Source: an uncultured Acidimicrobiales bacterium
GTDB lineage: Bacteria; Actinomycetota; Acidimicrobiia; Acidimicrobiales; SZUA-35
Reading direction: 5' to 3'
Length of the DNA: 64,000 nucleotides
Assembly (NCBI GenBank): GCA_937930695.1
Contig: CALHCB010000055.1
Span: 4,833 to 68,832, forward strand
The notes below the pieces were generated by a model. That model did no database searches and was not told the DNA's origin. It worked only from the letters and a program-made list of their open reading frames with translations. This document shows positions 1 to 64,000 of this stretch, piece by piece; position 1 is the stretch's first letter; every line of letters begins with the position of its first letter. The translations under genes and the position numbers were made by a program.

Positions 1-2
1 TC

Positions 3-128
3 GGACTCGATCTTGGCGGCCGGACGCCTGAAGAGACCGCGATTTCGATCTGCGCAGAGATCATTGCCATGCGGGCGGGTCGTTTGGCCCCGTCGCTGCG
101 TGATGCCGACGGCGACATTCATCGTTGA
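3..128 (+). CDS. xdhC: XdhC/CoxI family molybdoenzyme maturation factor, C-terminal fragment (5' end outside window)
   Basis: Frame from nt 3 reads GLDLGGRTPEETAISICAEIIAMR...DIHR*, matching the GLD.GA.TPEE.A.SI.AEI C-terminal motif of XdhC; not in the ORF track; mocA and coxG nearby. Confidence 0.85.
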   Translation, partial: GLDLGGRTPEETAISICAEIIAMRAGRLAPSLRDADGDIHR

Positions 129-235
129 TCTGACCAAAAGCGTCGTCTCATTGCGGCATCCCCAACACAAGGTGTTTTCGTCGCTACGAGCTGGAATTCT
201 TGACTTCTGTCGGCTGCCGCCGATGGAGAGCCGTT

Positions 236-2686
236 ATGTCGGAACGTCGTCGCCCTGGGCCGATGCATGTCTGGCGCCGCCTTCGCTTGTCGCAGAAGGT
301 GGGGTTGGCCGTGCTCGCGTCTTGTATCCCACTTGTCGTGCTTGGCGTGCAGGTGGCAAACATCGCGTCCGGACTTCTTCAAGATCAGGTGCTCAACAAC
401 GTCGGCCTGGCTGGCCAAGTTGAAGCGGAACGGATCGGGACAGCGGTTGATCGGGCATCGTTCGGCATGCAGTCCATCAGCGGTGATAGCCGGTTCCAAG
501 ACCTCGTTGCCCAACAATCCCAACAAGGGGCCGAAGCCGCGGTCAACGCAGGCTTCCAGGAATATCTCGACATCGTGGTTGGCCGGTTCGAGTCAGACGG
601 ACTCGTCGGTCTAGAGATTCGAACCAATGCGGGCACCGAGATTCGTGCCGTCAACACCGGTGTGGTGAGCGCGGAAACCTCGGGGCAGCTTCTGCAAATG
701 GGCGATATCAACTCCAAGGTCGGCTCTGTCTTTACTGACGCAAATGGCCGGCCGAAGCTTCCAATCTTCGAAAGATTTCGCCCTGGCGGAGGTGGCATTG
801 GCGTCACCATCGTGAGCGAGTGGGACGTGCAAACACTGTTGCGCGGCGGTGTTGACCTTGGATCTCTCGGTAGCTCGGCCAAGACGATGGTCCTGCAACC
901 CAATCCCGACGGCACGAACCTCGTGATCGCTCGTACCGACTCTGCAATCGTTGGCCAGGCGATCACGATCGACACCAACCCTGTGCTCAACCAACCCTCT
1001 CGTGTCGTCGAGACTGACGATCAATTCGGTACCGAGGTTGTGCAAGCGTCCGCTCGCACTGACGTCGAACCAGCGTGGATCTCGGTCGTGGAAGTTGATC
1101 AATCCGACGTCTACCAGGATCTTGGTCGGGTTCGCCTTGCGGTCATCACCGTCTTTGTCGCAGCCGGAATGGTGATTCTCATCGTCGTCGGAATCGCCCT
1201 TCGTGGCTTTGCGAGACGACTTGCTCGAATGACGAACCTGGCAGAAGCGGTCGCCAACGGCGACCTTACGGTTCGGACCGGAGATGATCGTCTCGACGAA
1301 CTCGGCCGTCTCTCGATGGCTTTCGACGACATGACACAGGCGCTTGCTGAGGACATTGCCCGTCGAGAGCGTGTGGAAGCCCAGCTTGCCTACCAGGCAA
1401 CCCACGACAGCCTCACCGGACTTCCCAACCGCCATCAGCTCATCGAAGAGCTCGACCAAGTCCTGATGGAGTCAACCGAGCTGCTTTCGGTGCTCTTTGT
1501 CGACCTTGATGGATTCAAGGAAGTCAACGATCGTCATGGCCACGGCGCAGGGGACGAGCTCCTGATCCGCGTGGCAGAGCGTCTTCGAGACGTTCTGCGT
1601 CCAACTGACTTCCTGGCTCGACTTGGCGGTGACGAGTTCGTCATCGTCTTGCGAGGGCTCGGTTTGATGGAAGCAGAACGACTCGCCGGACGAGTTGTGG
1701 CGAGCCTTGAGCTGCCGTTCATCGTCACCGGCGTCGAAGTTGGCATCAGCGCATCAATTGGTGTTTCTTCTGCGGCCGATGAGCGGTCCTCTGAGCGCCT
1801 GATCAAGGAAGCCGACATCGCCATGTACCGGGCCAAGGCCATGGGCAAAGGTCGGGCCGTTCGGGTCACCGAAGAATCCTTGGAAGCCGTCGAACAGCGA
1901 GTCTCGATCCTCTCGGAGCTTCGCGAAGCAGTCAACAATGGCGATCTTCAGCTCATGTTGTGGCCGGTCGGCAACCTGAAGACCGGACAGCTCACTGGTA
2001 TGGAAGCCACCGTGCGCTGGCATCACCCTGAGCGAGGCATCATCCCGCCAGCAGAGTTTCTCCCCATGGCGGTCAACTCAGGCTTCGCGAGCCAGATTGA
2101 CGAGTGGGTCATCGCCCGTGCTGTGCAGCTTGTGGCGGGCTGGCGAGACGAAGGTCTTCCCGTTGAAGATCTCGAGATGGCGATCAACCTCACGACCGAG
2201 ATGTTCTTGGACCCTCGCAGTCGACAGATCCTCACCGAGGAAATCAGTCGTCACAGCTTGCGGTCCTCGAATTTCCGAGTCGAAGTGCCCGAGACCGTCC
2301 TGCGAAGTGATGGTGCGCTGCTGAAAGACGTATTCAACACCTATCGGGCGATCGGCATGCCGGTCACACTTGACCGTTTCGGTTCGGACTACTCGAGCCT
2401 GGATCGTCTGCCCCGGTTTGCGATCGACGCAGTCAAGATCGACCTCGCGCTCATTGCCGATCTCGGCAACCGACTGTCGAGCCGAGCACTTGTCGGATCA
2501 TTGATCACTCTGGCCCAAACGGCAGGACTCCGCATCGCGGCCGCCGGAGTCGACGATGGCCTGCTCCGTCAGGAACTTGTGGAGCTCGGTTGCAACAGCG
2601 GTCAAGGCATGTGGCTTTCGCCAGCCGTTGACCAATACGGAATGGCCGATCTCATCGCAGCCCGCCGTCTCGTCGACGCAGTCTGA
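236..2686 (+). CDS. Membrane sensor diguanylate cyclase with HAMP, GGDEF and degenerate EAL domains
   Basis: Two TM helices, HAMP (DELGRLSMAFDDM), HDSLTGLPNR, DLDGFKEVND, GGDEF with RxxD I-site; EAL domain has EAT, DRFG and AAGVD substitutions; ATG at 236 preferred. Confidence 0.92.
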   Translation: MSERRRPGPMHVWRRLRLSQKVGLAVLASCIPLVVLGVQVANIASGLLQDQVLNNVGLAGQVEAERIGTAVDRASFGMQSISGDSRFQDLVAQQSQQGAEAAVNAGFQEYLDIVVGRFESDGLVGLEIRTNAGTEIRAVNTGVVSAETSGQLLQMGDINSKVGSVFTDANGRPKLPIFERFRPGGGGIGVTIVSEWDVQTLLRGGVDLGSLGSSAKTMVLQPNPDGTNLVIARTDSAIVGQAITIDTNPVLNQPSRVVETDDQFGTEVVQASARTDVEPAWISVVEVDQSDVYQDLGRVRLAVITVFVAAGMVILIVVGIALRGFARRLARMTNLAEAVANGDLTVRTGDDRLDELGRLSMAFDDMTQALAEDIARRERVEAQLAYQATHDSLTGLPNRHQLIEELDQVLMESTELLSVLFVDLDGFKEVNDRHGHGAGDELLIRVAERLRDVLRPTDFLARLGGDEFVIVLRGLGLMEAERLAGRVVASLELPFIVTGVEVGISASIGVSSAADERSSERLIKEADIAMYRAKAMGKGRAVRVTEESLEAVEQRVSILSELREAVNNGDLQLMLWPVGNLKTGQLTGMEATVRWHHPERGIIPPAEFLPMAVNSGFASQIDEWVIARAVQLVAGWRDEGLPVEDLEMAINLTTEMFLDPRSRQILTEEISRHSLRSSNFRVEVPETVLRSDGALLKDVFNTYRAIGMPVTLDRFGSDYSSLDRLPRFAIDAVKIDLALIADLGNRLSSRALVGSLITLAQTAGLRIAAAGVDDGLLRQELVELGCNSGQGMWLSPAVDQYGMADLIAARRLVDAV

Positions 2687-2729
2687 GAGATCCGACCGAA
2701 CGAGCCTCCTGGGGGCGTAGGGTCGAGCG

Positions 2730-3287
2730 GTGACCGTTGCCGGAATTGTGCTCGCTGGTGGAGCGGGTTCGCGCTTCGAAGGACCAACCCACAAACTCCT
2801 TGCAGAGATTGACGGAATACCAGTTGTCGTACGCGCTGTGCGCGCCGCGCTCGATGCAGGATTCAACGATCTGTATGTCGTGCAGGGAGCCATCGAACTC
2901 AGCACTATTCTGCCGGCCGGAATCACCTTGCTCACGGCCCAGGACTGGGCCGAAGGGCAGTCCAGAACCCTGCAGTGTGGCATCGAACGGGCACGTGCTG
3001 ATGGGCACAACTCCGTCGTGGTCGGCCTAGGGGACCAGCCCATGGTTCCGAGTCGAACATGGCGAACAGTCGGCGCAGCGCGAGGACCAATTGTCATCGC
3101 ATCGTTCGACGGCGAACGCCGCCCACCGGTGAAGCTCGAATCTGAGGTATGGGACTTCTTGCCCACCGAGGGTGATCTGGGAGCCCGCGACTTGATTCGA
3201 GGGCGCCCCGATCTCGTTTCGGCGGTAGCGTGCTCGGGCAATCCCGCCGATATTGACACCATGAAGGATCTGGACCAATGGAGCTGA
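2730..3287 (+). CDS. mocA: Molybdenum cofactor cytidylyltransferase-like nucleotidyltransferase (MocA/MobA family)
   Basis: LAGGAGSRF..HKLL, GDQP and DIDT motifs; xdhC/coxG context. Confidence 0.8.
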   Translation: MTVAGIVLAGGAGSRFEGPTHKLLAEIDGIPVVVRAVRAALDAGFNDLYVVQGAIELSTILPAGITLLTAQDWAEGQSRTLQCGIERARADGHNSVVVGLGDQPMVPSRTWRTVGAARGPIVIASFDGERRPPVKLESEVWDFLPTEGDLGARDLIRGRPDLVSAVACSGNPADIDTMKDLDQWS

Positions 3288-4060
3288 GCAACGAGTTCAT
3301 CATCGAGCGCCCCATCGAAGAAACCTGGGCGATTCTGAACGACCTGGAGTTCATCGCTCCGTGTATGCCAGGGGCCCAGCTTCAGGAGATCGAAGGCGAC
3401 GAATATCGAGGCATCGTCAAGATCAAAGTTGGCCCGATCACCGCGCAGTACAAGGGCAAGGCATCATTCATCGAGCAGAACGCGACCGACAAGATCGCCC
3501 GTCTGAAAGCAGAGGGACGTGACCCCCGTCAGGGCAACGCCAACGCGATGGTGACCGCCAAGATGGTTGCAGCCTCGGACAACTCGACCACGGTGAACAT
3601 TCACACTGATCTCGGACTGAGCGGCAAGATTGCGAGCTTTGGCCGCGGCGCGATTGAAGACGTCTCGAAGAAGATCCTGGGCCAGTTCACCGACAATCTC
3701 CGCGAGAAGCTGGCCGAAGGCGCCACGCCCGTTGCCGACGCGACAACAGATGCGGCCGCTCCGGCTGCAGAGGCTGCTGCTGCGGCTCCCACTGTCGGCG
3801 CGGCCGCTGTCGGTGCCGCTGCCGCTGAGGCCGCTGCCGCGGTGAACACCGGAGCTTCCGAGGCTGCTCCGGCTGCAGAGACCGCTGCTCCCGAGCAGCC
3901 AAAGGTCCGTAAGATCGATTCACCCGAGCCGGAGCCCGTCGATCTCCTTTCGGTCACCACTGGGGACTCAACCGTCAAGAAGGTCGCACCTCTCGTCGTC
4001 GGCGGCGCTCTGCTGCTCCTGATCCTGCGGTGGCTTGCCGGAGGCAAGGCGTCGGAGTGA
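3278..4060 (+). CDS. coxG: CoxG/SRPBCC family protein with Ala/Pro-rich linker and C-terminal membrane anchor
   Basis: MELSNEF, CMPGA, KVGPITAQYKG, GKIASFGRG; TM tail. Confidence 0.88.
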   Translation: MELSNEFIIERPIEETWAILNDLEFIAPCMPGAQLQEIEGDEYRGIVKIKVGPITAQYKGKASFIEQNATDKIARLKAEGRDPRQGNANAMVTAKMVAASDNSTTVNIHTDLGLSGKIASFGRGAIEDVSKKILGQFTDNLREKLAEGATPVADATTDAAAPAAEAAAAAPTVGAAAVGAAAAEAAAAVNTGASEAAPAAETAAPEQPKVRKIDSPEPEPVDLLSVTTGDSTVKKVAPLVVGGALLLLILRWLAGGKASE

Positions 4061-4115
4061 CCCCAACGCTTGTTGGATCTTCCGCAGGGCTTCTGCGGGC
4101 ACGGCGCTGAAGTTA

Positions 4116-4610
4116 ATGGATCTCACTGATCACGAGATGGTGACGAGGCTCATCGGTCGGCGACCGATGGGAACGTTCACTGTCGCGGTACGCCGGGAAG
4201 ACTCAAGTCCTGTCGTCATCGAGAACGCACCGTTTCTCGATGACGGTCGGCCCATGCCGACTCGGTACTGGCTCGCCGATCGAGCGCTCAATCGAGCGAT
4301 CGGGCGACTCGAATCCACCGGGGCAATCGACGCGATCGAGGCCTCACTCGGACTTGATGCGATCGCCGTCGTGCATCGTCGCTATGAACGTGAGCGAGAT
4401 GCCTTGGTGCCATCCGAGCACAGTGGTCCGCGGCCAAGCGGTGGTGTCGGGGGAACTCGGATTGGCGTGAAGTGCCTGCATGCGCACTATGCGAACTTTC
4501 TGGCGACCGGTGATGACGTCGTTGGTTCCTGGGTTCATGAGCAGCTGGAGAATTCCGGGACGCAGTTCGATCCCGCCGTACCCGGTGTCGCCAGCGAGGA
4601 GAAGGAATGA
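4116..4610 (+). CDS. DUF501 family protein
   Basis: GRPMPTRYWL and GVGG...VKCLHAH motifs; stop overlaps the ppx start, as is usual in actinobacteria. Confidence 0.85.
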   Translation: MDLTDHEMVTRLIGRRPMGTFTVAVRREDSSPVVIENAPFLDDGRPMPTRYWLADRALNRAIGRLESTGAIDAIEASLGLDAIAVVHRRYERERDALVPSEHSGPRPSGGVGGTRIGVKCLHAHYANFLATGDDVVGSWVHEQLENSGTQFDPAVPGVASEEKE

Positions 4611-5530
4611 GCGAGATCGTGCAGGCGGTCATCGACCTTGGATCGACCTCGTCTCGGCTGCTCATCGGCACTGCCGGCGCCGTGCTCCACCGAGAACAGA
4701 TCGTCACCCAAATGGGCACCGGGATCGATGCCACTGCAGCCATCAGCGATGAAGCACTTGAACGAGTCGACGCAGCGTTGGCTCATTTCGCCCAGGAGTT
4801 GTCTCGATTCGAGGTGGCGGCAACACGAGTGGTGGCCACAGCCGCAGCCCGCGAGGTCCGGGACACGTCAGGACTGCGGCTCATGGTGGAGCGGACCACG
4901 GGTGCACAACTTGAGATCCTCAGCGGTGAGGACGAAGGTCGGTTCGCCTTTCTCGGAGCCGTGGCGCGAGAAGAACCCGGCTCGCTCGTCGTGGTCGACA
5001 TCGGAGGACGGTCCACAGAGGTCATCGTTGGATCACTAGGTGATGGCGTGCTCGGGTCGATCTCGTTGCCCACTGGCGCCTCCCGCCTCACTGAGGAGTT
5101 CATCGAACAAGATCCACCGGCGCCCGCGGAACTCGCGGGTGCATTGTCTGTTGCCGGGTTGCATCTCGATGACGTGGCTCGTGAACTTCCCCAAGCCGCG
5201 ACGGTGCTCCAATCAGGAACGGTGATTGGTGTGGGCGGCACGATCACGACCGCGGTTGCGGTCGAGCTCGGACTCCTGACCTACGACGCCGACGTCGTCG
5301 ATGGATTTCTTCTCTCCAAGGAAGCCGCAGAGGATGTGTTTCGGACGCTGGCCACCGAAAATCACGCCGACCGAGCTCACAATCCCGGCTTGCATCCCGA
5401 TCGAGTTGGCGTGATTGTCGGTGGTATGTGCATGCTCGTCGGTCTGATGCGACGGTTCGGGATAGACGAAATCAAGGTCTCGGAGCGAGACCTGCTCGAT
5501 GGTGTTCTCCAAGAGATGACGCAATCGTGA
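4607..5530 (+). CDS. ppx: Ppx/GppA exopolyphosphatase
   Basis: IDLGSTSSRL, ATAAARE, SGEDEG, DIGGRSTE, GVGGT motifs. Confidence 0.9.
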   Translation: MSEIVQAVIDLGSTSSRLLIGTAGAVLHREQIVTQMGTGIDATAAISDEALERVDAALAHFAQELSRFEVAATRVVATAAAREVRDTSGLRLMVERTTGAQLEILSGEDEGRFAFLGAVAREEPGSLVVVDIGGRSTEVIVGSLGDGVLGSISLPTGASRLTEEFIEQDPPAPAELAGALSVAGLHLDDVARELPQAATVLQSGTVIGVGGTITTAVAVELGLLTYDADVVDGFLLSKEAAEDVFRTLATENHADRAHNPGLHPDRVGVIVGGMCMLVGLMRRFGIDEIKVSERDLLDGVLQEMTQS

Positions 5531-6117
5531 GCACGACCCTTATCGGCAAGCGAATCGTGTTGCGGCCGCTGCGAGCCGACGACTTCGATCAATGGCGTGA
5601 CATCCGACGGGCGAACTTGGCCTGGTTGACGAAATGGGAGCCGAAGCGTCCGGCGCACGGGCCAGATGTGGTCAACGATCGTGGAGCGTTCACGCTTCGA
5701 TGTCACTCCCGCGATCGCGAGTGGCAAATTGGTGTTGGCTACGGATTCGGCGTGTTCGTCGGCGGCCAATTTGGTGGTGAAATCAACCTGAACAACGTGC
5801 AGCGTGGGCCGTTTCAGAATGCCTATCTCGGCTACTGGATCGATGAGAGCCTCGCCGGCAACAGCTATACGCCTGAGGGTGTTGTGCTGGTGCTGCGCTA
5901 CGCCTTCGAGCAACTGGGGCTCCACCGTGTGCAGATCTCGATTGTTCCGCGAAACGCAGCGTCACGTCGCGTCGTCGAGAAGCTCGATGTTCGCTCAGAA
6001 GGTCTCGCAGAGCGGTATCTGGAGATTAACGGCGAGTGGGAAGACCACATTCGGTTCGCAATGACGGCTGAAGAGTGGTCGGCCAGGCGGACCGAGCTGA
6101 TCGCGGCCTGGCTCTAG
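5527..6117 (+). CDS. RimJ/RimL family GNAT acetyltransferase
   Basis: LGYWID, LHRVQISIVPRNAASRRVVEKL, YLEINGEWEDH; GTG start overlaps the ppx stop. Confidence 0.88.
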   Translation: MSTTLIGKRIVLRPLRADDFDQWRDIRRANLAWLTKWEPKRPAHGPDVVNDRGAFTLRCHSRDREWQIGVGYGFGVFVGGQFGGEINLNNVQRGPFQNAYLGYWIDESLAGNSYTPEGVVLVLRYAFEQLGLHRVQISIVPRNAASRRVVEKLDVRSEGLAERYLEINGEWEDHIRFAMTAEEWSARRTELIAAWL

Positions 6118-6179
6118 TCAAAGCAGTGAACCAGAACCGCTCCGGTCCCAGCTGACCGAAGCGGTCCTTGTGCGCACGT

Positions 6180-6935
6180 CTAAGACTTGGTCGTGATCTT
6201 GGCCTTGAGCGCGGCCAGGAGCTCCCGGAACGCCGGCTGGCGAGCGGACCATGCTTGAGGGCCGAGCTCCATGTTGACCGCAGCGCGCTGTGTCGTCACC
6301 GCGGTGATTTCCGCCATGGTCTGCTTGGTCCGCAGCACCAGTTCCTTCGGAACGTTGGCGGTGCGTGCAGCCATCTCTTGGCAGGCATCGAGAAGCTGGT
6401 CATCCGGCACGCACCGGTACGCCAGTCCGACTCGCTCAGCTTCTTTGCCGTCCATGACCTCAGAGAACAGCACCGCTGCTGCTGCTGGTTGAGGTCCCGT
6501 GATGTTCTGGAACATCCACGTATGTCCGCCACCAGGATGTATGCCGATCTGAAGGAAGCGGTCGTCGAATCGTGCCGACTCGCCAGCCATCCGTACATCG
6601 CAGATCAGCGCGAGGTTCATTCCGGCACCGACCGCGGCACCATTCACTGCTGCAATGGTCGGAAGTGGGCTGCGACCCACGCGGAGAAACCCTTCGTAGA
6701 TCGCAAGAAGGCCCTCTTCTTCGGAATCGCCGAGATGCGTGAGGTCAGCACCGGCGCAGAACGCTGGGGCTGCACCGGTCACGATCAGGGCCTTGACGTC
6801 GGGATTGGCCTCGACGCTGTCCAGGACGTCGCCAACTTCGGCACACATGTCGAGCGTGACGGCATTTCGCCGATCAGGGTCGTTCAGGGTGACAGTGGCA
6901 ACGGATTCGGTGATGTCGAGATTGACGAGACTCAT
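6180..6935 (-). CDS. Enoyl-CoA hydratase/isomerase
   Basis: AFCAGADL and IAAVNGAAVGAG crotonase motifs. Confidence 0.9.
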   Translation of the reverse strand: MSLVNLDITESVATVTLNDPDRRNAVTLDMCAEVGDVLDSVEANPDVKALIVTGAAPAFCAGADLTHLGDSEEEGLLAIYEGFLRVGRSPLPTIAAVNGAAVGAGMNLALICDVRMAGESARFDDRFLQIGIHPGGGHTWMFQNITGPQPAAAAVLFSEVMDGKEAERVGLAYRCVPDDQLLDACQEMAARTANVPKELVLRTKQTMAEITAVTTQRAAVNMELGPQAWSARQPAFRELLAALKAKITTKS

Positions 6936-7024
6936 CGCAGAAGTCTCTCACCGTTGTGCCCGGCATTACGAACTCCCGAGTCACCTCGCGACTCAAAGGA
7001 GCATGACGTGCAAGCTGTCCAGCT

Positions 7025-7525
7025 TCAGGCCCGTAGATCGATGCGAGAGGAACTGACTGCGTCCACGGTCTCACGTGACCGTGGGAGGGCTGAGTCTTGC
7101 GAACCATGGATGGCGCTCAGCACTGCGTGGCCGATTTCCCGCAAGGTCGACGCCAACGAATCAGTGTGGCGATCGTCATCGGGAAGGTCCTGGCTGAAGG
7201 CCCAAGCCTCAACCGCCGTTTCGAGTTGACCAGCGTGTTCTGCCCGAACGGACACGAAGCGACGCGATTGCTCGAAGTCGACTTCCTTTTCGGTCAGGAA
7301 GTGGCACAAAAGCGCGACCTTGACCGGCTCGTCGCTCGATACCGCGATGTCGAGCCACGACGATGACGTTTGCATCATCGGGGCGACCTGATCGGCGAGT
7401 GCGGTTGCCTCTGTCCCTGTGGCAAGCGGAATATCGCATCGTGGACACGTCGTGATCCACGGCATGTAGAGCCCGCTGCATTCGGGGCACGCGGGTCCCT
7501 GCTGGTCGTGTTGTTCCGAGGTCAT
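7025..7525 (-). CDS. Hypothetical protein with N-terminal CxxC/CxxC zinc ribbon
   Basis: CPEC-x9-CPRC; fills the gap between genes; ATG at 7525 or 7531. Confidence 0.65.
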   Translation of the reverse strand: MTSEQHDQQGPACPECSGLYMPWITTCPRCDIPLATGTEATALADQVAPMMQTSSSWLDIAVSSDEPVKVALLCHFLTEKEVDFEQSRRFVSVRAEHAGQLETAVEAWAFSQDLPDDDRHTDSLASTLREIGHAVLSAIHGSQDSALPRSRETVDAVSSSRIDLRA

Positions 7526-7581
7526 ATCCATTCATCGGTTGTCGTCACGGACAACTGAAGTAGGCCAAATATGCTGTTTCG

Positions 7582-8271
7582 ATGTCGGCCGCACCGACGG
7601 AGGGACTCCGTAGTCAACAGAACAATGCATTCGTTCTTGCCTCGTCGTCGCCGCGCCGGTCCGAATTACTTCGTTCGGTTGGGGTCGATCCGCTCGTGAT
7701 CGTGGCAGCGATCGACGAGACGCCGATGGCGGATGAATCGGCCCGATCCCTCGTGAGTCGCTTGAGTGAGGCGAAAGCTCTCGCCGGGGCCCACCAGGTC
7801 ATGGCTGACTGGCCGGCGGATCTCTGTCGTGTTGCCGGGGCACGCGTCCCGGTTCTCGGCGCCGACACGGTCATCGAGCTTGACGGTGAGATCCTTGGCA
7901 AGCCTCGAAATGCCGAAGACGCAGAGCGAATGCTCGGGGCGCTCTCAAATCGGACGCACGCCGTCTTGACCGGGGTTGCCATCGTGATCTTGGGCGTCGA
8001 TGAGCACGGGGGAGAAACCATCGTCGAACGCCGGAGTGCAGTGGCAACCACCGCCGTCGACTTCGGCCCTCTGACCGCTGCAGACATCGAGGCCTACATC
8101 GTCTCGGGCGAATACCAAGGCAAGGCGGGGGCCTACGCCATACAAGGTCGCGGCGGTCTTTTCGTGCGCTCGATCCAGGGAACGAACGACAACGTTGTTG
8201 GATTGCCGCTTGGCATTGTTGACGCAGTACTGGCCGAGAGTGGCCTTCGGCTGCGAGACTTCGCCTCGTGA
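7582..8271 (+). CDS. maf: Maf family nucleoside triphosphate pyrophosphatase
   Basis: LASSSPRR, GADT, ILGKP, KAGAYAIQG, NVVGLP. Confidence 0.93.
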   Translation: MSAAPTEGLRSQQNNAFVLASSSPRRSELLRSVGVDPLVIVAAIDETPMADESARSLVSRLSEAKALAGAHQVMADWPADLCRVAGARVPVLGADTVIELDGEILGKPRNAEDAERMLGALSNRTHAVLTGVAIVILGVDEHGGETIVERRSAVATTAVDFGPLTAADIEAYIVSGEYQGKAGAYAIQGRGGLFVRSIQGTNDNVVGLPLGIVDAVLAESGLRLRDFAS

Positions 8272-9368
8272 GGGTTTCTCGGCGTCCGGAGGGTGAGTCG
8301 TTTACGCGATTCGTCGACGTCGCATCGCCCGAGGATGGCAGTGCACAGATCTGGGCATGGATCAAACAAGGCTTGTTCCTGGCCCTCAGCGTCATAGCGC
8401 TCTATCTCTTCTCGCCGCAGATTCTCGATGTGATGTCGTCTGCACCGCGCCTACGCACGATCCGCCCCTGGTGGTTTGTGGCGATGGCCGTGCTGCAGCT
8501 CGCAAGCTTCGCCTGCATGTGGTGGCTGACTCGCCTCGTGCTTCCTTCGGTCAGCTGGTTCGTTGCCGCCACGAGTCAACTTGTTGCCAACGCCGTGAGT
8601 CGAGTGGTGCCCGGCGGAGCAGCGGCTGGCGGAGCGACGCTCTATCGGATGCTGTCGGTGTCGGGGGTCAATCAGCGAGAAGCTGGGGGAGCGCTAGCCG
8701 CCACCTCAGTGCTCTCTACCGGAGCGCTCTTTGCCATCCCAGCAACCGCGCTTGGACTCGCCCTTCTTGGTGCGCCGATTCCAGAAGATCTTTGGCCTGC
8801 TGCGGTTGCCGGTGGGGTCATGTTCCTTGTGCTCTTCGGTGTCGGAGCGGTTGCTGTCGGTTCTGACGCACCGCTCCTCGCCTTTGGTCGAGGTCTGAAA
8901 CGAGTCGTTGTCTTCCTCTCCAATCGCTTCGGCCGTGAATCTGAGTTTGAGCCAGGCGAGGTGCTCGAGCAGCGCGATCGGCTGGTCGAGGTGGTCGGGA
9001 GCAAGTGGCCACGAGCGGTGATGGCCGCGGCAGGAAATTGGGTGTTCGACTATCTGACCCTCGTCGCCGCTCTCTATGCCGTTGGCGCTGATCCCCGGCT
9101 CAGCATTGTGTTGCTCGCCTACGCCGGAGCTGCGGTGCTGGCCATGATCCCCATCACTCCCGGCGGACTTGGTTTCGTCGAAGCGGGTCTGATTCCTCTT
9201 CTCGTATTGTCCGGAATTTCAGCCCAGAACGCATTGCTCGCCGCCTTGGCCTACCGAGTGTTCTCACTCTGGCTGCCGATCCTGGCTGGGGTTCCGGCCT
9301 GGATGGCGTACCGAGCGCGGTATCGAGTGGGCCGTCGTGTCCTCACTGAACCAAAGGAACGGGTATGA
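8268..9368 (+). CDS. Lysylphosphatidylglycerol synthase TM / YbhN-like flippase-domain membrane protein
   Basis: Multi-TM; VVPGG, PITPGGLGFVEA and AYR motifs. Confidence 0.85.
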   Translation: MRVSRRPEGESFTRFVDVASPEDGSAQIWAWIKQGLFLALSVIALYLFSPQILDVMSSAPRLRTIRPWWFVAMAVLQLASFACMWWLTRLVLPSVSWFVAATSQLVANAVSRVVPGGAAAGGATLYRMLSVSGVNQREAGGALAATSVLSTGALFAIPATALGLALLGAPIPEDLWPAAVAGGVMFLVLFGVGAVAVGSDAPLLAFGRGLKRVVVFLSNRFGRESEFEPGEVLEQRDRLVEVVGSKWPRAVMAAAGNWVFDYLTLVAALYAVGADPRLSIVLLAYAGAAVLAMIPITPGGLGFVEAGLIPLLVLSGISAQNALLAALAYRVFSLWLPILAGVPAWMAYRARYRVGRRVLTEPKERV

Positions 9369-10081
9369 CCAACTCCCTCATCATCCAGGAAATCTGGCGA
9401 TTCCCCGTCAAGTCCGTGGGCGGCGAGCAGCTCCGCTCTGCTGCGGTGACCGAGTTTGGTATTGCTGGTGACCGGGGTTGGGGCATCTTCGATGTCGAGA
9501 CTGGCACGGTGCTCACGGCCCGCCGCAGCCCCGAGCTTCTGTTTGCCCAGGCGAAACTTCAATCAGACGGCGGGGTGCTTGTGACACTTCCTGACGGAAC
9601 CGAAACGGCCGACGATGCAGCACTGTCTGCATGGCTGGACCGCTCAGTCGAGCTCCGTCGAGCGGGCGACGAAGGCGGCACCTATGAGGTTCCGCTTGAC
9701 TTCGAGAACGATGAGAACTGGGTTTCGTGGCAGGGCCCGGCAGGGGCATGGCACGACTCAGCCCGATCCCGTCTCTCTCTTATTACGCAGAGCTCCCTGC
9801 GGGACTGGGACCATCTGCGTTTCCGTACCAACCTGATCCTGAGTGGTTCAGGGGAGGACGAGTTGGTCGGATCAACCATCTCAGTCGGCGAGGATGTTGA
9901 GCTCGAGGTAACCAAGCAGATCGACCGTTGTGTGATGGTCACTCGTCCTCAGCCCGGATTGGAGCGAGACCTCGACGTGCTTCGGACCATCAACAAGGAG
10001 CGAGAGTCGTTGCTGGCGATCGGTGCGACCGTGGCCGCCAGCGGCACAATTTCTGAGGGTGACGTCGTCGCTGCCACCTGA
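9365..10081 (+). CDS. MOSC domain-containing protein
   Basis: IWRFPVKS, GDR, RFRTN, RCVMVT. Confidence 0.9.
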   Translation: MTNSLIIQEIWRFPVKSVGGEQLRSAAVTEFGIAGDRGWGIFDVETGTVLTARRSPELLFAQAKLQSDGGVLVTLPDGTETADDAALSAWLDRSVELRRAGDEGGTYEVPLDFENDENWVSWQGPAGAWHDSARSRLSLITQSSLRDWDHLRFRTNLILSGSGEDELVGSTISVGEDVELEVTKQIDRCVMVTRPQPGLERDLDVLRTINKERESLLAIGATVAASGTISEGDVVAAT

Positions 10082-10086
10082 GTGGG

Positions 10087-11052
10087 TCAATCGACCAGCA
10101 CGTCATCACGATCTCTGTCGAGCTCACGCTGCCCCTCGGCGCATGAATCGAGGATCGGGCAGAAGCGACACATGCCACTTGCCTGCTTCGTCGGCTCCCG
10201 CTTTTGGACTGTCAGCTCCACATATTTGGCAACGGCATCGACAACTCGTTTGGCCGTGGACCACAACATGTCTTCGGTGACCGCCTCGGAGCGAGGCTCG
10301 CCAGCGTCGAGGTAGTAGCTCACCAATAGGCGAGGCGGAACGCCAAGTTTGAGGGTCTCCAGCAGGGCGTAGAAACGCAGGTCGCTGGTGTGGCTCCCGT
10401 GAGGGCGTCCGGTCTTCAGATCGATGAGGACCCGGCCCGCTTCGTTGCCCCGAGGACGACCCAAGGTGAGATCGACCACTCCGCGCAGCGAAATTCTGTC
10501 GTCGCAGAACTCCGCTCTGACTCGCGACTCAGCGACCGGCACCCATGTGCGTTGAAGCGGAGGAAAGGTCTCGAAGAAGTTCGCCACGAGATCGTTCACT
10601 TGTCCAACGAGATCGGCTCGTTCGCCTTCGGTGAGTTGTTGGATGAACGGACTGATGCTCTTGTCGTCGTTTTCGAGCCTTGCCATCGCGTCGTTGACGA
10701 GATCAAGCGGTGTTGGGTTGCCACGTCGCGCCACCATGAGCTCGATGGCCTTGTGGGCGACTGTGCCCCTGGCGATGGGGATCTTCCACTCGAACTCAGC
10801 TTCTTCTTCCGCCAGGAACCGGCTTTCGCATCCGTGAATCATGCTGATCTTGTGCTTTGACATGAACAGCGGGGTTTCCTCTACATCCTCCAGCAGGGGT
10901 TCGAGCGAAGTGTTCAGTTCATGCCGCAGGTGATCGCGGAGGTCGTCGCGAAAGGAGGGTCGATCGGTCGTTCCGAGCTCGTCGAGAATCTGTTGTTGAG
11001 CAGGGTTGAGACGAGGCTTCGACGGGACGGCGTTTGCTGGTTGGTCGGTCAT
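10087..11052 (-). CDS. PD-(D/E)XK nuclease family protein (RecB/AddB/Cas4-like)
   Basis: RGTVAH, E...GVVD...IDLKTG..LRFY, one N-terminal Cys plus C-terminal CRFC-x5-C; ATG at 11052 overlaps the upstream stop. Confidence 0.85.
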   Translation of the reverse strand: MTDQPANAVPSKPRLNPAQQQILDELGTTDRPSFRDDLRDHLRHELNTSLEPLLEDVEETPLFMSKHKISMIHGCESRFLAEEEAEFEWKIPIARGTVAHKAIELMVARRGNPTPLDLVNDAMARLENDDKSISPFIQQLTEGERADLVGQVNDLVANFFETFPPLQRTWVPVAESRVRAEFCDDRISLRGVVDLTLGRPRGNEAGRVLIDLKTGRPHGSHTSDLRFYALLETLKLGVPPRLLVSYYLDAGEPRSEAVTEDMLWSTAKRVVDAVAKYVELTVQKREPTKQASGMCRFCPILDSCAEGQRELDRDRDDVLVD

Positions 11053-11792
11053 GTTGCTTGACGATCTGCTGCTTGGTCGACCAACCAGGAGAAGAGGGGG
11101 TCGTGGCTTCCGTTGGGCATGCGCTCGGGGTGCCACTGGACCGCAATCAGCGCGTGCTCGACATGCTCGACGACCTCAACCACTCCGTCCGCGGTACGGC
11201 CGGTAACGGTGAGCCCGTCGCCGAGCTGATCAACGGCCTGATGATGGAGCGAGTTCGCCTCGGTTGTGTTGCTGCCAAAGATCTTGGCGATCGACGACCC
11301 GGACTCGAATTGGACGAGATGGCGTCGGGCCAGCATTTCCTCTGCATTGTGAACCGGATCCGGTCCGGTCTCGCGACCTCGATGTTCAACGCTGGTGTCC
11401 CACATGTGCTGGTGGAGTGAGCCGCCAAGCGCAACATTGATGAGCTGGATTCCGCGACAGACACCCAACACGGGGATCCCGATCTCGAGGGCGGCCTGCA
11501 AGAGGTGCTGATCGCTCTCATCTGCCGCTGGGTTCGTCGACACCGCCCCTGCCGCTGAGGCCGAGTACTGGGCAGGGTCGATGTCGTCGCCGCCGCTCAG
11601 CAGCAGGGCATCGAAGCGCTGGAGGGTCTCTCGGGCGCCAGCCTCGTCAACGAAGCCGACGAGGGCTCCGATTCCACCGGCTCGCTCGATCCCGTCGAGG
11701 TACTCAGGATCGATCGTGTACAGATCGTTCTCGGGATGCACGAATGTGGGGAGCGAACGGCGCCAAGGTGTGACGGCAACAAGGGGCTTCAC
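11049..11792 (-). CDS. Gamma-glutamyl-gamma-aminobutyrate hydrolase-like (peptidase C26, class I glutamine amidotransferase)
   Basis: LSGGDDIDP, GVCRGIQ, NSLHHQAV, VQWHPE. Confidence 0.9.
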   Translation of the reverse strand: MKPLVAVTPWRRSLPTFVHPENDLYTIDPEYLDGIERAGGIGALVGFVDEAGARETLQRFDALLLSGGDDIDPAQYSASAAGAVSTNPAADESDQHLLQAALEIGIPVLGVCRGIQLINVALGGSLHQHMWDTSVEHRGRETGPDPVHNAEEMLARRHLVQFESGSSIAKIFGSNTTEANSLHHQAVDQLGDGLTVTGRTADGVVEVVEHVEHALIAVQWHPERMPNGSHDPLFSWLVDQAADRQAT

Positions 11793-11909
11793 GGCTCAAC
11801 ACTATCGCTGGGAGCCATGGGCGGCGGAGGACCGAATCTGGGGCGACCGAGCGGTGAGTCCTTCGATGTCATACCTGATCTCTATTGTCGTGAGCGTGGA
11901 GATTCGGGC

Positions 11910-12239
11910 ATGAGTTCAGTGGAGTTTGCGCAGGCGGCACGTTCGCTTGGCGCAGCCACGAGAGCCGCAGGCTTCGACGTCCCCGCCTTTCGCAGCCCGC
12001 CGCGCCAGCCGGGGCTCAATCGATCATTGCGTCGTCGCCCTGATGGTTCGTGCATCATCTCCGTTCGGATCGCCGACCGGCCCCTGGCGGCCACCATCGC
12101 CGACATGATCGATGGAGTCGTTGCTGCCAATGACCTGCAAGGCTCTGAGGCTGCTCGGCTCAGAGACGATCTTTGGGCCGTCACCACGCACCTGCTCGGG
12201 TCTGAGGGCGTTGAGGAGCCTGAGCGCCTCGCGGCCTGA
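11910..12239 (+). CDS. Hypothetical protein
   Basis: GGAG RBS before the ATG; protein-like sequence with FRSPPR and ADMIDGVVAAN segments. Confidence 0.7.
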   Translation: MSSVEFAQAARSLGAATRAAGFDVPAFRSPPRQPGLNRSLRRRPDGSCIISVRIADRPLAATIADMIDGVVAANDLQGSEAARLRDDLWAVTTHLLGSEGVEEPERLAA

Positions 12240-12439
12240 CACGCCTCGGTGAACAAGCAGTTGCCTCATGCTCGAGATCAGCCAAGCAGTTGTCTCGATG
12301 GGTTCGGTGGGCCACAATCTCAAACAGTGTTCACCATCGACCCAACGTGGAGAAGTGACAGAGCGTTCAGGATCGATCTCCTCTCGGCCTTCGGGCGAGG
12401 TGACGCATCGTGCCGCGGTTAGTTCACGCGGAACAGCGT

Positions 12440-12559
12440 GTGCCCGAGCCGCAGCGCGGTCGCACGCTCAATGTCCGGTTTGCGATCCGAATCGTCGTCT
12501 ACTTGATCATCTGCTTGCTGCTGGTGCTCGTGATCGTCCGGACGATCCGCGGCCTCTGA
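12440..12559 (+). CDS. Putative small single-pass membrane protein (39 aa)
   Basis: GTG...TGA reads MPEPQRGRTLNVRFAIRIVVYLIICLLLVLVIVRTIRGL, a clean TM helix in an otherwise empty gap; alternative GTG at 12410. Confidence 0.5.
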   Translation: MPEPQRGRTLNVRFAIRIVVYLIICLLLVLVIVRTIRGL

Positions 12560-12567
12560 TTGGCCAT

Positions 12568-13617
12568 TCAGTTGAGCTGCCGACGGAGTGCGGCACTCGC
12601 CAATCCGAGGAGGCTCAGGGCATAGCCAGCCAGAACAGCGACTTCAGTTCCGATGCCGCTGAGACTTTCCCGATCGAAGATGAGGTCCTTCCATCCTTCG
12701 AGGGCCCAATGATGAGGTGTGAGTCGGCTCACGGTCAGGAGGAAGTCCGGGAAGACCTCTGTCGGCACCATGCAGCCGCCGAGCGCCGCCAGGATCAAGG
12801 CAAGCGGTGGACCGATCGAATTGACCTGGTCTTCACTGGGGAACAGAGCTCCGACGAGCACCCCTGCGCCGCTTCCGACCAATGCGAACAAGATCAGCAG
12901 CACCACTGAGCCAAATGGATCGCCCCAATTGACGTCGAACGCCAACGCTCCGACGAGATAGATCAGCAGCGATTGGACGAGGGCGAGAACGAACCAGCTT
13001 CCCGCAAGACCGATCGTGATCGCTCCTACGCCTGCCGGGGTCGAGAGCGCTCGTCGGAGCACACCAGAGCGTCTGGCCCGAACGATGATCCCACCAGCGG
13101 TGAGGGCGGTGATGAAGGTGAACAGCACCAGGTTCTGCGCCGCGGTCAACGAGAAAGGCGACTGAGCAATGAAGCGGTTCTCGCCAATGTCGCGCACGTC
13201 GACGACAGGCTGTGGCGATCCAGGCGGAAGTACGAGGCGATCGATGGCCCGTTGCGCAATGGCACGGGCTGCGAGGGAGCCGTCCGATGACTCATTGCCG
13301 ATGAACGTCCATGAGCCGTCGGCTTCAGCGACGATCGCCGCTTCGGCATCGAAGCGCCGCAATTGGGATCGTGCCGCTTCCTCATCGGGCTCCCGTGATC
13401 CGACGATGCCATCCAGAGCGTTGAGCTCCGACACGAGGCGATCGGTCTCCGTGGACGGGTCACCGACGACAAGAATCTCGGTCTCGGTTGCGCCGCCAAA
13501 GGTCGTTCCGATGATGACCATGATGGCGATGGGGAGGACGATCATGAAGAAGATTGAGGTTCGGTCTCGGGCTTGTTGCTTCAAAGCAGCAAGCGTGAAC
13601 GCAGAGATCGACCTCAT
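12568..13617 (-). CDS. ABC-2 type exporter permease
   Basis: RDRTSIFFMIVLP, LRRALSTP, LGGCMVP, LTPHHW. Confidence 0.9.
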   Translation of the reverse strand: MRSISAFTLAALKQQARDRTSIFFMIVLPIAIMVIIGTTFGGATETEILVVGDPSTETDRLVSELNALDGIVGSREPDEEAARSQLRRFDAEAAIVAEADGSWTFIGNESSDGSLAARAIAQRAIDRLVLPPGSPQPVVDVRDIGENRFIAQSPFSLTAAQNLVLFTFITALTAGGIIVRARRSGVLRRALSTPAGVGAITIGLAGSWFVLALVQSLLIYLVGALAFDVNWGDPFGSVVLLILFALVGSGAGVLVGALFPSEDQVNSIGPPLALILAALGGCMVPTEVFPDFLLTVSRLTPHHWALEGWKDLIFDRESLSGIGTEVAVLAGYALSLLGLASAALRRQLN

Positions 13618-14717
13618 ATCTGCACCGATCGCTTGGAGAGCTGGAGGCCGACGCCGCCGAACACGAGACCAAAGACCACGAGCCCCACAAGTGTTGGGAA
13701 GAGGTCACGAATGCCTGCGTTGTCAGCGTTGAGGGCGGAAAACCCCTGGAGCGACAAGCCGTTGGGTGAGAATCGAGAAAGAGTTCGAAGCGTCGCTGGA
13801 GTGTCAGTGGGGGGAACGAATGCTCCGCCGATAAGGGCCAACATGAAGCCGACAACCGACTGAGCGCTCTCTGCCTGCTGGGGAGTCCGCGTCAGTCCGC
13901 CGATGAACAGGCTGACACCTCCGATGGCCGCAACCGTTCCGATGATCATCAATATGACGCCTGCGGGAGACCCCCATGTCGCGCCGAATGCCGCAGTCGT
14001 GATGATCCATACGACGACGAACCCGAGGGCACCGAGGGTCGCCGCGGCCAATACCTTGCCGCTGAGGATCGATCCGACGTTGGTCGGACCGGACAACATC
14101 CGGGGAAGTGTGGAGTTGTCGCGGTCTTCGAGCATCGATCTCGCTGCGGTCCCGACGGTGAAGAAGAGCAGCAGTCCGGCCATTGATGCGCCGTAGTACG
14201 CCATGACATTCAGGGGTCGTCCGCCCAGGGGTGCGGTGGCCAGCGGTGTGGGCTCGGTGAGCCCTGTCTGGAGTGAACCACCGATGCTGTACCCGATGGA
14301 CTCGCCGACCTGGGCGGAGATCGGACGATCTGGCGACTTCAGAACGAGGATCTCGCCGGTTGCTCCTACCACGATGGCAGCCCCGATCGTGCCGTCGTCG
14401 ATCTGTTCTTCTGCCAGAGCTTCTGAGCCCACCACGGTGAAGACAATGGAGCCTTCCTGCTCGTCGCTTGCTTGCTCATCGAACGACACAAGTTCGTCAG
14501 TCACTCCAGCGCTCAATGCGCTGCCTCCCGCATCCACAATCCCGATGTCGAACGTCGATGCTTCGGTGTTGGACAACATCGTTCCAAACACCACCGCAAG
14601 ACCGAGGGGAGCGAGGAAGGCGGTGACGAGAGCGGAGCGGGATCGAAGTCGTCGTCGGAGTTCTGTTGTTGCAACGGTGAACATGGCGTGAGCGGACAAC
14701 GCGTTCATCGTCATCAA
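13614..14717 (-). CDS. ABC-2 type exporter permease
   Basis: N-terminal TM, extracellular loop, 5 TM; GKVL and GGAFVP; overlaps both neighbours. Confidence 0.88.
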   Translation of the reverse strand: MMTMNALSAHAMFTVATTELRRRLRSRSALVTAFLAPLGLAVVFGTMLSNTEASTFDIGIVDAGGSALSAGVTDELVSFDEQASDEQEGSIVFTVVGSEALAEEQIDDGTIGAAIVVGATGEILVLKSPDRPISAQVGESIGYSIGGSLQTGLTEPTPLATAPLGGRPLNVMAYYGASMAGLLLFFTVGTAARSMLEDRDNSTLPRMLSGPTNVGSILSGKVLAAATLGALGFVVVWIITTAAFGATWGSPAGVILMIIGTVAAIGGVSLFIGGLTRTPQQAESAQSVVGFMLALIGGAFVPPTDTPATLRTLSRFSPNGLSLQGFSALNADNAGIRDLFPTLVGLVVFGLVFGGVGLQLSKRSVQI

Positions 14718-15658
14718 TCCCGGAGGGCTCGTCCAGTGAGCGATAAGAAGACTGCTTCGAGATTTGGTTCTCGTATCTCCACACCCTGCACCTCGCCGTG
14801 AGGGCTCAGCGCAGCGAGGGCTGCGACCAGGATCGCCGACGCATCCGAGACGTTGAGCTCGAGGCCCACAGACGTCACGTCGACTGACCGGACGCCATCG
14901 AGCGTCATCACCTCGCCAACAGCGATCTCGGTCTGATCGGTGAAGACGCCGGAGACGACGATCCGGTCCTCCTGGCCGACTCGTGACACGAGTTCGCGTT
15001 GACTGCCGACGGCGAGCAGGGAACCGTGGTCGAGAATGCCGACACGGTCACAGAGTCGCTCAGCCTCTTCCATGTAGTGGGTGGTATAGATGACGCTGAG
15101 CCCGCTCTGGCCCAGGTGTTCCACGCTGTCCAAGATCTGATTGCGGCTCTGCGGGTCGACCCCGACGGTTGGCTCATCCAAGATCAGCAGTGACGGTTCG
15201 TGCAGGAGTCCGACGGCAATGTTGGCTCGACGCTTCATGCCGCCCGAGTACTCATCGACTCGGTCGTCTGCGCGATCGCGGAGTCCCACGATCTCCAGCA
15301 CTTGCTCGATGCGGGCCTTGCGGCGAGCTCCGTCCATGTTCTGGAGGCGTCCGAAGAAGTCGAGATTCTCTCGAGTCGTCAGGTCCTCGTAGAGCGCGAT
15401 GTCCTGCGGGACCAAACCGATCTGTCCCTTGGCGCCATGCTGGGTCGGGCCGACGGGTTGGCCGCCCACTCTTATGCTGCCGCTGTCGGCCCCCAGGATC
15501 CCGGCAATCATGGACATTGTGGTGGTCTTGCCCGAACCGTTCGGCCCGAGCAGCCCGAATGTCTCGCCAGCATCAACGTGGAAGCTGAGTTCGTTCACCG
15601 CGGTGCGATCGCCGAACTTCTTCGCAAGGCCTTGTACCTCGAGCACCGTCGAGCTCAT
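14714..15658 (-). CDS. ABC exporter ATP-binding protein
   Basis: GPNGSGKT, YSGGMKRR, LILDEPTVGVD, TTHYMEE. Confidence 0.95.
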   Translation of the reverse strand: MSSTVLEVQGLAKKFGDRTAVNELSFHVDAGETFGLLGPNGSGKTTTMSMIAGILGADSGSIRVGGQPVGPTQHGAKGQIGLVPQDIALYEDLTTRENLDFFGRLQNMDGARRKARIEQVLEIVGLRDRADDRVDEYSGGMKRRANIAVGLLHEPSLLILDEPTVGVDPQSRNQILDSVEHLGQSGLSVIYTTHYMEEAERLCDRVGILDHGSLLAVGSQRELVSRVGQEDRIVVSGVFTDQTEIAVGEVMTLDGVRSVDVTSVGLELNVSDASAILVAALAALSPHGEVQGVEIREPNLEAVFLSLTGRALRD

Positions 15659-15804
15659 GGGCCTGCCTGCCAACACGTTCGGTTCTCATCCTTCACATGC
15701 TCGATCGTAGGCGCCATCGGGCACTGGTTCGTCCGTCGATAGACGGATTCGAACATCATCCTTTGGTCGAGGAGACCGATGAGGTAGTGGGCCTGCCAGG
15801 CAAT

Positions 15805-16653
15805 TCAAAAGGCGACCAGCGGCAGTGCGGCCACGGCGAGCACCGCTCCGATGATCTGAACCCGCGCCAGACGCTCGCCGAGGAGGAGGAAGGCAAGGAC
15901 GGCCGTCGAAACGGGATAAAAGGCTCCGAAAACTGAGGCGACAGCAACGGGGCCCCGTTGCAGCGCGACGAGAATCAAGACGTTCGCCACCATCTCGGCC
16001 ACGCCGCCGAGCACCGCGATACGGCGGACCGATGGAACAGGCAAGACCCGTCGATTGAGCAGGAGTGAGGCTCCAGCGACGACCGGAACGGACACGACTC
16101 TGGCGATCACAAGCGGCCACAGGCCAGCTTCGGAGCTTGTCTGTGCCAACGCGAGGTAGAACACACTGAATCCAATACCAGCGACGACTGCGAACCCAAT
16201 CGTCTGGATCGAGATGGTCCGCTGCGCCCTTTCCTCTCTCGGTTGGGAGGGGCGACGGGCAACGAGCGCCACTGCGACCACCGCCAACGAGAGCCCCATG
16301 GCGGTTGTTGCTGTCAACACTTCACCGCGAGCGATACTGACGGTTGCCGGGATGACGGCTCCGATGACTGCGGTCAGCGGGGCGACCACTCCCATCGCTC
16401 CCATACTGAGTGCTCGGTAGAAGGCAGCGAATGAGAAGACGCCAGAGACACCAGCGATGCCGCCCGCCACGGCATCGGCCGTTGTGACCGATGTCGAGGA
16501 AACGATCAGTGCGAGACCGATTGCAGTCACTCCCGACGCGAACTGGACGAGCGTCGTGACGGGGAGTTCATTGTCGCGTCGAGTCGCAGCCCCACCGGCA
16601 TAGTCAGCGCCTCCGATGATGAGCGCTGATGCAAGGGCGATGAGCGCCGTCAC
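15805..16653 (-). CDS. EamA/DMT family transporter
   Basis: About 10 TM; GGADYAGG, FYRALSMGAMGVVAP, YPVSTAVLA..LLGERL; GTG start at 16653. Confidence 0.88.
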   Translation of the reverse strand: MTALIALASALIIGGADYAGGAATRRDNELPVTTLVQFASGVTAIGLALIVSSTSVTTADAVAGGIAGVSGVFSFAAFYRALSMGAMGVVAPLTAVIGAVIPATVSIARGEVLTATTAMGLSLAVVAVALVARRPSQPREERAQRTISIQTIGFAVVAGIGFSVFYLALAQTSSEAGLWPLVIARVVSVPVVAGASLLLNRRVLPVPSVRRIAVLGGVAEMVANVLILVALQRGPVAVASVFGAFYPVSTAVLAFLLLGERLARVQIIGAVLAVAALPLVAF

Positions 16654-16717
16654 CGAGCGACCGAAGAAGTGGAGGGTCCACCGACGTTGCTGCGCCAGTT
16701 GGATCTGGGTCTGGTTC

Positions 16718-17500
16718 TCAACGCTCGTTCGCCAGCAACCACTCGTGCATGACGTCGGCAACGAGACGCCAATTTGGGTCGAGCATGACATCGTGGGCGA
16801 TGGGAACCATTCGAGCGGTCGTTCCGTATGCCGCTGCTGTCTTGGCAACTTGGGCTGGAGAGATGATCGCATCTCGTTCTGCGCCGATAACCAGCATCGG
16901 TGTGCGAACTGCCGATGGTTTCGGAAGATTGAGGCCCAACATGTCAACGAACGCTCGAAACGATTCGTCGCCGAGTCGATCGTGGTGTCGTTGCACATCG
17001 ACGTCGCTCAGCTCATCAGAGAAGAAGTGGCGACGGACGAGTTCGGGCGTCTCGACGAGGGGATAGAGCGAAAGGGTCGCGTTGGAGCGGGCGAATTGCT
17101 TCGGATACTGGCGAGCGATCCGCAGTGACGTCGGCCAGACGCCAGATGGCGGAACCGAGGCGAGAAGAGCGCCACCCGGAAGGTGGTGATCTTCCAGGTA
17201 ATGCTGGACGAGGAACCCACCCATCGAGTGGCCGATCAATACCGGTTCGGACGGTTGGGACTGCACTACGCCATCGATGTCATCGAGATAGTCCTTGGTC
17301 GAAGTCCATCGCAAACGATCGGTGCCGTGACTGCCCCCGTGGCCCCGGAGACTGACAGCGGTGGCCGAATAGCCGAGTGTCGCAAAGTGGTCGAGCATGT
17401 GCTCTTCCCAGCACCAGGCTCCGTGCCAGGCTCCGTGTACGAATACGAGCGGAGTGCGGTGCTGGGGCTCGGCGGGAGTGCGAGAGACGATTTCGAGCAT
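16718..17500 (-). CDS. Alpha/beta hydrolase
   Basis: VHGAWHGAWCW, GHSMGG, D and AHD catalytic motifs. Confidence 0.9.
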   Translation of the reverse strand: MLEIVSRTPAEPQHRTPLVFVHGAWHGAWCWEEHMLDHFATLGYSATAVSLRGHGGSHGTDRLRWTSTKDYLDDIDGVVQSQPSEPVLIGHSMGGFLVQHYLEDHHLPGGALLASVPPSGVWPTSLRIARQYPKQFARSNATLSLYPLVETPELVRRHFFSDELSDVDVQRHHDRLGDESFRAFVDMLGLNLPKPSAVRTPMLVIGAERDAIISPAQVAKTAAAYGTTARMVPIAHDVMLDPNWRLVADVMHEWLLANER

Positions 17501-17543
17501 GATCGAGATCGTACGGGCCAGCGTCACCACCTACGATCAGCCG

Positions 17544-19097
17544 ATGGCTGACGACATCACGTTCTATGACGACATCGAGGGCTATTGCGGTCGATTGAGT
17601 GTCGTGGCGGGGGGTGAGGTCGTGCTCCACGTGTCGACGAAGTCTCCCCAGTTCGACGTGGTCGTTGAGCGATGGGGGGCGACTCGTGAGATGGTCTGGT
17701 CTGAGACGGGATTCGATGGCGTGTTCACGCCGCCTCCTGCCGATGCCGATGCGCACGGGTGTCATTGGCCAGAAAGCGTCACCGTTCCTGTCGGCGACGA
17801 CTGGGAATCGGGCTTCTACCTCGTGACGTTGAGGGCCTCAGAAGCCGCCGAAGGGCGAGACGTCGCGCATGCCGGATTCGTCGTCCGTCCTGCCGAACGT
17901 CGACAACGAGCCCTACTCGTCCTCGCAACGAACACCTGGAATGCCTACAACACCTGGGGAGGCGCCAGTCTCTACACGGGAGGCAAAGAAGTGTCGTTCC
18001 GTCGGCCTTTCGGTCGTGGATTCCTGTGCCGCGATGAGGTCGAACGAGATGATCGGAAGGCTCGGCCGTTCCGTTGGGGCGAGGAACCGGATCCCGACGG
18101 TGAGATCTATCAGGCATACCGATTCGAGCAGGGCTATCCAGGGTTTATCGGCTCTTCGGGCTGGTTTACCTTTGAGCGTCGGTTCGTCGAGTGGGCCGAG
18201 CAAGAGGGAGTGCACTTCGACTTCGCCATCTCTTCGGACTTGGAAGACGTTCCCGATCTTTGCGACGGGTATGACCTCGTGCTCGGCGTTGGCCACGACG
18301 AGTACTGGTCAGGTCCCCAGCGCGACGCAGTCGAGCGACACGTCGAGAACGGCGGAAACTACGCCAGCTTCTCCGGCAACACGATGTTCTGGCAGGTTCG
18401 CTTGGCTGAGGGTGGAGGCGATGCCGCCGGAACCATGATCTGTCATAAGTATTCAGCACACGAAACCGATCCGATCATGGCCGAATCGCCGACGGGGATG
18501 ACCGGGATGTGGGCCGACCCGGTTGTCGGCCGGCCGGAGACCTCTTTTCTGGGCGGAGGGTCCGCGTACGGTCTGTACTACCGATTTGGGCAAGCCATCG
18601 CTCGCGGGTCCGGGGCCTTCACGGTCTACCGCGACGATCACTGGCTCCTTGCGGGTACGGGACTGCGCTACGGCGATCTCCTTGGCGCAACTGATGGAGT
18701 TGTCGGGTATGAGACGCTCGGTTGCCGTATCCAGTTCGATGAGTATCAATTGCCGATTCGAGCCGGCGGAGACAACACACCCGAAGATTTGGAGATCGTG
18801 GCCTTCACGCCCGCTTCGAATCTTGGAGTCGGTGAATACCCGAAGTCGATCTCTGCCCTCAACGATCAAGGCGACATGGAGTTCGTTGCTGAACGGCTCT
18901 ATGGGAGCGTGAATGAGGATGCGATCCGTCGAGTCCGGCACGGGAACGCCGTGATGGTTGTTGCCCGACCGTTCGGGCCGGCCGGGGGAGAGGTCGTCAA
19001 CATCGGAACCACTGATTGGACGTTCGGGCTCTCGGGAGATCCAGCAGTCTCCCGAGTAACAAAGAATGTGATCGCCCGGTATCTCGAAGTCAGTTGA
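17544..19097 (+). CDS. N,N-dimethylformamidase beta (large) subunit family protein
   Basis: WESGFY, TNTWNAYNTWGGASLY, VSFRRP, GHDEYWS, FSGN, VGYE, GTTDW. Confidence 0.82.
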   Translation: MADDITFYDDIEGYCGRLSVVAGGEVVLHVSTKSPQFDVVVERWGATREMVWSETGFDGVFTPPPADADAHGCHWPESVTVPVGDDWESGFYLVTLRASEAAEGRDVAHAGFVVRPAERRQRALLVLATNTWNAYNTWGGASLYTGGKEVSFRRPFGRGFLCRDEVERDDRKARPFRWGEEPDPDGEIYQAYRFEQGYPGFIGSSGWFTFERRFVEWAEQEGVHFDFAISSDLEDVPDLCDGYDLVLGVGHDEYWSGPQRDAVERHVENGGNYASFSGNTMFWQVRLAEGGGDAAGTMICHKYSAHETDPIMAESPTGMTGMWADPVVGRPETSFLGGGSAYGLYYRFGQAIARGSGAFTVYRDDHWLLAGTGLRYGDLLGATDGVVGYETLGCRIQFDEYQLPIRAGGDNTPEDLEIVAFTPASNLGVGEYPKSISALNDQGDMEFVAERLYGSVNEDAIRRVRHGNAVMVVARPFGPAGGEVVNIGTTDWTFGLSGDPAVSRVTKNVIARYLEVS

Positions 19098-19157
19098 GGT
19101 GTCACAACACCGATTCTCGTGTAGGTGCTGCCGCGGAATCTGAGGTAGGAACAGCAA

Positions 19158-19985
19158 ATGGCACGCACGATTGACACAGGTTCAGAACATCTTGATGCGA
19201 GCGTCAGTGACGACGGAATCGCGCTCATCACGATGAATCGCCCCGAGCGACGAAACGCAATGACCGACGGAATGCTCTCCGGTCTCGCCCTTGCCCTCGC
19301 CGAGGTCGAGACCGCAACAGACGTTCGCTGTGTGGTGCTAACCGGCGCTGGCGGAGCCTTCTGCGCTGGCGGCGATGTGAAAGGCTTCGCGGCCGGAGAT
19401 GGTGCCGGTGGCGGAGGGTCATCCTGGGATGCGGGAGTCCACGAGCAGCGCCTCAGCCATCGCAACACCTCCGGTGTGCTGTTCAACATGCCAAAGCCGA
19501 CGATCGCCGTCCTGCCCGGTCCAGCGGCGGGTGCAGGACTCTCCCTCGCCTTGGCCTGCGACATGAGAATCGCAGTGGACACCGCGATCATCACAACGGC
19601 GTTTGCTCGCGTCGGGCTTGCCGGCGACTACGGCGGAACCTGGTTCCTGACCCAGCTCGTTGGCCCGGCGAAGGCCAAGGAGCTCTACTACTTGTCCGAG
19701 CGAGTCGACATGCAGACTGCCCTCGATCTTGGCATCGTGAACAGAGTCGCAGGTGCAGACGATCTGGAGTCGACGTGGCAGGACGTTGCCGGTCGATTGG
19801 CAGCTGGTCCTCCTCTGGCATACCGATACATGAAAGAGAACATCAATCGCTCGGTTGATGGGGATCTTTGGACCACGCTCGATCTTGAATCAACGCATCA
19901 TCGGCACACTGGAACGACGGCTGATCACAAGCAAGCCGCGCAGTCCTTCGTCGACAAGACCGAGCCGGTCTTCGAGGGTCGCTGA
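19158..19985 (+). CDS. Enoyl-CoA hydratase/isomerase
   Basis: AFCAGGDV, PKPTIA..PGPAAGAG, AFARVGLAGDYGG. Confidence 0.92.
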   Translation: MARTIDTGSEHLDASVSDDGIALITMNRPERRNAMTDGMLSGLALALAEVETATDVRCVVLTGAGGAFCAGGDVKGFAAGDGAGGGGSSWDAGVHEQRLSHRNTSGVLFNMPKPTIAVLPGPAAGAGLSLALACDMRIAVDTAIITTAFARVGLAGDYGGTWFLTQLVGPAKAKELYYLSERVDMQTALDLGIVNRVAGADDLESTWQDVAGRLAAGPPLAYRYMKENINRSVDGDLWTTLDLESTHHRHTGTTADHKQAAQSFVDKTEPVFEGR

Positions 19986-20069
19986 TCACGTCTGCGATGG
20001 CTCTGCTGAGCTCATCGCTTCGCCCGCAGCGTCCAAAGCAAACTGACCCCGATCGTTAGAGTGCCGTTT

Positions 20070-20840
20070 GTGAGCTTTGCGTTGTTACCCGCTGTGGATG
20101 TTGCCGACGGCCAATCGGTCCGGCTCGTCCAAGGTGAGGTCGACAGCGGGACAAGGCGTGGGGATCCTCTCGACGTCGCCCTCAGCTGGCAGGCAGACGG
20201 CGCATCGTGGATTCATCTCGTCGACCTCGATGCAGCGTTCGGTCGAGGGTCGAACGGCGAGCTACTCGCCTCAATCGTTGATGCGCTCGATGTAAACGTG
20301 CAGCTGTCCGGCGGTGTCCATGACGACGCTTCGCTCGACGGAGCGCTCTCGATGAACTGTGCACGGATCGTTCTCGCTACAACATCACTGTCGGACCTTG
20401 CATGGTGCAATCGGGTGATTGCTGAGCATGGCGAGCGAGTGGCGATCGGACTCGACGTGCGAATCGAAGTGTCCCCGAGGCAGCCAACGCGCCACCGACT
20501 TGCGGCTCGCGGGCAGGACCAGGACTTCGGCGACTTGTGGGAGACGTTGAACCACCTTGATCAGGCCGGTTGCGCCCGGTATGTCGTCACCGACGTGAGC
20601 CGGGACGGGATGCTCGGCGGTGCCAACATCGGCTTGTATGAAGCTGTCACGAATGCCACGTCGGCGCCCGTGATCGTCTCCGGTGGGATTTCGTCGATCA
20701 GCGACCTTGTCGAGCTGGCCGAACTTGCGGCTCGCGGCGTAAACCTTGAGGGATCGATTGTTGGCAAGGCGCTGTATGCCGGCCGATTCACATTGCCAGC
20801 GGCACTCGAAGCCGTCCGAGATGTTGATCTGATCGAGTGA
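20070..20840 (+). CDS. priA: PriA/HisA family phosphoribosyl isomerase (stand-alone, divergent)
   Basis: [57 protein letters not shown]. Confidence 0.85.
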
Positions 20841-20861
20841 GATCAGTACGGACACCAGAGG

Positions 20862-21854
20862 CTAGAAGGACGCTCGTGTTCTCGGGTCGGCCCATCGGTA
20901 GACCAGTTCGCTGAGACCGCGAATGACCACGATGATGGCGGTGACGTAGGCCGTGATGGCAGCAAGAACATGGAGATCTCTGTTGATCGAGGCCTCTTCG
21001 AGAACGATGCCCATCCCTCCGATGCCGAACATTTGCTCCACGATGATGACGCCGCTGAGCAGCGATCCGAAGATGAGTCCGAGCTGGGTCAGAAGTGTCA
21101 TGGATGCTGGTCGCAGGGCGTGACGCACGATCACCTGACGTCGAGGTAGTCCTTTGGCCTGAGCAGCCAGAATGAACTCCTCGTCGAGCACACTTCGCGT
21201 ACTCGTTGTCACGAGCCTGGCGATGATGCCGGCTTCCGGTAGTGCGATGGCGAGAACAGGCATCAGGGCTCGCTCGAGGTTTCCGCTCACCGAGGTGGAT
21301 AATCGTTCCCAGCCAGCAGCGGGAAGCAGTCCGTATTTGACCGAGATCACCCATGTTGCGACGGCCGCAAGAATAAAGGCCGGGGTGCCCTGGAGCGTGC
21401 TGATTACTGCGGTGTGGGCGAACTTCGACGACGACCGTGAAAGAAGGGCGCCGCTGAATCCCGCAGTGAGTCCGATGACCACCGCGGAACCCAATGCCAG
21501 AATTGCGATCTCGAACGAGATCGGCAGACGAGGCGTGAGCATGGGTTGCACAGGGCGATCGCCGCGACTGGAACGATTGAAGTCGAACTGCGCCGCGTCC
21601 AAGAACCACTTCGCATGGCGGAGAGGAACGGGGTCTTTGAAGTTGTACGCCTCGACCTGCTCGGCGAGACGAGGGTTATCGAGGTCTTCGCCTGCACCGA
21701 GTACAACGGTTGCCATGCCACCGTCGATCGAGATCTCGAGGACGAGGAAGACTGCAAGCGTGCTGAGGTACAACGCCAAGACCAGTCGTCCGAACCATCC
21801 GAGAAGGCCTCGCGCACCGCGAAGGGCTCGGGTCGAAGACGGGCGAGTGATCAC
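20862..21854 (-). CDS. Peptide/nickel ABC transporter permease (DppB/OppB family)
   Basis: EAA loop ILAAQAKGL, RHALRP, SGVIIVEQMFGIGGMG. Confidence 0.88.
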   Translation of the reverse strand: MITRPSSTRALRGARGLLGWFGRLVLALYLSTLAVFLVLEISIDGGMATVVLGAGEDLDNPRLAEQVEAYNFKDPVPLRHAKWFLDAAQFDFNRSSRGDRPVQPMLTPRLPISFEIAILALGSAVVIGLTAGFSGALLSRSSSKFAHTAVISTLQGTPAFILAAVATWVISVKYGLLPAAGWERLSTSVSGNLERALMPVLAIALPEAGIIARLVTTSTRSVLDEEFILAAQAKGLPRRQVIVRHALRPASMTLLTQLGLIFGSLLSGVIIVEQMFGIGGMGIVLEEASINRDLHVLAAITAYVTAIIVVIRGLSELVYRWADPRTRASF

Positions 21855-21872
21855 CGGTCAGAAGATACAACC

Positions 21873-24800
21873 TCAATTCGACTCCTCAGAAATGAGTTCT
21901 GCGTCTTCGGCAAGAAACGTGCGGCGATCGGCAACAGCAAAGATGACGTCGTCGATGTCTCCGACGATTCGGTCCTCGTCGTACAGCGGCTTGGAGAACC
22001 GCATGGCGAGCACCACATCGCGAGACGGGATGTAGACCAGTCGAGCGTCTCCACCGTCGTGGAAGGCATAGAGGAACGGCTCAGGGTCAAGGTCCGATGG
22101 TGGGTCGCAGGGACAGTGGCGCCATGCGCCGAGCCCTGCGTTTCCTTGGTAGGCCTGGCCTCCGAACAGCATCTGGTCTCGCATCTCTGGACTGAGGACG
22201 GTTCCGTCTCGCATCAGCGCCCCATACCAGCGAGCGAGGTCGTCGAGGGTCGACACAACTCCGCCCGAGCCGTGGCCGACGAACCCAGCACGTTGGTTGT
22301 TGACTAGTTCGGTGTTCGTCATGCCGAGCGGCGTGAAGATTCGGTCATCCAGCACTTCGCTCAGCGGTTGGCCAGTTGCCGCCTCGATCGTCAGACCTGC
22401 CATGAGATAGTTGGAGGCGGCGTAGGACGGCACGGTGGAGGACAAGTCGCTTGCTCGCACGCTCATTGCCACGGCATCGAGTGGCGTCAAGATCCCGTCG
22501 GGCCGGAAGTCCGCGGTTTGGCGATAGTCATCCAAACCGGTTGCGTGACTCAATAGACGCCGCAGCGTGAGTCCGTCGGTGACATCTTGAGAGATGCCTT
22601 CCAGAGGTGGCAGCGGTCCGTCGAGCGTGAGCGTCCCTTCGGCGACCAGCTGCAACGCGACGGCGGCCACCATGGTCTTGGTGAGGCTGAGCGCTTCGAA
22701 GGGAGCGGCGGGGTCGAGAGCCTCGGGTGCCCCGAACTGAACGGTGACCGGTCGATCGCCTGTTGGCGCTCCGATCTCTACCACTGCCATGGATTCGACT
22801 CCGTGGCCGATCAACCAAGCCTCTGCGCTGCGCGCCATCGTGGCGAGTTGCTCAGGAGACGGGTCCAGGAGGGCGAGCGTCGATACCTCACCACCCACAG
22901 GGGGACGACCCGAGGGAGTGGGAGGGCCGAGATCGTCAGCAAACTCGGGAAAGAGATTGGCCTGAGGAAGCAGGACCCCAACGGCGACGATGAGTGCGAG
23001 AACAAGCCCGAGCCGCGGCCGCGGTCGTCGACGGTTTCCCGCCATCCACATGGTTTCCAGCGGCCGAACGGCCGCAACGACAACTCGAAGGAGCACGGAG
23101 AACACTGCACCGAAGAGAACCCAATGAGCAGCCGAACGCGGCCCGCCGACGACGCGATAGGCAAACACGAGCGCCAGGGTGTGCCAGAGGTAGATCGACA
23201 TCGCCCACTTGGTTATCCACCCGACGAATCTGCGTATCGTGTCGATCTCGCCGAGGTGGCGGAGGTGGTCCTCGATGGAGAGCAGGGCGCCGAGCCACGC
23301 AAGGCCCACCAGCCCGAACAAGACATAGGAGTTGTTCACGACCATGTCGGTGGGCGGCGAAATGAGTGCCCAGGCAACCGCTCCGGTTCCGAGTGCGACA
23401 ACGAGCTGGAATCTGACCCGACGTGTGAGCTTGTGGCGCAGTTTGTGCCCACTCATGCCGAGGGTGAAGAAGCCGCCGAAGCAAATGATGTCTGCGACGC
23501 CACGAGCGACCGCAGTCGCGTGGGCTGTTGATTGCTGTGCGACCCAACGATCGAGGACGAAGAGCGACAGCGCCCAAGCAGCAAACTGGATCACGCCGGG
23601 AATTCGTCGTCCGATCGGGCGGACCAATGGAGTGAGCACGAGGATGATGACGAGCGCACGGAGGAACCAGAGCGGGGCGGAGAGCCAGCCTGCCTCCCAG
23701 GGGAGCGTTGCCGGTGCCCGATACGGAATCAACCAAGAGATCACGTCGCGTCGTGAGTCTTGCGCAACGTCCGGGACCGCGAGAGCGACGGCCGACAGCG
23801 AGAGCGCGATGTATGCGTAGTACGGCGGGATCAGCCGTTCGAGTCGCCCTTTCACTACCTGCCAACAACCGGTGTTTCGCATGCTCTTGACCATGAGCGC
23901 GCCCGATACATAGAAGACTGCGGGCATGGCGGCAAAGCTCCAAGAGATCCACCAATAGCCGAGCGCGTGCCAGAACATCACACGCACGATCGAGATAGTG
24001 CGAACCATGTCGAGAAAGGCATCTCGTCCTCCCTCGTTGTCCGGGGCGCTCAGCTCGACTGGCTGTTTGGAGATAACCGGGGCGGCGGAGGTTCCGAGCG
24101 CTGCGGGCAAGGCAATGGCAGCCAGGATGCCTACGGGGGCCAGGTCGATGAGCGGCCATCCAGTTGCAACCCGAAAGGTGAGCAGGCCCATGATGACGAG
24201 GAAACCGACGAGGGCGCCGACGGCAATCTGTTCGGGTATTCGATCAGTTCCTTGGCTCGAACTTCGCTCGCGAATCGAGACCTTGCCGCCGGTGGGAATC
24301 CACTCCTGGTCTCGGTCCGTGAGGTGGTCTCGCAACGCGTACAAGTGGGCGACCTGAGAGACCAGACCTACCCGTCGCGATGCACGGCCATCGGGGAGGT
24401 GGAGCCAACGGGGCTGGAGGTAGAACTCAGTGAAGAGCGCCGGCAGGATCATCGCGGCAGGCGCGAGCGTGATCACGTAGGGCGCTTCGGCGAGAGAGAC
24501 CACGGGCACGTAGATGGCGACGAGTGGGCTCAACGCACTGGTCACGTAGAAGATCCACCCGTCCCACATCCCGAGGCGCTGCATCGGGGTCAGCTTCATG
24601 CGTTTGAACAACGGTGTTCCCGCGAGGGCGAAGTTGCCACGAGCCCATCGATATTGCTGTGACGCAAGCGACGCCGCGTTGTCGGGGGCCGTGCCTGCGG
24701 CAAGCGGCAGAGGCAGGTAGTCGACCCGGTATCCAGCATCGATGACCTTGAGCCCGGTGAAGATGTCTTCAGAGTGTTCGAGAAGCGCCATGCCCCCTCG

Positions 24801-25694
24801 TTCCTCGAGGGCTGCTCGTCGATACACGGCGTTTGTTCCGACGCAGATGGCGCCGCCGTGCTTGTCTCGGGCCCGCATGCCGACCCGGTAGAACTGCTCC
24901 TGCTGCGCCGCTGCCCCACGCTCGACCCAATTGTCCGATGTCACTCGGAAGAACTGTGGGGTTTGGAGAATACCGAGCTTCTCGTCGTCGAAGTACGGCA
25001 CGGTGTGGCTGAGGAAGTCGGAGCGAACGGCGAAGTCAGCATCGAGAATGATGATCAGGTCGCCATCGGACTGCTCATAGCCGTGACGGAGATTGCCCGC
25101 CTTCTTCATCCATCCACGGTCTGGCCGCGAGATGTAGGTCGCTCCCCACCGCAGTGCCGCCTGGTGCACCTCGGGCGAGTCGCGGTCGTCCAGAACGTAG
25201 ACGTTCAGCTTCTCTCTGGGATGGTCGAGGTGGAAGGCATGGACGATGGTGTTCTCGACAATGATCGGGTCCTCGCCACACGTGCAGATGAAGACATCAA
25301 CGGTCGGCGTGTTGTGCTCGGAGCGTCGGTTGTTTCGCCAGCGCATATGGCGAGCTCGATCAAATGCAGGGATCTGGGTTGACCAGACAATGTTGATGAA
25401 CCCGCCGATCACGACAGCAAGTGCGAATGGAAGCAGCACGACGAGCCAATTCCCGGTGAACGACAAGAACACCAGCGCCGAGCCGAGGCAGACCCGGGAG
25501 AAGGCGGAGAACTGCAGGAACCGCTTTCCGTCGTTGGCGACGTAGGACCAGAGTTCGTCGTCGTCCGGTGGCGAGATCGTGGCGTGAACCGGAAGCGCGG
25601 GTGTTGCTTCGTCGGCCTCGGCCGGCACCCCGTTCGTCGGCTCGGAGTCTTCTTCTGGTGCGCGTCGGTGCTCAGTGAGCGTCGAGATCGACAA
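21873..25694 (-). CDS. Three-domain fusion: cellulose-synthase-like GT2, acyltransferase-3 and beta-lactamase-fold serine hydrolase
   Basis: GT2: VLDD, KAGN, DADF, QTPQ, SED, QQYRW (~aa346). AT3: RDAFLDMVR..WH (~aa557), FYVSG, LWFL, SIYLWH. Hydrolase: SLTK (~aa1003), LLSHATG, YAASNY, PLGM, HDG. GAGGAG RBS before TTG. Confidence 0.88.
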   Translation of the reverse strand: MSISTLTEHRRAPEEDSEPTNGVPAEADEATPALPVHATISPPDDDELWSYVANDGKRFLQFSAFSRVCLGSALVFLSFTGNWLVVLLPFALAVVIGGFINIVWSTQIPAFDRARHMRWRNNRRSEHNTPTVDVFICTCGEDPIIVENTIVHAFHLDHPREKLNVYVLDDRDSPEVHQAALRWGATYISRPDRGWMKKAGNLRHGYEQSDGDLIIILDADFAVRSDFLSHTVPYFDDEKLGILQTPQFFRVTSDNWVERGAAAQQEQFYRVGMRARDKHGGAICVGTNAVYRRAALEERGGMALLEHSEDIFTGLKVIDAGYRVDYLPLPLAAGTAPDNAASLASQQYRWARGNFALAGTPLFKRMKLTPMQRLGMWDGWIFYVTSALSPLVAIYVPVVSLAEAPYVITLAPAAMILPALFTEFYLQPRWLHLPDGRASRRVGLVSQVAHLYALRDHLTDRDQEWIPTGGKVSIRERSSSQGTDRIPEQIAVGALVGFLVIMGLLTFRVATGWPLIDLAPVGILAAIALPAALGTSAAPVISKQPVELSAPDNEGGRDAFLDMVRTISIVRVMFWHALGYWWISWSFAAMPAVFYVSGALMVKSMRNTGCWQVVKGRLERLIPPYYAYIALSLSAVALAVPDVAQDSRRDVISWLIPYRAPATLPWEAGWLSAPLWFLRALVIILVLTPLVRPIGRRIPGVIQFAAWALSLFVLDRWVAQQSTAHATAVARGVADIICFGGFFTLGMSGHKLRHKLTRRVRFQLVVALGTGAVAWALISPPTDMVVNNSYVLFGLVGLAWLGALLSIEDHLRHLGEIDTIRRFVGWITKWAMSIYLWHTLALVFAYRVVGGPRSAAHWVLFGAVFSVLLRVVVAAVRPLETMWMAGNRRRPRPRLGLVLALIVAVGVLLPQANLFPEFADDLGPPTPSGRPPVGGEVSTLALLDPSPEQLATMARSAEAWLIGHGVESMAVVEIGAPTGDRPVTVQFGAPEALDPAAPFEALSLTKTMVAAVALQLVAEGTLTLDGPLPPLEGISQDVTDGLTLRRLLSHATGLDDYRQTADFRPDGILTPLDAVAMSVRASDLSSTVPSYAASNYLMAGLTIEAATGQPLSEVLDDRIFTPLGMTNTELVNNQRAGFVGHGSGGVVSTLDDLARWYGALMRDGTVLSPEMRDQMLFGGQAYQGNAGLGAWRHCPCDPPSDLDPEPFLYAFHDGGDARLVYIPSRDVVLAMRFSKPLYDEDRIVGDIDDVIFAVADRRTFLAEDAELISEESN

Positions 25695-25704
25695 GGTGTT
25701 CTCC

Positions 25705-26847
25705 TCAGTGGGCGAGAGCGAGGGCAGCCAGAGGCGCCACTCCGCTCAGCAACATGGCGGTGATGGCGGGATGGGCCATCCGGTTGGTCATGGCGAAGAT
25801 GACGGGATCTCGATGGATGCGCTCAGATTCCGCCGCGTCAGATGTTGGGGTTTCGGGTTCTGACTGCTCAGCGGGGCTCTGTGCTCGGCGTCGGTGTTGG
25901 GAACGAAGGAATGACAGGAGCAAGACAGCCGAGCCCGAGATGGCCAATTCCAGGGTCGGATTTGTCGCAACTTGGGTGACATCGGTCGGGGCGTATTGGT
26001 CGATGGGCGAGGCCAAGATCACGACGTGGTGGGCGACGAGGGCCACGGTGATGGTCAAGGCGAGGTGCAGGAGCGTGCCGGGGGAGACTCGCCATCGATT
26101 GGCGCCGATGCTCAGCACGAACGTGGCGATCACCACGAGAGAGCCTCGATGCAACTCGGCACTGAAGAGGCGCCACGGCTCTTGGTCGATGCTGAAGAAG
26201 GGGATCTGGGCAAGTCGCCGGTAGATGAGTGCCGACGGTTGCTCGAGCGAACTCCTCACGGCGTTGTGGCAGAACTCTGCAACTGGCTGCCAGGTGAGCA
26301 GGCTCATGACGGTGAGGGCCCGCAGCAGCGCCAGTAGTCGGTAGCCCCAAAGGGCGAGGTACGTGCCCAAGAGGGCGACGGACAAGACGGGCCCAGCGAG
26401 AACTGGAGCCAGCGATGGCCACGTAGTGAGCACAATGGTGAGAATCGCAGCGGAGGTCGAGATCACCGCGGCGCTCGTCGAGGTGACTTCGCGGGTTGGG
26501 GTCACGTTCGGGCGAGGCCGCCATCGAAGTGTTCCAACCGCAATGCCGCCGAGCGCCACCAGCGGGACGACGCTTGCGCCATCGTCGTTGTGATTCCATC
26601 CGGACCTCCCGATCGCGACGGCGCCAACAACGCAGACGGCAACGACGACAAGCGCAGTCAACCACGGACGGTGGTCAACTGGTGGAAGTGGCGCTGACGT
26701 CTCCGTGGGGTGTTCAACGGGCGCTCGATGTCCGAGTTTCGAGCCAAAAGGTCGAAAATTTGCTCGGTTCTTCCGAAAATGGGCATTGCGAAGCTGCAGT
26801 TCGGTGGACGGCTGTGCGGGCCGTTCCACCTCAGCGAAGGCGGGCAT
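25705..26847 (-). CDS. Polytopic membrane protein, possibly a degenerate exosortase-like fold
   Basis: About 8-9 hydrophobic helices; stop lies 10 nt before the fusion gene; ATG at 26847 or GTG at 26886. Confidence 0.7.
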   Translation of the reverse strand: MPAFAEVERPAQPSTELQLRNAHFRKNRANFRPFGSKLGHRAPVEHPTETSAPLPPVDHRPWLTALVVVAVCVVGAVAIGRSGWNHNDDGASVVPLVALGGIAVGTLRWRPRPNVTPTREVTSTSAAVISTSAAILTIVLTTWPSLAPVLAGPVLSVALLGTYLALWGYRLLALLRALTVMSLLTWQPVAEFCHNAVRSSLEQPSALIYRRLAQIPFFSIDQEPWRLFSAELHRGSLVVIATFVLSIGANRWRVSPGTLLHLALTITVALVAHHVVILASPIDQYAPTDVTQVATNPTLELAISGSAVLLLSFLRSQHRRRAQSPAEQSEPETPTSDAAESERIHRDPVIFAMTNRMAHPAITAMLLSGVAPLAALALAH

Positions 26848-26887
26848 GTCACGCAGAGTGACATAGGTTGTCGGGGATCGCAACACT

Positions 26888-26911
26888 TTTCTGGGTAGAA
26901 CTACCTAGAAA
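26888..26911. promoter_or_regulatory. Palindromic operator-like site TTTCTGGGTAG-AA-CTACCTAGAAA between divergent genes
   Basis: 11-bp arms with one mismatch; the 15-bp core recurs exactly at 53551-53565. Confidence 0.6.
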
Positions 26912-27006
26912 GCTGGTTCCGTCTGGACTAGCCAGCCAGCCCGTTCGGACTACAGGCGATGTGCTTGCTGGCCCAGGGTGCACGTTGGCGAGCTAACGTC
27001 CGCTCC

Positions 27007-28176
27007 ATGGCCAGCGCCCCACAAGCATCAGAGCCTGTCGATCTCGACGCGGTTGCTGAGCGGTGGGCGAGGCACGGATTCTTGCCGCCCGAACTGGCTG
27101 ATCGACAGGGTCGCGTTGAGCTTTATTCGCTCTACGAGAGTCACGGGGTCGAGGCCGCGACGTATGCGGACGTACCGTTTGACGACATCCTCTCGACCAT
27201 CAATCTGGCTGTTCTGGTTCCCGCTCGGACCATCGAATCGACGGAGGCAATGAGGCGATCGGGTCTTGATCCTGAGACGTTCGCCAGGATCACGAAGGCG
27301 CTGGGCATCGCTGATCAGTCGAAGCTCTCCGATCTTGATCTCGAAGCCATTGAAATCTTCAAAACGGGCGTCGAACTCATGTTCAGCGAGGAAGAACTCA
27401 TCGCCTTTACTCGCATCATGAGTGCCTCAATGGACCGAATCGCCGAGGCGGCGACCGCCCTGTTTCGCATCGACGTCGCTTCATCGATGGATGAACGTGG
27501 CGCCTCCGAACTCGAGTACGCCGTGAAGAACCTCCAGTCAGCTGAGATGCTCGAGACGATCTTCATCCCAATTCGATCCGTATTCTCCCATCGGCTCGAA
27601 GCAGCTGTGTCGCGGAGCGACGTCGCTCGAGGCCGGGCGATGGCCGGCCCACAAAGTTCGGTGGCGTTGTCCGTTGGATTCGTTGATCTTGTCGGCTTCA
27701 CCTCGATGTCGGGGGAGATCGAGTTGGACGAGTTGGCCCGATTCGTCTTGGAATTCGAAGCATCAGCTCAAGACATCGTTGGAGATCGCGGCGGGCGGGT
27801 CGTGAAGCTGATCGGCGATGAGGTGATGTTTGTCAACACCGACGTCGATGCGGCAATTGAGACAGCAGCGGCCCTCATCGAGGGAATCGGGTCGTCTTCC
27901 AAAGCGCCGAGAGGTGGCGTCGCAACGGGTGACGTAGTGGCTCGCGGTGGTGACTACTACGGACGAATCGTCAATCTGGCTGCTCGGCTCGTCGACCAGG
28001 CGGTGTCAGGAGAGGTTCTGGTCGACGAAGCAACAGTTGACGGGTGCGAACGGTCGGTGTTTGAACCAGCAGGACGACGGCAGTTGAAGGGCTTCACCGA
28101 TCCAGTCCGGTTGTTCTCGATCGAGGTTGCAGGCGGCGGTGGAGACGACTTCGAGCCCAAATCAGCGGACCGCTAG
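27007..28176 (+). CDS. Class III adenylate/guanylate cyclase with N-terminal regulatory domain (Rv1264/Rv2212-like)
   Basis: GFVDLVGFT, VKLIGDEVMF, DYYGRIVNLAARL, LKGF. Confidence 0.92.
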   Translation: MASAPQASEPVDLDAVAERWARHGFLPPELADRQGRVELYSLYESHGVEAATYADVPFDDILSTINLAVLVPARTIESTEAMRRSGLDPETFARITKALGIADQSKLSDLDLEAIEIFKTGVELMFSEEELIAFTRIMSASMDRIAEAATALFRIDVASSMDERGASELEYAVKNLQSAEMLETIFIPIRSVFSHRLEAAVSRSDVARGRAMAGPQSSVALSVGFVDLVGFTSMSGEIELDELARFVLEFEASAQDIVGDRGGRVVKLIGDEVMFVNTDVDAAIETAAALIEGIGSSSKAPRGGVATGDVVARGGDYYGRIVNLAARLVDQAVSGEVLVDEATVDGCERSVFEPAGRRQLKGFTDPVRLFSIEVAGGGGDDFEPKSADR

Positions 28177-28225
28177 AGTGCGACATCGCCGTCGGAGTTG
28201 ACGGTGAGAACGCCCAGGGGGTCAC

Positions 28226-29272
28226 ATGCTCGTCGAACGAATTGAAGCCAAGTGGATTGAGTCGTTCCGGACGACATTTGCGTTGTGTGGCGTCACTGCT
28301 GGTGATTCCTGTGCCGTGCTCGCCGAGACCCAGAGCCGCGAGGTCAACGTTCGGCTGAGCGAATTGGCGTTGGCTCAGCTCGGAGCCAACGTGTTCCGGA
28401 TCACCCTCCAAACGCCGGCCCAAACCGCTCCCGTTCCCATTCGTTCGACGGGCGCCAGCGATGCGATCGCTGGTCTCGCTCCCGTTATCGGGGCGCTTGC
28501 CGGAAGTACGTTCATTGCCGACTGCACGGTCGAGGGCTTGCTGCATGCCGCGGAGCTCCCGCAGATTCTCGGAGACGGCGCCCGCGTGCTCATGGTGTCG
28601 AACGAGCACCCTGATGTTCTTGAACGTTTGGTGCCCGATCCGGCGCTCGAGGCGAAGGTCAAGGCCGGCACCAAGATGCTGAAGGCTGCCAAAGAGATGC
28701 GCGTCACCTCGCCAGGGGGAACCGACCTCACGATCGATGTCGAGACAGCTCCGGCCGGTTCGAGTTGGGGCTACACCGCCCGTCCAGGAACGATCGCACA
28801 TTGGCCCGGTGGCCTGTGCCTTTGCTTCCCCCGGGCCGGGAGCGTCAACGGTCGGCTGGTGATGGATGTCGGCGACGTCAATATCACCTTCAAGCGGTAC
28901 ATGGAGACGCCAATCACTCTGGAGATTTCGAACGACTTCATCACCGACATCAGTGGCACCGGCACAGACGCTGCATTGATGGAGAGCTACTTCGCCGCCT
29001 GGGGTGACAAGGAGGCATACGCGGTGTCCCACGTGGGCTGGGGAATGAACCCGGCGGCCCGCTGGGATTCGTTCGCTATGTACGACAAGAGTCAGGTGAA
29101 CGGCACCGAACTACGGGCATTTGCCGGCAACTTCCTCTATTCGACGGGGGCCAATGAGGTTGCGGGGCGTCACACCCTTGGACACTTCGATCTGCCGCTT
29201 CGGGGCTGCACGGTTGAGCTCGACGGGATCGCCGTTGTGCGGGATGGTCAGCTCCAGGGCGAGCTCGCGTGA
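28226..29272 (+). CDS. Peptidase M29-fold protein, 2,5-dihydroxypyridine 5,6-dioxygenase (NicX)-like
   Basis: GTDL, PG..AHWPGG, SHVGWGMN, RAFAGNFLYSTG, HFDLPLR (His and HxD metal ligands as in NicX). Confidence 0.78.
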   Translation: MLVERIEAKWIESFRTTFALCGVTAGDSCAVLAETQSREVNVRLSELALAQLGANVFRITLQTPAQTAPVPIRSTGASDAIAGLAPVIGALAGSTFIADCTVEGLLHAAELPQILGDGARVLMVSNEHPDVLERLVPDPALEAKVKAGTKMLKAAKEMRVTSPGGTDLTIDVETAPAGSSWGYTARPGTIAHWPGGLCLCFPRAGSVNGRLVMDVGDVNITFKRYMETPITLEISNDFITDISGTGTDAALMESYFAAWGDKEAYAVSHVGWGMNPAARWDSFAMYDKSQVNGTELRAFAGNFLYSTGANEVAGRHTLGHFDLPLRGCTVELDGIAVVRDGQLQGELA

Positions 29273-30045
29273 CCCAAGCCCTCCACGTCGAGGCCGGAAA
29301 CGGCGATCTGCCCATCTTGTTTCTTCATGGGCTCGGGGGTGATGCTGAGTATTGGTCAGCCGAGTTGGCGCATTTCGGTCAATCGCAACGAGCCGTCGCG
29401 TGGACCATGCCTGGCTATGGGTCCTCGCCAGCGCTCAACGCCGTGACGATCGAAACGCTGGCGATGGCGGCGCGTTGCTTGCTGGACCGGCTCGACATCG
29501 ATCGTGCGGTGGTCGTGGGGCATTCGATGGGTGGTTTCATTGCTCAGCGACTCGCGATCGACGCGCCAGAACGAGTCGCGGGGCTCGCGCTGGTTTCGAC
29601 CACTGCATCGTTCGGTAAACCGGGGAGCTCGTTCAACGACGAGTTTCTTGCATCCCGTCTGGCCCCACTCGATGAGGGAATGACGCCAGCAGACCTGGCG
29701 CCTTCGGTGGTGCAAGGGCTTGTGGCTCGAGAGGCGGCCGGCGCGATCAAAGACAAGGCGTGCGCGTCGATGTCGAGGATCAGTGCGGACGGATATCGAG
29801 CTGCCCTCCACGCGTTGACCGCCTGGGATGGCCGAAAAGAGCTCGGAGCACTCGACGTGCCGACTCGTTGCATCGTCGGCGCCGATGACCCCACGGTGCC
29901 GGTGGCAAGCATGAAGAAGCTTGCCGCGCTCATTCCTGGTGCGGATCTTGACGTGATTTCTGGAGCATCTCACTTGGTGAATCTCGAGCAGCCGGATCGT
30001 TTCCGCGACGTGCTGGCGTCGTTCTTGGCGTCGCTCGATGGGTGA
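29269..30045 (+). CDS. Alpha/beta hydrolase
   Basis: LHGLGG, GHSMGG, D, SHLVNLEQP. Confidence 0.9.
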   Translation: MTQALHVEAGNGDLPILFLHGLGGDAEYWSAELAHFGQSQRAVAWTMPGYGSSPALNAVTIETLAMAARCLLDRLDIDRAVVVGHSMGGFIAQRLAIDAPERVAGLALVSTTASFGKPGSSFNDEFLASRLAPLDEGMTPADLAPSVVQGLVAREAAGAIKDKACASMSRISADGYRAALHALTAWDGRKELGALDVPTRCIVGADDPTVPVASMKKLAALIPGADLDVISGASHLVNLEQPDRFRDVLASFLASLDG

Positions 30046-31501
30046 TCACTCGGGGGAACACAATGCGTTCGGCAGCTGGATCGACCAATGGGCGGCCGAG
30101 CGGGCCGACCACCCGGCGATCCACTTCGAAGGGCGAGTCATCACCTTTGCGCAGCTGTCGCAGCGAATCGACAACGCGGTGGATCAGCTGCGAAGCCACG
30201 GGGTCCAGCCCGGCGATCGAGTCGTGTTTCTCGGCCCGAACCGGCCTGGCTTTCTTGTGGTGTTCCTCGCAGCGGCCAGGGCAGGTGCGATCTTTGTTCC
30301 CCTCAACAGTCGGCTGACCGTCGCTGAACATGCGTTTCAACTTCAAGATTCGGCGCCGTCGCTCGCAGTCGTGGACCCATCGTTTGCCGACCACATCAGG
30401 GATGCGGCTCCGAGTCTTTCGGTCGTGGCATTGGGGGATGATGATGAGCTGCCACCAGGTTCTGGGCCCTCGGCTGGTCGGAGAGTTGAAGCCGACGCGG
30501 CCCCAACCGATCTGCTGATCGTCTACACCTCCGGAACGACGGGAAAGCCGAAGGGTGCGGTGCACACCCACGCATCGCTGTCTGCCACGATGATCAACAG
30601 CATCGAGGCGCAGGGATTCACGGCGAACGACGTTGGGTTGGCGGCACTCCCGCTCTTCCATGTCGGAGGTCTCAATATTCAGACGATGCCACTTCTCGCT
30701 GTTGGAGCAACGGTGGTGCTGCATCGAGCGTTCAACCCGAGTGCGGTGCTCGCCGACATTGCATCGTTCGGTGCCACTGCATCACTCTTCGTTCCGGCGA
30801 TGATTCGGGCGCTGCTCGACCATCCGGACTTTTCGACGACTGACTTCTCGACCATTCGTGGCGTGATGACTGGCTCGTCAGTCGTTCCCGTCGAGCTACT
30901 CGAGCCGCTGCACAATGCAGGGCTGGCTCCCGGGCAGGTCTACGGCTCGACCGAAACTGGTCCAACGGCCATCGTGCTGCGCTTTGAAGAGTCCCATCGG
31001 TTCGGATCTGCTGGGCGACCTGCGCTGTTGAGCGAAGCGAAGCTGGGCGACGACAATGAGGTGCTGGTGCGCGGTCCTCACCTCTTCGACCGCTACTGGG
31101 AGAACCCGCAGGCGACCGAACAGGCCTTCGTCGATGGCTGGTATCGGATGGGCGACGTTGGACATATTGAAGATGGCACGTTTGTCATCGACGAACGGTT
31201 GGACGACGTGATCATCAGCGGCGGCGAGAACGTGTATCCCGCCGAGGTCGAGATTGCGCTTGAGGACATTCCGGGCATCGACGAGTTGGCCATCGTCGGA
31301 CGGCCGCACGAACGTTGGGGTCAGGTGCCCATCATCGTGGCCGTCCTGCAACCGGGGGCCGACGTCGACCTCGAGCAGATTCGTGCGTTCGGCGCCGAGC
31401 GGCTTGCGACCTTCAAGTTGCCGAAGGATCTCGTTGTCGTCGACACCCTGCCCCGTACCGCACTCGGCAAGGTTCAGAAGTATCTCCTCCGCAACCTTTA
31501 G
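30038..31501 (+). CDS. AMP-dependent acyl-CoA synthetase
   Basis: YTSGTTGKPKG, YGSTE, GD, SGGENVYPAEVE, GKVQK. Confidence 0.93.
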   Translation: MGDHSGEHNAFGSWIDQWAAERADHPAIHFEGRVITFAQLSQRIDNAVDQLRSHGVQPGDRVVFLGPNRPGFLVVFLAAARAGAIFVPLNSRLTVAEHAFQLQDSAPSLAVVDPSFADHIRDAAPSLSVVALGDDDELPPGSGPSAGRRVEADAAPTDLLIVYTSGTTGKPKGAVHTHASLSATMINSIEAQGFTANDVGLAALPLFHVGGLNIQTMPLLAVGATVVLHRAFNPSAVLADIASFGATASLFVPAMIRALLDHPDFSTTDFSTIRGVMTGSSVVPVELLEPLHNAGLAPGQVYGSTETGPTAIVLRFEESHRFGSAGRPALLSEAKLGDDNEVLVRGPHLFDRYWENPQATEQAFVDGWYRMGDVGHIEDGTFVIDERLDDVIISGGENVYPAEVEIALEDIPGIDELAIVGRPHERWGQVPIIVAVLQPGADVDLEQIRAFGAERLATFKLPKDLVVVDTLPRTALGKVQKYLLRNL

Positions 31502-31525
31502 TCCCGCGGACCTCATCCCGTTCTG

Positions 31526-31634
31526 GATTGGTGGAGTGAGACGGCCAAACTCGACCGTCTGCCTCCACCAAACTCTGAGCTGCCTGAATTGGTGGAGTGG
31601 GGTGACCGAATTCGACTGTTTGCCTCCACCAATC
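31526..31634 (+). repeat. Two tandem copies (31526-31573, 31587-31634) of a 48-bp REP-like palindrome
   Basis: GATTGGTGGAG-N26-CTCCACCAATC consensus; 61-bp period. Confidence 0.85.
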
Positions 31635-31659
31635 TGGGAAGAGGCGTAGTGTCGGAGGG

Positions 31660-32475
31660 ATGACGGGGCCAGCGGATGGGCATCACCAAGGCGTCCCTCA
31701 TCCGCGTGTTCGCCCGTTTGTGTCGGGTTACACCGGCTTTCGATGGACGGGATTGACCCCCGCCACCCACGTTGGATTGCCGTCAGGAACGCTCACGTTC
31801 ATCGTGTCGTTCGATGAGCCGTTGGACGTGGCGATGGCCGCGGATGACTCGGACCGCCGGACGTACTGGGGGATGTTGGCAGGATTGCACGACAAGCCTG
31901 CACTGGTCCGGCACCACGGAAGTCAACATGGTGTGCAGCTCGACGTCACGCCCAGAGGGGCTGCCGCATTGTTCGGGGTATCGGCGGGCGCGCTTGGATC
32001 GACGATTGCTCATCTCGACTCGGTCGTTCCTTCGTTTGCTGACGAGTTGATCGAACGCCTGTCACTGGCCTCGACGTGGCGCGCCCGCTGGTCGATTCTC
32101 GATCACGTCTTCTTGAGAGTCATGAGCGTGGAGCAGGAGATGCCGGTGCAACTCGAACAAGCGTGGCGACTCATGCGGTCTTCTGGTGGAACGGTGGAGA
32201 TCAACGATGTGTCGGCGCAAATTGGTTGGAGCCGGCGGCACTTCTCCGAGAGGTTCAGGGACAACTTCGGACTCTCTCCGAAGGTGATGGCCCGCGTGCT
32301 TCGGTTCGAACGGGCCCAAAAGATGGTCCGGCTCCCAACTGCCCCGTCACTCGCCAGCGTCGCCGCCGCATGCGGGTATGCCGACCAGGCCCACATGACG
32401 CGCGAGTGGAATGAGTTTGCCGGATCGTCGCCGACGGTTTGGATCGAAGACGAGCTATTAGGAGACGGATCATGA
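31660..32475 (+). CDS. AraC family transcriptional regulator
   Basis: WSRRH...F...GLSPK...RVLRF and GYADQAHMTREW. Confidence 0.92.
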   Translation: MTGPADGHHQGVPHPRVRPFVSGYTGFRWTGLTPATHVGLPSGTLTFIVSFDEPLDVAMAADDSDRRTYWGMLAGLHDKPALVRHHGSQHGVQLDVTPRGAAALFGVSAGALGSTIAHLDSVVPSFADELIERLSLASTWRARWSILDHVFLRVMSVEQEMPVQLEQAWRLMRSSGGTVEINDVSAQIGWSRRHFSERFRDNFGLSPKVMARVLRFERAQKMVRLPTAPSLASVAAACGYADQAHMTREWNEFAGSSPTVWIEDELLGDGS

Positions 32476-32882
32476 CAGCCGAGACTGCTGGCCAGAAGAT
32501 GTGGCCCACCCTGATCTACGCAAACGCGGTCGGTGCGATCGAGTTCCTCGGCGAGGCATTCGGTTTCGAGCCGCTGATCGTGGTGCCCAACGACACCGAC
32601 CCCAACGTCATCGAGCACTGCCAACTTCGGATGACTGAGGTAGGAAGCGTGATGCTCGGATCGGCGGGTCGACCGGGAAACATCTTTGCTGATCGTCCGA
32701 CTGGGACGTCATCGGTTTACGTGGTGGTGCCCGATCCCGATGCCGTATACGACCGAGCGGTGGCCGCAGGGGCCGAGGTGCTGGCCCCTCTCATCGATGC
32801 TGACTACGGGAGTCGGGGATTCACGGTGGCAGATCCTGAAGGCAATATCTGGAGTTTTGGCACCTATGGAGGGGAGCCGTAG
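32472..32882 (+). CDS. VOC/glyoxalase family protein
   Basis: AIEFLGEAFGF, DYGSRGFTVADPEGNIWSFGTY. Confidence 0.9.
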   Translation: MTAETAGQKMWPTLIYANAVGAIEFLGEAFGFEPLIVVPNDTDPNVIEHCQLRMTEVGSVMLGSAGRPGNIFADRPTGTSSVYVVVPDPDAVYDRAVAAGAEVLAPLIDADYGSRGFTVADPEGNIWSFGTYGGEP

Positions 32883-32940
32883 GAGCGATTGAGGCAGCTC
32901 AGTTGGCGCTGGCCCGTGATGAACGGCTGAACTACATGGC

Positions 32941-34854
32941 ATGACGACGCCGGCTCCACAGAAATCCGACGAATTCGCCCTCCTTGCCGAGGCGGTTGCG
33001 GTCGCCAACGTCCCGACGCTGCTGCTTTGCCTGATTCAGCTCACAGGTGACATGAAATGGATGGGCGACCGCTACAAGCCCACGAGAGAAATGGGTTTGG
33101 GAGACAACGACTCAGGCGGGTTGCCCGAGGATGTCCAGCTCGAGGTGCGCGAGTCCGCTCTGGCAGCAATCGTGGCGGAGCGCGAGGGAGCACCTGTTGC
33201 GATCCCGGAGCCGGATCCAGAGCTGCTGGTCAAGATGTTGGCCTTCGCCATGGACGAGCACGTTCCACCGGAATACGGTCGATTCACGGCCTCCCAGCTT
33301 GGCGAGAAGCCAATCGAGACGGCACCCATCGCTGTCCCAGAGGGTTTTCGCGTGTTGGTGATCGGGGCGGGTGTCTCGGGTTTGTGCGCCGCCGTACATC
33401 TTCAGGCTGCCCAAATTCCGTTCAAGGTCATCGAACGCAACCGCGACGTTGGTGGTGTGTGGCTCGAAAACCAGTATCCCGGTGCTGGAGTCGACACGCC
33501 GAACCATCTCTATTCGTTCTCGTTTCTCAAGGCCGACTGGTCGATGTTCTTCGCCTTGCGAGATGACATCCACGGCTACCTCTCACAAGTCGCCGACACC
33601 TTCGAACTCCGCAAGTACATCGACTTCGAAACCAGCGTTGAGCGGGCCGAATACCGAGAGGCCAGTCAAGACTGGGAGGTCATGGTTCGGACCGCTGATG
33701 GCACGGTCGAGACACACGTGGCCAACATCGTCATCAGCGGAGCGGGTATTTTCAACCCGGCAGTCTTCCCGAACATCGATGGGCTCGACAGCTTTGAGGG
33801 CCCGTCGTTTCACACCTCTCGGTGGCCGGATGATCTCGACATCACTGGTAAGCGGGTTGCCGTCATCGGCAACGGCGCGAGCTGCATGCAGATCGGTCCG
33901 GAGATTCAGCACGACGTTGACTCGCTCACGATCTTTCAGCGATCCAATCACTGGGCCGCTCCGTTCGAGCAGTTTCGACGAAGTGTTCCCGAGCCGCTGC
34001 GGTACCTGTTGCGAGAGGTCCCGATCTACCAGGCGTGGTATCGAGTCAAGCTTGGATGGACCTTCAACGATCGGGTGCACCCGACGCTCCAGAAGGATCC
34101 GAACTGGGAGCATCCTGACCGCTCTTTGAACGTTGCCAACGATCGTCACCGAGCCTTCTTCACGAACCACATCAAGGAGGAACTGGGCGACCGGCAAGAC
34201 CTGTTCGAGAAAGTACTGCCGACCTATCCTCCCTTCGGCAAGCGCATGCTGATGGACAACGGTTGGTATCGGATGCTCACCAATCCGAAGGTCGAACTCG
34301 TCGACAATCACATTGCCAGCGTCGACGCAGCCGGGGTTGTGACCGAAGACGGCGAGCGCTACGACGCGGACGTGCTCGTGATTGCAACCGGGTTCGACGT
34401 GCTGCGTTTCATCAATACCTACGAGACAGTCGGTCGAGGTGGAAAGACGTTGCGTGATGCATGGGAAGATGACAATGCAAAGGCGTACCTCGGCACTGTT
34501 GTTCCTGAGTTCCCCAATCTTTTCACGTTGTACGGACCGAACCTTCAGCCGGGTCACGGCGGCAGTTTGATCAACGTGATCGAGATGCAGATGCGGTACA
34601 TCATCAGCTTGATCACGCAGATGTCTGAACAAGGTTTGGGTTCGGTGGAGGTTCGCCCCGAGGTGCAAGAGGCCTACAACAAGGGGGTGGACGATGCCCA
34701 CGAGCAGATGGTCTGGACGCATCCAGGGATGAGTAGTTACTACCGAAATGACGACGGACGCATCGTGGTCAACTCGCCGTATCGGAACGTCGACTTCTTC
34801 GAGTGGACGAGTTCTGCAAACCTCGACGATTTCGAGACGGCTCCTAGTCGCTAG
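32941..34854 (+). CDS. Baeyer-Villiger monooxygenase with N-terminal extension (4-hydroxyacetophenone monooxygenase-like)
   Basis: GAGVSG, GGVW.EN.YPG..VD, BVMO fingerprint FEGPSFHTSRWP, GNGAS, ATGF. Confidence 0.9.
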   Translation: MTTPAPQKSDEFALLAEAVAVANVPTLLLCLIQLTGDMKWMGDRYKPTREMGLGDNDSGGLPEDVQLEVRESALAAIVAEREGAPVAIPEPDPELLVKMLAFAMDEHVPPEYGRFTASQLGEKPIETAPIAVPEGFRVLVIGAGVSGLCAAVHLQAAQIPFKVIERNRDVGGVWLENQYPGAGVDTPNHLYSFSFLKADWSMFFALRDDIHGYLSQVADTFELRKYIDFETSVERAEYREASQDWEVMVRTADGTVETHVANIVISGAGIFNPAVFPNIDGLDSFEGPSFHTSRWPDDLDITGKRVAVIGNGASCMQIGPEIQHDVDSLTIFQRSNHWAAPFEQFRRSVPEPLRYLLREVPIYQAWYRVKLGWTFNDRVHPTLQKDPNWEHPDRSLNVANDRHRAFFTNHIKEELGDRQDLFEKVLPTYPPFGKRMLMDNGWYRMLTNPKVELVDNHIASVDAAGVVTEDGERYDADVLVIATGFDVLRFINTYETVGRGGKTLRDAWEDDNAKAYLGTVVPEFPNLFTLYGPNLQPGHGGSLINVIEMQMRYIISLITQMSEQGLGSVEVRPEVQEAYNKGVDDAHEQMVWTHPGMSSYYRNDDGRIVVNSPYRNVDFFEWTSSANLDDFETAPSR

Positions 34855-36415
34855 CTCGAGCTGGCAGGAATCGCAGGACGAAAAGTGCCCCCATCACAGT
34901 GACCGACGCTGCGACGTAGCAGGCAACAGCGAGTCCATCGAGGAAGGCTGCGTTCACCTCGGACAGGAGGAGCGGAGCGCTTGCGCCGAGTTCCGCGGCG
35001 ACGAACTGTGCAGCCCCAACCGAATCGAGTGCGGCCTCTCTTGCTTCTGGCGGCAGCTTGCTGGCGATGGCCGACGATGACAGTCGGCTGACGTACAACG
35101 AGTTGAAAACCGAGCCGAGGATTGCGACCCCAAGCGTGCCGCCCAATTCTCGTGTGGTGTCGTTGACGGCCGAGCCAACTCCTGCTTTGTCAACGCTGAG
35201 CGAGCCCATGATGGACTCGGTCGCAGGGGCGGTTGTTGCCCCCAATCCGATGCCGAGAAAGGCCATTTGGCCGACGATCGCTATGTAGGGCATCTCGACC
35301 GTGGCCATCGAGATCCAAGCGAATCCGATAGCCATGGAACCAAGGCCGCCGGCAACGACACGGGTTGTCCCGATTCGCTCGACGAACACCGGCGCGAGCA
35401 CCGATGAAACTGCGATCGCGACGGCGACGGGAATGGTGCGGAGGCCCGCTTCGAGCGGCCCATACCCGCGTACGAATTGGAAGTACTGAGTGATGAGAAA
35501 GATGAAGCCGAAGAGGGCAAAGAAGGCTGATGTCACGGCAATGCTCGCGGCCGAGAAACGGAGGTTCTCGAAGATTCGAACCGGAAGCATGGGATGCTCG
35601 ACTCGGAGTTCCCACAACACGAAGGCGACGAGTAGGCCTGTGGCGAGCGCGAATCCGCCGAGGGTTCGAATGTCGAGCCACCCAAATTCGGGAGCTTCGA
35701 TGATCGTGAAGATCAGCGAGCCGATTGCGGCGATCGAGAGCAAGAACCCTGGTCGGTCGAGTGGCGGGGTTTCGGGGTCCCGACTGTCTGGCACGATTGT
35801 TGCCGTGAGAAATAGGCCAATGATGACAACCGGTACGTTCACGAAGAAGACGGATCCCCACCAGTAGTTTTCGAGCAGCCAACCGCCGGTGATCGGGCCC
35901 GCAGCGACCGCGATGCCACTCGTCGCCGCCCAGATTCCGATCGCTTTGGCTCGTTCGCCTGGATCAGTAAAGATCGCCGTCAAGATGGCGAGCGTGGCGG
36001 GGAAGATCAAAGCAGCTCCGATTCCCATGAGCGCACGACCGACGATCAATTGCATCGCCGAGTCGGCCGAACCGGCGAACGCCGAGGTCACGCCGAAGAT
36101 GGCCAAGCCAGCCAACAACGCACGTTTGCGTCCCCAGCGGTCTCCGATGCTTCCTGCAGCCAGCAGCAGCCCGGCGAACACCAGTAGGTAGGAGTCGACA
36201 ATCCACTGAAGTTGGCGAGTCGAGGCGCCAAGGTCGACGGCAAGTGATGGCAGAGCGATGTTGACGATCGTTCCATCCAGAACGGTGACGAAAGCCGCCA
36301 GGCACAGGACGGCGAGAATGCCCCAGCGTTTCGGATTCTGAATTGCTGTGACTTCGTCTGGATTGGATTGTTGGCCTTGTGTATCGACTGTTGCGGACAC
36401 GAGGGTTCCATTCAT
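34844..36415 (-). CDS. MFS DHA2 family efflux transporter
   Basis: LDGTIVNIALP, WIVDSY, GDRWGRK, WGSVFFVNVP; 14-TM pattern. Confidence 0.93.
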   Translation of the reverse strand: MNGTLVSATVDTQGQQSNPDEVTAIQNPKRWGILAVLCLAAFVTVLDGTIVNIALPSLAVDLGASTRQLQWIVDSYLLVFAGLLLAAGSIGDRWGRKRALLAGLAIFGVTSAFAGSADSAMQLIVGRALMGIGAALIFPATLAILTAIFTDPGERAKAIGIWAATSGIAVAAGPITGGWLLENYWWGSVFFVNVPVVIIGLFLTATIVPDSRDPETPPLDRPGFLLSIAAIGSLIFTIIEAPEFGWLDIRTLGGFALATGLLVAFVLWELRVEHPMLPVRIFENLRFSAASIAVTSAFFALFGFIFLITQYFQFVRGYGPLEAGLRTIPVAVAIAVSSVLAPVFVERIGTTRVVAGGLGSMAIGFAWISMATVEMPYIAIVGQMAFLGIGLGATTAPATESIMGSLSVDKAGVGSAVNDTTRELGGTLGVAILGSVFNSLYVSRLSSSAIASKLPPEAREAALDSVGAAQFVAAELGASAPLLLSEVNAAFLDGLAVACYVAASVTVMGALFVLRFLPARASD

Positions 36416-36444
36416 CTTGTGGTTGAGCGGGCGTGTTGCTAGAA

Positions 36445-36480
36445 GTTGCCACTGTAAAGATCTACCTTGACAGTGTCAAG
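36445..36480. promoter_or_regulatory. Tandem TetR-type operators
   Basis: Palindrome CTTGACA-G-TGTCAAG at 36466-36480 plus imperfect copy GTTGCCACTGTAAAG at 36445-36459, between divergent MFS and TetR genes. Confidence 0.7.
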
Positions 36481-36495
36481 ACCTATGATGTGTTC

Positions 36496-37095
36496 ATGGC
36501 CGAATACCACCATGGCGATCTCCCAGCAGCCCTTCGGGCCGCTACCGCTGAGCTCGTGACCGAGAAGGGGGCCTCTGGTTTTTCGCTTCGCGAAGTCGCT
36601 CGGCGTGCTGGTGTTTCTCACGCTGCGCCGGCTCATCACTTCGGCGATGCGGACGGCTTGCTCACGTCGGTGGCGACTGAGGGTTTCGAGATCCTGGCGG
36701 ATGCGATGACAGCGGCGACCGGCGGAGTCGACGACGCGGCGAAGCGCCTTCGGCTCTGCGGCAAGACCTACATCGAGACTGCCCTCACCTACCCTGGCCA
36801 CTTCGGCGTGATCTTTCAGTCCGACCGGGTCAATTCGGCGGACCCGGCGCTGCTGATGGCGAGCGCTCGGGCTTATGGGACGCTGCTGGAAACGGTCGGC
36901 GTGGTTCGAGATGAAGTCAATCCTGATCTCGACGTCGATGTGATGGCCACATTGTGTTGGGCCGCAATGCAAGGTCTCGTAGTTCTGGCACCAAAGCTGG
37001 AGAATGTCGCGGCAGAGATGGGGACCGAGTTTGTCGTGCTGAACGATCTGGTGGATCGCTTCTCTGATTTGATGATGGCGGGCTTTCGAGCCTGA
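36496..37095 (+). CDS. TetR family transcriptional regulator
   Basis: YHHGDL, SLREVARRAGVSHAAPAHHF. Confidence 0.93.
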   Translation: MAEYHHGDLPAALRAATAELVTEKGASGFSLREVARRAGVSHAAPAHHFGDADGLLTSVATEGFEILADAMTAATGGVDDAAKRLRLCGKTYIETALTYPGHFGVIFQSDRVNSADPALLMASARAYGTLLETVGVVRDEVNPDLDVDVMATLCWAAMQGLVVLAPKLENVAAEMGTEFVVLNDLVDRFSDLMMAGFRA

Positions 37096-37110
37096 AGATG
37101 GGACTCGTCC

Positions 37111-37590
37111 TCACGGCGAATCATTCACCAGTAGGTCCACGATGTCGTTTGATTGCGTTGTGGCCAACGCGAGCTGGCTCTGGCTTCGAGTGACGGTCGA
37201 GATGGCCGTGATCTGTTGCACGATCTGGTGAAGGTGGTCGTTGGACCTGGCGATGATCCGGCAGAGCAAATCGCCTGCCCCCGTAATTGTGTGGATTTCG
37301 ATGATCTCGGGGATGGCGCCCAGGGCGGCGGTGGTCTCATCGTGTGAGCCTTGTCGGATCTCCAACGTTGTGAACGCAAGTACGTTGAATCCAGCGTTTG
37401 CCGGATCCACAATCGGAGTGAATCCGTTGATCACGCCCTCGCGTTCGAGGCGCTCGAGACGGGCATAGACCGTGCCCCTGGCCACCCCCATGGTGCGAGC
37501 AATCACGGTGTGGGACGCCTTGATGTTCTCTCGGAGCGCCCTGATGAGATCTCGATCAGTGCTGTCGAGGGGACGTGACATGATGTTCAC
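37111..37590 (-). CDS. Lrp/AsnC family transcriptional regulator
   Basis: LDSTDRDLI, VARGTVYARLERLE..GVI, TITGAGDLL. Confidence 0.92.
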   Translation of the reverse strand: MNIMSRPLDSTDRDLIRALRENIKASHTVIARTMGVARGTVYARLERLEREGVINGFTPIVDPANAGFNVLAFTTLEIRQGSHDETTAALGAIPEIIEIHTITGAGDLLCRIIARSNDHLHQIVQQITAISTVTRSQSQLALATTQSNDIVDLLVNDSP

Positions 37591-37733
37591 CTTTGGTCGA
37601 GTGGAATGAGGGAAATCTGAACGATTGTTGTATCACGTTTACTTAAGATGAACGGAACGTTCATCAGTGTTGCAAGTGGTTGGACGAAGTGCAAACAATG
37701 GGTCATCAAGCCGCCCACGCCGAGGAGCTGAAC

Positions 37734-38369
37734 ATGTCCCATCTCAAGAAGATCGATCACGTGACGTACGCATGCGAGCAAGGCCAGATCGAGAAGTGGG
37801 CGTGGTTCCACATCGAGGTGGAAGGCGGAACGCTCATCAATCGCATCGACGACGTTCGACCCGATGATCCGGACTCCTCGATGAAGATCTGGTGTATTGA
37901 CTTCGGCGAGTTCGGTGTCGCCCTCATCGAAGGAATCGACAGGGCGAAGAAGTCCCAAGTCACCAAGTTTGTCGATGTGCATGGTGATCACTCCTGTCAG
38001 CACATCGCTTATGACACCCATGATCTCGACAAGTTCGTCGACCATTTGCAGGCACACGGTGGCACCCCTCGAGGAGAGGTTCTGGTTCGCAACGACGGCT
38101 TCGGGATCTTGAAGCAGATGTTCGCCCGCGGCTACGCAGAAGGCGACGCAGCGGAAAACAGCTTCCCGGAGTATTGTCAGCGCCCTCAGCCAACCGATTC
38201 AGCGGAAGAAGTTGCGATCACGTTCGCCGAAGAGACCGGCAAGGGTTTCTACGACCAGATCGAGAACGCAGTCGAGGAAGGCGATGTCGCCCCCTTCTTC
38301 GACTTCAATGCCATGCCCGATGGTTGGACGGTCCCAGCAGCAACGCCGCGACCCGAGTTCGTCGAGTAA
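37734..38369 (+). CDS. Single-domain 4-hydroxyphenylpyruvate dioxygenase-like VOC protein
   Basis: IDHV, SQVTKFV..HG...QHIA, LKQMF, F.EYCQR and F..IE resemble the HPPD C-terminal domain; GAGGAG RBS; divergent Lrp. Confidence 0.7.
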   Translation: MSHLKKIDHVTYACEQGQIEKWAWFHIEVEGGTLINRIDDVRPDDPDSSMKIWCIDFGEFGVALIEGIDRAKKSQVTKFVDVHGDHSCQHIAYDTHDLDKFVDHLQAHGGTPRGEVLVRNDGFGILKQMFARGYAEGDAAENSFPEYCQRPQPTDSAEEVAITFAEETGKGFYDQIENAVEEGDVAPFFDFNAMPDGWTVPAATPRPEFVE

Positions 38370-38413
38370 CCAAGGACGGCCAGAGCCTCAAGGGTCCGCT
38401 ACCGTCCATCGGT

Positions 38414-38815
38414 ATGGGCGACCCTCAGGACACACCGAAGCAGGGCATCCGTAAGCTTCCGATCGTCCAGATACTGCTTCCACTGTTGTTGTTGATCGGC
38501 CTCGCGCTGGTCTACGGAGCAGTTTCACGAGGCCAAAGAGACGACGCTCAGGTGGCGCTCGACGCCGTCGTTGCTGACGCGACGACGGCGCCCCAATGTG
38601 CGGGTGCAGCACAGGTTGAGATCGAACTCTCTGAGTACGAGCTCGATCAGCCGATCACGCTGAATTCGTTCCTTCTCGGGAGTGGCTCAGCTGTCTTCAG
38701 CCGTCCACTTGATGGAGCGGAAGACCTGGTGGAAGTCGCCGAAGTGGTGCTCAGAAGCGAAGACGATGCGTGGTGTGTCGATGAAGTAAAGATGTCCGAG
38801 CGGGCGGCGGGCTGA
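38414..38815 (+). CDS. Hypothetical membrane-anchored protein
   Basis: N-terminal TM followed by a small domain with a Cys pair. Confidence 0.6.
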   Translation: MGDPQDTPKQGIRKLPIVQILLPLLLLIGLALVYGAVSRGQRDDAQVALDAVVADATTAPQCAGAAQVEIELSEYELDQPITLNSFLLGSGSAVFSRPLDGAEDLVEVAEVVLRSEDDAWCVDEVKMSERAAG

Positions 38816-38835
38816 CCCAGGAGGGTCGAGCCCGC
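38807..38835. terminator. GC-rich hairpin at a convergent gene junction
   Basis: GCGGGCTGACCC-AGGA-GGGTCGAGCCCGC stem; no U-tract. Confidence 0.4.
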
Positions 38836-38843
38836 ATCGCTCG

Positions 38844-40028
38844 CTAGATGCGCTCGATGAGTGTGCCAGTCCCGAGTCCGCCACCACAGCACATGGTGAT
38901 CAGGCCGTAACGACCGCCCGAACGCTGAAGCTCATGCACCGCTTTTGTGGTGAGGAAGCAGCCGGTCCCGCCCAGGGGATGCCCAAGGGAGATGGCGCCA
39001 CCATTTGGATTGACCGTGGCCATGTCCGGCTCCATCTCCTTGGCCCACGCCAGCACCACTGACGCAAAGGCTTCATTGATCTCGACAACGTCGACATCGT
39101 CCATCGTGATGCCTTCGCGCTCCAGAACCTTCTTGGTCGCCGGGATCGGGCCTTCGAGCATCAAGACAGGGTCGCACCCGACAAGAGCGGTCTGCAGCAC
39201 ACGGGCGAGGGGAGTGACGCCCAACTCTGCGGCCTTCTCGGCGCTCATCATCAACACGGCGCTGGCACCGTCGGCGATCTGAGAGGACGAGCCAGCGGTG
39301 TGAACACCGTCTTCACGTGCGACCGGCTTGAGCTTGGCCAGCTGTTCGAGGCTTGTGTCTCTCGGAATCTCGTCGCGGGTGACAGTGATTCGCTCGTCAG
39401 TCTTGTTGCCATCAGCATCGAGAACGGGGGCATCGACGGCGATGACTTGAGTTTCGAAGCGACCTTCGGCAACGGCCCGGGCTGCTCGCTCCTGTGACTC
39501 CAAGCCGAAGGCATCGGTGTTGGATCGATCGATGCCGTACTTGTCCGCGATGCGCTCGGCACCTTCAAACTGACTCACGAATTCGTAGTGCTCGAAGTAT
39601 GTGCGGGAAACGGGCTTGCCATAGCCAGCCTTCGCTCCGGCGAATGCATCAGAGCCGATCGGCAGCGTGCTCATCGACTCCACGCCACAGGCGAGAACAA
39701 CGTCTTCGACGCCAGAAGCAATGAGGGCGTGGGCCGTGTTGACGGCGTGCTGGGAAGACCCGCATTGCGCGTCGACGGTGGTTGCCGCGACCTCTTCGGC
39801 GCCGCCATGGCTGAGCCAAGCGGTCCGGGTGATGTTCATGGCCTGGGCACCGACTTTGTTGATGCAGCCGCCGACGACCTGACCGACGTCGCCCGAAACG
39901 ATGCCGGCGCGGTTGATGACTTCCATCATGACGGGGCCGAGGATGTCGGCTGGGTGAGCTCCTGCGAGCGAACCGTTTCGCTTGCCAATGGCGGACCGTC
40001 CGGCCTCGACGATAACGACTTCCTGCAT
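38844..40028 (-). CDS. Acetyl-CoA acyltransferase (thiolase, FadA5-like)
   Basis: QCGSSQ, CGVESMS, EINEAFA, GHPLG, CCGGG. Confidence 0.93.
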   Translation of the reverse strand: MQEVVIVEAGRSAIGKRNGSLAGAHPADILGPVMMEVINRAGIVSGDVGQVVGGCINKVGAQAMNITRTAWLSHGGAEEVAATTVDAQCGSSQHAVNTAHALIASGVEDVVLACGVESMSTLPIGSDAFAGAKAGYGKPVSRTYFEHYEFVSQFEGAERIADKYGIDRSNTDAFGLESQERAARAVAEGRFETQVIAVDAPVLDADGNKTDERITVTRDEIPRDTSLEQLAKLKPVAREDGVHTAGSSSQIADGASAVLMMSAEKAAELGVTPLARVLQTALVGCDPVLMLEGPIPATKKVLEREGITMDDVDVVEINEAFASVVLAWAKEMEPDMATVNPNGGAISLGHPLGGTGCFLTTKAVHELQRSGGRYGLITMCCGGGLGTGTLIERI

Positions 40029-40255
40029 GATGAACTCCCGTTGTGGCGGCCCAGGTGCTCTGGGCCCAGCGCTTCGATAGGTGCCTCGAAACTAGCCGTG
40101 CGTCGCTGTTCAGTCCGAATTCTTCAGACGCGACGTGGGCAATTGGTGGAAGCTGCGCGGCATCGGTCCAAGCGGCTCGTTGTCGAACTGCGATCATGTT
40201 CGAACCCGTCGCAGGTCGACACAATCACCGGCCGTCCGCGGTCTACGTTGATCGG

Positions 40256-41017
40256 ATGAACTGGTCTCCTGTGGGTGTCGTTGGACATCGTGGCGCATCG
40301 TCGGTGGCGCCGGAGAACACCCTGGCCTCCTTCCAGGCGGCGCGTTCGTTGGGCGCCTCAGGCATTGAATTCGATGTACATCAAAGCGTCGATGGCGAGC
40401 TTGTCGTTGTGCACGACTTCGTCGTTGATCGAACGACCGACGGGTCAGGGGAGATTCTCGATCTGTCTTGGCCGATGCTGTCAGACCTCGACGCGGGCTC
40501 TTGGTTCGGCCGTGATTTCACTGGTGAGCCAGTCCCGACACTTCGTCAGGTGCTCGCACTCGATGCTCTCGATTTCGAGTTGGAGCTCAAGGGCAGCGGC
40601 GAACGTTTCCTACGCGATGTCTTGGTCACCGTCGACGAATCGGGGGTCGGCGCCCGCGTGAAGTTCACTGGCGGGAACATTCCTTTGTTGGCCGAAGTGA
40701 AACGACGACGACCGGAGGTCTTGGTGGGCCTCTTCTCTCGGCCGAGAGAAGCTTGGATGTCTGATCAAATGTTCGAGCAGCTGGTCGTTGGGACGGCCGA
40801 GTTTGCTGTTGCCGATGTGGTCCACGTTCGGGCTGATTGGCTGACCAGCAGGATCGTAGAACGGCTCCACGGTCAAGGCCGGATGGTGCAAGCGAATGAT
40901 GCGATCTCATCCGAGATCGTTGAGCGAGCTGTGAGTTTCGGAGCGGACCACGTGTCGGCCAACGATGTCGCCATGGCAGTTTCCGCAGTGGAGAAGGCCA
41001 AGGACCAACTGCGTTAG
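40256..41017 (+). CDS. Glycerophosphodiester phosphodiesterase
   Basis: GHRGAS..APENTL, IEFDV, VVHD..VDRTT, ELK. Confidence 0.9.
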   Translation: MNWSPVGVVGHRGASSVAPENTLASFQAARSLGASGIEFDVHQSVDGELVVVHDFVVDRTTDGSGEILDLSWPMLSDLDAGSWFGRDFTGEPVPTLRQVLALDALDFELELKGSGERFLRDVLVTVDESGVGARVKFTGGNIPLLAEVKRRRPEVLVGLFSRPREAWMSDQMFEQLVVGTAEFAVADVVHVRADWLTSRIVERLHGQGRMVQANDAISSEIVERAVSFGADHVSANDVAMAVSAVEKAKDQLR

Positions 41018-41910
41018 ATGATGCTGCCGTCGAAACTGTTTTGAATGAAGAAGGGATAGGTCTTGCGGCGTACCTTGGTCTGCCAGGTCCGTTCGATCTG
41101 CTGGAGCTTCTTGAGGCGGGGGAATGTCTTGAGGTCCTCGTCGAAGATCACTCGGGCCTCGGTGGCCGTAATCGGCTCCTCGGGAGAGACGGCCTGGTTG
41201 AATGCCTCGATCGACGGAGCAATCCAGTTCTCGAGATTGACTCGATGAAGGTTGGCCACGATGTCGACCGCAACGCCACGAGGGGTTTGCCATCTGCGCA
41301 AGACCTTGGTGAGGTCGTTGCGTACGATCGGGCGGAACGGCTTGGAGATCATGGCGGCAAACGGCCCCATGTCGAACACGACATCGCCGGACGCGTCCCA
41401 GGCGAACGGGGTTCCGACATCGATCAAGGTCAGCGTTGACCCGTCCCAAGACCAGTTGGAGACCTGTGCATCAATGCTCAGACGCTCCGTCACCGTCGAG
41501 ATGGCTGAGCCGAGAGCGAGCAAGAACGGGTGCTCGGAGTCGGGCGCGGTTGATGCGAGAAGGTGATGCCCGAGCGTGTCACTGGGAAGTTTCTCTTGAA
41601 CGAGGTAGCCGGTCACCTGATCGTCGTTCTCGATGCACATGGGAATTGTGTCGACAACGGAGATCCCCAGCTGTTCAACGTCGGCGACGTATTGGGAGAC
41701 GACCTTCTTGTACACCGCGAACTGCGCCGCGGTGAACACGGGCGTGCGTTTGCAAACGATCGTAGGGTCATCGATCGGCCAACCAAGGGCGATGGACATC
41801 TCGCCAAGTCCCAAGACGTTCAACGCTGAAAGGTCCCGACGTTCGAGTGACCGCTCCACCAAGTTGTGGAGAACGAGCAACTCATCGTGGTGCATCACCG
41901 CTTGGGTCAT
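41014..41910 (-). CDS. Hypothetical protein (possibly DUF6206 family)
   Basis: LGLGEMS, CKR.P.F, DAQVSNW, IDVGTP; the family name is from memory. Confidence 0.6.
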   Translation of the reverse strand: MTQAVMHHDELLVLHNLVERSLERRDLSALNVLGLGEMSIALGWPIDDPTIVCKRTPVFTAAQFAVYKKVVSQYVADVEQLGISVVDTIPMCIENDDQVTGYLVQEKLPSDTLGHHLLASTAPDSEHPFLLALGSAISTVTERLSIDAQVSNWSWDGSTLTLIDVGTPFAWDASGDVVFDMGPFAAMISKPFRPIVRNDLTKVLRRWQTPRGVAVDIVANLHRVNLENWIAPSIEAFNQAVSPEEPITATEARVIFDEDLKTFPRLKKLQQIERTWQTKVRRKTYPFFIQNSFDGSII

Positions 41911-42016
41911 ATTCGTCCTTCCAGCTCATAGCGAGGCATTTCGTGGGGAGGTGGAGCGTTGTCGGAGATCGACGCTTCTTGGCGTGACCGCCTTCGGAGA
42001 CGCTACTGCCCGACCG

Positions 42017-42030
42017 AGGACCTTTGTCCC
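42017..42030. promoter_or_regulatory. DosR/DevR-like box AGGAC-CTTT-GTCCC
   Basis: Matches GGGAC-N4-GTCCC upstream of the ABC-ABC-USP operon. Confidence 0.5.
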
Positions 42031-42066
42031 TTCATGACTTGATCAGACTGTGTGAAGCTGCGGCCA

Positions 42067-42981
42067 ATGGTTCTTGCGCTCGAGGCACGAAATCTCACGA
42101 AATCGTTCGGCGAGGTTCGTGCCGTCCAGAATCTCGACCTGGAGGTCGAGGTCGGTGAGATCTTCGGATTTCTCGGACCAAATGGAGCTGGCAAGTCCAC
42201 CACGATCAAGCTGTTCCTGGATCACCTGCGGCCGACGAACGGGCAAGCCCGGGTGCTCGGTTTCGACAGCCGTCACGACGTCATCGAAGTGCACCGGCGA
42301 GTCGGCTATCTCCCGGGAGATCTCTTTCTGCCGTCAGAAATGCGAGGATCGGATTACCTGGACATGCTCGAGTCTCTGCGAGGCACTGCTGATGCTGGCT
42401 TCCGCTCCGACTTGATCACACGCTTCGACCTCGATGTGAGGAGGCGGCTCGGCGAACTCTCCACCGGGAACAAGCGCAAAGTTGGATTGGTGCAAGCGTT
42501 CATGCATCGTCCGGCGGTTGTGCTGCTGGATGAGCCAACTGCCGGTCTCGACCCATTGGTCCAGCATGACTTTCATGAGTTTCTGCTCGATCTGGCCAAA
42601 TCAGGAACGACGGTTTTCCTGTCCTCTCACGCACTGTCGGAGGTCGACCGAATTGCGGATCGCGTTGGCGTGATCCGCAACGGTTCGTTGATTGATGTCA
42701 ACACGGTGGCCGCGCTGAAGAAGCGAGTCCGCCAGACCATGTCGATCGAATATGTCGAGCCGCCGTCACTCGACGAACTGAAGCGAGCTGAGGGCGTGCA
42801 CAGCGTCGATCTCGAGGGTTCGGTTGTCACCGTCACGGTGGAAGGATCGATCGATTCGCTGCTCCGTGCCGCTGTCGGCGTCGGCAGCGTGCGGTCGATG
42901 CACACCCCGGAGGTCGATCTTGAAGATGTCTTTCTCGACTACTACCGCGACCCACCCTCGACGGTCGGAGGTGGATCGTGA
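42067..42981 (+). CDS. ABC exporter ATP-binding protein
   Basis: GPNGAGKS, LSTGNKRK, LLDEPTAGLDP, SSH. Confidence 0.94.
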   Translation: MVLALEARNLTKSFGEVRAVQNLDLEVEVGEIFGFLGPNGAGKSTTIKLFLDHLRPTNGQARVLGFDSRHDVIEVHRRVGYLPGDLFLPSEMRGSDYLDMLESLRGTADAGFRSDLITRFDLDVRRRLGELSTGNKRKVGLVQAFMHRPAVVLLDEPTAGLDPLVQHDFHEFLLDLAKSGTTVFLSSHALSEVDRIADRVGVIRNGSLIDVNTVAALKKRVRQTMSIEYVEPPSLDELKRAEGVHSVDLEGSVVTVTVEGSIDSLLRAAVGVGSVRSMHTPEVDLEDVFLDYYRDPPSTVGGGS

Positions 42982-43865
42982 CGAGGGCCAATCAATCAAC
43001 ATCTCACGCTGCCTCTGATCGCCGTACCGACGCCGATCCCCGTCGAGATCCCGTCGTTGCGGCTCGATCCCGTTCGATCATCTCGGTTCTCGTGATCGGA
43101 CTCCTCCGTGAACGTCGTCGACTTCTCCTCGGGCTTGCGATCGCAGGCTGGCTGATGGCTGCGATGGTGTCCTCGCTCTACTCCAGCATCGGAGTCGATT
43201 TCGACGAGGTGCTCGACGATCTCCCCCCTGCACTCGAGGGCATGCTGGGTGATGCTGACTTCGGTACGCCTGAGGGCTTCCTCCAGGTCGAACTGTTTTC
43301 GTTCGTCGGGCCGGGCCTTGCGATCGCGGCTGCGGTCTCTGCCGGGGGCGGTTCGATCGCGGGAAGCGAGGAGAGCGGACGGTTGGCGCTGGTCGTGAGC
43401 GGACCGGTCAAGCGGTCTCAGATCGTGGTGGCTGGGGCGATCACGACGATCTGTGCGGCGGTGGTGGCAACGGCCGGATTGTTCATGGGAATCGTGTTCG
43501 GCGTTGCCGTTGCCGATCTCGATGTTCCGCTTCGCAACATCGCTGGCGCCTGTATCGCGCTCGCCGTGCTGGCCGTCTCGATTGGGATGTTGTCACTCGC
43601 GGTTGGAGCACTCACCGGTCACAAGAGTTGGGCAGTCGGTAGCGGAGTGGCGGTGGCGATTGCGAGCTATGCAATCGATGCATTCTTTCCCTTGAGCGCG
43701 ACCCTCGAACCTCTCGCCAAGATCTCGCTCTGGTACCCGCTGTCGAAGAGTCAGCCTCTGGTGAATGGACTGGGTCTGGGTGACGCGGTGCTGCTCGGAG
43801 CCCTCGGGGCGCTCTGCCTCCCTGTTTCCCTCTGGGGCTTCGGTCGCCGAGATCTCCGACTTTGA
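42978..43865 (+). CDS. ABC-2 type permease
   Basis: 6 TM; EESGRL....PVKR and RRDL end; overlaps the ATPase. Confidence 0.88.
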   Translation: MTRANQSTSHAASDRRTDADPRRDPVVAARSRSIISVLVIGLLRERRRLLLGLAIAGWLMAAMVSSLYSSIGVDFDEVLDDLPPALEGMLGDADFGTPEGFLQVELFSFVGPGLAIAAAVSAGGGSIAGSEESGRLALVVSGPVKRSQIVVAGAITTICAAVVATAGLFMGIVFGVAVADLDVPLRNIAGACIALAVLAVSIGMLSLAVGALTGHKSWAVGSGVAVAIASYAIDAFFPLSATLEPLAKISLWYPLSKSQPLVNGLGLGDAVLLGALGALCLPVSLWGFGRRDLRL

Positions 43866-43897
43866 GCGATGAAAACCTTCGACGAAGAGGAACCAAC

Positions 43898-44617
43898 ATG
43901 GTGATGCTGGGAAGCGAAGTTGTCATGGCGATCGGTGACGACGGGCCACAAACTGCTGTGCTCGAGCTGGCTCGTGGCCTCAGCGACCGCTTGGAGGTTC
44001 CACACCGATCACTGCACATTGAAGAAGCGGATCAGGACATGGCGGCAGCGATCTCAGCAGAGTTGGCTGATGACTCGATCTTGGTCATGCAGAGCACCAG
44101 GATCGATGCATGGTCGGGGAAGTGGTCGGTCACCGAGCATGTCATCGACCAATGGGGCGGGCTGGTCGTTGCAGCCGGTCCGAGCGCTCTTGATGAGGTC
44201 AATCTGGGACCCGTCTTGGTGGCCTTTGACGGATCCGAGTCTTCGATGCGCGGACTCGAGGTTGCACCTCTCTTGGATGGGCTGCACGACGGTTCGGTTC
44301 TGGTGTGCCAGGTCCTTCCAACCAATAGAGCGAGCGAAGCTGATCAGATGGTGATCGACTTGGCGGATGACGTTCGCCGTCGACACGGTGAGGGCTTTGA
44401 GGTCATCGTGGTGCTGGGGAACAGCGCAGTGACGACACTGACCAAGGTGGCAATCGACCGCGGGTGTTCGTTGATCGTGCTGGCCGCAAGAGGCGACCGA
44501 ACGACAACGCGAGCTTCGATGAGTCGGACCAGTTCGGGGGTTCTGGCCGACGCCAGGACTCCCGTTGTGATTGTTGGGCATCGCTGGGGACATCGGCACT
44601 CCGGTGCTGTGACCTAG
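43898..44617 (+). CDS. Universal stress protein (degenerate tandem domains)
   Basis: VLVAFDGSESS, LIVLAARG, PVVIV. Confidence 0.75.
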   Translation: MVMLGSEVVMAIGDDGPQTAVLELARGLSDRLEVPHRSLHIEEADQDMAAAISAELADDSILVMQSTRIDAWSGKWSVTEHVIDQWGGLVVAAGPSALDEVNLGPVLVAFDGSESSMRGLEVAPLLDGLHDGSVLVCQVLPTNRASEADQMVIDLADDVRRRHGEGFEVIVVLGNSAVTTLTKVAIDRGCSLIVLAARGDRTTTRASMSRTSSGVLADARTPVVIVGHRWGHRHSGAVT

Positions 44618-44657
44618 GCCCCTGCTCGCTGAGAGCGAAGTTCGTCAGGATCGAGAT

Positions 44658-45185
44658 ATGGAAACTCAACTGTCTCGCTTGGTTGGCTTTGCGATCTCCG
44701 GACACGCACAACGGTTCTTCGTTCATGACTTCGTCGCTGTCGATCTCCCGTTCGACGCAGTCGTTTCGGCGTTCGTGAACTACCTGCGCCCCGAGGGGAT
44801 AGCCCCTCTGATCCTGGAGGCGTGGCGTGCGGAGTCGGGCGAACTCGGTCGTGTGCTGCAGGAGCCGTTGTTCGCTGGTGAGGAACCGATGATGCACGTT
44901 CAGGTCGGAAGGGTGCGGAATCGGGGAGATGCGGTAGTCGTGGCGATCGCATGGTCTCCGGCGCCAGGATCTTGGATCGCTCCGTTGGAGGCTGATCTGG
45001 AACTCGTCGCGTTCGGTCCTTCACGCACGCACCTTCACCTGCTTGGTCGGTCCGAGCTGCCACCGGGCGTTGATCTCTGTACTGCTCGGGCAAGCATCGA
45101 GCACCGCTTGGCGATCGCTGTCGTTCGGCACATGTTGTCGTCGCTGGCGGCTCTCTTGACCGCGAACTCCTCGAAGTCGCCCTAG
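44658..45185 (+). CDS. Hypothetical protein (possible SRPBCC-like fold)
   Basis: Fills the gap in the USP block; P.LEADLEL...G...THL.L.G segment. Confidence 0.6.
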   Translation: METQLSRLVGFAISGHAQRFFVHDFVAVDLPFDAVVSAFVNYLRPEGIAPLILEAWRAESGELGRVLQEPLFAGEEPMMHVQVGRVRNRGDAVVVAIAWSPAPGSWIAPLEADLELVAFGPSRTHLHLLGRSELPPGVDLCTARASIEHRLAIAVVRHMLSSLAALLTANSSKSP

Positions 45186-46069
45186 ACCCCAGGGTCGGGT
45201 ACGACCACCGTCGTGATCTTTGTCCGGTGGGTGAGTGAGGTTGCTACTGAACCGAGGACGAGGTGGGCGATGCCTCGATGACCTCGAGCTCCGACGACGA
45301 TCAGCTCGGCCTCTGTTGCTTCGAGCGCTTCTCGTGGATCTCCCATCACGTGGCGAGTGACGAGTTCGTATTCAGTTGATGGTCGTCCCGAGTTGCTGAT
45401 CGCGTGGGCCCGGGCGTCGTCGAGCAGGCTGAGCGCCCGTTCTTCGGACAGCTGGGAGTACGTCTCGGCCAACTCGAACGGAGCGCCCAGGGGCAGGTGG
45501 GCATAGAGGGCCACGATGACGGCGCCTGTAGGGGCGTGGTCGATGGCCCACAGAAGCGCCGCGTTGGCGTTGGTCGAACCATCCACTCCGACGACGATGC
45601 GGTGGGCCCGGCCAGATGTATCCGCGCCGTGAGGGACGATTGCCACCGGGCTGGGACTGTGGGCGGCGCAGTAGGTGCTCGTCGAGCCGCCGAAGGCATC
45701 CGCTGCGGCGCTACGTCCGCGGGATCCAACGACGACCAGATCGCATCGCGCCCCGATGCTGCACAACACCTTTCCGGCCCGCCCCTGGCTCACAACCGCT
45801 GGTCGCTGGTGCTGAGCGGATACGTGCCTCATGGAGCGGTCGACGGTCTCCCGAGCCAGATCTTCGAAGTAGTCGCGGGGGAGCGGAGCAGGAGAGCCAG
45901 GGAGCGGGGGCGCTGTTGCCCACACAGGGAAGTGCCAGGAAATCACCGGATGGATCGGGCCGAAGATGTCGGTGTGGGCTTCGGCCCATTTGAGGGCGGT
46001 CCTCGAGCCTTCGGAGCCATCGATTCCAACGGCGATTCCTCGCTTGGTCATCGTCGTGTTGGTCGGCAT
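45182..46069 (-). CDS. Universal stress protein (two USP domains)
   Basis: VGIDGS..S..AL.WA, VVGSRG, GS, VGVDGS, VGARG...LGSV; AAAGG RBS. Confidence 0.92.
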   Translation of the reverse strand: MPTNTTMTKRGIAVGIDGSEGSRTALKWAEAHTDIFGPIHPVISWHFPVWATAPPLPGSPAPLPRDYFEDLARETVDRSMRHVSAQHQRPAVVSQGRAGKVLCSIGARCDLVVVGSRGRSAAADAFGGSTSTYCAAHSPSPVAIVPHGADTSGRAHRIVVGVDGSTNANAALLWAIDHAPTGAVIVALYAHLPLGAPFELAETYSQLSEERALSLLDDARAHAISNSGRPSTEYELVTRHVMGDPREALEATEAELIVVGARGHRGIAHLVLGSVATSLTHRTKITTVVVPDPGV

Positions 46070-46154
46070 GAAAACACCTTTCGTCTCGGTGACTGCGCAG
46101 TGTTGGCGGTCGAACTGTCGAGCCGAGCATGACGGTTGGTCACAACGCCGGGCA

Positions 46155-46199
46155 GGGTCCAAGGTCCTCTGTGAAACGCGTGGATAGGACCGAAGGCCC
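46155..46199. promoter_or_regulatory. Two DosR/DevR-like boxes (46155-46168 GGGTC-CAAG-GTCCT; 46186-46199 AGGAC-CGAA-GGCCC)
   Basis: In the divergent promoter between the USP gene and the small acidic gene. Confidence 0.55.
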
Positions 46200-46234
46200 T
46201 GGGAGTCGTGGGCCCTGTGCTGGACAGTAGGGAC

Positions 46235-46543
46235 ATGCCACAGATTCCAGAACCGACAGCGAACCCCGAGACTCCTTGGGAGTTTCTTGATGAGGATCAG
46301 CGAGACGTTGTGCCGAACGTGTCGGCAGAGGAGGCGGCCATGCACGTCGTCGATGCACTGTCTGAATCGGCACTGTCTGAATCAACACTGTCTGAGGCGG
46401 ACCCGGCTGTGGTTGTCCACTATCGAGAGGACGAGCATCCCGAGGTGCCGGATCGATCGATTCCAGTCGACAGCGAAGAGAAGGCAACCGATGTCGAGGA
46501 CTTGTTGATTCGGCAGCACTACCTCCCGGCTGACGAAGACTGA
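46235..46543 (+). CDS. Small acidic protein (DUF5709-like)
   Basis: SAEEAAMHVV motif; internal 15-bp repeat at 46355-46396 encoding (A/T)LSES. Confidence 0.65.
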   Translation: MPQIPEPTANPETPWEFLDEDQRDVVPNVSAEEAAMHVVDALSESALSESTLSEADPAVVVHYREDEHPEVPDRSIPVDSEEKATDVEDLLIRQHYLPADED

Positions 46544-46581
46544 AGTCGCAACACTGAAGTCGCAACATGAAGTCGCAACAC
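46541..46581 (+). repeat. Tandem repeat TGAAGTCGCAACA(C) x3
   Basis: Copies start at 46541, 46555 and 46568; the first begins at the stop codon. Confidence 0.9.
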
Positions 46582-46583
46582 AG

Positions 46584-46597
46584 TGGACCTTGGTCCC
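46584..46597. promoter_or_regulatory. DosR/DevR-like box TGGAC-CTTG-GTCCC
   Basis: About 80 bp upstream of the cNMP-binding gene. Confidence 0.5.
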
Positions 46598-46677
46598 TGG
46601 TGCGGACCCTGAGGAGCCGTCAGTGTCGAAAGCGAGGGGGCGTCCTCCTCGAGATGGAAACGGAGAGAAGGTAGATC

Positions 46678-47109
46678 ATGAGCTTGATTTCACATACAGA
46701 CCCAAAGGCCAAGCGGCTTCACGAGGTGGCGATCTTCAAGAATGCGGACAAGAAGGCATTGGCTCGACTCTCCTCGGTGGTCGACGAGGTCAAGGTTCCG
46801 GCCGGTCACGAACTCATTTCGCAGGGACACTTCCATAGCGAGAGCTTCGTGGTCGAGAAGGGCACTGCCGAAGTGTTCGTCGATGACGAACTCGTCGCAG
46901 AGATCTCCGAAGGCGAGATGATTGGTGAGCTCGGCATCTTTGTCCGAGGTTCTGCCTCCGCAACGGTGAGGGCCAAGAACGCCATGACAGTGGTGGTGAT
47001 TCCCCACAACGCCATCGACCAAATTCTTGATGACAACCCGGCGATGATGCGAGTGATCGCCCAAGAGCTGGCGGTACGGCTTCGCGGAATGGACGCTCGT
47101 CATCACTGA
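46678..47109 (+). CDS. Stand-alone cyclic nucleotide-binding domain protein
   Basis: LISQG, FVVEKG.AEV, GEMIGELG....ASATVRA. Confidence 0.88.
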   Translation: MSLISHTDPKAKRLHEVAIFKNADKKALARLSSVVDEVKVPAGHELISQGHFHSESFVVEKGTAEVFVDDELVAEISEGEMIGELGIFVRGSASATVRAKNAMTVVVIPHNAIDQILDDNPAMMRVIAQELAVRLRGMDARHH

Positions 47110-47192
47110 TTGCTTGCTGGACACGAGGGTACTGCTGTTGAGAGGTGCGCTAACTGGTTCGGTTGTCGCCGAGCCCCGACACGAAAGTGGAT

Positions 47193-48521
47193 ATGGACAA
47201 CATTGAGCAGCATGACGAGATGGGCATCGTGAGCGGTTCTGTCTCGTTGAGATTCGGCCTGCCGGCCGATGGTGGCGGGGTCGACCTTGGGTCGGTCATG
47301 GGCGAGCTTCGAGATGCTTCATTGCGTTGCTTTGGAGAGGTCTATGGCTTGCAGGTGCACCACGATTGCCAGGGGACTGGGCCATGCGTCGAGGTCTTCG
47401 AGGTGACAGCCAAGTGCGGCACGGTGTTTGTTGAAGCAGGGGCGACGCCCGACGTTGTCGTGGTCTCGGCAGAAACTGCAGTGCTCGACCAAGGCGAGCC
47501 AACGTCGCGAGCCGACGCTCGAGCTGTCGTTCGTGAATTGTTGGAAACGACGCTTCGTTTTCTGTCGAGCCCGGAACGCAGACGACGCGAACAACGCGAT
47601 GTCCTCCACGTCGGTGAGCGAACTGCGACTGAACGTGCTGATGCATTGTTCTGCCAAATCTCTCGAGGGGCAGACCGAGCCAGAGAATTGAGGTTGATCG
47701 TTCGGTGTACGGATCTGACGACGCTCGAAGGTGATGACACAGCCGGTCGGGTCAGAGTGCTCTGTGCGGAGGCTCGCCGGCCGGACCCCTTCGATGCCAC
47801 TGTGGGGCCGACAGCTGCGGTTTGTGTGTATCCGGCGCACGTCGCACTGGCAGCTGAACTCACGAAGCATTCGTCCGTCAAAGTCGCCAGTGTTGCTGGC
47901 GGATTCCCCGCAGGACTATCGGATCTCGAAGTCCGCCTCGCTGATATTCGACATGCAGTCGCAGCCGGAGCGGATGAGGTCGACATCGTCCTGAACCGGT
48001 CACTTTTCTTGGATGGTCGCACCGATGCAGTGACCGCTGAGCTCGTTGCGTCTCGCGAGGCGGCGGCAGGAGCCCACCTCAAGGTCATTCTCGAAGTTGG
48101 GGAGCTCGGCTCGCTTCAGTCGGTTGCTGATGCATCGAGACTCGCGATCGCGGCAGGTGCTGACACCATCAAGACTTCGACGGGCAAGACGAAGGTGAAT
48201 GCATCTCCAGACACGGTGTTCACGATGGCTGAAGTCATCGCCGAGCACTACCAGCTGACCGGCAAACGTGTCGGTATCAAGATCGCCGGTGGTGTTCGCA
48301 CCGCTGACGATGCCCTCGGATACGTGGCGATCGTGCGTTCGGTGTTGGGGCCGGACTGGCTGTCGCCGGCTCTCCTTCGATTCGGGGCCTCGAGTTTGGT
48401 CAGCAACGTCGTGGAGGACCTCGCCACGGTCGATGCCGCGGTCCAGCTGCCGAACAACGAGGGCGCCCCCTTGGGGACGCCCTCGCTCAGTTCGCAGAAT
48501 TCAATAGCCAGCTCACCTTGA
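47193..48521 (+). CDS. deoC: Deoxyribose-phosphate aldolase with long N-terminal extension
   Basis: DLTTL, AAVCVYP, ASVAGGFP, GADEVDIV, LKVILE, IKTSTGK, GIKIAGG, RFGASS; start uncertain. Confidence 0.85.
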   Translation: MDNIEQHDEMGIVSGSVSLRFGLPADGGGVDLGSVMGELRDASLRCFGEVYGLQVHHDCQGTGPCVEVFEVTAKCGTVFVEAGATPDVVVVSAETAVLDQGEPTSRADARAVVRELLETTLRFLSSPERRRREQRDVLHVGERTATERADALFCQISRGADRARELRLIVRCTDLTTLEGDDTAGRVRVLCAEARRPDPFDATVGPTAAVCVYPAHVALAAELTKHSSVKVASVAGGFPAGLSDLEVRLADIRHAVAAGADEVDIVLNRSLFLDGRTDAVTAELVASREAAAGAHLKVILEVGELGSLQSVADASRLAIAAGADTIKTSTGKTKVNASPDTVFTMAEVIAEHYQLTGKRVGIKIAGGVRTADDALGYVAIVRSVLGPDWLSPALLRFGASSLVSNVVEDLATVDAAVQLPNNEGAPLGTPSLSSQNSIASSP

Positions 48522-48576
48522 CCGCTGAGCAGTGATCACCGAGTGATCAGTCAGCTCCAGATGAGTCGACGCCAAA

Positions 48577-49137
48577 TCAGACGGTGCGACCCAAGAAGGC
48601 AGCGAGCTGATCAGCGTTGCATCCGCCATCTGCGCACTGTTGCTCGGCTCCGAACGGAGCGGCACCGTCGTCGCCGCGGAATGCGTCAGGGATGCTTTGC
48701 TTGGCCTGAGCGAGAATGCCTGCGGCGAGTTCAGGGGCGATATCGGTGCTCTGATTGGTCGCCTTGGCCAGGTCCCAGCCGTGTTGGAAGGTGTCGGTCA
48801 TGGCAAGACCCATGACCGCTGCGCCCGGCATCTCGCCAAACGGCATCTTGACCATTTGTTCGAGCGCACCGTCCGCGCTGAATGCTTCGAGAGCTGCTGC
48901 GGTAGCAGCGTCGTAGGAAGCAAGGAAGTCGCCTGCTGACCAGTCGGGCTGATCTTCGGACGGAGCCTCACCCTTGAGTCCGGCAGCGAAGAAGTTCTGG
49001 GCGCCGATGACATGGTTGATGAGTTCGCCCACGTTCCACGAGGCGCACGGGGTTTGCTGGGCGAGTTGATCAGCGGAAACCTCGGCGAGGACGCCTCGGG
49101 TTGCTGCGATGACTTGCTGAAGGGGTTGTGTGCTCAT
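48577..49137 (-). CDS. TIGR03086 family metal-binding protein (MDMPI/DinB-like)
   Basis: TPCASWNVGELINH, HGWDLAKAT, LAAFLGR. Confidence 0.88.
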   Translation of the reverse strand: MSTQPLQQVIAATRGVLAEVSADQLAQQTPCASWNVGELINHVIGAQNFFAAGLKGEAPSEDQPDWSAGDFLASYDAATAAALEAFSADGALEQMVKMPFGEMPGAAVMGLAMTDTFQHGWDLAKATNQSTDIAPELAAGILAQAKQSIPDAFRGDDGAAPFGAEQQCADGGCNADQLAAFLGRTV

Positions 49138-49245
49138 TGTTGTTCGCCGTCCGTTCGGGATCAGATCGTTGACTATCGAATTGGAACGTAGCACCGCGTC
49201 ACGCAGATTCTGCGTCGAGCCATCAGACTGCGGAAACGAGCGGGG

Positions 49246-49899
49246 CTAGTTGGTCGCTGCGTCCGTTTTGCGTTGCCGAATTCGTGACATGGCAAGCACC
49301 GCAAGGCCCACGATGGTGACCGCGATGCCAATCAACAACGGACGTGGGCCTGGCTGGATAGAGGCAACGGCAGCTGCCTCAGCATCGGCATCTCGTTCCA
49401 CGGGTATGGGGTTTCCGAAGATCTCGTCGAGATCTGCCTCGGCACCTTCGCCATCGGCAATGACGATCGAACCATCGGTTGTCACGAGTCGGACGGTGCG
49501 AGTCCCGGTTGCCGGCCCATTGAGGGAGCCACATTCGTCGGCATCCGAGGGTTCGTGAGTAGCGATGGGGTTCGGCGAGTCTGGGTCTCCCCATGTGTGG
49601 GTGAGTACGGAGACCGAGCCCCGAGTCTGCTTCTCGGTGGCATCGACGTGGTCGATCGTGTCCCGAGCGTACGCGCCGGTGATCTCGGGCATCGGTTGTC
49701 CGCTGTACTCCGAGTACGCGATTGCGAGCTGCCCATTCGGATCGTTGAGATCAGCAGCCGATGATCGGAGCTCCTCGACGGTGGTCTCGTAGGGAAGCCA
49801 CAGGCTGCATGCCGAAGTGGGCGTGGTGGCGATCGTGATCGTGGTGGCAATTGCGCCGAGCACGAACAAGGCGAATCGGGTGAGCCGCGCGCGCTTCAT
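49246..49899 (-). CDS. Secreted protein with C-terminal membrane anchor
   Basis: Signal peptide ending SACS, second Cys (DECG), C-terminal TM plus basic tail. Confidence 0.7.
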   Translation of the reverse strand: MKRARLTRFALFVLGAIATTITIATTPTSACSLWLPYETTVEELRSSAADLNDPNGQLAIAYSEYSGQPMPEITGAYARDTIDHVDATEKQTRGSVSVLTHTWGDPDSPNPIATHEPSDADECGSLNGPATGTRTVRLVTTDGSIVIADGEGAEADLDEIFGNPIPVERDADAEAAAVASIQPGPRPLLIGIAVTIVGLAVLAMSRIRQRKTDAATN

Positions 49900-49942
49900 C
49901 GCTCCATGACGTTTCGGGAACGCTCCTGACCCAGCAGCACGG

Positions 49943-50761
49943 TCATGACGCAGCAGCTTGTGTTGGATGCATCGAGCGTTCATAGAAGTCGATCAAGCGG
50001 TCAGCGGCATGTTGGGGAACCGACTCTTCAATGGTGGGCCGCAGCTTGCGGAGATCGGCGAGCAGTTGCGATCGACGATCAACTTCACGCAGGTTGTGAC
50101 GATGATGATCACGCACGCCGTTGTTTGAGTATCGGCCGACTCTGTTGTCAAACAGATCGAGCGCGGTCTCGACGAGACCCGGCCACTCGACGACGCAGCG
50201 GACGTGGGCCAGGAGTTCGCGTCCTGCTCGTTCGACGTTTGTTGGCATTCGTCCCGTGTTGTCGCTTGCGAGCTCGTTGACGAACAACAATCGCACCGCT
50301 TCGCTTGCCGCCGACCGGACCTGTGGGCTCGAGTCGAGCGCTCGCTGAGCCAGCATCCGGGTGACGCCCGGCAGGACCTTGGAGGATGCTCCAGAATCGG
50401 TTGGGGCAGGGTCGGTTTTGGCAGCCTCGACGAGCGCAGCGGTTGCGAGGCGGACAGCTTCCTGACGGATGTAGCCGTTGGGGTGAGAGCCGAGAAGCAC
50501 CAGCATGCCGGGGGTTGCAGCAACGGCGTCCTCCGCCGCGGCGACCGCAAGATCAGCCCACGGATTGTTCGCGAGCTGGCGTTGGCGCACGCGATGGTCA
50601 ACTCGTCGAGAGATGCCGTGTTCGAGGAGTCGATCGACTCGGGCCACCGTCTCATTGTGGACGGCGTCATCTCCGGCCGGGTTCTCATCAGCTCGAGCCC
50701 CGAGAATCTCGATCGCCGCCGCCGTCAGTCGAATCGCTTCACTCTTGGCTCCAGCACCCAT
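49943..50761 (-). CDS. Hypothetical helical (HEAT-like) protein
   Basis: HPNGYIRQEAV and ALDSSPQVRSAA segments. Confidence 0.6.
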   Translation of the reverse strand: MGAGAKSEAIRLTAAAIEILGARADENPAGDDAVHNETVARVDRLLEHGISRRVDHRVRQRQLANNPWADLAVAAAEDAVAATPGMLVLLGSHPNGYIRQEAVRLATAALVEAAKTDPAPTDSGASSKVLPGVTRMLAQRALDSSPQVRSAASEAVRLLFVNELASDNTGRMPTNVERAGRELLAHVRCVVEWPGLVETALDLFDNRVGRYSNNGVRDHHRHNLREVDRRSQLLADLRKLRPTIEESVPQHAADRLIDFYERSMHPTQAAAS

Positions 50762-50786
50762 CTGTCGATCCTACGGACCCGCTCGG

Positions 50787-50834
50787 GATTGGTGGACGGA
50801 GACGGTCGTTTCTGGTTGTCTCACTCCACCAATC
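50787..50834 (-). repeat. 48-bp REP-like palindrome
   Basis: GATTGGTGGAC-N26-CTCCACCAATC; loop is the reverse complement of the family consensus. Confidence 0.85.
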
Positions 50835-50873
50835 AACAGATAGATCGTGCCGTTCCGCGGGCACCGTCGATCT

Positions 50874-51599
50874 CTACTCGCCTTCGAACGGCACCGACTC
50901 CGAATGCTCGGCGTCGAGCTCGCACGTCCCGTCGAGGCGGCGGAAGTCTGAGGTTTGCCAGAAGGGATCTCGCCACACGATCGTGGTCTCCCAGACCGTG
51001 TACTCGGTGTCCGCAGGCTCGGTTACACCACCGTTGGCGTCGAGGGTGTCGACCGCATCGAGCACACACTCCACGAGAACCGCCGTGTTGTCGAAGATGT
51101 CGACAGAGATCGGCTGAAGGACAGCGTCTCCTCGAGTTGATCGAGTTGTTGCCTGACTCTCTGAGGCGACGTTCCGAAGTGTCTGCTGAGCCGGCCCGGT
51201 CAGATAGAGCACGTAGTCGGGATCTTCAGGATCAGCTTGGTCGGTGTTCAGCGACCGCAGAATGAGATCCCAATAGATGTGGCCGGTGTGGATGACGTTG
51301 CGCTCTTCGATGCTCCAGTCGCCGAGATCGACGCTGGACGAGCCACCTGGGCTCACTCGCAACGACGGGTCCGCGGCGAGAGAGTCGCTTGCTGGAGACG
51401 TCGCGGTCTCTGTGGTGAGAGCGGTCGGTGCGGGTGATGTCTGTGTCGTCGACGAAGTCGTGCCGTCGTCGCTCGCAGGTGTCGTCGCCGATCCGGGTGA
51501 AGAAACAGATGGCACCGTCGTCGCCGCGGTCTCATCAGAGGCGCTGCAACTTGTGAGGCCCAAGAGGGCAATCACCACGACTCGAACGTCTCGACGCAT
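50874..51599 (-). CDS. Putative lipoprotein with Ser/Thr/Pro-rich linker
   Basis: MRRDVRVVVIALLGLTSC lipobox, S/T-rich stalk, C-terminal domain with two Cys. Confidence 0.72.
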   Translation of the reverse strand: MRRDVRVVVIALLGLTSCSASDETAATTVPSVSSPGSATTPASDDGTTSSTTQTSPAPTALTTETATSPASDSLAADPSLRVSPGGSSSVDLGDWSIEERNVIHTGHIYWDLILRSLNTDQADPEDPDYVLYLTGPAQQTLRNVASESQATTRSTRGDAVLQPISVDIFDNTAVLVECVLDAVDTLDANGGVTEPADTEYTVWETTIVWRDPFWQTSDFRRLDGTCELDAEHSESVPFEGE

Positions 51600-51633
51600 A
51601 GTCAACGGTAGGTCGCTCCGGCTCCCAACACCG

Positions 51634-51681
51634 GATTGGTGGAGCGAGACGGTTGTTTTCGGTCCTCCGGCTCCACCAATC
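51634..51681 (-). repeat. 48-bp REP-like palindrome just downstream of the tRNA
   Basis: GATTGGTGGAG-N26-CTCCACCAATC. Confidence 0.85.
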
Positions 51682-51704
51682 GGAGAGGCGCCGCGAACCA
51701 GTTG

Positions 51705-51790
51705 TGCCCGGGACGGGACTTGAACCCGTACGACCCTTTCGAGTCCGAGGGGTTTAAGCCCTCTGCGTCTGCCAATTCCGCCACCCGGGC
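51705..51790 (-). tRNA. tRNA-Leu(TAA), bldA-type; CCA not encoded
   Basis: Reverse complement has GCCCGGG acceptor stem, TGGCGGAATTGGCAGACGC D-arm, GAGGG-CT-TAA-AC-CCCTC anticodon arm, long variable arm and GGTTCAAGTCC T-arm. Confidence 0.96.
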
Positions 51791-51858
51791 GCTCCAACAT
51801 CGTATGCCGTCCGTCGGCGAGCGCTGAGTACGCTTGCTTGGTGGACGGACCCGAGCCG

Positions 51859-52233
51859 ATGCAGTCTGCGTCGTACGCTGAGATCAATGCGATCACGTTC
51901 GTCGTGACCGACATGGCTGCCTCAGTCGGCTTCTATGAAACCCTCGGCTTCGTCGTTGCGTACGGAGGAGCAGAGACCGCGTTCAGCTCGATGCGGATCG
52001 GCCAGAACTATGTGAACCTGCAACACACCGGGAAGATGCCGGGTCTCGGCTGGGGGAGGGTCGTCTTCCACGTTCCCGATCCAGATGAGATCTTTCGGAT
52101 CGCCGCTGAAGCGGGATACCCGGCCGCCACTGAGCCAGCGGATGCGCCCTGGGGCGAGCGGTACTTCCACATCCATGATCCCGATGGACACGAGCTGAGT
52201 TTCGCCCGGCGCCTCGATTCACACGAAGCGTGA
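51859..52233 (+). CDS. VOC/glyoxalase family protein
   Basis: DMAASVGFYETLGF, PWGERYFHIHDPDGHELSF. Confidence 0.9.
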   Translation: MQSASYAEINAITFVVTDMAASVGFYETLGFVVAYGGAETAFSSMRIGQNYVNLQHTGKMPGLGWGRVVFHVPDPDEIFRIAAEAGYPAATEPADAPWGERYFHIHDPDGHELSFARRLDSHEA

Positions 52234-53264
52234 CCGGTCGTTGGTTGGCAGTCCTGTGCGTGGCCTGCGTCACCCTTTCGGCCTGTGTCACTGACGCCGC
52301 TGATTCCGATGTTGCCGGTGCTGAGTTGGCAGACGGTTTCACGCTCGGTGTTTTCGCTGAAGGACTCGTCGGCCCAACGCAATTCGAGATGCTCGATGAT
52401 GATCGTCTGCTGATCGCCGAGATCGGAGACGAAGAAAATGGCGAGCAGGGCAGGGTGTCCGTTCTCGATCTGATGACCCGGGCCGATGAGTCCGGAGGCA
52501 ACGCGCGATTCGAAGCCACCGTGCTCGTCGACGATCTCGACAAGCCAACCGGTGTAGCGGTCTTCGACAATCGGCTCTGGGTGATGGAGCGCAACCAGCT
52601 CTCCGTCGGTTCGCTCGATGGCGGACCGCTCGAGGTGGTGGTGGCAGAGATGCCATTCAACGGTCGCTCACAAGGCACGTTGACGGCGACACCCGATGGG
52701 GCGCTGTTGTACAACACGTCTGGCCGGCTCTCGGGCGGCGAACCACAAGAGGGCTCCGGGCTGTTGTTTTCGATCTCCGCGGACGGGGACTCGTCAATCG
52801 TGGCTTCGGGTCTCAAACACGGCTACGCCCACACGTTCGACGCAGAAGGCCAACTCTGGGTGACGGAGCTGTCTGACGGAGAGTTCGACGGATCTCCAGC
52901 CGAGGACGAGCTCGTTCCGGTGGCGATCGGCGACGATCTCGGCTGGCCGCGATGCGTTGGCGACAACCGGCCGGTGGCCGAGTTCGGTGGCGACGTGGCG
53001 GCCTGTGCCTCGATCCCATCTTCTCTGGCAACCTTTGGGCCTCAGGCAACACCGACATCAGTGGTCGTTGCCCCCTGGGACGATTCGGTGCTCGTCGTGG
53101 CGCTGTGGGTCCGAGGCTCCGTCGTCGCCGTCGATCGTTCCGGAGCGGTCACAGACCTTGCGAGTGGCCTCGATCGACCACAACATCTCGTCGTCGACGG
53201 CTCTCGTGTACTCATCAGTGAATACGGAACAGGCCGTATTCTGGCGCTGGAGTCCGAGAACTAG
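52230..53264 (+). CDS. Glucose/sorbosone dehydrogenase-like beta-propeller lipoprotein
   Basis: Lipobox LSAC; propeller repeats; ASGLK, DLGWPRC, PTSV. Confidence 0.75.
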   Translation: MTGRWLAVLCVACVTLSACVTDAADSDVAGAELADGFTLGVFAEGLVGPTQFEMLDDDRLLIAEIGDEENGEQGRVSVLDLMTRADESGGNARFEATVLVDDLDKPTGVAVFDNRLWVMERNQLSVGSLDGGPLEVVVAEMPFNGRSQGTLTATPDGALLYNTSGRLSGGEPQEGSGLLFSISADGDSSIVASGLKHGYAHTFDAEGQLWVTELSDGEFDGSPAEDELVPVAIGDDLGWPRCVGDNRPVAEFGGDVAACASIPSSLATFGPQATPTSVVVAPWDDSVLVVALWVRGSVVAVDRSGAVTDLASGLDRPQHLVVDGSRVLISEYGTGRILALESEN

Positions 53265-53515
53265 TTCTTAGACAGATCGTCACGGTGGGCTTCCCAGCCC
53301 GGCCAACCCGATTGATGGTGGCAATCACAGGCGCAGGTGAAACCTTCTTCGTCTTCGAGACCAGCCCACCAACCAGGGCACCCCACGTGTCTTGGTGGCT
53401 TGCTTCTGCCATCGGGCGTGCTCTGTGGCTGACATCGAGTTCCCCGGATCGATTGATCAGAGAATGCGGCGACAGGCGGCCGGAAGTTCTCCTGATCTCT
53501 CCGTGATTCGGTCAT
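53261..53515 (-). CDS. Putative small Cys/His-rich protein (84 aa)
   Basis: C...HVGCPG...CACDCHH; fills the gap; preceded by the shared palindromic box. Confidence 0.5.
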   Translation of the reverse strand: MTESRRDQENFRPPVAAFSDQSIRGTRCQPQSTPDGRSKPPRHVGCPGWWAGLEDEEGFTCACDCHHQSGWPGWEAHRDDLSKN

Positions 53516-53550
53516 GCTCTTTCATCGGCTTGTTGAGCCGTCCGGGCGTA

Positions 53551-53565
53551 TGGGTAGAACTACCT
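53551..53565. promoter_or_regulatory. Palindromic box TGGGTAGAACTACCT
   Basis: Identical to 26892-26906; intergenic, upstream of a minus-strand ORF. Confidence 0.55.
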
Positions 53566-53597
53566 CCAGACCAAGGTGGGCGGTCGATGCGAGCGAC

Positions 53598-55040
53598 TCA
53601 ACCGAAGTCTTCGGGCCACAGCAGCGTGTCGGTGTGAAATTGACTCCAAGCGAACCAGAACGCCTGATGGCCGCCGGCATCTGTGCCATCGGTGCGGGTG
53701 GCTCGCAGTCCGGCTCCTTCGAGTTGAATCGTCAGATCTTCGACCTCGATCGTTCCTCCGGATGCGAGGATCTCGCCCGCGCTGGCGACATGCACGGCAA
53801 TTGGCGTTCCCGATCCAGTGATCAGCCCGAGTACTTGCTCTTGAGCAGGCAGACGGACATCGACGTCGCCGATCGGGAAGATCGGGCCATTGGCGTCTCG
53901 ATCTCCCAGCGGGTCATCGGGATAGCTGCGGCCGATGCCGCCGTCTTCGGCCACGATCGTGGTGTTTGGGTGGGCAAGCTTCCAATCGCCCCATGTGCTG
54001 GTGATGACCGAGATCTGCTCGAACTGAACACCTGCTTGGAGCAAGGGTCCTGAGGTTGCGTTGCCGAGAAAGGTGTCGACAAAGGATCGGGTGTTGAGCT
54101 CGAACATCATCTTGTTCGAGCGGATCAGAAGACCCGACGTCCGGAATACCGGCTGCTCGAATCCTTCGAGCGTGTCCGTGTAATACGCCTGGGCTGAACC
54201 GCAAAGCGTGCAGTACGGAACGGCGATTCTACGGCCACCGAGGTCGTCGTTGATCATTTCGTGAACTTCCATGATGTTCTTCGGGTATGCCCGAGCTTCG
54301 CCGTCGACGACGACGCCGAACACCACTCGCTCATCAGGGAACCAATCGCCACCGTCGGCATCGGTGACAGCCGGATCGTCCAGAGCCGGTATGCAGCCAC
54401 GAGAACAGGGGTCGGGGTTTCCGAGTGGTCGTTCATCGATCAACACCCCACCCCAGCTGACGTGGCGCCAGTCGATGTCCGCATCGGCGTCGAAGAGCGG
54501 ATCCCAGCGACGCTCCACGGTGAGGAAGATCTCGCGCTTGAAGTCGAGATACCCGGGAGGGGCCGGCAGATCCCACGCGATGAGGTGATTCGTCGCCGAG
54601 CTCCAGGGGCTGCCGTCATCGATGTCTGCGCCAGTGAGGTCCTCAAATGCGGCGGCCAGCCCAAGACTGGAGGCGTCGCTTCCCTGGAAGAACCGGAGCA
54701 AATCGGCCAAGATCCAAGCCAGTCGACCATCGCCACTATCGACGATGGTCTCGATCTCGACGCCAAATCTCCCGCCGAACAGCCCGGAGATCAGACGATT
54801 GGTCGCTTCGACGACCTCGGGGTCCAGGTCACCTTCCTGAAAAGCTGGTGCTGGTCCGAAGTCGATCTCCTCGCCTTGCGGGAGAGGGTCGAGGTCTGCG
54901 GTGTCCAGAGCTTCAGACGACGTTGCATCGACAGCGTCTGGAGTAACGGCAAGCCCATCGTTGCTCACCTCGTCGCCAGAAGAGCACGCCGAGGCCACCA
55001 GGGTGATTGCCGCGATCAGAGGCACTACACGTCGATTCAT
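53598..55040 (-). CDS. DUF3179 domain lipoprotein
   Basis: Lipobox ASAC; IPALDDP, ARAYP, HEMIND, YCTLCGS, SGLL..SN, FWFAW. Confidence 0.85.
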   Translation of the reverse strand: MNRRVVPLIAAITLVASACSSGDEVSNDGLAVTPDAVDATSSEALDTADLDPLPQGEEIDFGPAPAFQEGDLDPEVVEATNRLISGLFGGRFGVEIETIVDSGDGRLAWILADLLRFFQGSDASSLGLAAAFEDLTGADIDDGSPWSSATNHLIAWDLPAPPGYLDFKREIFLTVERRWDPLFDADADIDWRHVSWGGVLIDERPLGNPDPCSRGCIPALDDPAVTDADGGDWFPDERVVFGVVVDGEARAYPKNIMEVHEMINDDLGGRRIAVPYCTLCGSAQAYYTDTLEGFEQPVFRTSGLLIRSNKMMFELNTRSFVDTFLGNATSGPLLQAGVQFEQISVITSTWGDWKLAHPNTTIVAEDGGIGRSYPDDPLGDRDANGPIFPIGDVDVRLPAQEQVLGLITGSGTPIAVHVASAGEILASGGTIEVEDLTIQLEGAGLRATRTDGTDAGGHQAFWFAWSQFHTDTLLWPEDFG

Positions 55041-55220
55041 GGGTTGGTGAACCGTGCTGACGTCCGATCCGTTCCCGAGCCTGGCGACTTCCTTGCTTGT
55101 TCATCTGATTTCGCGTTGGCGCATGGTGGCCTCAGTGGCCGATTGGGGGCCGCAGAACCCACGCGGAGTAGGTAGATGGAACGTTGCGCGTTGAGCGATC
55201 GCGGGCGACGATGGCACGCT

Positions 55221-56765
55221 ATGTCGAGCAACATCTTCACCAGTCCTCTCCCGGATGTCGAAATTCCGGACGTTCCGCTCACCGAGTACGTGTTCGGCGG
55301 CTCTTCTGAATGGGCTGATCGCCCAGCGATGATCGATGGCACTGATGGTCGATCGTTCACCTTTGCTGAGATGGTCGACCGGATTCACCGACTGGCGGGA
55401 GGTTTGGCCGCACGCGGATTCGGCCCGGGTGGGACGCTGGCGCTCATGGCGCCGAATATGCCTGAGTACGCATGGGTCTTTCACGCGGCGGGTGTCTGCG
55501 GAGCCACGGTCACGACCATCAACCCGACCTACGGTGCTGAAGAGGTTCGTTTCCAGCTGAACGATGCGGGAGCGACGTTGCTCATCACCGTCCCGGATTT
55601 CATCGGTGCAGCGACTGAGGCACTCGACGGCAGCCCTGCGGACGAGGTCATCACGATTGGCAGTCCTGAGTTCGAGGCGCTGTTCGCAGATCCTCTCGAG
55701 CAAGTGGCGTTGAACCCGGCCGACGATGTGATCGTGTTGCCCTACTCCTCGGGCACGACCGGTCTGCCGAAGGGTGTGATGCTCACCCATCGAAATCTGG
55801 TGGCAAACCTCGCCCAGTCAAAGCCGATGATGCAGTACGGCGACAATGAGGTCGCGTTGGCCGTGCTCCCGTTCTTCCACATCTACGGCATGCAGGTCTT
55901 GATGAATGGTCTGCTGGCCGAAGGCATCACGGTGGTGACCATGCCTCGATTCGAGCTCGAAAAGGGGCTCGAATTGATGCAGGAGCACGCCGTGACCCGG
56001 TTCTTCGCTGTTCCCCCGATCGTTCTTGGGTTGGCGAAGCACCCTGCTGTCGAGAACTATGACCTCTCCAGCCTGCGATCGATCTTCTCCGGTGCTGCAC
56101 CGCTCGGTGGAGAACTTGGTGAGGAGGCGTCGAACCGCGTTGGTTGTCCGATCGTCCAGGGCTATGGCATGACCGAGCTCAGCCCGATCAGCCACGCCAC
56201 GGTCGGGGATCAGTACAAGTCCGGCTCCAACGGATTCGCCGCGCCGAACACCGAAGTGCGAGTGATCGACGACGAGGGCAACGATTTGGGAGTTGGCGAA
56301 GCTGGCGAGCTATTGATTCGTGGCCCGCAGGTCATGAAGGGCTATCTCAACAACGCTGACGCCACCGCAGAGACGATCGACGATGATGGTTGGCTGCACA
56401 CTGGCGACGTAGCCGTGGTCGATGACGAAGACCACATGTTCATCGTCGATCGTGTCAAAGAGCTCATCAAATTCAAGGGTTTCCAGGTTGCGCCAGCGGA
56501 ACTCGAAGCGCTCATCGTGCAACACCCAGCAGTGGCCGACGTTGCAGTGATCGGGATCCCGGAGATCGAGGCAGGTGAGCTGCCGAAGGCATTCGTTGTC
56601 TTGAAGCCAGGGGTGGAAGCCACCGCCGAGGAGCTCCAAGCGTTCGTCAAGGCAGAGGTTGCGAGCTACAAGCAGATCAGACTCGTCGAGTTCGTCGAGG
56701 AGATCCCGAAGTCGGCATCCGGCAAAATTCTTCGCCGGTTCCTGCGCGACCAGAGCTCGGACTGA
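55221..56765 (+). CDS. 4-coumarate-CoA ligase family AMP-binding protein
   Basis: PYSSGTTGLPKGV, LPFFHIYG, QGYGMTE, LHTGD, DRVKELIK.KG.QVAPAELE, GKILRR. Confidence 0.93.
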   Translation: MSSNIFTSPLPDVEIPDVPLTEYVFGGSSEWADRPAMIDGTDGRSFTFAEMVDRIHRLAGGLAARGFGPGGTLALMAPNMPEYAWVFHAAGVCGATVTTINPTYGAEEVRFQLNDAGATLLITVPDFIGAATEALDGSPADEVITIGSPEFEALFADPLEQVALNPADDVIVLPYSSGTTGLPKGVMLTHRNLVANLAQSKPMMQYGDNEVALAVLPFFHIYGMQVLMNGLLAEGITVVTMPRFELEKGLELMQEHAVTRFFAVPPIVLGLAKHPAVENYDLSSLRSIFSGAAPLGGELGEEASNRVGCPIVQGYGMTELSPISHATVGDQYKSGSNGFAAPNTEVRVIDDEGNDLGVGEAGELLIRGPQVMKGYLNNADATAETIDDDGWLHTGDVAVVDDEDHMFIVDRVKELIKFKGFQVAPAELEALIVQHPAVADVAVIGIPEIEAGELPKAFVVLKPGVEATAEELQAFVKAEVASYKQIRLVEFVEEIPKSASGKILRRFLRDQSSD

Positions 56766-56783
56766 ATCCGTCGGGAGCAACCC

Positions 56784-58088
56784 ATGAAGACAATCGTCAT
56801 AGGCGCTGGTACCGCAGGGTGCCTGGTCGCCCGACGGCTGTCTGATGCGGGCGATGATGTCGTTCTGATCGAGGCGGGTAGCGGGGAACCGTTCCCGCCA
56901 TCGATCAGGACACCAAACTGGCTCGGTGCGCAGAGTGAGCCTGGCTGGCACTGGCCAAAGCTCACCGCAACACGAACCTCCGCAAGCTTGCCGACTCCGT
57001 ATCTCCGGGGACGCGGTCTCGGCGGGAGCTCTTCAATCAACGGAATGCTGACGACGTTTGGTCCGATTGCGGACTACGAGGCCTGGCCGATCTCGGGCGT
57101 CCGCGCCGCGATCGAGCGGGTGAGCAACGACAACCCCACGGTCCGCATCGAACCCGGGGCGTTTTCGACGATGGTCTGCGAACGACTCGACGACGCAGGC
57201 TGGTCCGTTGGCCCGGCGCCGCTCGCCCTCTCTGAGTCATCGTCCGGATTGGTTCGACGCTCGAGTACTCGCTATCTCGAAGGGGCTCCAAGCATTGAGG
57301 TCCTGCCGAATGTCGAAGTGGATCGGCTGATCCTTGGCCCCGCCGGGGTGCAAGAGGTCGAGTTCGCGTCTGGTGAGCGCTGCGACGGTGACCGGGTTGT
57401 CCTTTGCGCAGGAGCCATTGCAACGCCGGTGTTGCTGCTCAACTCGGGAATTCGTTCTGATGAGATCGGTCGCGGCGCCGCAGACCACCCATCAATCGCC
57501 GTGACCTACTCGCTGGACGGTGGTGCTGTTGCCTCCGGCCCCGCTCACGGAGCACCCCCGATCAGCATGGTGGCCGAGCGTGAAGGCGTGCAGGTGCTCG
57601 TGATGGACCACATCGGGACCCGGGTCGACGATCAAGGCCTCGGCGTCATCACCATCGCCCTGCTCGACCCAGACTCCTCAGGGTCGATAGGGATCGATCG
57701 GCAAGGCCAGCCCCTCGTCGATCTCAACATGCTCTCGGCCGGAGACGACCGGCGTCGCCTTGTTGGCGTATGCCGAGAGGTGATCGGCCTCGTCGAGGAC
57801 GTCCCTCACGTTCGTTGCCTCGAACCGATTCCCGACGGTGCCACGGAGGCGTCCGAGTGGGTCGATGCTCACCTCGGTCCATATTCCCACGTCGCATCGA
57901 GCTGTGGGCTTGGTCGGGCTCTCGATAGTGCGGGAAACGTCCATGGTGTTGCTGGTTTGAGGGTCATCGACAGTTCGGCGTTGCCCCACCTTCCGCGGAC
58001 GAATCCGATGCTCCCGACGCTTGTTCTGGCCGAAGCGCTGGCGGGTGTCGCATGCGAGCCCAACGACAGGCCATCATCAGGGCCGTGA
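56784..58088 (+). CDS. GMC family oxidoreductase
   Basis: GAGTAG, RGRGLGGSSSING, CAGAIATP.LL..SG, H, VIDSS..P..P..NP. Confidence 0.88.
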   Translation: MKTIVIGAGTAGCLVARRLSDAGDDVVLIEAGSGEPFPPSIRTPNWLGAQSEPGWHWPKLTATRTSASLPTPYLRGRGLGGSSSINGMLTTFGPIADYEAWPISGVRAAIERVSNDNPTVRIEPGAFSTMVCERLDDAGWSVGPAPLALSESSSGLVRRSSTRYLEGAPSIEVLPNVEVDRLILGPAGVQEVEFASGERCDGDRVVLCAGAIATPVLLLNSGIRSDEIGRGAADHPSIAVTYSLDGGAVASGPAHGAPPISMVAEREGVQVLVMDHIGTRVDDQGLGVITIALLDPDSSGSIGIDRQGQPLVDLNMLSAGDDRRRLVGVCREVIGLVEDVPHVRCLEPIPDGATEASEWVDAHLGPYSHVASSCGLGRALDSAGNVHGVAGLRVIDSSALPHLPRTNPMLPTLVLAEALAGVACEPNDRPSSGP

Positions 58089-58831
58089 CGAATTCTCCGC
58101 CGATTACCATCGTGGCCATTCATGGAAACGGCGGTGGTGGGTTCCGGTGGGATCGAATACCGCAGCCGGTTGCGGCAGGTGTGGTTCTTCGGGGGCCGTC
58201 GCTGCCGGGCTTCAGCGGCCGCCCTCTGCCTGCGGGCAAGACCACGATGACGACGTTCACCGATGCGGTGATCGAGGAACTCGAGAGTGTTCAGAGTCCG
58301 CGGATTCTCTTGGGACACGGCATCGGCGGGGCGATCACGATTGACGTCGTCGCTCAGCGTCCTGATCTGGTTGACGGCTTGATTCTTCACGCCCCTGTCG
58401 CGGCCAACCTGGAGAGTCGTTTGTTCCCGAAGGTCATGCAATCAATGTTCATTCGACGCGCTGCGAAGCGAATCATCAGCTCGTGGCCGATGCGCAAGGT
58501 GGCGAGTCGCCTGATCTTTGCGAAGGCGCCCCAGCCATACGTCGAGCGTTTTCTGGCTGAGTATCGCCGAGCCGATGCCTTCGAAGTGATGTTCGATTTG
58601 CTCACGGCGGGGTGGTACGAAAGCTTGCCAGTGTTGACGGTTCCCTCAGTCGTTCTCTGGGGTGAGAAGGATCGGGTGCTCCAAGTTGAACAAGCCGAGG
58701 CCGTGGAGAAGAAGCTGGCCGATGTGTCACGACACATCGAGCCGTCCTGGGGCCACTATCCGATGATCGAGCAGCCTGAGGACTATGCGCGAGCATTGGC
58801 CGTCGTCGCACGGGACTTGATCGACAGGTGA
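58085..58831 (+). CDS. Alpha/beta hydrolase-fold protein lacking the nucleophile Ser
   Basis: IHGNGG, LPGF, GHGIGG (Gly at the Ser position), WGEKD, GHYPMIEQP. Confidence 0.8.
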   Translation: MTNSPPITIVAIHGNGGGGFRWDRIPQPVAAGVVLRGPSLPGFSGRPLPAGKTTMTTFTDAVIEELESVQSPRILLGHGIGGAITIDVVAQRPDLVDGLILHAPVAANLESRLFPKVMQSMFIRRAAKRIISSWPMRKVASRLIFAKAPQPYVERFLAEYRRADAFEVMFDLLTAGWYESLPVLTVPSVVLWGEKDRVLQVEQAEAVEKKLADVSRHIEPSWGHYPMIEQPEDYARALAVVARDLIDR

Positions 58832-60999
58832 CCACATACCTTCTCGGCTCGGGCGCGGTGGTCGCCAGCGGAGCCGGAGCGAAAGCTGCCAATCTCGATC
58901 GAGCGATGGCCGCCGGAATGCACGTTCCTGCAGGATTCGTCGTGCCCGATGCGGTCGAGATCGCTGGACTCAGTGCGCGCCTCACGGGGCTTGGCCCGGT
59001 TGTTGCTGTTCGGTCGGCGTTCTCGGCCGAAGACGGAAACAACTCTGCGATGGCAGGCAGGTTCGACACCGAGCTCGGAATTCCGGCCAACGAGACCGAC
59101 GTAGCCGCCGCCGTCGAACGAGTGCGCGTATCAGGCGAGGCCGTGCCTTCTGCCCGCCGCGACGTCTTGGTGATGGAGATGGTCGCGGCCGAGCGAGCGG
59201 GTGTGCTGTTTACCGAGCAGCAATTCGAAGATGACTTGGTCAATGTGGTGTCCGGTCTTGCCGAGTCGCTTGTGTCTGGCACCGAGGCAGGCGACGAGCT
59301 GCGACTGGCCAAACTGCGTTGGAAGGAACGACCGGCGAGCGATCTCCCGCCATGGCAGCGCCGACTCGCGGAGCTCATGCGGGATGTGCGCAAAGAGTTC
59401 GGCGAAGGGGAATGGGATATCGAGTGGGCCGATGACGGTCAGGTGTGCTGGCTTGTGCAGATCCGGCCGATCACGGCTGCTCCTCGGCGCAACGAGACGT
59501 TCACGATCGCCAATCACAAAGAGATCCTGCCCGAGCTCCCGTCGGTCTTCATGGCGTCAGTCGTGGAGTCATCGTCACACGATCTGATGAGCTTCTACCG
59601 AGACATCGATCCAGACCTGCCGGTCGACCGCCCATTCATCGAGTCCTTCGCCGGGCGCCCCTACATCAACCTGTCGCAGCTCACAGATCTTCTTCGACGA
59701 ATTGGCTTGCCCACCAGCCTGCTCGCCGACTCGCTCGGGGGAGAGCCTGAATTGCTGGTGGGAATCAATCCGCTCCGACTTGTTCGTTCTGGCCCGACGC
59801 TCATCAAGCTCGGCCTGGCTCAGTTGGGCTCCGCCAAGGCGGCCCGCATCGCTGAAGCCGATATCGCGGAGGCCGCGACCGGCCCGTTTGCCGACTTTGC
59901 TTCGACAATCGACGCGCTTCGCTACTGCTATGTCGAACTCGTGACACAGATGTCCTCGTTGGCGACGGCCATGACGGGACCAGTCGCGGTTCTGCGTTCC
60001 TTGGGAACGCTCGAAGGACACTTGTCATCCCAGCGAACCCCGGGAACGCGGATGCTCGACGAGTTGGCGCCGATGGCCGAACTTGCTCGGCGAGATGCCG
60101 GGGTGCGAGCCGAACTCGAGGCGGGACGGCTCCCGACCGATCCCGCCTTCCATAAGTTGTGGGATCGGTGGTTGGCCGATCACGGACACCGAGGCGTGTT
60201 CGAAAGCGATGTTGCTCGGCCTCGCTTCTCAGAACTGCCGGCACCGATCATCGCATCGATCCTGACGTACACGGATCGTACGACGCCCGGAGCGGGCCGT
60301 CGTTCGGTTCGGCTCATCGCCACAGCTCCGATCTGGTTCTTTGCCCGTCGACCGATGGCAGCCCGCGAACAGATTCGTTGGTCAGCGATGCGTTCGTTCG
60401 GTGTGCTCCGGTCTCGGCTTCTCGAGTTGGCCAACGATGCAGTTGCCGACGGGCGGCTCTCTGAAGCCGATGCTGTTTGGGATCTGACGATCGAGGAGCT
60501 CATCAGCCTTGATAGAGGCGGTGTCATGAGCGCAGGCGAACTCGCCGAGCGGCGGCAACTCATTGCCGAACGCGCGGAGATGAGGCTTCCCGATCTTGTC
60601 CGCCGGTTTGATGACCTCGCCGTACTGACGGGGCTTCGAGATGCGAACAACGAGAGCTCGTTCACCGGTGTTTCGCTTACGAGCGGCACGGTGACCGGCG
60701 TCGCGTTGCGGGCGGGCGAACCGCCGACCGGGCTCCCTGAGGGTTTCAACAAGGAGACAACAATCCTTGTGGCGCGAAGCGTGGACGCTGGCTGGGTGCC
60801 TTCGTTCAGTCAGGTCGCGGGAGTTGCTGTGGAGATCGGTGGGGATCTTTCCCACGGATCGATCATCCTGCGCGAGCTGGGCATCCCGGCGATTACCAAC
60901 ATCGGTGCCATCGGTTCGTCCATCAACACTGGTGATGCTGTTGTGCTCGATGCTGGCGCCGGTCGACTCGAACTCACAGAAGAAGATGCGGATGCCTGA
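58828..60999 (+). CDS. PEP-utilizing dikinase-like protein (rifampin phosphotransferase-like architecture)
   Basis: GAKAANL, AVRSA..ED....S.AGRF, DIEWA, VQIRPIT ATP-grasp; central domain with GHRG..E.D...PR; swivel domain DAGW..., SHGSIILRELGIPA. Confidence 0.85.
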   Translation: MTTYLLGSGAVVASGAGAKAANLDRAMAAGMHVPAGFVVPDAVEIAGLSARLTGLGPVVAVRSAFSAEDGNNSAMAGRFDTELGIPANETDVAAAVERVRVSGEAVPSARRDVLVMEMVAAERAGVLFTEQQFEDDLVNVVSGLAESLVSGTEAGDELRLAKLRWKERPASDLPPWQRRLAELMRDVRKEFGEGEWDIEWADDGQVCWLVQIRPITAAPRRNETFTIANHKEILPELPSVFMASVVESSSHDLMSFYRDIDPDLPVDRPFIESFAGRPYINLSQLTDLLRRIGLPTSLLADSLGGEPELLVGINPLRLVRSGPTLIKLGLAQLGSAKAARIAEADIAEAATGPFADFASTIDALRYCYVELVTQMSSLATAMTGPVAVLRSLGTLEGHLSSQRTPGTRMLDELAPMAELARRDAGVRAELEAGRLPTDPAFHKLWDRWLADHGHRGVFESDVARPRFSELPAPIIASILTYTDRTTPGAGRRSVRLIATAPIWFFARRPMAAREQIRWSAMRSFGVLRSRLLELANDAVADGRLSEADAVWDLTIEELISLDRGGVMSAGELAERRQLIAERAEMRLPDLVRRFDDLAVLTGLRDANNESSFTGVSLTSGTVTGVALRAGEPPTGLPEGFNKETTILVARSVDAGWVPSFSQVAGVAVEIGGDLSHGSIILRELGIPAITNIGAIGSSINTGDAVVLDAGAGRLELTEEDADA

Positions 61000-61795
61000 A
61001 GGTCACGTTCTCCATCGAGCAGCTCGATTGCAGGGAAAGAGATTCAATGGGCATGCATTGTCGGTTTCCTCGCCACAAGGCCGGTTCTCCGACGAAGCAA
61101 AGCAGCTCGACGGTCAGACACTCGAGACCATCTTTGCCAAAGGCAAGCACATCTTCTATCGCTTCGAGTCAGACGACACGATGCATGTCCACCTCGGCTT
61201 GTTCGGAAAGTATCGGCTGAACAAGCCGCCCTTTCCGGAGCCTTCACCGAACTGTCGCGTGCTGATGGAGACAGACGAGAACCAGCTGCACCTGGCGGGC
61301 CCGAACCAATGTCGCATCCTCGATGCTGGAGAAGTCGATGACGTGCTGGCGCGGCTTGGGCCGGATCCGATCATCAATGCCTCGGGTGACCGGGAAGAAT
61401 TCATCAGCCGAATGCACAAGAAGAAGGTGCCGGTCGGTCGGGCGCTTATGGACCAAAACCTCATGGCAGGTGTCGGCAACGTCTATCGGTCAGAACTGCT
61501 GTTCCAGATCGGCGTCCACCCGTGGCGCAAGGCCAACGAGTTGGATCCCGAGACGCTCGGCGAACTTTGGGATCAGTCGGTTGCCGAACTGAAGGCGGGG
61601 GAACGGGTGGGCAAGATCGTCACTGTCGAGCCGAGCGACGTCGGCGCACAGAAGCGTTCAGAGCTCACCAAGACCGAGTCGCTCTATGCGTACAAACGCC
61701 ACGGTGACCCGTGCCGTCGTTGCGAAACGCTGATCCGCCACGCTGACATCGATGGCCGCAACGCCTGGTGGTGCCCCACGTGCCAACCCAAATAG
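60992..61795 (+). CDS. nei: Fpg/Nei family DNA glycosylase
   Basis: MPEGH start, GKH, HLGLFG, LMDQ..MAGVGNVY, CxxC/CxxC zinc finger. Confidence 0.93.
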   Translation: MPEGHVLHRAARLQGKRFNGHALSVSSPQGRFSDEAKQLDGQTLETIFAKGKHIFYRFESDDTMHVHLGLFGKYRLNKPPFPEPSPNCRVLMETDENQLHLAGPNQCRILDAGEVDDVLARLGPDPIINASGDREEFISRMHKKKVPVGRALMDQNLMAGVGNVYRSELLFQIGVHPWRKANELDPETLGELWDQSVAELKAGERVGKIVTVEPSDVGAQKRSELTKTESLYAYKRHGDPCRRCETLIRHADIDGRNAWWCPTCQPK

Positions 61796-61809
61796 CCCGC
61801 CTCTCCTCC

Positions 61810-61918
61810 GATCGGTGGAGTGAGAGCACCAAACACGACCGTTTCCCTCCACCAATCCGAGGGCTTGTCAGATTGGTGGAGTGAGAGCACCAAACACGAC
61901 CGTTTGCCTCCACCAATC
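61810..61918 (+). repeat. Two tandem copies (61810-61857, 61871-61918) of the 48-bp REP-like palindrome
   Basis: Near-identical copies, 61-bp period, between convergent genes. Confidence 0.9.
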
Positions 61919-61933
61919 TTGGGAGGGGTGGGG

Positions 61934-63211
61934 CTAGGTGCCGGAGCGGAGGGCGGAGATGGGTTCGGTGGCAGATGCTTTCCAGGCGGGGTAGGTCCCC
62001 GCGATGAGACCGATGATGGCGCCAAGAATGGGAGCCCCGAACGGGAGCCAGGAGTCGAGCACGGGAGTCCACGACTTGGTGGCCGAGACTGCGACGACGG
62101 TGAGGATGCCGACGCTGGTGCCAATCAATCCGGCGAGCGCTCCAAGGGCACCAGATTCGAAGAGAAACTGCGCTGCGATGTGGCGTCGAGTAGCTCCAAG
62201 GGCTCGCCGAAGTCCGATCTCGCCGGTTCGTTCCAGCACACTGACGAGCGTGACGTTGGCAATACCGATGGCTCCCACGAGCAACGAGACGCCTCCGAGA
62301 ATCAAGAACAACGAGTTGAGATCGCCTTGGACACCTGATCGCACGCCTCGCGGCGAGGACGGCAGCCCGACTTTCAGCTGGTCGGGGGAGTCCGGGGCAA
62401 GAGCGAGCGCTGCCTGGGTGCCGATGAGGTCGGCTGCACCGATTTCGACTTCGATGTGCACCTCAGCAGGTGCGAACAACGAGAGTCGCTCCCGGGCGTA
62501 GCCGTCAACCACCATGATCGCGTTGAGCATGTCCGGCTCACGTTCGACGTCTCGCAAGATCCCAATCACTGCGAACGAGTCGTCGCCAATGAAGATGGCC
62601 GGGCTGTTGTCGACTCGAGTGATGTTGAGACGACGGGCTGCGCCTGGCCCGAGGACAACGACGTTGTCGCCCCGCTCGTTGTGGCCATCGTCGAAGACCC
62701 GTCCTGTCTCGATCGTTGCTCGCACTGCATCAAAGATGCCGGGACTCACGGATAAGACGGGAATCTGAAACTCGTTCTGACCGAGGGGGTCCACAACCGG
62801 AACTGAGCGGACGAGCCCATCGACCCCAACCTCGGACTTCGTCCCTGCTGCGGCGACGCCGTTCAAGCGTCGAAGCCGATCACCTGCATCGAACGGGATG
62901 ACGCTGACCTGGCGATTGTTCCGACCCTGTTGGCGATCCTGAGGCTCGACGAGAACTCGAGTTGCCTCGAGCTCGTTGAACCGTGACACGACCTGATTGC
63001 CTGCGGTCTTGGCCAGGCCGAGCGTGGCGACAAGCGCGGCGACGCCGAGAATCGTGCCAAGGGCGGTGAGAAGCGTGCGTGCCGGACGTGCTGTGAGCGC
63101 GACGGTCGCCTCGCTCAGGAGATCTCGAACCGAGAAGTGAGAGCGGACGATGTCGTTCCTGCTCCCCAGTCTTGGTTCGGGCGCTGGCTGCGCCGTCTCC
63201 AGGTCGATCAT
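61934..63211 (-). CDS. MacB/FtsX family ABC permease
   Basis: RTLLTALG..LGVA, GIANVTLVSVLERTGEIGLRRALGA, YPAWKA. Confidence 0.93.
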   Translation of the reverse strand: MIDLETAQPAPEPRLGSRNDIVRSHFSVRDLLSEATVALTARPARTLLTALGTILGVAALVATLGLAKTAGNQVVSRFNELEATRVLVEPQDRQQGRNNRQVSVIPFDAGDRLRRLNGVAAAGTKSEVGVDGLVRSVPVVDPLGQNEFQIPVLSVSPGIFDAVRATIETGRVFDDGHNERGDNVVVLGPGAARRLNITRVDNSPAIFIGDDSFAVIGILRDVEREPDMLNAIMVVDGYARERLSLFAPAEVHIEVEIGAADLIGTQAALALAPDSPDQLKVGLPSSPRGVRSGVQGDLNSLFLILGGVSLLVGAIGIANVTLVSVLERTGEIGLRRALGATRRHIAAQFLFESGALGALAGLIGTSVGILTVVAVSATKSWTPVLDSWLPFGAPILGAIIGLIAGTYPAWKASATEPISALRSGT

Positions 63212-63936
63212 CGAAAGACCTCGGTGAGGGTGCCGTCGTTGATTCGCACCTTGCGCTCTGCTCGCTCCGAAACATCTTCGTCGTGGGTGATCACCGCGAG
63301 CGTGAGACCCGAGTGATGAAGATCGTCGAAGAGGTCAAGGATCTGTGCACTGGTAACCGAGTCAAGGTTGCCGGTGGGCTCATCTGCAAGCAGCAAGCTG
63401 GGCTCGCCGACCAGTGCTCGGGCAACCGCGACTCGCTGACGTTCACCACCAGACAGGGTCGTCGGATAGGCATCGAGTCGATGGCCGAGGCCGACTTGTC
63501 GGAGCGCGTCCTCTGCCCGCTTTCGTCGTGTACTGCGAGTCCCAGGCCGGTACACCTCGGCCAGCATGACGTTTTCGACCGTCGTTCGGTGCCCGAGAAG
63601 ATGGAACGACTGGAAAACGAATCCGATACGACTCGACCGCAATCCCGCTCGATCGCTTTCGGTCAGATCTCTCGTATCGATGCCGTCCAACCGATACACG
63701 CCGTGCGTCGGTTCGTCGAGGAGTCCGAGAAGGTGGAGCAGCGTCGACTTGCCAGAGCCAGACGGACCGATGATTGCGACATAGTCGCCGCGCTGAATGG
63801 CCAGACTGGCGCCATCGAGCGCCCGCACGGGTGGGTTCCCTGGGAACTCCCTTGACACCTCATCGAGCTCAACGACGATGTCGGCTGTCGAATTCGAAGG
63901 TGGGGGAGGACCACTATCGGCAATGCTCGCCGTCAC
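63208..63936 (-). CDS. MacB/LolD-like ABC ATP-binding protein
   Basis: GPSGSGKS, GFVFQSFHL, LSGGERQR, ADEPTGNLD, ITH. Confidence 0.95.
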   Translation of the reverse strand: MTASIADSGPPPPSNSTADIVVELDEVSREFPGNPPVRALDGASLAIQRGDYVAIIGPSGSGKSTLLHLLGLLDEPTHGVYRLDGIDTRDLTESDRAGLRSSRIGFVFQSFHLLGHRTTVENVMLAEVYRPGTRSTRRKRAEDALRQVGLGHRLDAYPTTLSGGERQRVAVARALVGEPSLLLADEPTGNLDSVTSAQILDLFDDLHHSGLTLAVITHDEDVSERAERKVRINDGTLTEVFR

Positions 63937-64000
63937 CCGTCCTCTTCTTCCTCGACAGGCTCGGCTTCTGAGTCCTCAGTTTCCGCCTCGGGTTCGTTGT
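63933..64000 (-). CDS. Acidic C-terminal tail of the upstream operon gene (partial)
   Basis: NEPEAETEDSEAEPVEEEEDG* with TGA overlapping the ATPase GTG. Confidence 0.55.
   Translation of the reverse strand, partial: NEPEAETEDSEAEPVEEEEDG

Follow-up and report, generated by a model that had tools for sequence, protein, structure and literature searches.

Uncultured Acidimicrobiia encode a conserved fusion of a processive GT2 synthase, an acyltransferase-3 domain and an S12-type serine enzyme domain next to a co-occurring membrane protein

The window analysed here, a 64,000-nucleotide stretch from an uncultured Acidimicrobiales bacterium, carries a single open reading frame of 1273 amino acids (P0001; 21873..25694 (-), stop codon included), in which a processive GT2 synthase, an acyltransferase-3 (AT3) domain and a beta-lactamase-fold domain are joined in one chain; this triple fusion is real, conserved and intact in its catalytic motifs. 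The uninterrupted frame and its three domain types, as given in the preliminary description of this DNA, were borne out by the ORF list, by homologues and by Pfam matches that all exceed the curated cut-offs, and the motifs named there (the GT2 set, SLTK, YAASNY, HDG and the Pro-rich linker) could all be located. In an alignment of 42 family members the catalytic positions are invariant or nearly so, and the conservation of domains and motifs is far beyond chance.

It is extremely improbable that the long frame arose by chimeric assembly, or that sequencing error turned separate genes into one read-through. The source genome is a MAG of 214 contigs and 86% completeness, related proteins are in places entered in the databases as two pieces on a shared contig (P0045 and P0107, P0052 and P0108, P0053 and P0111), loci L006 and L024 are likewise split, and one contig of run X2 contains a joint that omits 134 nt at 24151-24286 and is just 26 letters long on one side. 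Against this, the same three domain types occur in 47 other 90%-identity clusters (identity 49-83%), and the fusion recurs in 27 species-level MAG loci of Acidimicrobiia. Among the related loci whose contig spans the whole gene, 22 of 24 hold a single unbroken ORF, in many independent assemblies including the closed chromosome L014, while the two exceptions, an in-frame stop in L006 and a frameshift in L024, lie inside a domain and away from the domain boundaries. Support across the junctions, a check proposed in the preliminary description, came from contigs of runs X2-X5, belonging to three other studies, which cross both junctions with 0 indels (X2 record 5 covers 23636-25214; X2 records 3 and 4, X4 record 18 and X5 record 27 cover 22242-23288). 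Strain variants of the synthase in these other runs are more often synonymous (n = 14) than non-synonymous (n = 5), which also speaks against an artefact.

The chain opens with an acidic tail and two transmembrane helices (residues 1-108; 25371..25694 (-)), placed at ~59-77 and 84-105 by hydropathy, the latter also as a helix in the AF2 model. The cytoplasmic processive GT2 catalytic domain that follows (residues 109-360; 24615..25370 (-)) is assigned from Pfam, from BcsA matches and from its invariant motifs. GT2 models match at residues 130-413 (PF13641, 1.2e-20; PF13632; PF00535; Cellulose_synt PF03552, 3.8e-10), and the motifs are DD (169-170), KKAGN (197-201), DAD (218-220), QTPQ (244-247), HSED (307-310) and QQYRW (346-350), with the D, D, D and QxxRW motifs invariant in the 42 aligned sequences. 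Its closest solved relatives are BcsA of E. coli (7lby, 2.5e-34) and of R. sphaeroides (4hg6, 3.6e-27), the BcsA alignment extending to residue 421. Residues 361-556 (24027..24614 (-)) form, according to AF2, four transmembrane helices, among which lies an amphipathic helix with an invariant DQEWIPTGG (462-470), and then a short cytoplasmic linker; the helix order is that of BcsA TM5-8/IF3, as judged from AF2 secondary structure at a low pLDDT of 35-60. The model (pLDDT 35-60 in the GT2 membrane part; pTM 0.53) gives no relative placement of the domains.

The fusion thus shares with BcsA-type synthases the D, D, D and QxxRW motifs and the order of the following transmembrane helices, but differs from them in having two N-terminal helices rather than four or more, two extra C-terminal domains, no BcsB-like gene seen among the neighbouring genes examined, and no PilZ domain. 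The last point agrees with the preliminary description, as Pfam detected no PilZ (PF07238) at E<=0.1, so that control by c-di-GMP through PilZ is not expected. Scores against the NCBIfam cellulose synthase models fall far under the equivalog cut-offs (172 vs 699 bits). BcsA-type processive GT2 synthases also include the curdlan synthase CrdS and the mixed-linkage glucan synthase BgsA. The hydrolase associated with BcsA systems is the GH8 enzyme BcsZ, whereas those associated with the fusion are a laminarinase-type GH16 and a GH26. In 8 of 27 loci the next gene downstream of the fusion encodes a GH16 enzyme, whose strongest matches of known structure are endo-beta-1,3-glucanases and laminarinases (6.5e-56 to 1e-37), against only ~1e-5 for 1,3-1,4-lichenases. 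Related GT2 synthases carry a fused GH26 domain, which best matches Endoglucanase H of C. thermocellum (2.7e-11) and matches mannanases at 4e-5 or weaker. In view of these hydrolases, the label of a glucan synthase of BcsA/CslA type must not be taken to mean cellulose; the polymer is probably not plain cellulose but one with beta-1,3 linkages, of a curdlan-like or mixed-linkage kind. As the window's own clade has no linked GH16, this beta-1,3 assignment is drawn from a sister subclade and from GT2 relatives at a greater distance; the source genome does carry two unlinked GH16 genes, which share only 31-35% identity with the linked ones.

The middle of the chain is a ten-helix acyl-transfer domain (AT3; residues 557-881; 23052..24026 (-)), identified by Pfam (Acyl_transf_3 PF01757, residues 559-872, 1.5e-19), by an AF2 pLDDT of 80-92 and by motifs as defined in PMC7448272. 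These are R565-X10-H576, F594-YVS-G598, R617-XX-R620, YLWH (835-838) and E880 past the tenth helix; throughout the fused family the AT3 domain conserves each of the R/K-X10-H, FFXISG-like and RXXR motifs as well as the Glu after TMH10. The same paper reports residues of these four elements as essential in OafA, describes the Glu after TMH10 as specific to SGNH-fused AT3 proteins, and gives for the latter a further motif, GG-F/Y-XGV-D, on the periplasmic face; this motif is absent from the AT3 domain of P0001. Residues 882-960 (22815..23051 (-)), delimited by hydropathy, AF2 and motifs, comprise an Arg-rich cytoplasmic loop (NRRRPRPR, 887-894; 6 Arg in 20 residues), an eleventh transmembrane helix at ~895-915 and a Pro-rich extracytoplasmic linker (GPPTPSGRPP, 923-932). 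Eight residues of this region (L914, F915, P916, P925, P927, S928, R930 and P931) are invariant in the 42-sequence alignment, and a PPxPS-like linker is also found in stand-alone AT3-S12 proteins.

The C-terminal part (residues 961-1273; 21876..22814 (-)) is a beta-lactamase-fold serine enzyme domain of MEROPS S12 type, as indicated by Pfam (Beta-lactamase PF00144, residues 988-1238, 8.3e-32), by PDB sequence matches (alkaline D-peptidase 4y7p, 2e-14; R61 DD-peptidase, 5.4e-14), by an AF2 pLDDT of 85-96 and by Foldseek (3wwx, 2drw, 4y7p and 3pte on top, E ~1e-10), although its identity to any solved protein in structural alignment is just 15-20%. It is predicted to lie outside the cell, since the cytoplasmic GT domain is followed by four helices, ten AT3 helices, the Arg-rich loop and one more helix. 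Its motifs are SLTK (1003-1006), YAASNY (1091-1096) and HDG (1212-1214), and its key residues S1003-x-x-K1006, Y1091, N1095, C1194-P-C1196 and H1212-D-G. Every fused form and each of 8 stand-alone AT3-S12 forms has SxxK and Tyr, whereas the HDG box is not kept in the stand-alone relatives. Where class C enzymes and R61 have Y-x-N, the domain has Y-A-A and, four residues on, an invariant Asn; this change together with the unconserved HDG box makes the active site atypical. The fold and the SxxK and Tyr core are shared with S12/class-C enzymes (R61, alkaline D-peptidase, D-amino acid amidase, EstCE1, SurE), from which the domain differs in Y-A-A, in the family-specific CPC and in its membrane tether to AT3. 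The S12 fold also includes the teichoic acid D-Ala esterase FmtA, EstB, and the acyltransferase LovD, in which the acyl-enzyme is resolved by a nucleophile other than water; the titles of 7atl and 6ksu indicate the same for some further members, and the Foldseek matches include EstCE1, titled "a hydrolase with promiscuous acyltransferase activity", and the cyclase SurE.

The proteins of known structure nearest to this domain are D-stereospecific peptidases or amidases and a DD-peptidase rather than esterases or transferases of carbohydrates. The domain could accordingly be a hydrolase, either an extracytoplasmic esterase that edits or removes acyl groups placed directly by AT3, or an enzyme of D-peptidase type that opens the wall locally for passage of the glucan. 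This is unlikely in our judgement, even though the nearest structures are a D-amino acid amidase, a D-stereospecific amidohydrolase, alkaline D-peptidase, R61 DD-peptidase and AmpC, and although proteins with AT3 alone are considered to need no helper domain for the transfer (PMC9558356). It would be futile to tether a deacylase permanently to the very acyltransferase that supplies it; moreover, the Glu after TMH10 and the eleventh helix accompany, in OafA, hand-over to a fused outer domain, and SGNH is itself a hydrolase fold that nevertheless acts as a transferase in the AT3 setting.

AT3 and S12 also occur together as a module in its own right. Among the 138 listed 50%-identity cluster representatives, 96 carry AT3-S12 without GT2; AT3 precedes S12 in all of these, the CPC motif is common to 92 of them, and AT3-S12 was a two-domain protein in each of the 8 loci fetched. 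The module retains hallmarks of AT3-SGNH proteins, namely R/K-X10-H, RXXR, the Glu after TMH10 and an eleventh helix. The gene neighbourhoods of the stand-alone proteins are devoid of glycan-synthesis genes, so that the target of the ancestral module may be another envelope polymer. From this it could be argued that the substrate of the module is a different envelope polymer, such as peptidoglycan or some other glycopolymer of the wall, and that its fusion to the synthase serves co-localisation only or, in a bolder form, that S12 makes an acyl-enzyme with a peptidoglycan stem peptide which is resolved by a hydroxyl of the glucan, so that the glucan becomes covalently attached to the wall. The stand-alone proteins are common and do not lie beside GT2 synthases or the partner gene, their JGI automatic name includes "peptidoglycan/LPS O-acetylase", and S12 resembles binders of peptidoglycan peptides (R61). 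We nonetheless give this proposal little credence, as the stability of the fusion across the above clusters and loci and its invariant linker point to coupling in a single pathway, and the Asn of Y-x-N, which in DD-peptidases and class C enzymes contacts the substrate acyl-amide, is Ala here; the anchoring variant would in addition leave an intact AT3 domain without a role.

The proposal that SGNH is replaced here by the SxxK domain is independently supported by the existence of a sister architecture, GT2-AT3-SGNH, in Actinomycetota (P0063 of Curtobacterium sp., annotated "SGNH hydrolase domain-containing protein", and P0083), by the SGNH-fused marks of the AT3 domain (the Glu after TMH10 and an eleventh helix after an Arg-rich loop), by the wide occurrence of AT3-S12 as a two-domain protein and by the predicted extracellular position of S12. 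The swap in role thus gains ground, while acyl transfer by S12 is something that we still infer from sequence. The sister fusions share the domain order and a 38%-identical GT2 domain, but their outer domain is SGNH and their AT3 domains do not align with that of P0001 by BLAST; a literature search found no papers on them, and they appear to be uncharacterised. The AT3-SGNH enzymes (OafA, OafB, OatA, PglI) likewise combine a ten-helix AT3 bearing all four motif elements with an eleventh helix and a conserved linker that carries an extracytoplasmic serine enzyme domain; they differ from P0001 in that the outer domain is SGNH with Ser-His-Asp, not S12 with SxxK, Tyr and CPC, in that the module is not fused to the synthase of its presumed substrate, and in possessing GG-F/Y-XGV-D.

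Directly upstream of the synthase lies P0102, an all-helical polytopic membrane protein of 393 aa as longest ORF (25705..26886 (-)), whose conserved core begins near residue 61 (~nt 26706). At the junction (25692..25708 (-)), direct reading places the P0102 stop 10 nt from the TTG start of the synthase and a GGAG ribosome-binding site 7 nt 5' of this TTG; the short spacer suggests co-transcription and coupled translation. The P0102 family directly precedes the synthase in all 26 related loci with upstream DNA, while its HMM found no member in 52 GT2-only and 8 AT3-S12-only loci, and among 401 genomes of the class only the 4 with the fusion gave strong matches. Strain variants of the gene in the other runs comprise 15 synonymous and 6 non-synonymous changes. 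Pfam gave no significant match in any of 23 members, the AF2 model (pLDDT 85.1, pTM 0.83) gave 0 PDB matches at E<=0.001, and 14 residues are invariant (Y176, G181, R183, R189, W199, S218, Y222, W238, R239, H286, H287, Y298, R359 and D360); P0102 represents an undescribed protein family. The earlier wording of an "all-in-one" machine was hence too strong, as this strictly co-occurring protein belongs to the system.

Known pairs of a processive GT2 synthase and a membrane AT3 that modifies its product outside the cytoplasm, such as IcaA/IcaC (the PNAG system, with O-succinylation suggested) and BcsA with BcsX/BcsY, are encoded by separate genes and have no S12, as opposed to one chain plus a new partner here; OpgH/OpgC and NodC with NolL/NodX are further pairs of a synthase and a separate AT3 gene. 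WssFGHI, AlgIJFX and the clostridial Ccs also O-acylate after synthesis by means of a membrane acyl carrier and an outer serine transferase, but use MBOAT and SGNH proteins from separate genes instead of a fused AT3 and S12. A literature search found no published description of the present system and no characterised protein of GT2-AT3-S12 architecture; the preliminary description knew of none either.

Overall, we lean towards the reading that P0001 makes a beta-glucan, moves it out of the cell and O-acylates it by way of a relay from AT3 to S12, for which we infer donor, acyl group, acceptor and linkage. Judging from its motifs and its BcsA homology, the cytoplasmic GT2 would extend the chain processively with a nucleotide sugar, probably UDP-glucose, as donor and thread it through a channel of the synthase's own six transmembrane helices. 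The AT3 domain, with its motifs intact, would take an acyl group from cytoplasmic acyl-CoA and move it across the membrane. By analogy with OafA/OafB and OatA, the eleventh helix and the Pro-rich linker would hold S12 on the outer face, where Ser1003 (with Lys1006 and Tyr1091) may accept the acyl group as an acyl-enzyme and pass it to a hydroxyl of the emerging glucan, S12 serving as the O-acyltransferase in the role that SGNH has elsewhere. P0102 would, from its co-occurrence, be an obligatory partner, perhaps an export path or an acceptor-handling site. On our best reading, P0001 and P0102 form an envelope-polysaccharide system of two genes that belongs to uncultured Acidimicrobiia from marine and soil settings.

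The synthase gene at 21873-25694 (- strand) is an uninterrupted ORF of 1273 codons with a TTG start and a GGAG motif 7 nt 5' of it, the stop of the preceding ORF lying only 10 nt away. Pfam models matched its product above their curated cut-offs in three regions, namely GT2 models including the cellulose-synthase model PF03552 (residues 130-413), Acyl_transf_3 (AT3; PF01757, residues 559-872), and Beta-lactamase (S12; PF00144, residues 988-1238). The preliminary description, which had read one unbroken GT2, AT3 and beta-lactamase-fold frame, was correct in every detail that the ORF call and Pfam could check. The motifs it quoted were all found where it had placed them (DD 169-170, KKAGN 197-201, DAD 218-220, QTPQ 244-247, HSED 307-310, QQYRW 346-350, SLTK 1003-1006, YAASNY 1091-1096, and HDG 1212-1214), as was the Pro-rich linker. 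Among 100 matches from 5.8 billion clustered proteins, GT2, PF01757 and PF00144 occurred together in 47 clusters besides the window's own (49-83% identity; mostly 1231-1352 aa), under source names that are automatic only ("serine hydrolase", "cellulose synthase (UDP-forming)"). When one genome per species was scanned, 27 loci (L001-L027) proved to encode the triple fusion, all from MAGs labelled Acidimicrobiales, Ilumatobacteraceae, Acidimicrobiia, Actinomycetes or Actinomycetota, and one of them a closed chromosome. Where the contig spans the gene, it is a single ORF in 22 of 24 loci; an in-frame stop in L006 and a frameshift in L024 both fall inside domains. Some database entries of the triple fusion are split pairs, each pair on one contig, and "shorter" AT3+S12 homologues at 45-71% identity were rejected as an independent form, being fragments or split copies of the triple-fusion family.

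The window's genome is itself a MAG (214 contigs, 86% complete) in which a second copy of the gene is absent. Part of the stretch is contained in 13 public runs, labelled marine, macroalgae, coral-reef and seawater metagenomes, and none of the 14 runs listed for it is RNA. Leaving out a possible source run, we compared contigs from the four best matching runs (X2-X5, from three studies): taken together, these contigs cover both junctions of the fusion with at least 90% likeness and no inserted or deleted letters. A single X2 contig skips 134 nt at 24151-24286, with one side of only 26 letters; this skip is not a multiple of three and likely reflects another organism or an assembly quirk. The 40 strain variants listed were divided, as synonymous/non-synonymous, into 14/5 for the synthase and 15/6 for the gene directly upstream. 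With the split entries and the two broken copies weighed against the intact homologues and junction-spanning contigs, the triple-fusion ORF is very unlikely to be an artefact.

Among solved structures, the GT2 part is closest to BcsA of E. coli (7lby; 2.5e-34) and of R. sphaeroides (3.6e-27), and it aligns with BcsA from the catalytic domain into the first membrane helices beyond it. The GT-A motifs D169 D170, D218-A-D220, H307-S-E-D310, and Q346-Q-Y-R-W350 are invariant among 42 aligned members, and the helix order after the GT domain (hydropathy and AF2, with an AF2 pLDDT of only 35-60 here) tentatively fits TM5-TM6-IF3-TM7-TM8 of BcsA. Unlike BcsA, the window protein has neither a C-terminal PilZ domain (PF07238 is absent from the synthase at E<=0.1, in agreement with the preliminary description) nor a BcsB partner, no BcsB-like gene having been found among the ten ORFs neighbouring the synthase. 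Because NCBIfam scores do not come near the equivalog cut-offs (171.8 against 699.1 bits for the cellulose synthase model TIGR03030), the synthase is, as judged from its sequence, BcsA-like and not a BcsA orthologue; PRK11498 gave 147.8 bits against a cut-off of 992.

As to the polymer, a GH16 gene lies directly 3' of the synthase in 8 of the 27 loci, which correspond to a subclade of roughly 54% identity. Solved relatives of this linked GH16 are endo-beta-1,3-glucanases and laminarinases, from 6.5e-56, and 1,3-1,4-lichenases only at about 1e-5; the two GH16 genes that the window's genome carries elsewhere share only 31-35% identity with the linked ones. GT2 domains 35-44% identical to that of the window are fused to GH26, PMT_2, GSDH or AT3-SGNH, and for the GH26 domain of one such protein, P0055, the best solved match is C. 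thermocellum "Endoglucanase H" (2.7e-11), mannanases following at 4e-5 or weaker; we take the PDB entries so named to be the lichenase module CtLic26A. Synthase operons usually include a hydrolase for their own product, according to the parts of PMC8892547 available to us. On this basis, beta-1,3 linkages are probably present in the polymer that this GT2 clade makes; for the window protein itself, a beta-1,3-containing glucan is favoured by only a narrow measure over plain beta-1,4 glucan.

Related GT2 proteins show several further arrangements. GH26 is fused to, or lies directly after, related actinobacterial GT2 domains in P0055, P0065, P0071-P0073, P0076-P0078, P0081, and at L028:7592-10513; PMT_2 is fused in P0084 (Rhodococcus) and a GSDH domain in P0085 and P0086, while at locus L046 a PMT_2 gene is flanked by two such GT2 genes. 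One metagenomic protein of 1123 aa (P0097) combines a polysaccharide deacetylase (PF01522), a PgaC/chitin-synthase-like GT2 and an AT3 domain in one chain, and looks like a fused IcaB, IcaA and IcaC arrangement. Three proteins of 1209-1514 aa (P0063, P0064, and P0083), one from a cultured Curtobacterium, are GT2-AT3-SGNH triple fusions. Their GT2 is 38% identical to that of the window and their AT3 domains gave no BLAST alignment with it, so that the two kinds of triple fusion may, on present alignments, have arisen separately.

PF01757 matched the synthase with 70.7 bits against a cut-off of 31, and no solved structure for the AT3 domain was found by sequence at E<=0.01. In the sections of PMC7448272 at hand, the residues essential in OafA comprise R/K-X10-H in TMH1, FFXISG and RXXR, as well as a Glu following TMH10; this Glu is invariant in SGNH-fused AT3 proteins alone, and these proteins carry an 11th helix in addition. 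The window protein has the counterparts of all of these: R565-X10-H576 is invariant in the triple-fusion family (42 aligned), F594-Y-V-S-G598 and R617-L-E-R620 are present and conserved, and E880 is kept in the fused forms and in eight stand-alone AT3-S12 proteins. An eleventh helix is modelled by AF2 at 895-908 (hydropathy 2.28; hydrophobic stretch 895-915), with a loop carrying six Arg in twenty residues between it and E880. Two features set it apart. SGNH-fused AT3 proteins, as far as the same portions of that source go, have an outer-face GG-F/Y-XGV-D motif, whereas the GG-F/Y-XGV-D/P/V motif at the outer end of TMH2 is missing from the window AT3, in which the TMH1-2 region reads HALGYWWISWSFAAMP. 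Furthermore, members of the AT3-SGNH family (OafA/OatA) end in an SGNH domain, whereas in the synthase no SGNH model (PF19040 / PF13472 type) was matched by Pfam and the SGNH position is occupied by PF00144.

The GT domain must face the cytoplasm. Starting from it, hydropathy and AF2 give four synthase helices, ten AT3 helices, the Arg-rich loop, which by the positive-inside rule would be cytoplasmic, and the eleventh helix. This count therefore puts the S12 domain, by prediction, outside the cell. The AF2 model of the whole protein (mean pLDDT 73.5, pTM 0.53; 35-60 in the membrane part of GT2) is too uncertain for domain packing or for the direction of the S12 active site.

The S12 domain itself was modelled with a pLDDT of 85-96. 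The closest solved proteins by sequence are B. cereus alkaline D-peptidase (2e-14) and the Streptomyces R61 DD-peptidase (5e-14). At E<=0.001, Foldseek gave 355 PDB matches, led by S12 peptidases and class C beta-lactamases with target TM 0.56-0.69. D-stereospecific amidohydrolase, D-amino acid amidase, alkaline D-peptidase and R61 come first; behind them rank class C beta-lactamases, SurE (a cyclase) and EstCE1, titled "a hydrolase with promiscuous acyltransferase activity". S1003, K1006, and Y1091 are invariant in the triple-fusion family; Y1091 aligns with the Tyr of R61 Y-S-N, the motif here being Y-A-A with an invariant N1095 four residues on. The H1212-D-G box is kept in the fused clade and not in the stand-alone AT3-S12 proteins. 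Between the GLGAW strand and this box lies C1194-P-C1196 (22107-22115), which is invariant in the fused family, is shared by 92 of the 96 stand-alone AT3-S12 representatives and by 23 of the 26 S12-only proteins listed, and showed a single strain variant, a synonymous one; a redox-active disulfide, a metal site or an acyl carrier are candidate roles for it. That the domain, whose nearest solved relatives are peptidases and amidases, acts simply as an esterase or peptidase appears to us improbable. An equally low weight is given to a target other than the glucan, for instance peptidoglycan, the boldest variant of which would have a DD-peptidase-like acyl-enzyme anchor the glucan to stem peptides.

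The pairing of AT3 with S12 is also found without a synthase. A class search with residues 550-1273 as query detected, besides the fused forms, stand-alone AT3-S12 frames of about 740-1000 aa, 31-37% identical across both domains; taking the class and HMMER searches together, true stand-alone forms are about 30-37% identical to the fused form. Run exhaustively over 1.84 billion cluster representatives, HMMER found 128 proteins at E<=1e-30, and both domains were present in 96 of 138 newly listed proteins (median length 759 aa), always with AT3 first and never with GT2. The cultured species Kineococcus aurantiacus has one AT3-S12 protein, annotated only as "acyltransferase family protein". All eight stand-alone loci examined encode PF01757 plus PF00144, with GT2 and the upstream gene of the fusion absent within about 7 kb and with surrounding genes unrelated to glycan synthesis. 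Beside one of these genes, at L088, are a second, separate PF00144 gene (L088:9538-10683, - strand) and a PlsC-type acyltransferase gene (PF01553; L088:10769-11416, - strand). The AT3 motifs, E880, SxxK, Tyr and CPC, though not the HDG box, are invariant across fused and stand-alone forms, and these shared residues mark AT3-S12, at the level of sequence, as an evolutionary unit comparable to AT3-SGNH.

Directly upstream of the synthase lies P0102 (25705-26886, - strand), which encodes a polytopic membrane protein. A gene of this family stands directly 5' of the synthase in all 26 related loci having upstream DNA, and an HMM of the family matched those 26 loci and none of 52 GT2-only loci or 8 stand-alone AT3-S12 loci. 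Among 401 sampled genomes of the class, strong matches (E<=1e-94) occurred only in the four genomes holding the fusion, adjoining it; four other matches were short and weak (E 4e-5 to 4e-4). Because the partner strictly co-occurs with the fusion, the system is a two-gene cassette, and the "all-in-one" single protein of the preliminary description is not borne out. No Pfam family was found for the partner in 23 members. Its AF2 model is confident (pLDDT 85.1, pTM 0.83), and had no PDB fold match at E<=0.001 (best E 0.13, TM about 0.15). A language-model lead pointing to an exosortase (EpsH, PF09721; 0.87-0.92) was rejected, as PF09721 was matched by none of 23 members and no Cys is conserved in 23-24 aligned members. 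Modelled together, the partner and synthase residues 41-560, a segment that excludes the AT3 half, scored 0.29 against a mark of 0.32, a result that counts neither for nor against a complex. The N-terminal ~60 residues of P0102 (residues 1-60; 26707-26886) are not conserved among orthologues, and the true start is therefore probably further downstream; strain variants in this segment are two synonymous and one not.

The other neighbours in the window were dropped as parts of the system: adenylate cyclase, ABC permease, HisA-like, enoyl-CoA hydratase, DMFase-like, EamA, alpha/beta hydrolase and AMP-ligase genes stand beside the synthase in 0-2 of 27 loci. Divergent from the cassette, 26959-28176 (+ strand) encodes a class III adenylate/guanylate cyclase with a regulatory domain (PF00211, weak PF16701), found beside the synthase in none of 27 other loci. 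A lone ABC permease gene (BPD_transp_1; 20862-21854, - strand) follows the synthase on the same strand, beginning 18 nt past its stop; neither an ATPase gene nor one for a binding protein is seen next to this permease gene, which is not conserved in related loci. At 17397-19097 (+ strand), a 566-aa protein has a C-terminal N,N-dimethylformamidase beta-subunit-like domain (PF20254, 5.7e-69).

We propose the chemical steps, together with the topology, the acyl group and the linkage, from the observed architecture, conservation, intact catalytic residues, partner co-occurrence, and the sister SGNH and stand-alone AT3-S12 architectures. In the reading towards which we lean by a modest degree, (i) the GT2 part would make and export a beta-glucan, (ii) the AT3 part would carry an acyl group from acyl-CoA across the membrane, (iii) the tethered S12 domain would load it on Ser1003 and transfer it to the emerging chain, as SGNH does in OafA/OafB and OatA, and (iv) the partner protein would help in export or acceptor handling. 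To our knowledge, every AT3 system described so far either lacks an outer catalytic partner or uses an SGNH domain as one. In the portions of four AT3 papers available (PMC9558356, PMC12423673, PMC9833829, and PMC7448272), the forms described are AT3-only, AT3-SGNH, AT3-racemase (VanT) and eukaryotic fusions, and those portions mention neither a beta-lactamase-fold nor a GT2 fusion of AT3; for cellulose acetylation, the corresponding portions of PMC8892547 describe only MBOAT plus SGNH sets and the uncharacterised BcsX/BcsY. As the preliminary description had supposed, no characterised protein with the GT2-AT3-beta-lactamase architecture was found in the full-text literature, a scope outside which lie supplements, Pfam/InterPro architecture tables and subscription journals, and the nearest papers are those on AT3-SGNH, Bcs and peptidoglycan O-acetylation. 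Nor was a description of the AT3 plus beta-lactamase pairing found in full text, the supplements of AT3 papers, which could mention it, being outside this scope. As far as we found, the architecture is visible in databases through automatic names, yet undescribed. The logic of AT3-SGNH proteins and of synthase/AT3 pairs was already known; what is new here is the outer catalytic fold, and the partner, of a putative synthase-coupled AT3 acylation system.

Acylation of surface polysaccharides alters their solubility, their resistance to hydrolases and their recognition by phages and hosts. More tentatively, and with slightly less than an even chance in our view, AT3 plus a CPC-bearing beta-lactamase fold may be an unrecognised, widespread trans-membrane acyl relay, in which a penicillin-binding-type enzyme, and not SGNH, would be the extracytoplasmic O-acyltransferase for envelope glycans; in a clade of Acidimicrobiia it would be hard-wired to a beta-1,3-type glucan synthase and a partner of a fold absent from solved structures, together the first single-chain synthase-modifier. 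This implies a sizeable orphan AT3-S12 family, with 96 clusters or more, and for the PBP/beta-lactamase fold a role that is new. If this is true, the beta-lactamase/PBP-fold superfamily gains a new job, glycan modification, and the question is raised whether a beta-lactam inhibits S12 acyl transfer. Were a second, unrelated fold to fill the outer role, the AT3 carrier would be shown to supply acyl groups in a general way, open to use by different serine enzymes. The fusion is a natural Rosetta stone, in that it names a likely substrate, the synthase-made beta-glucan, for at least one branch of the orphan family, and, being compact and of two genes only, the system could serve to produce acylated beta-glucans and to study the coupling of synthesis and modification by structural methods. 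Acidimicrobiia are abundant in sea and soil and hardly cultured, and the fusion points to a surface polymer in this class.
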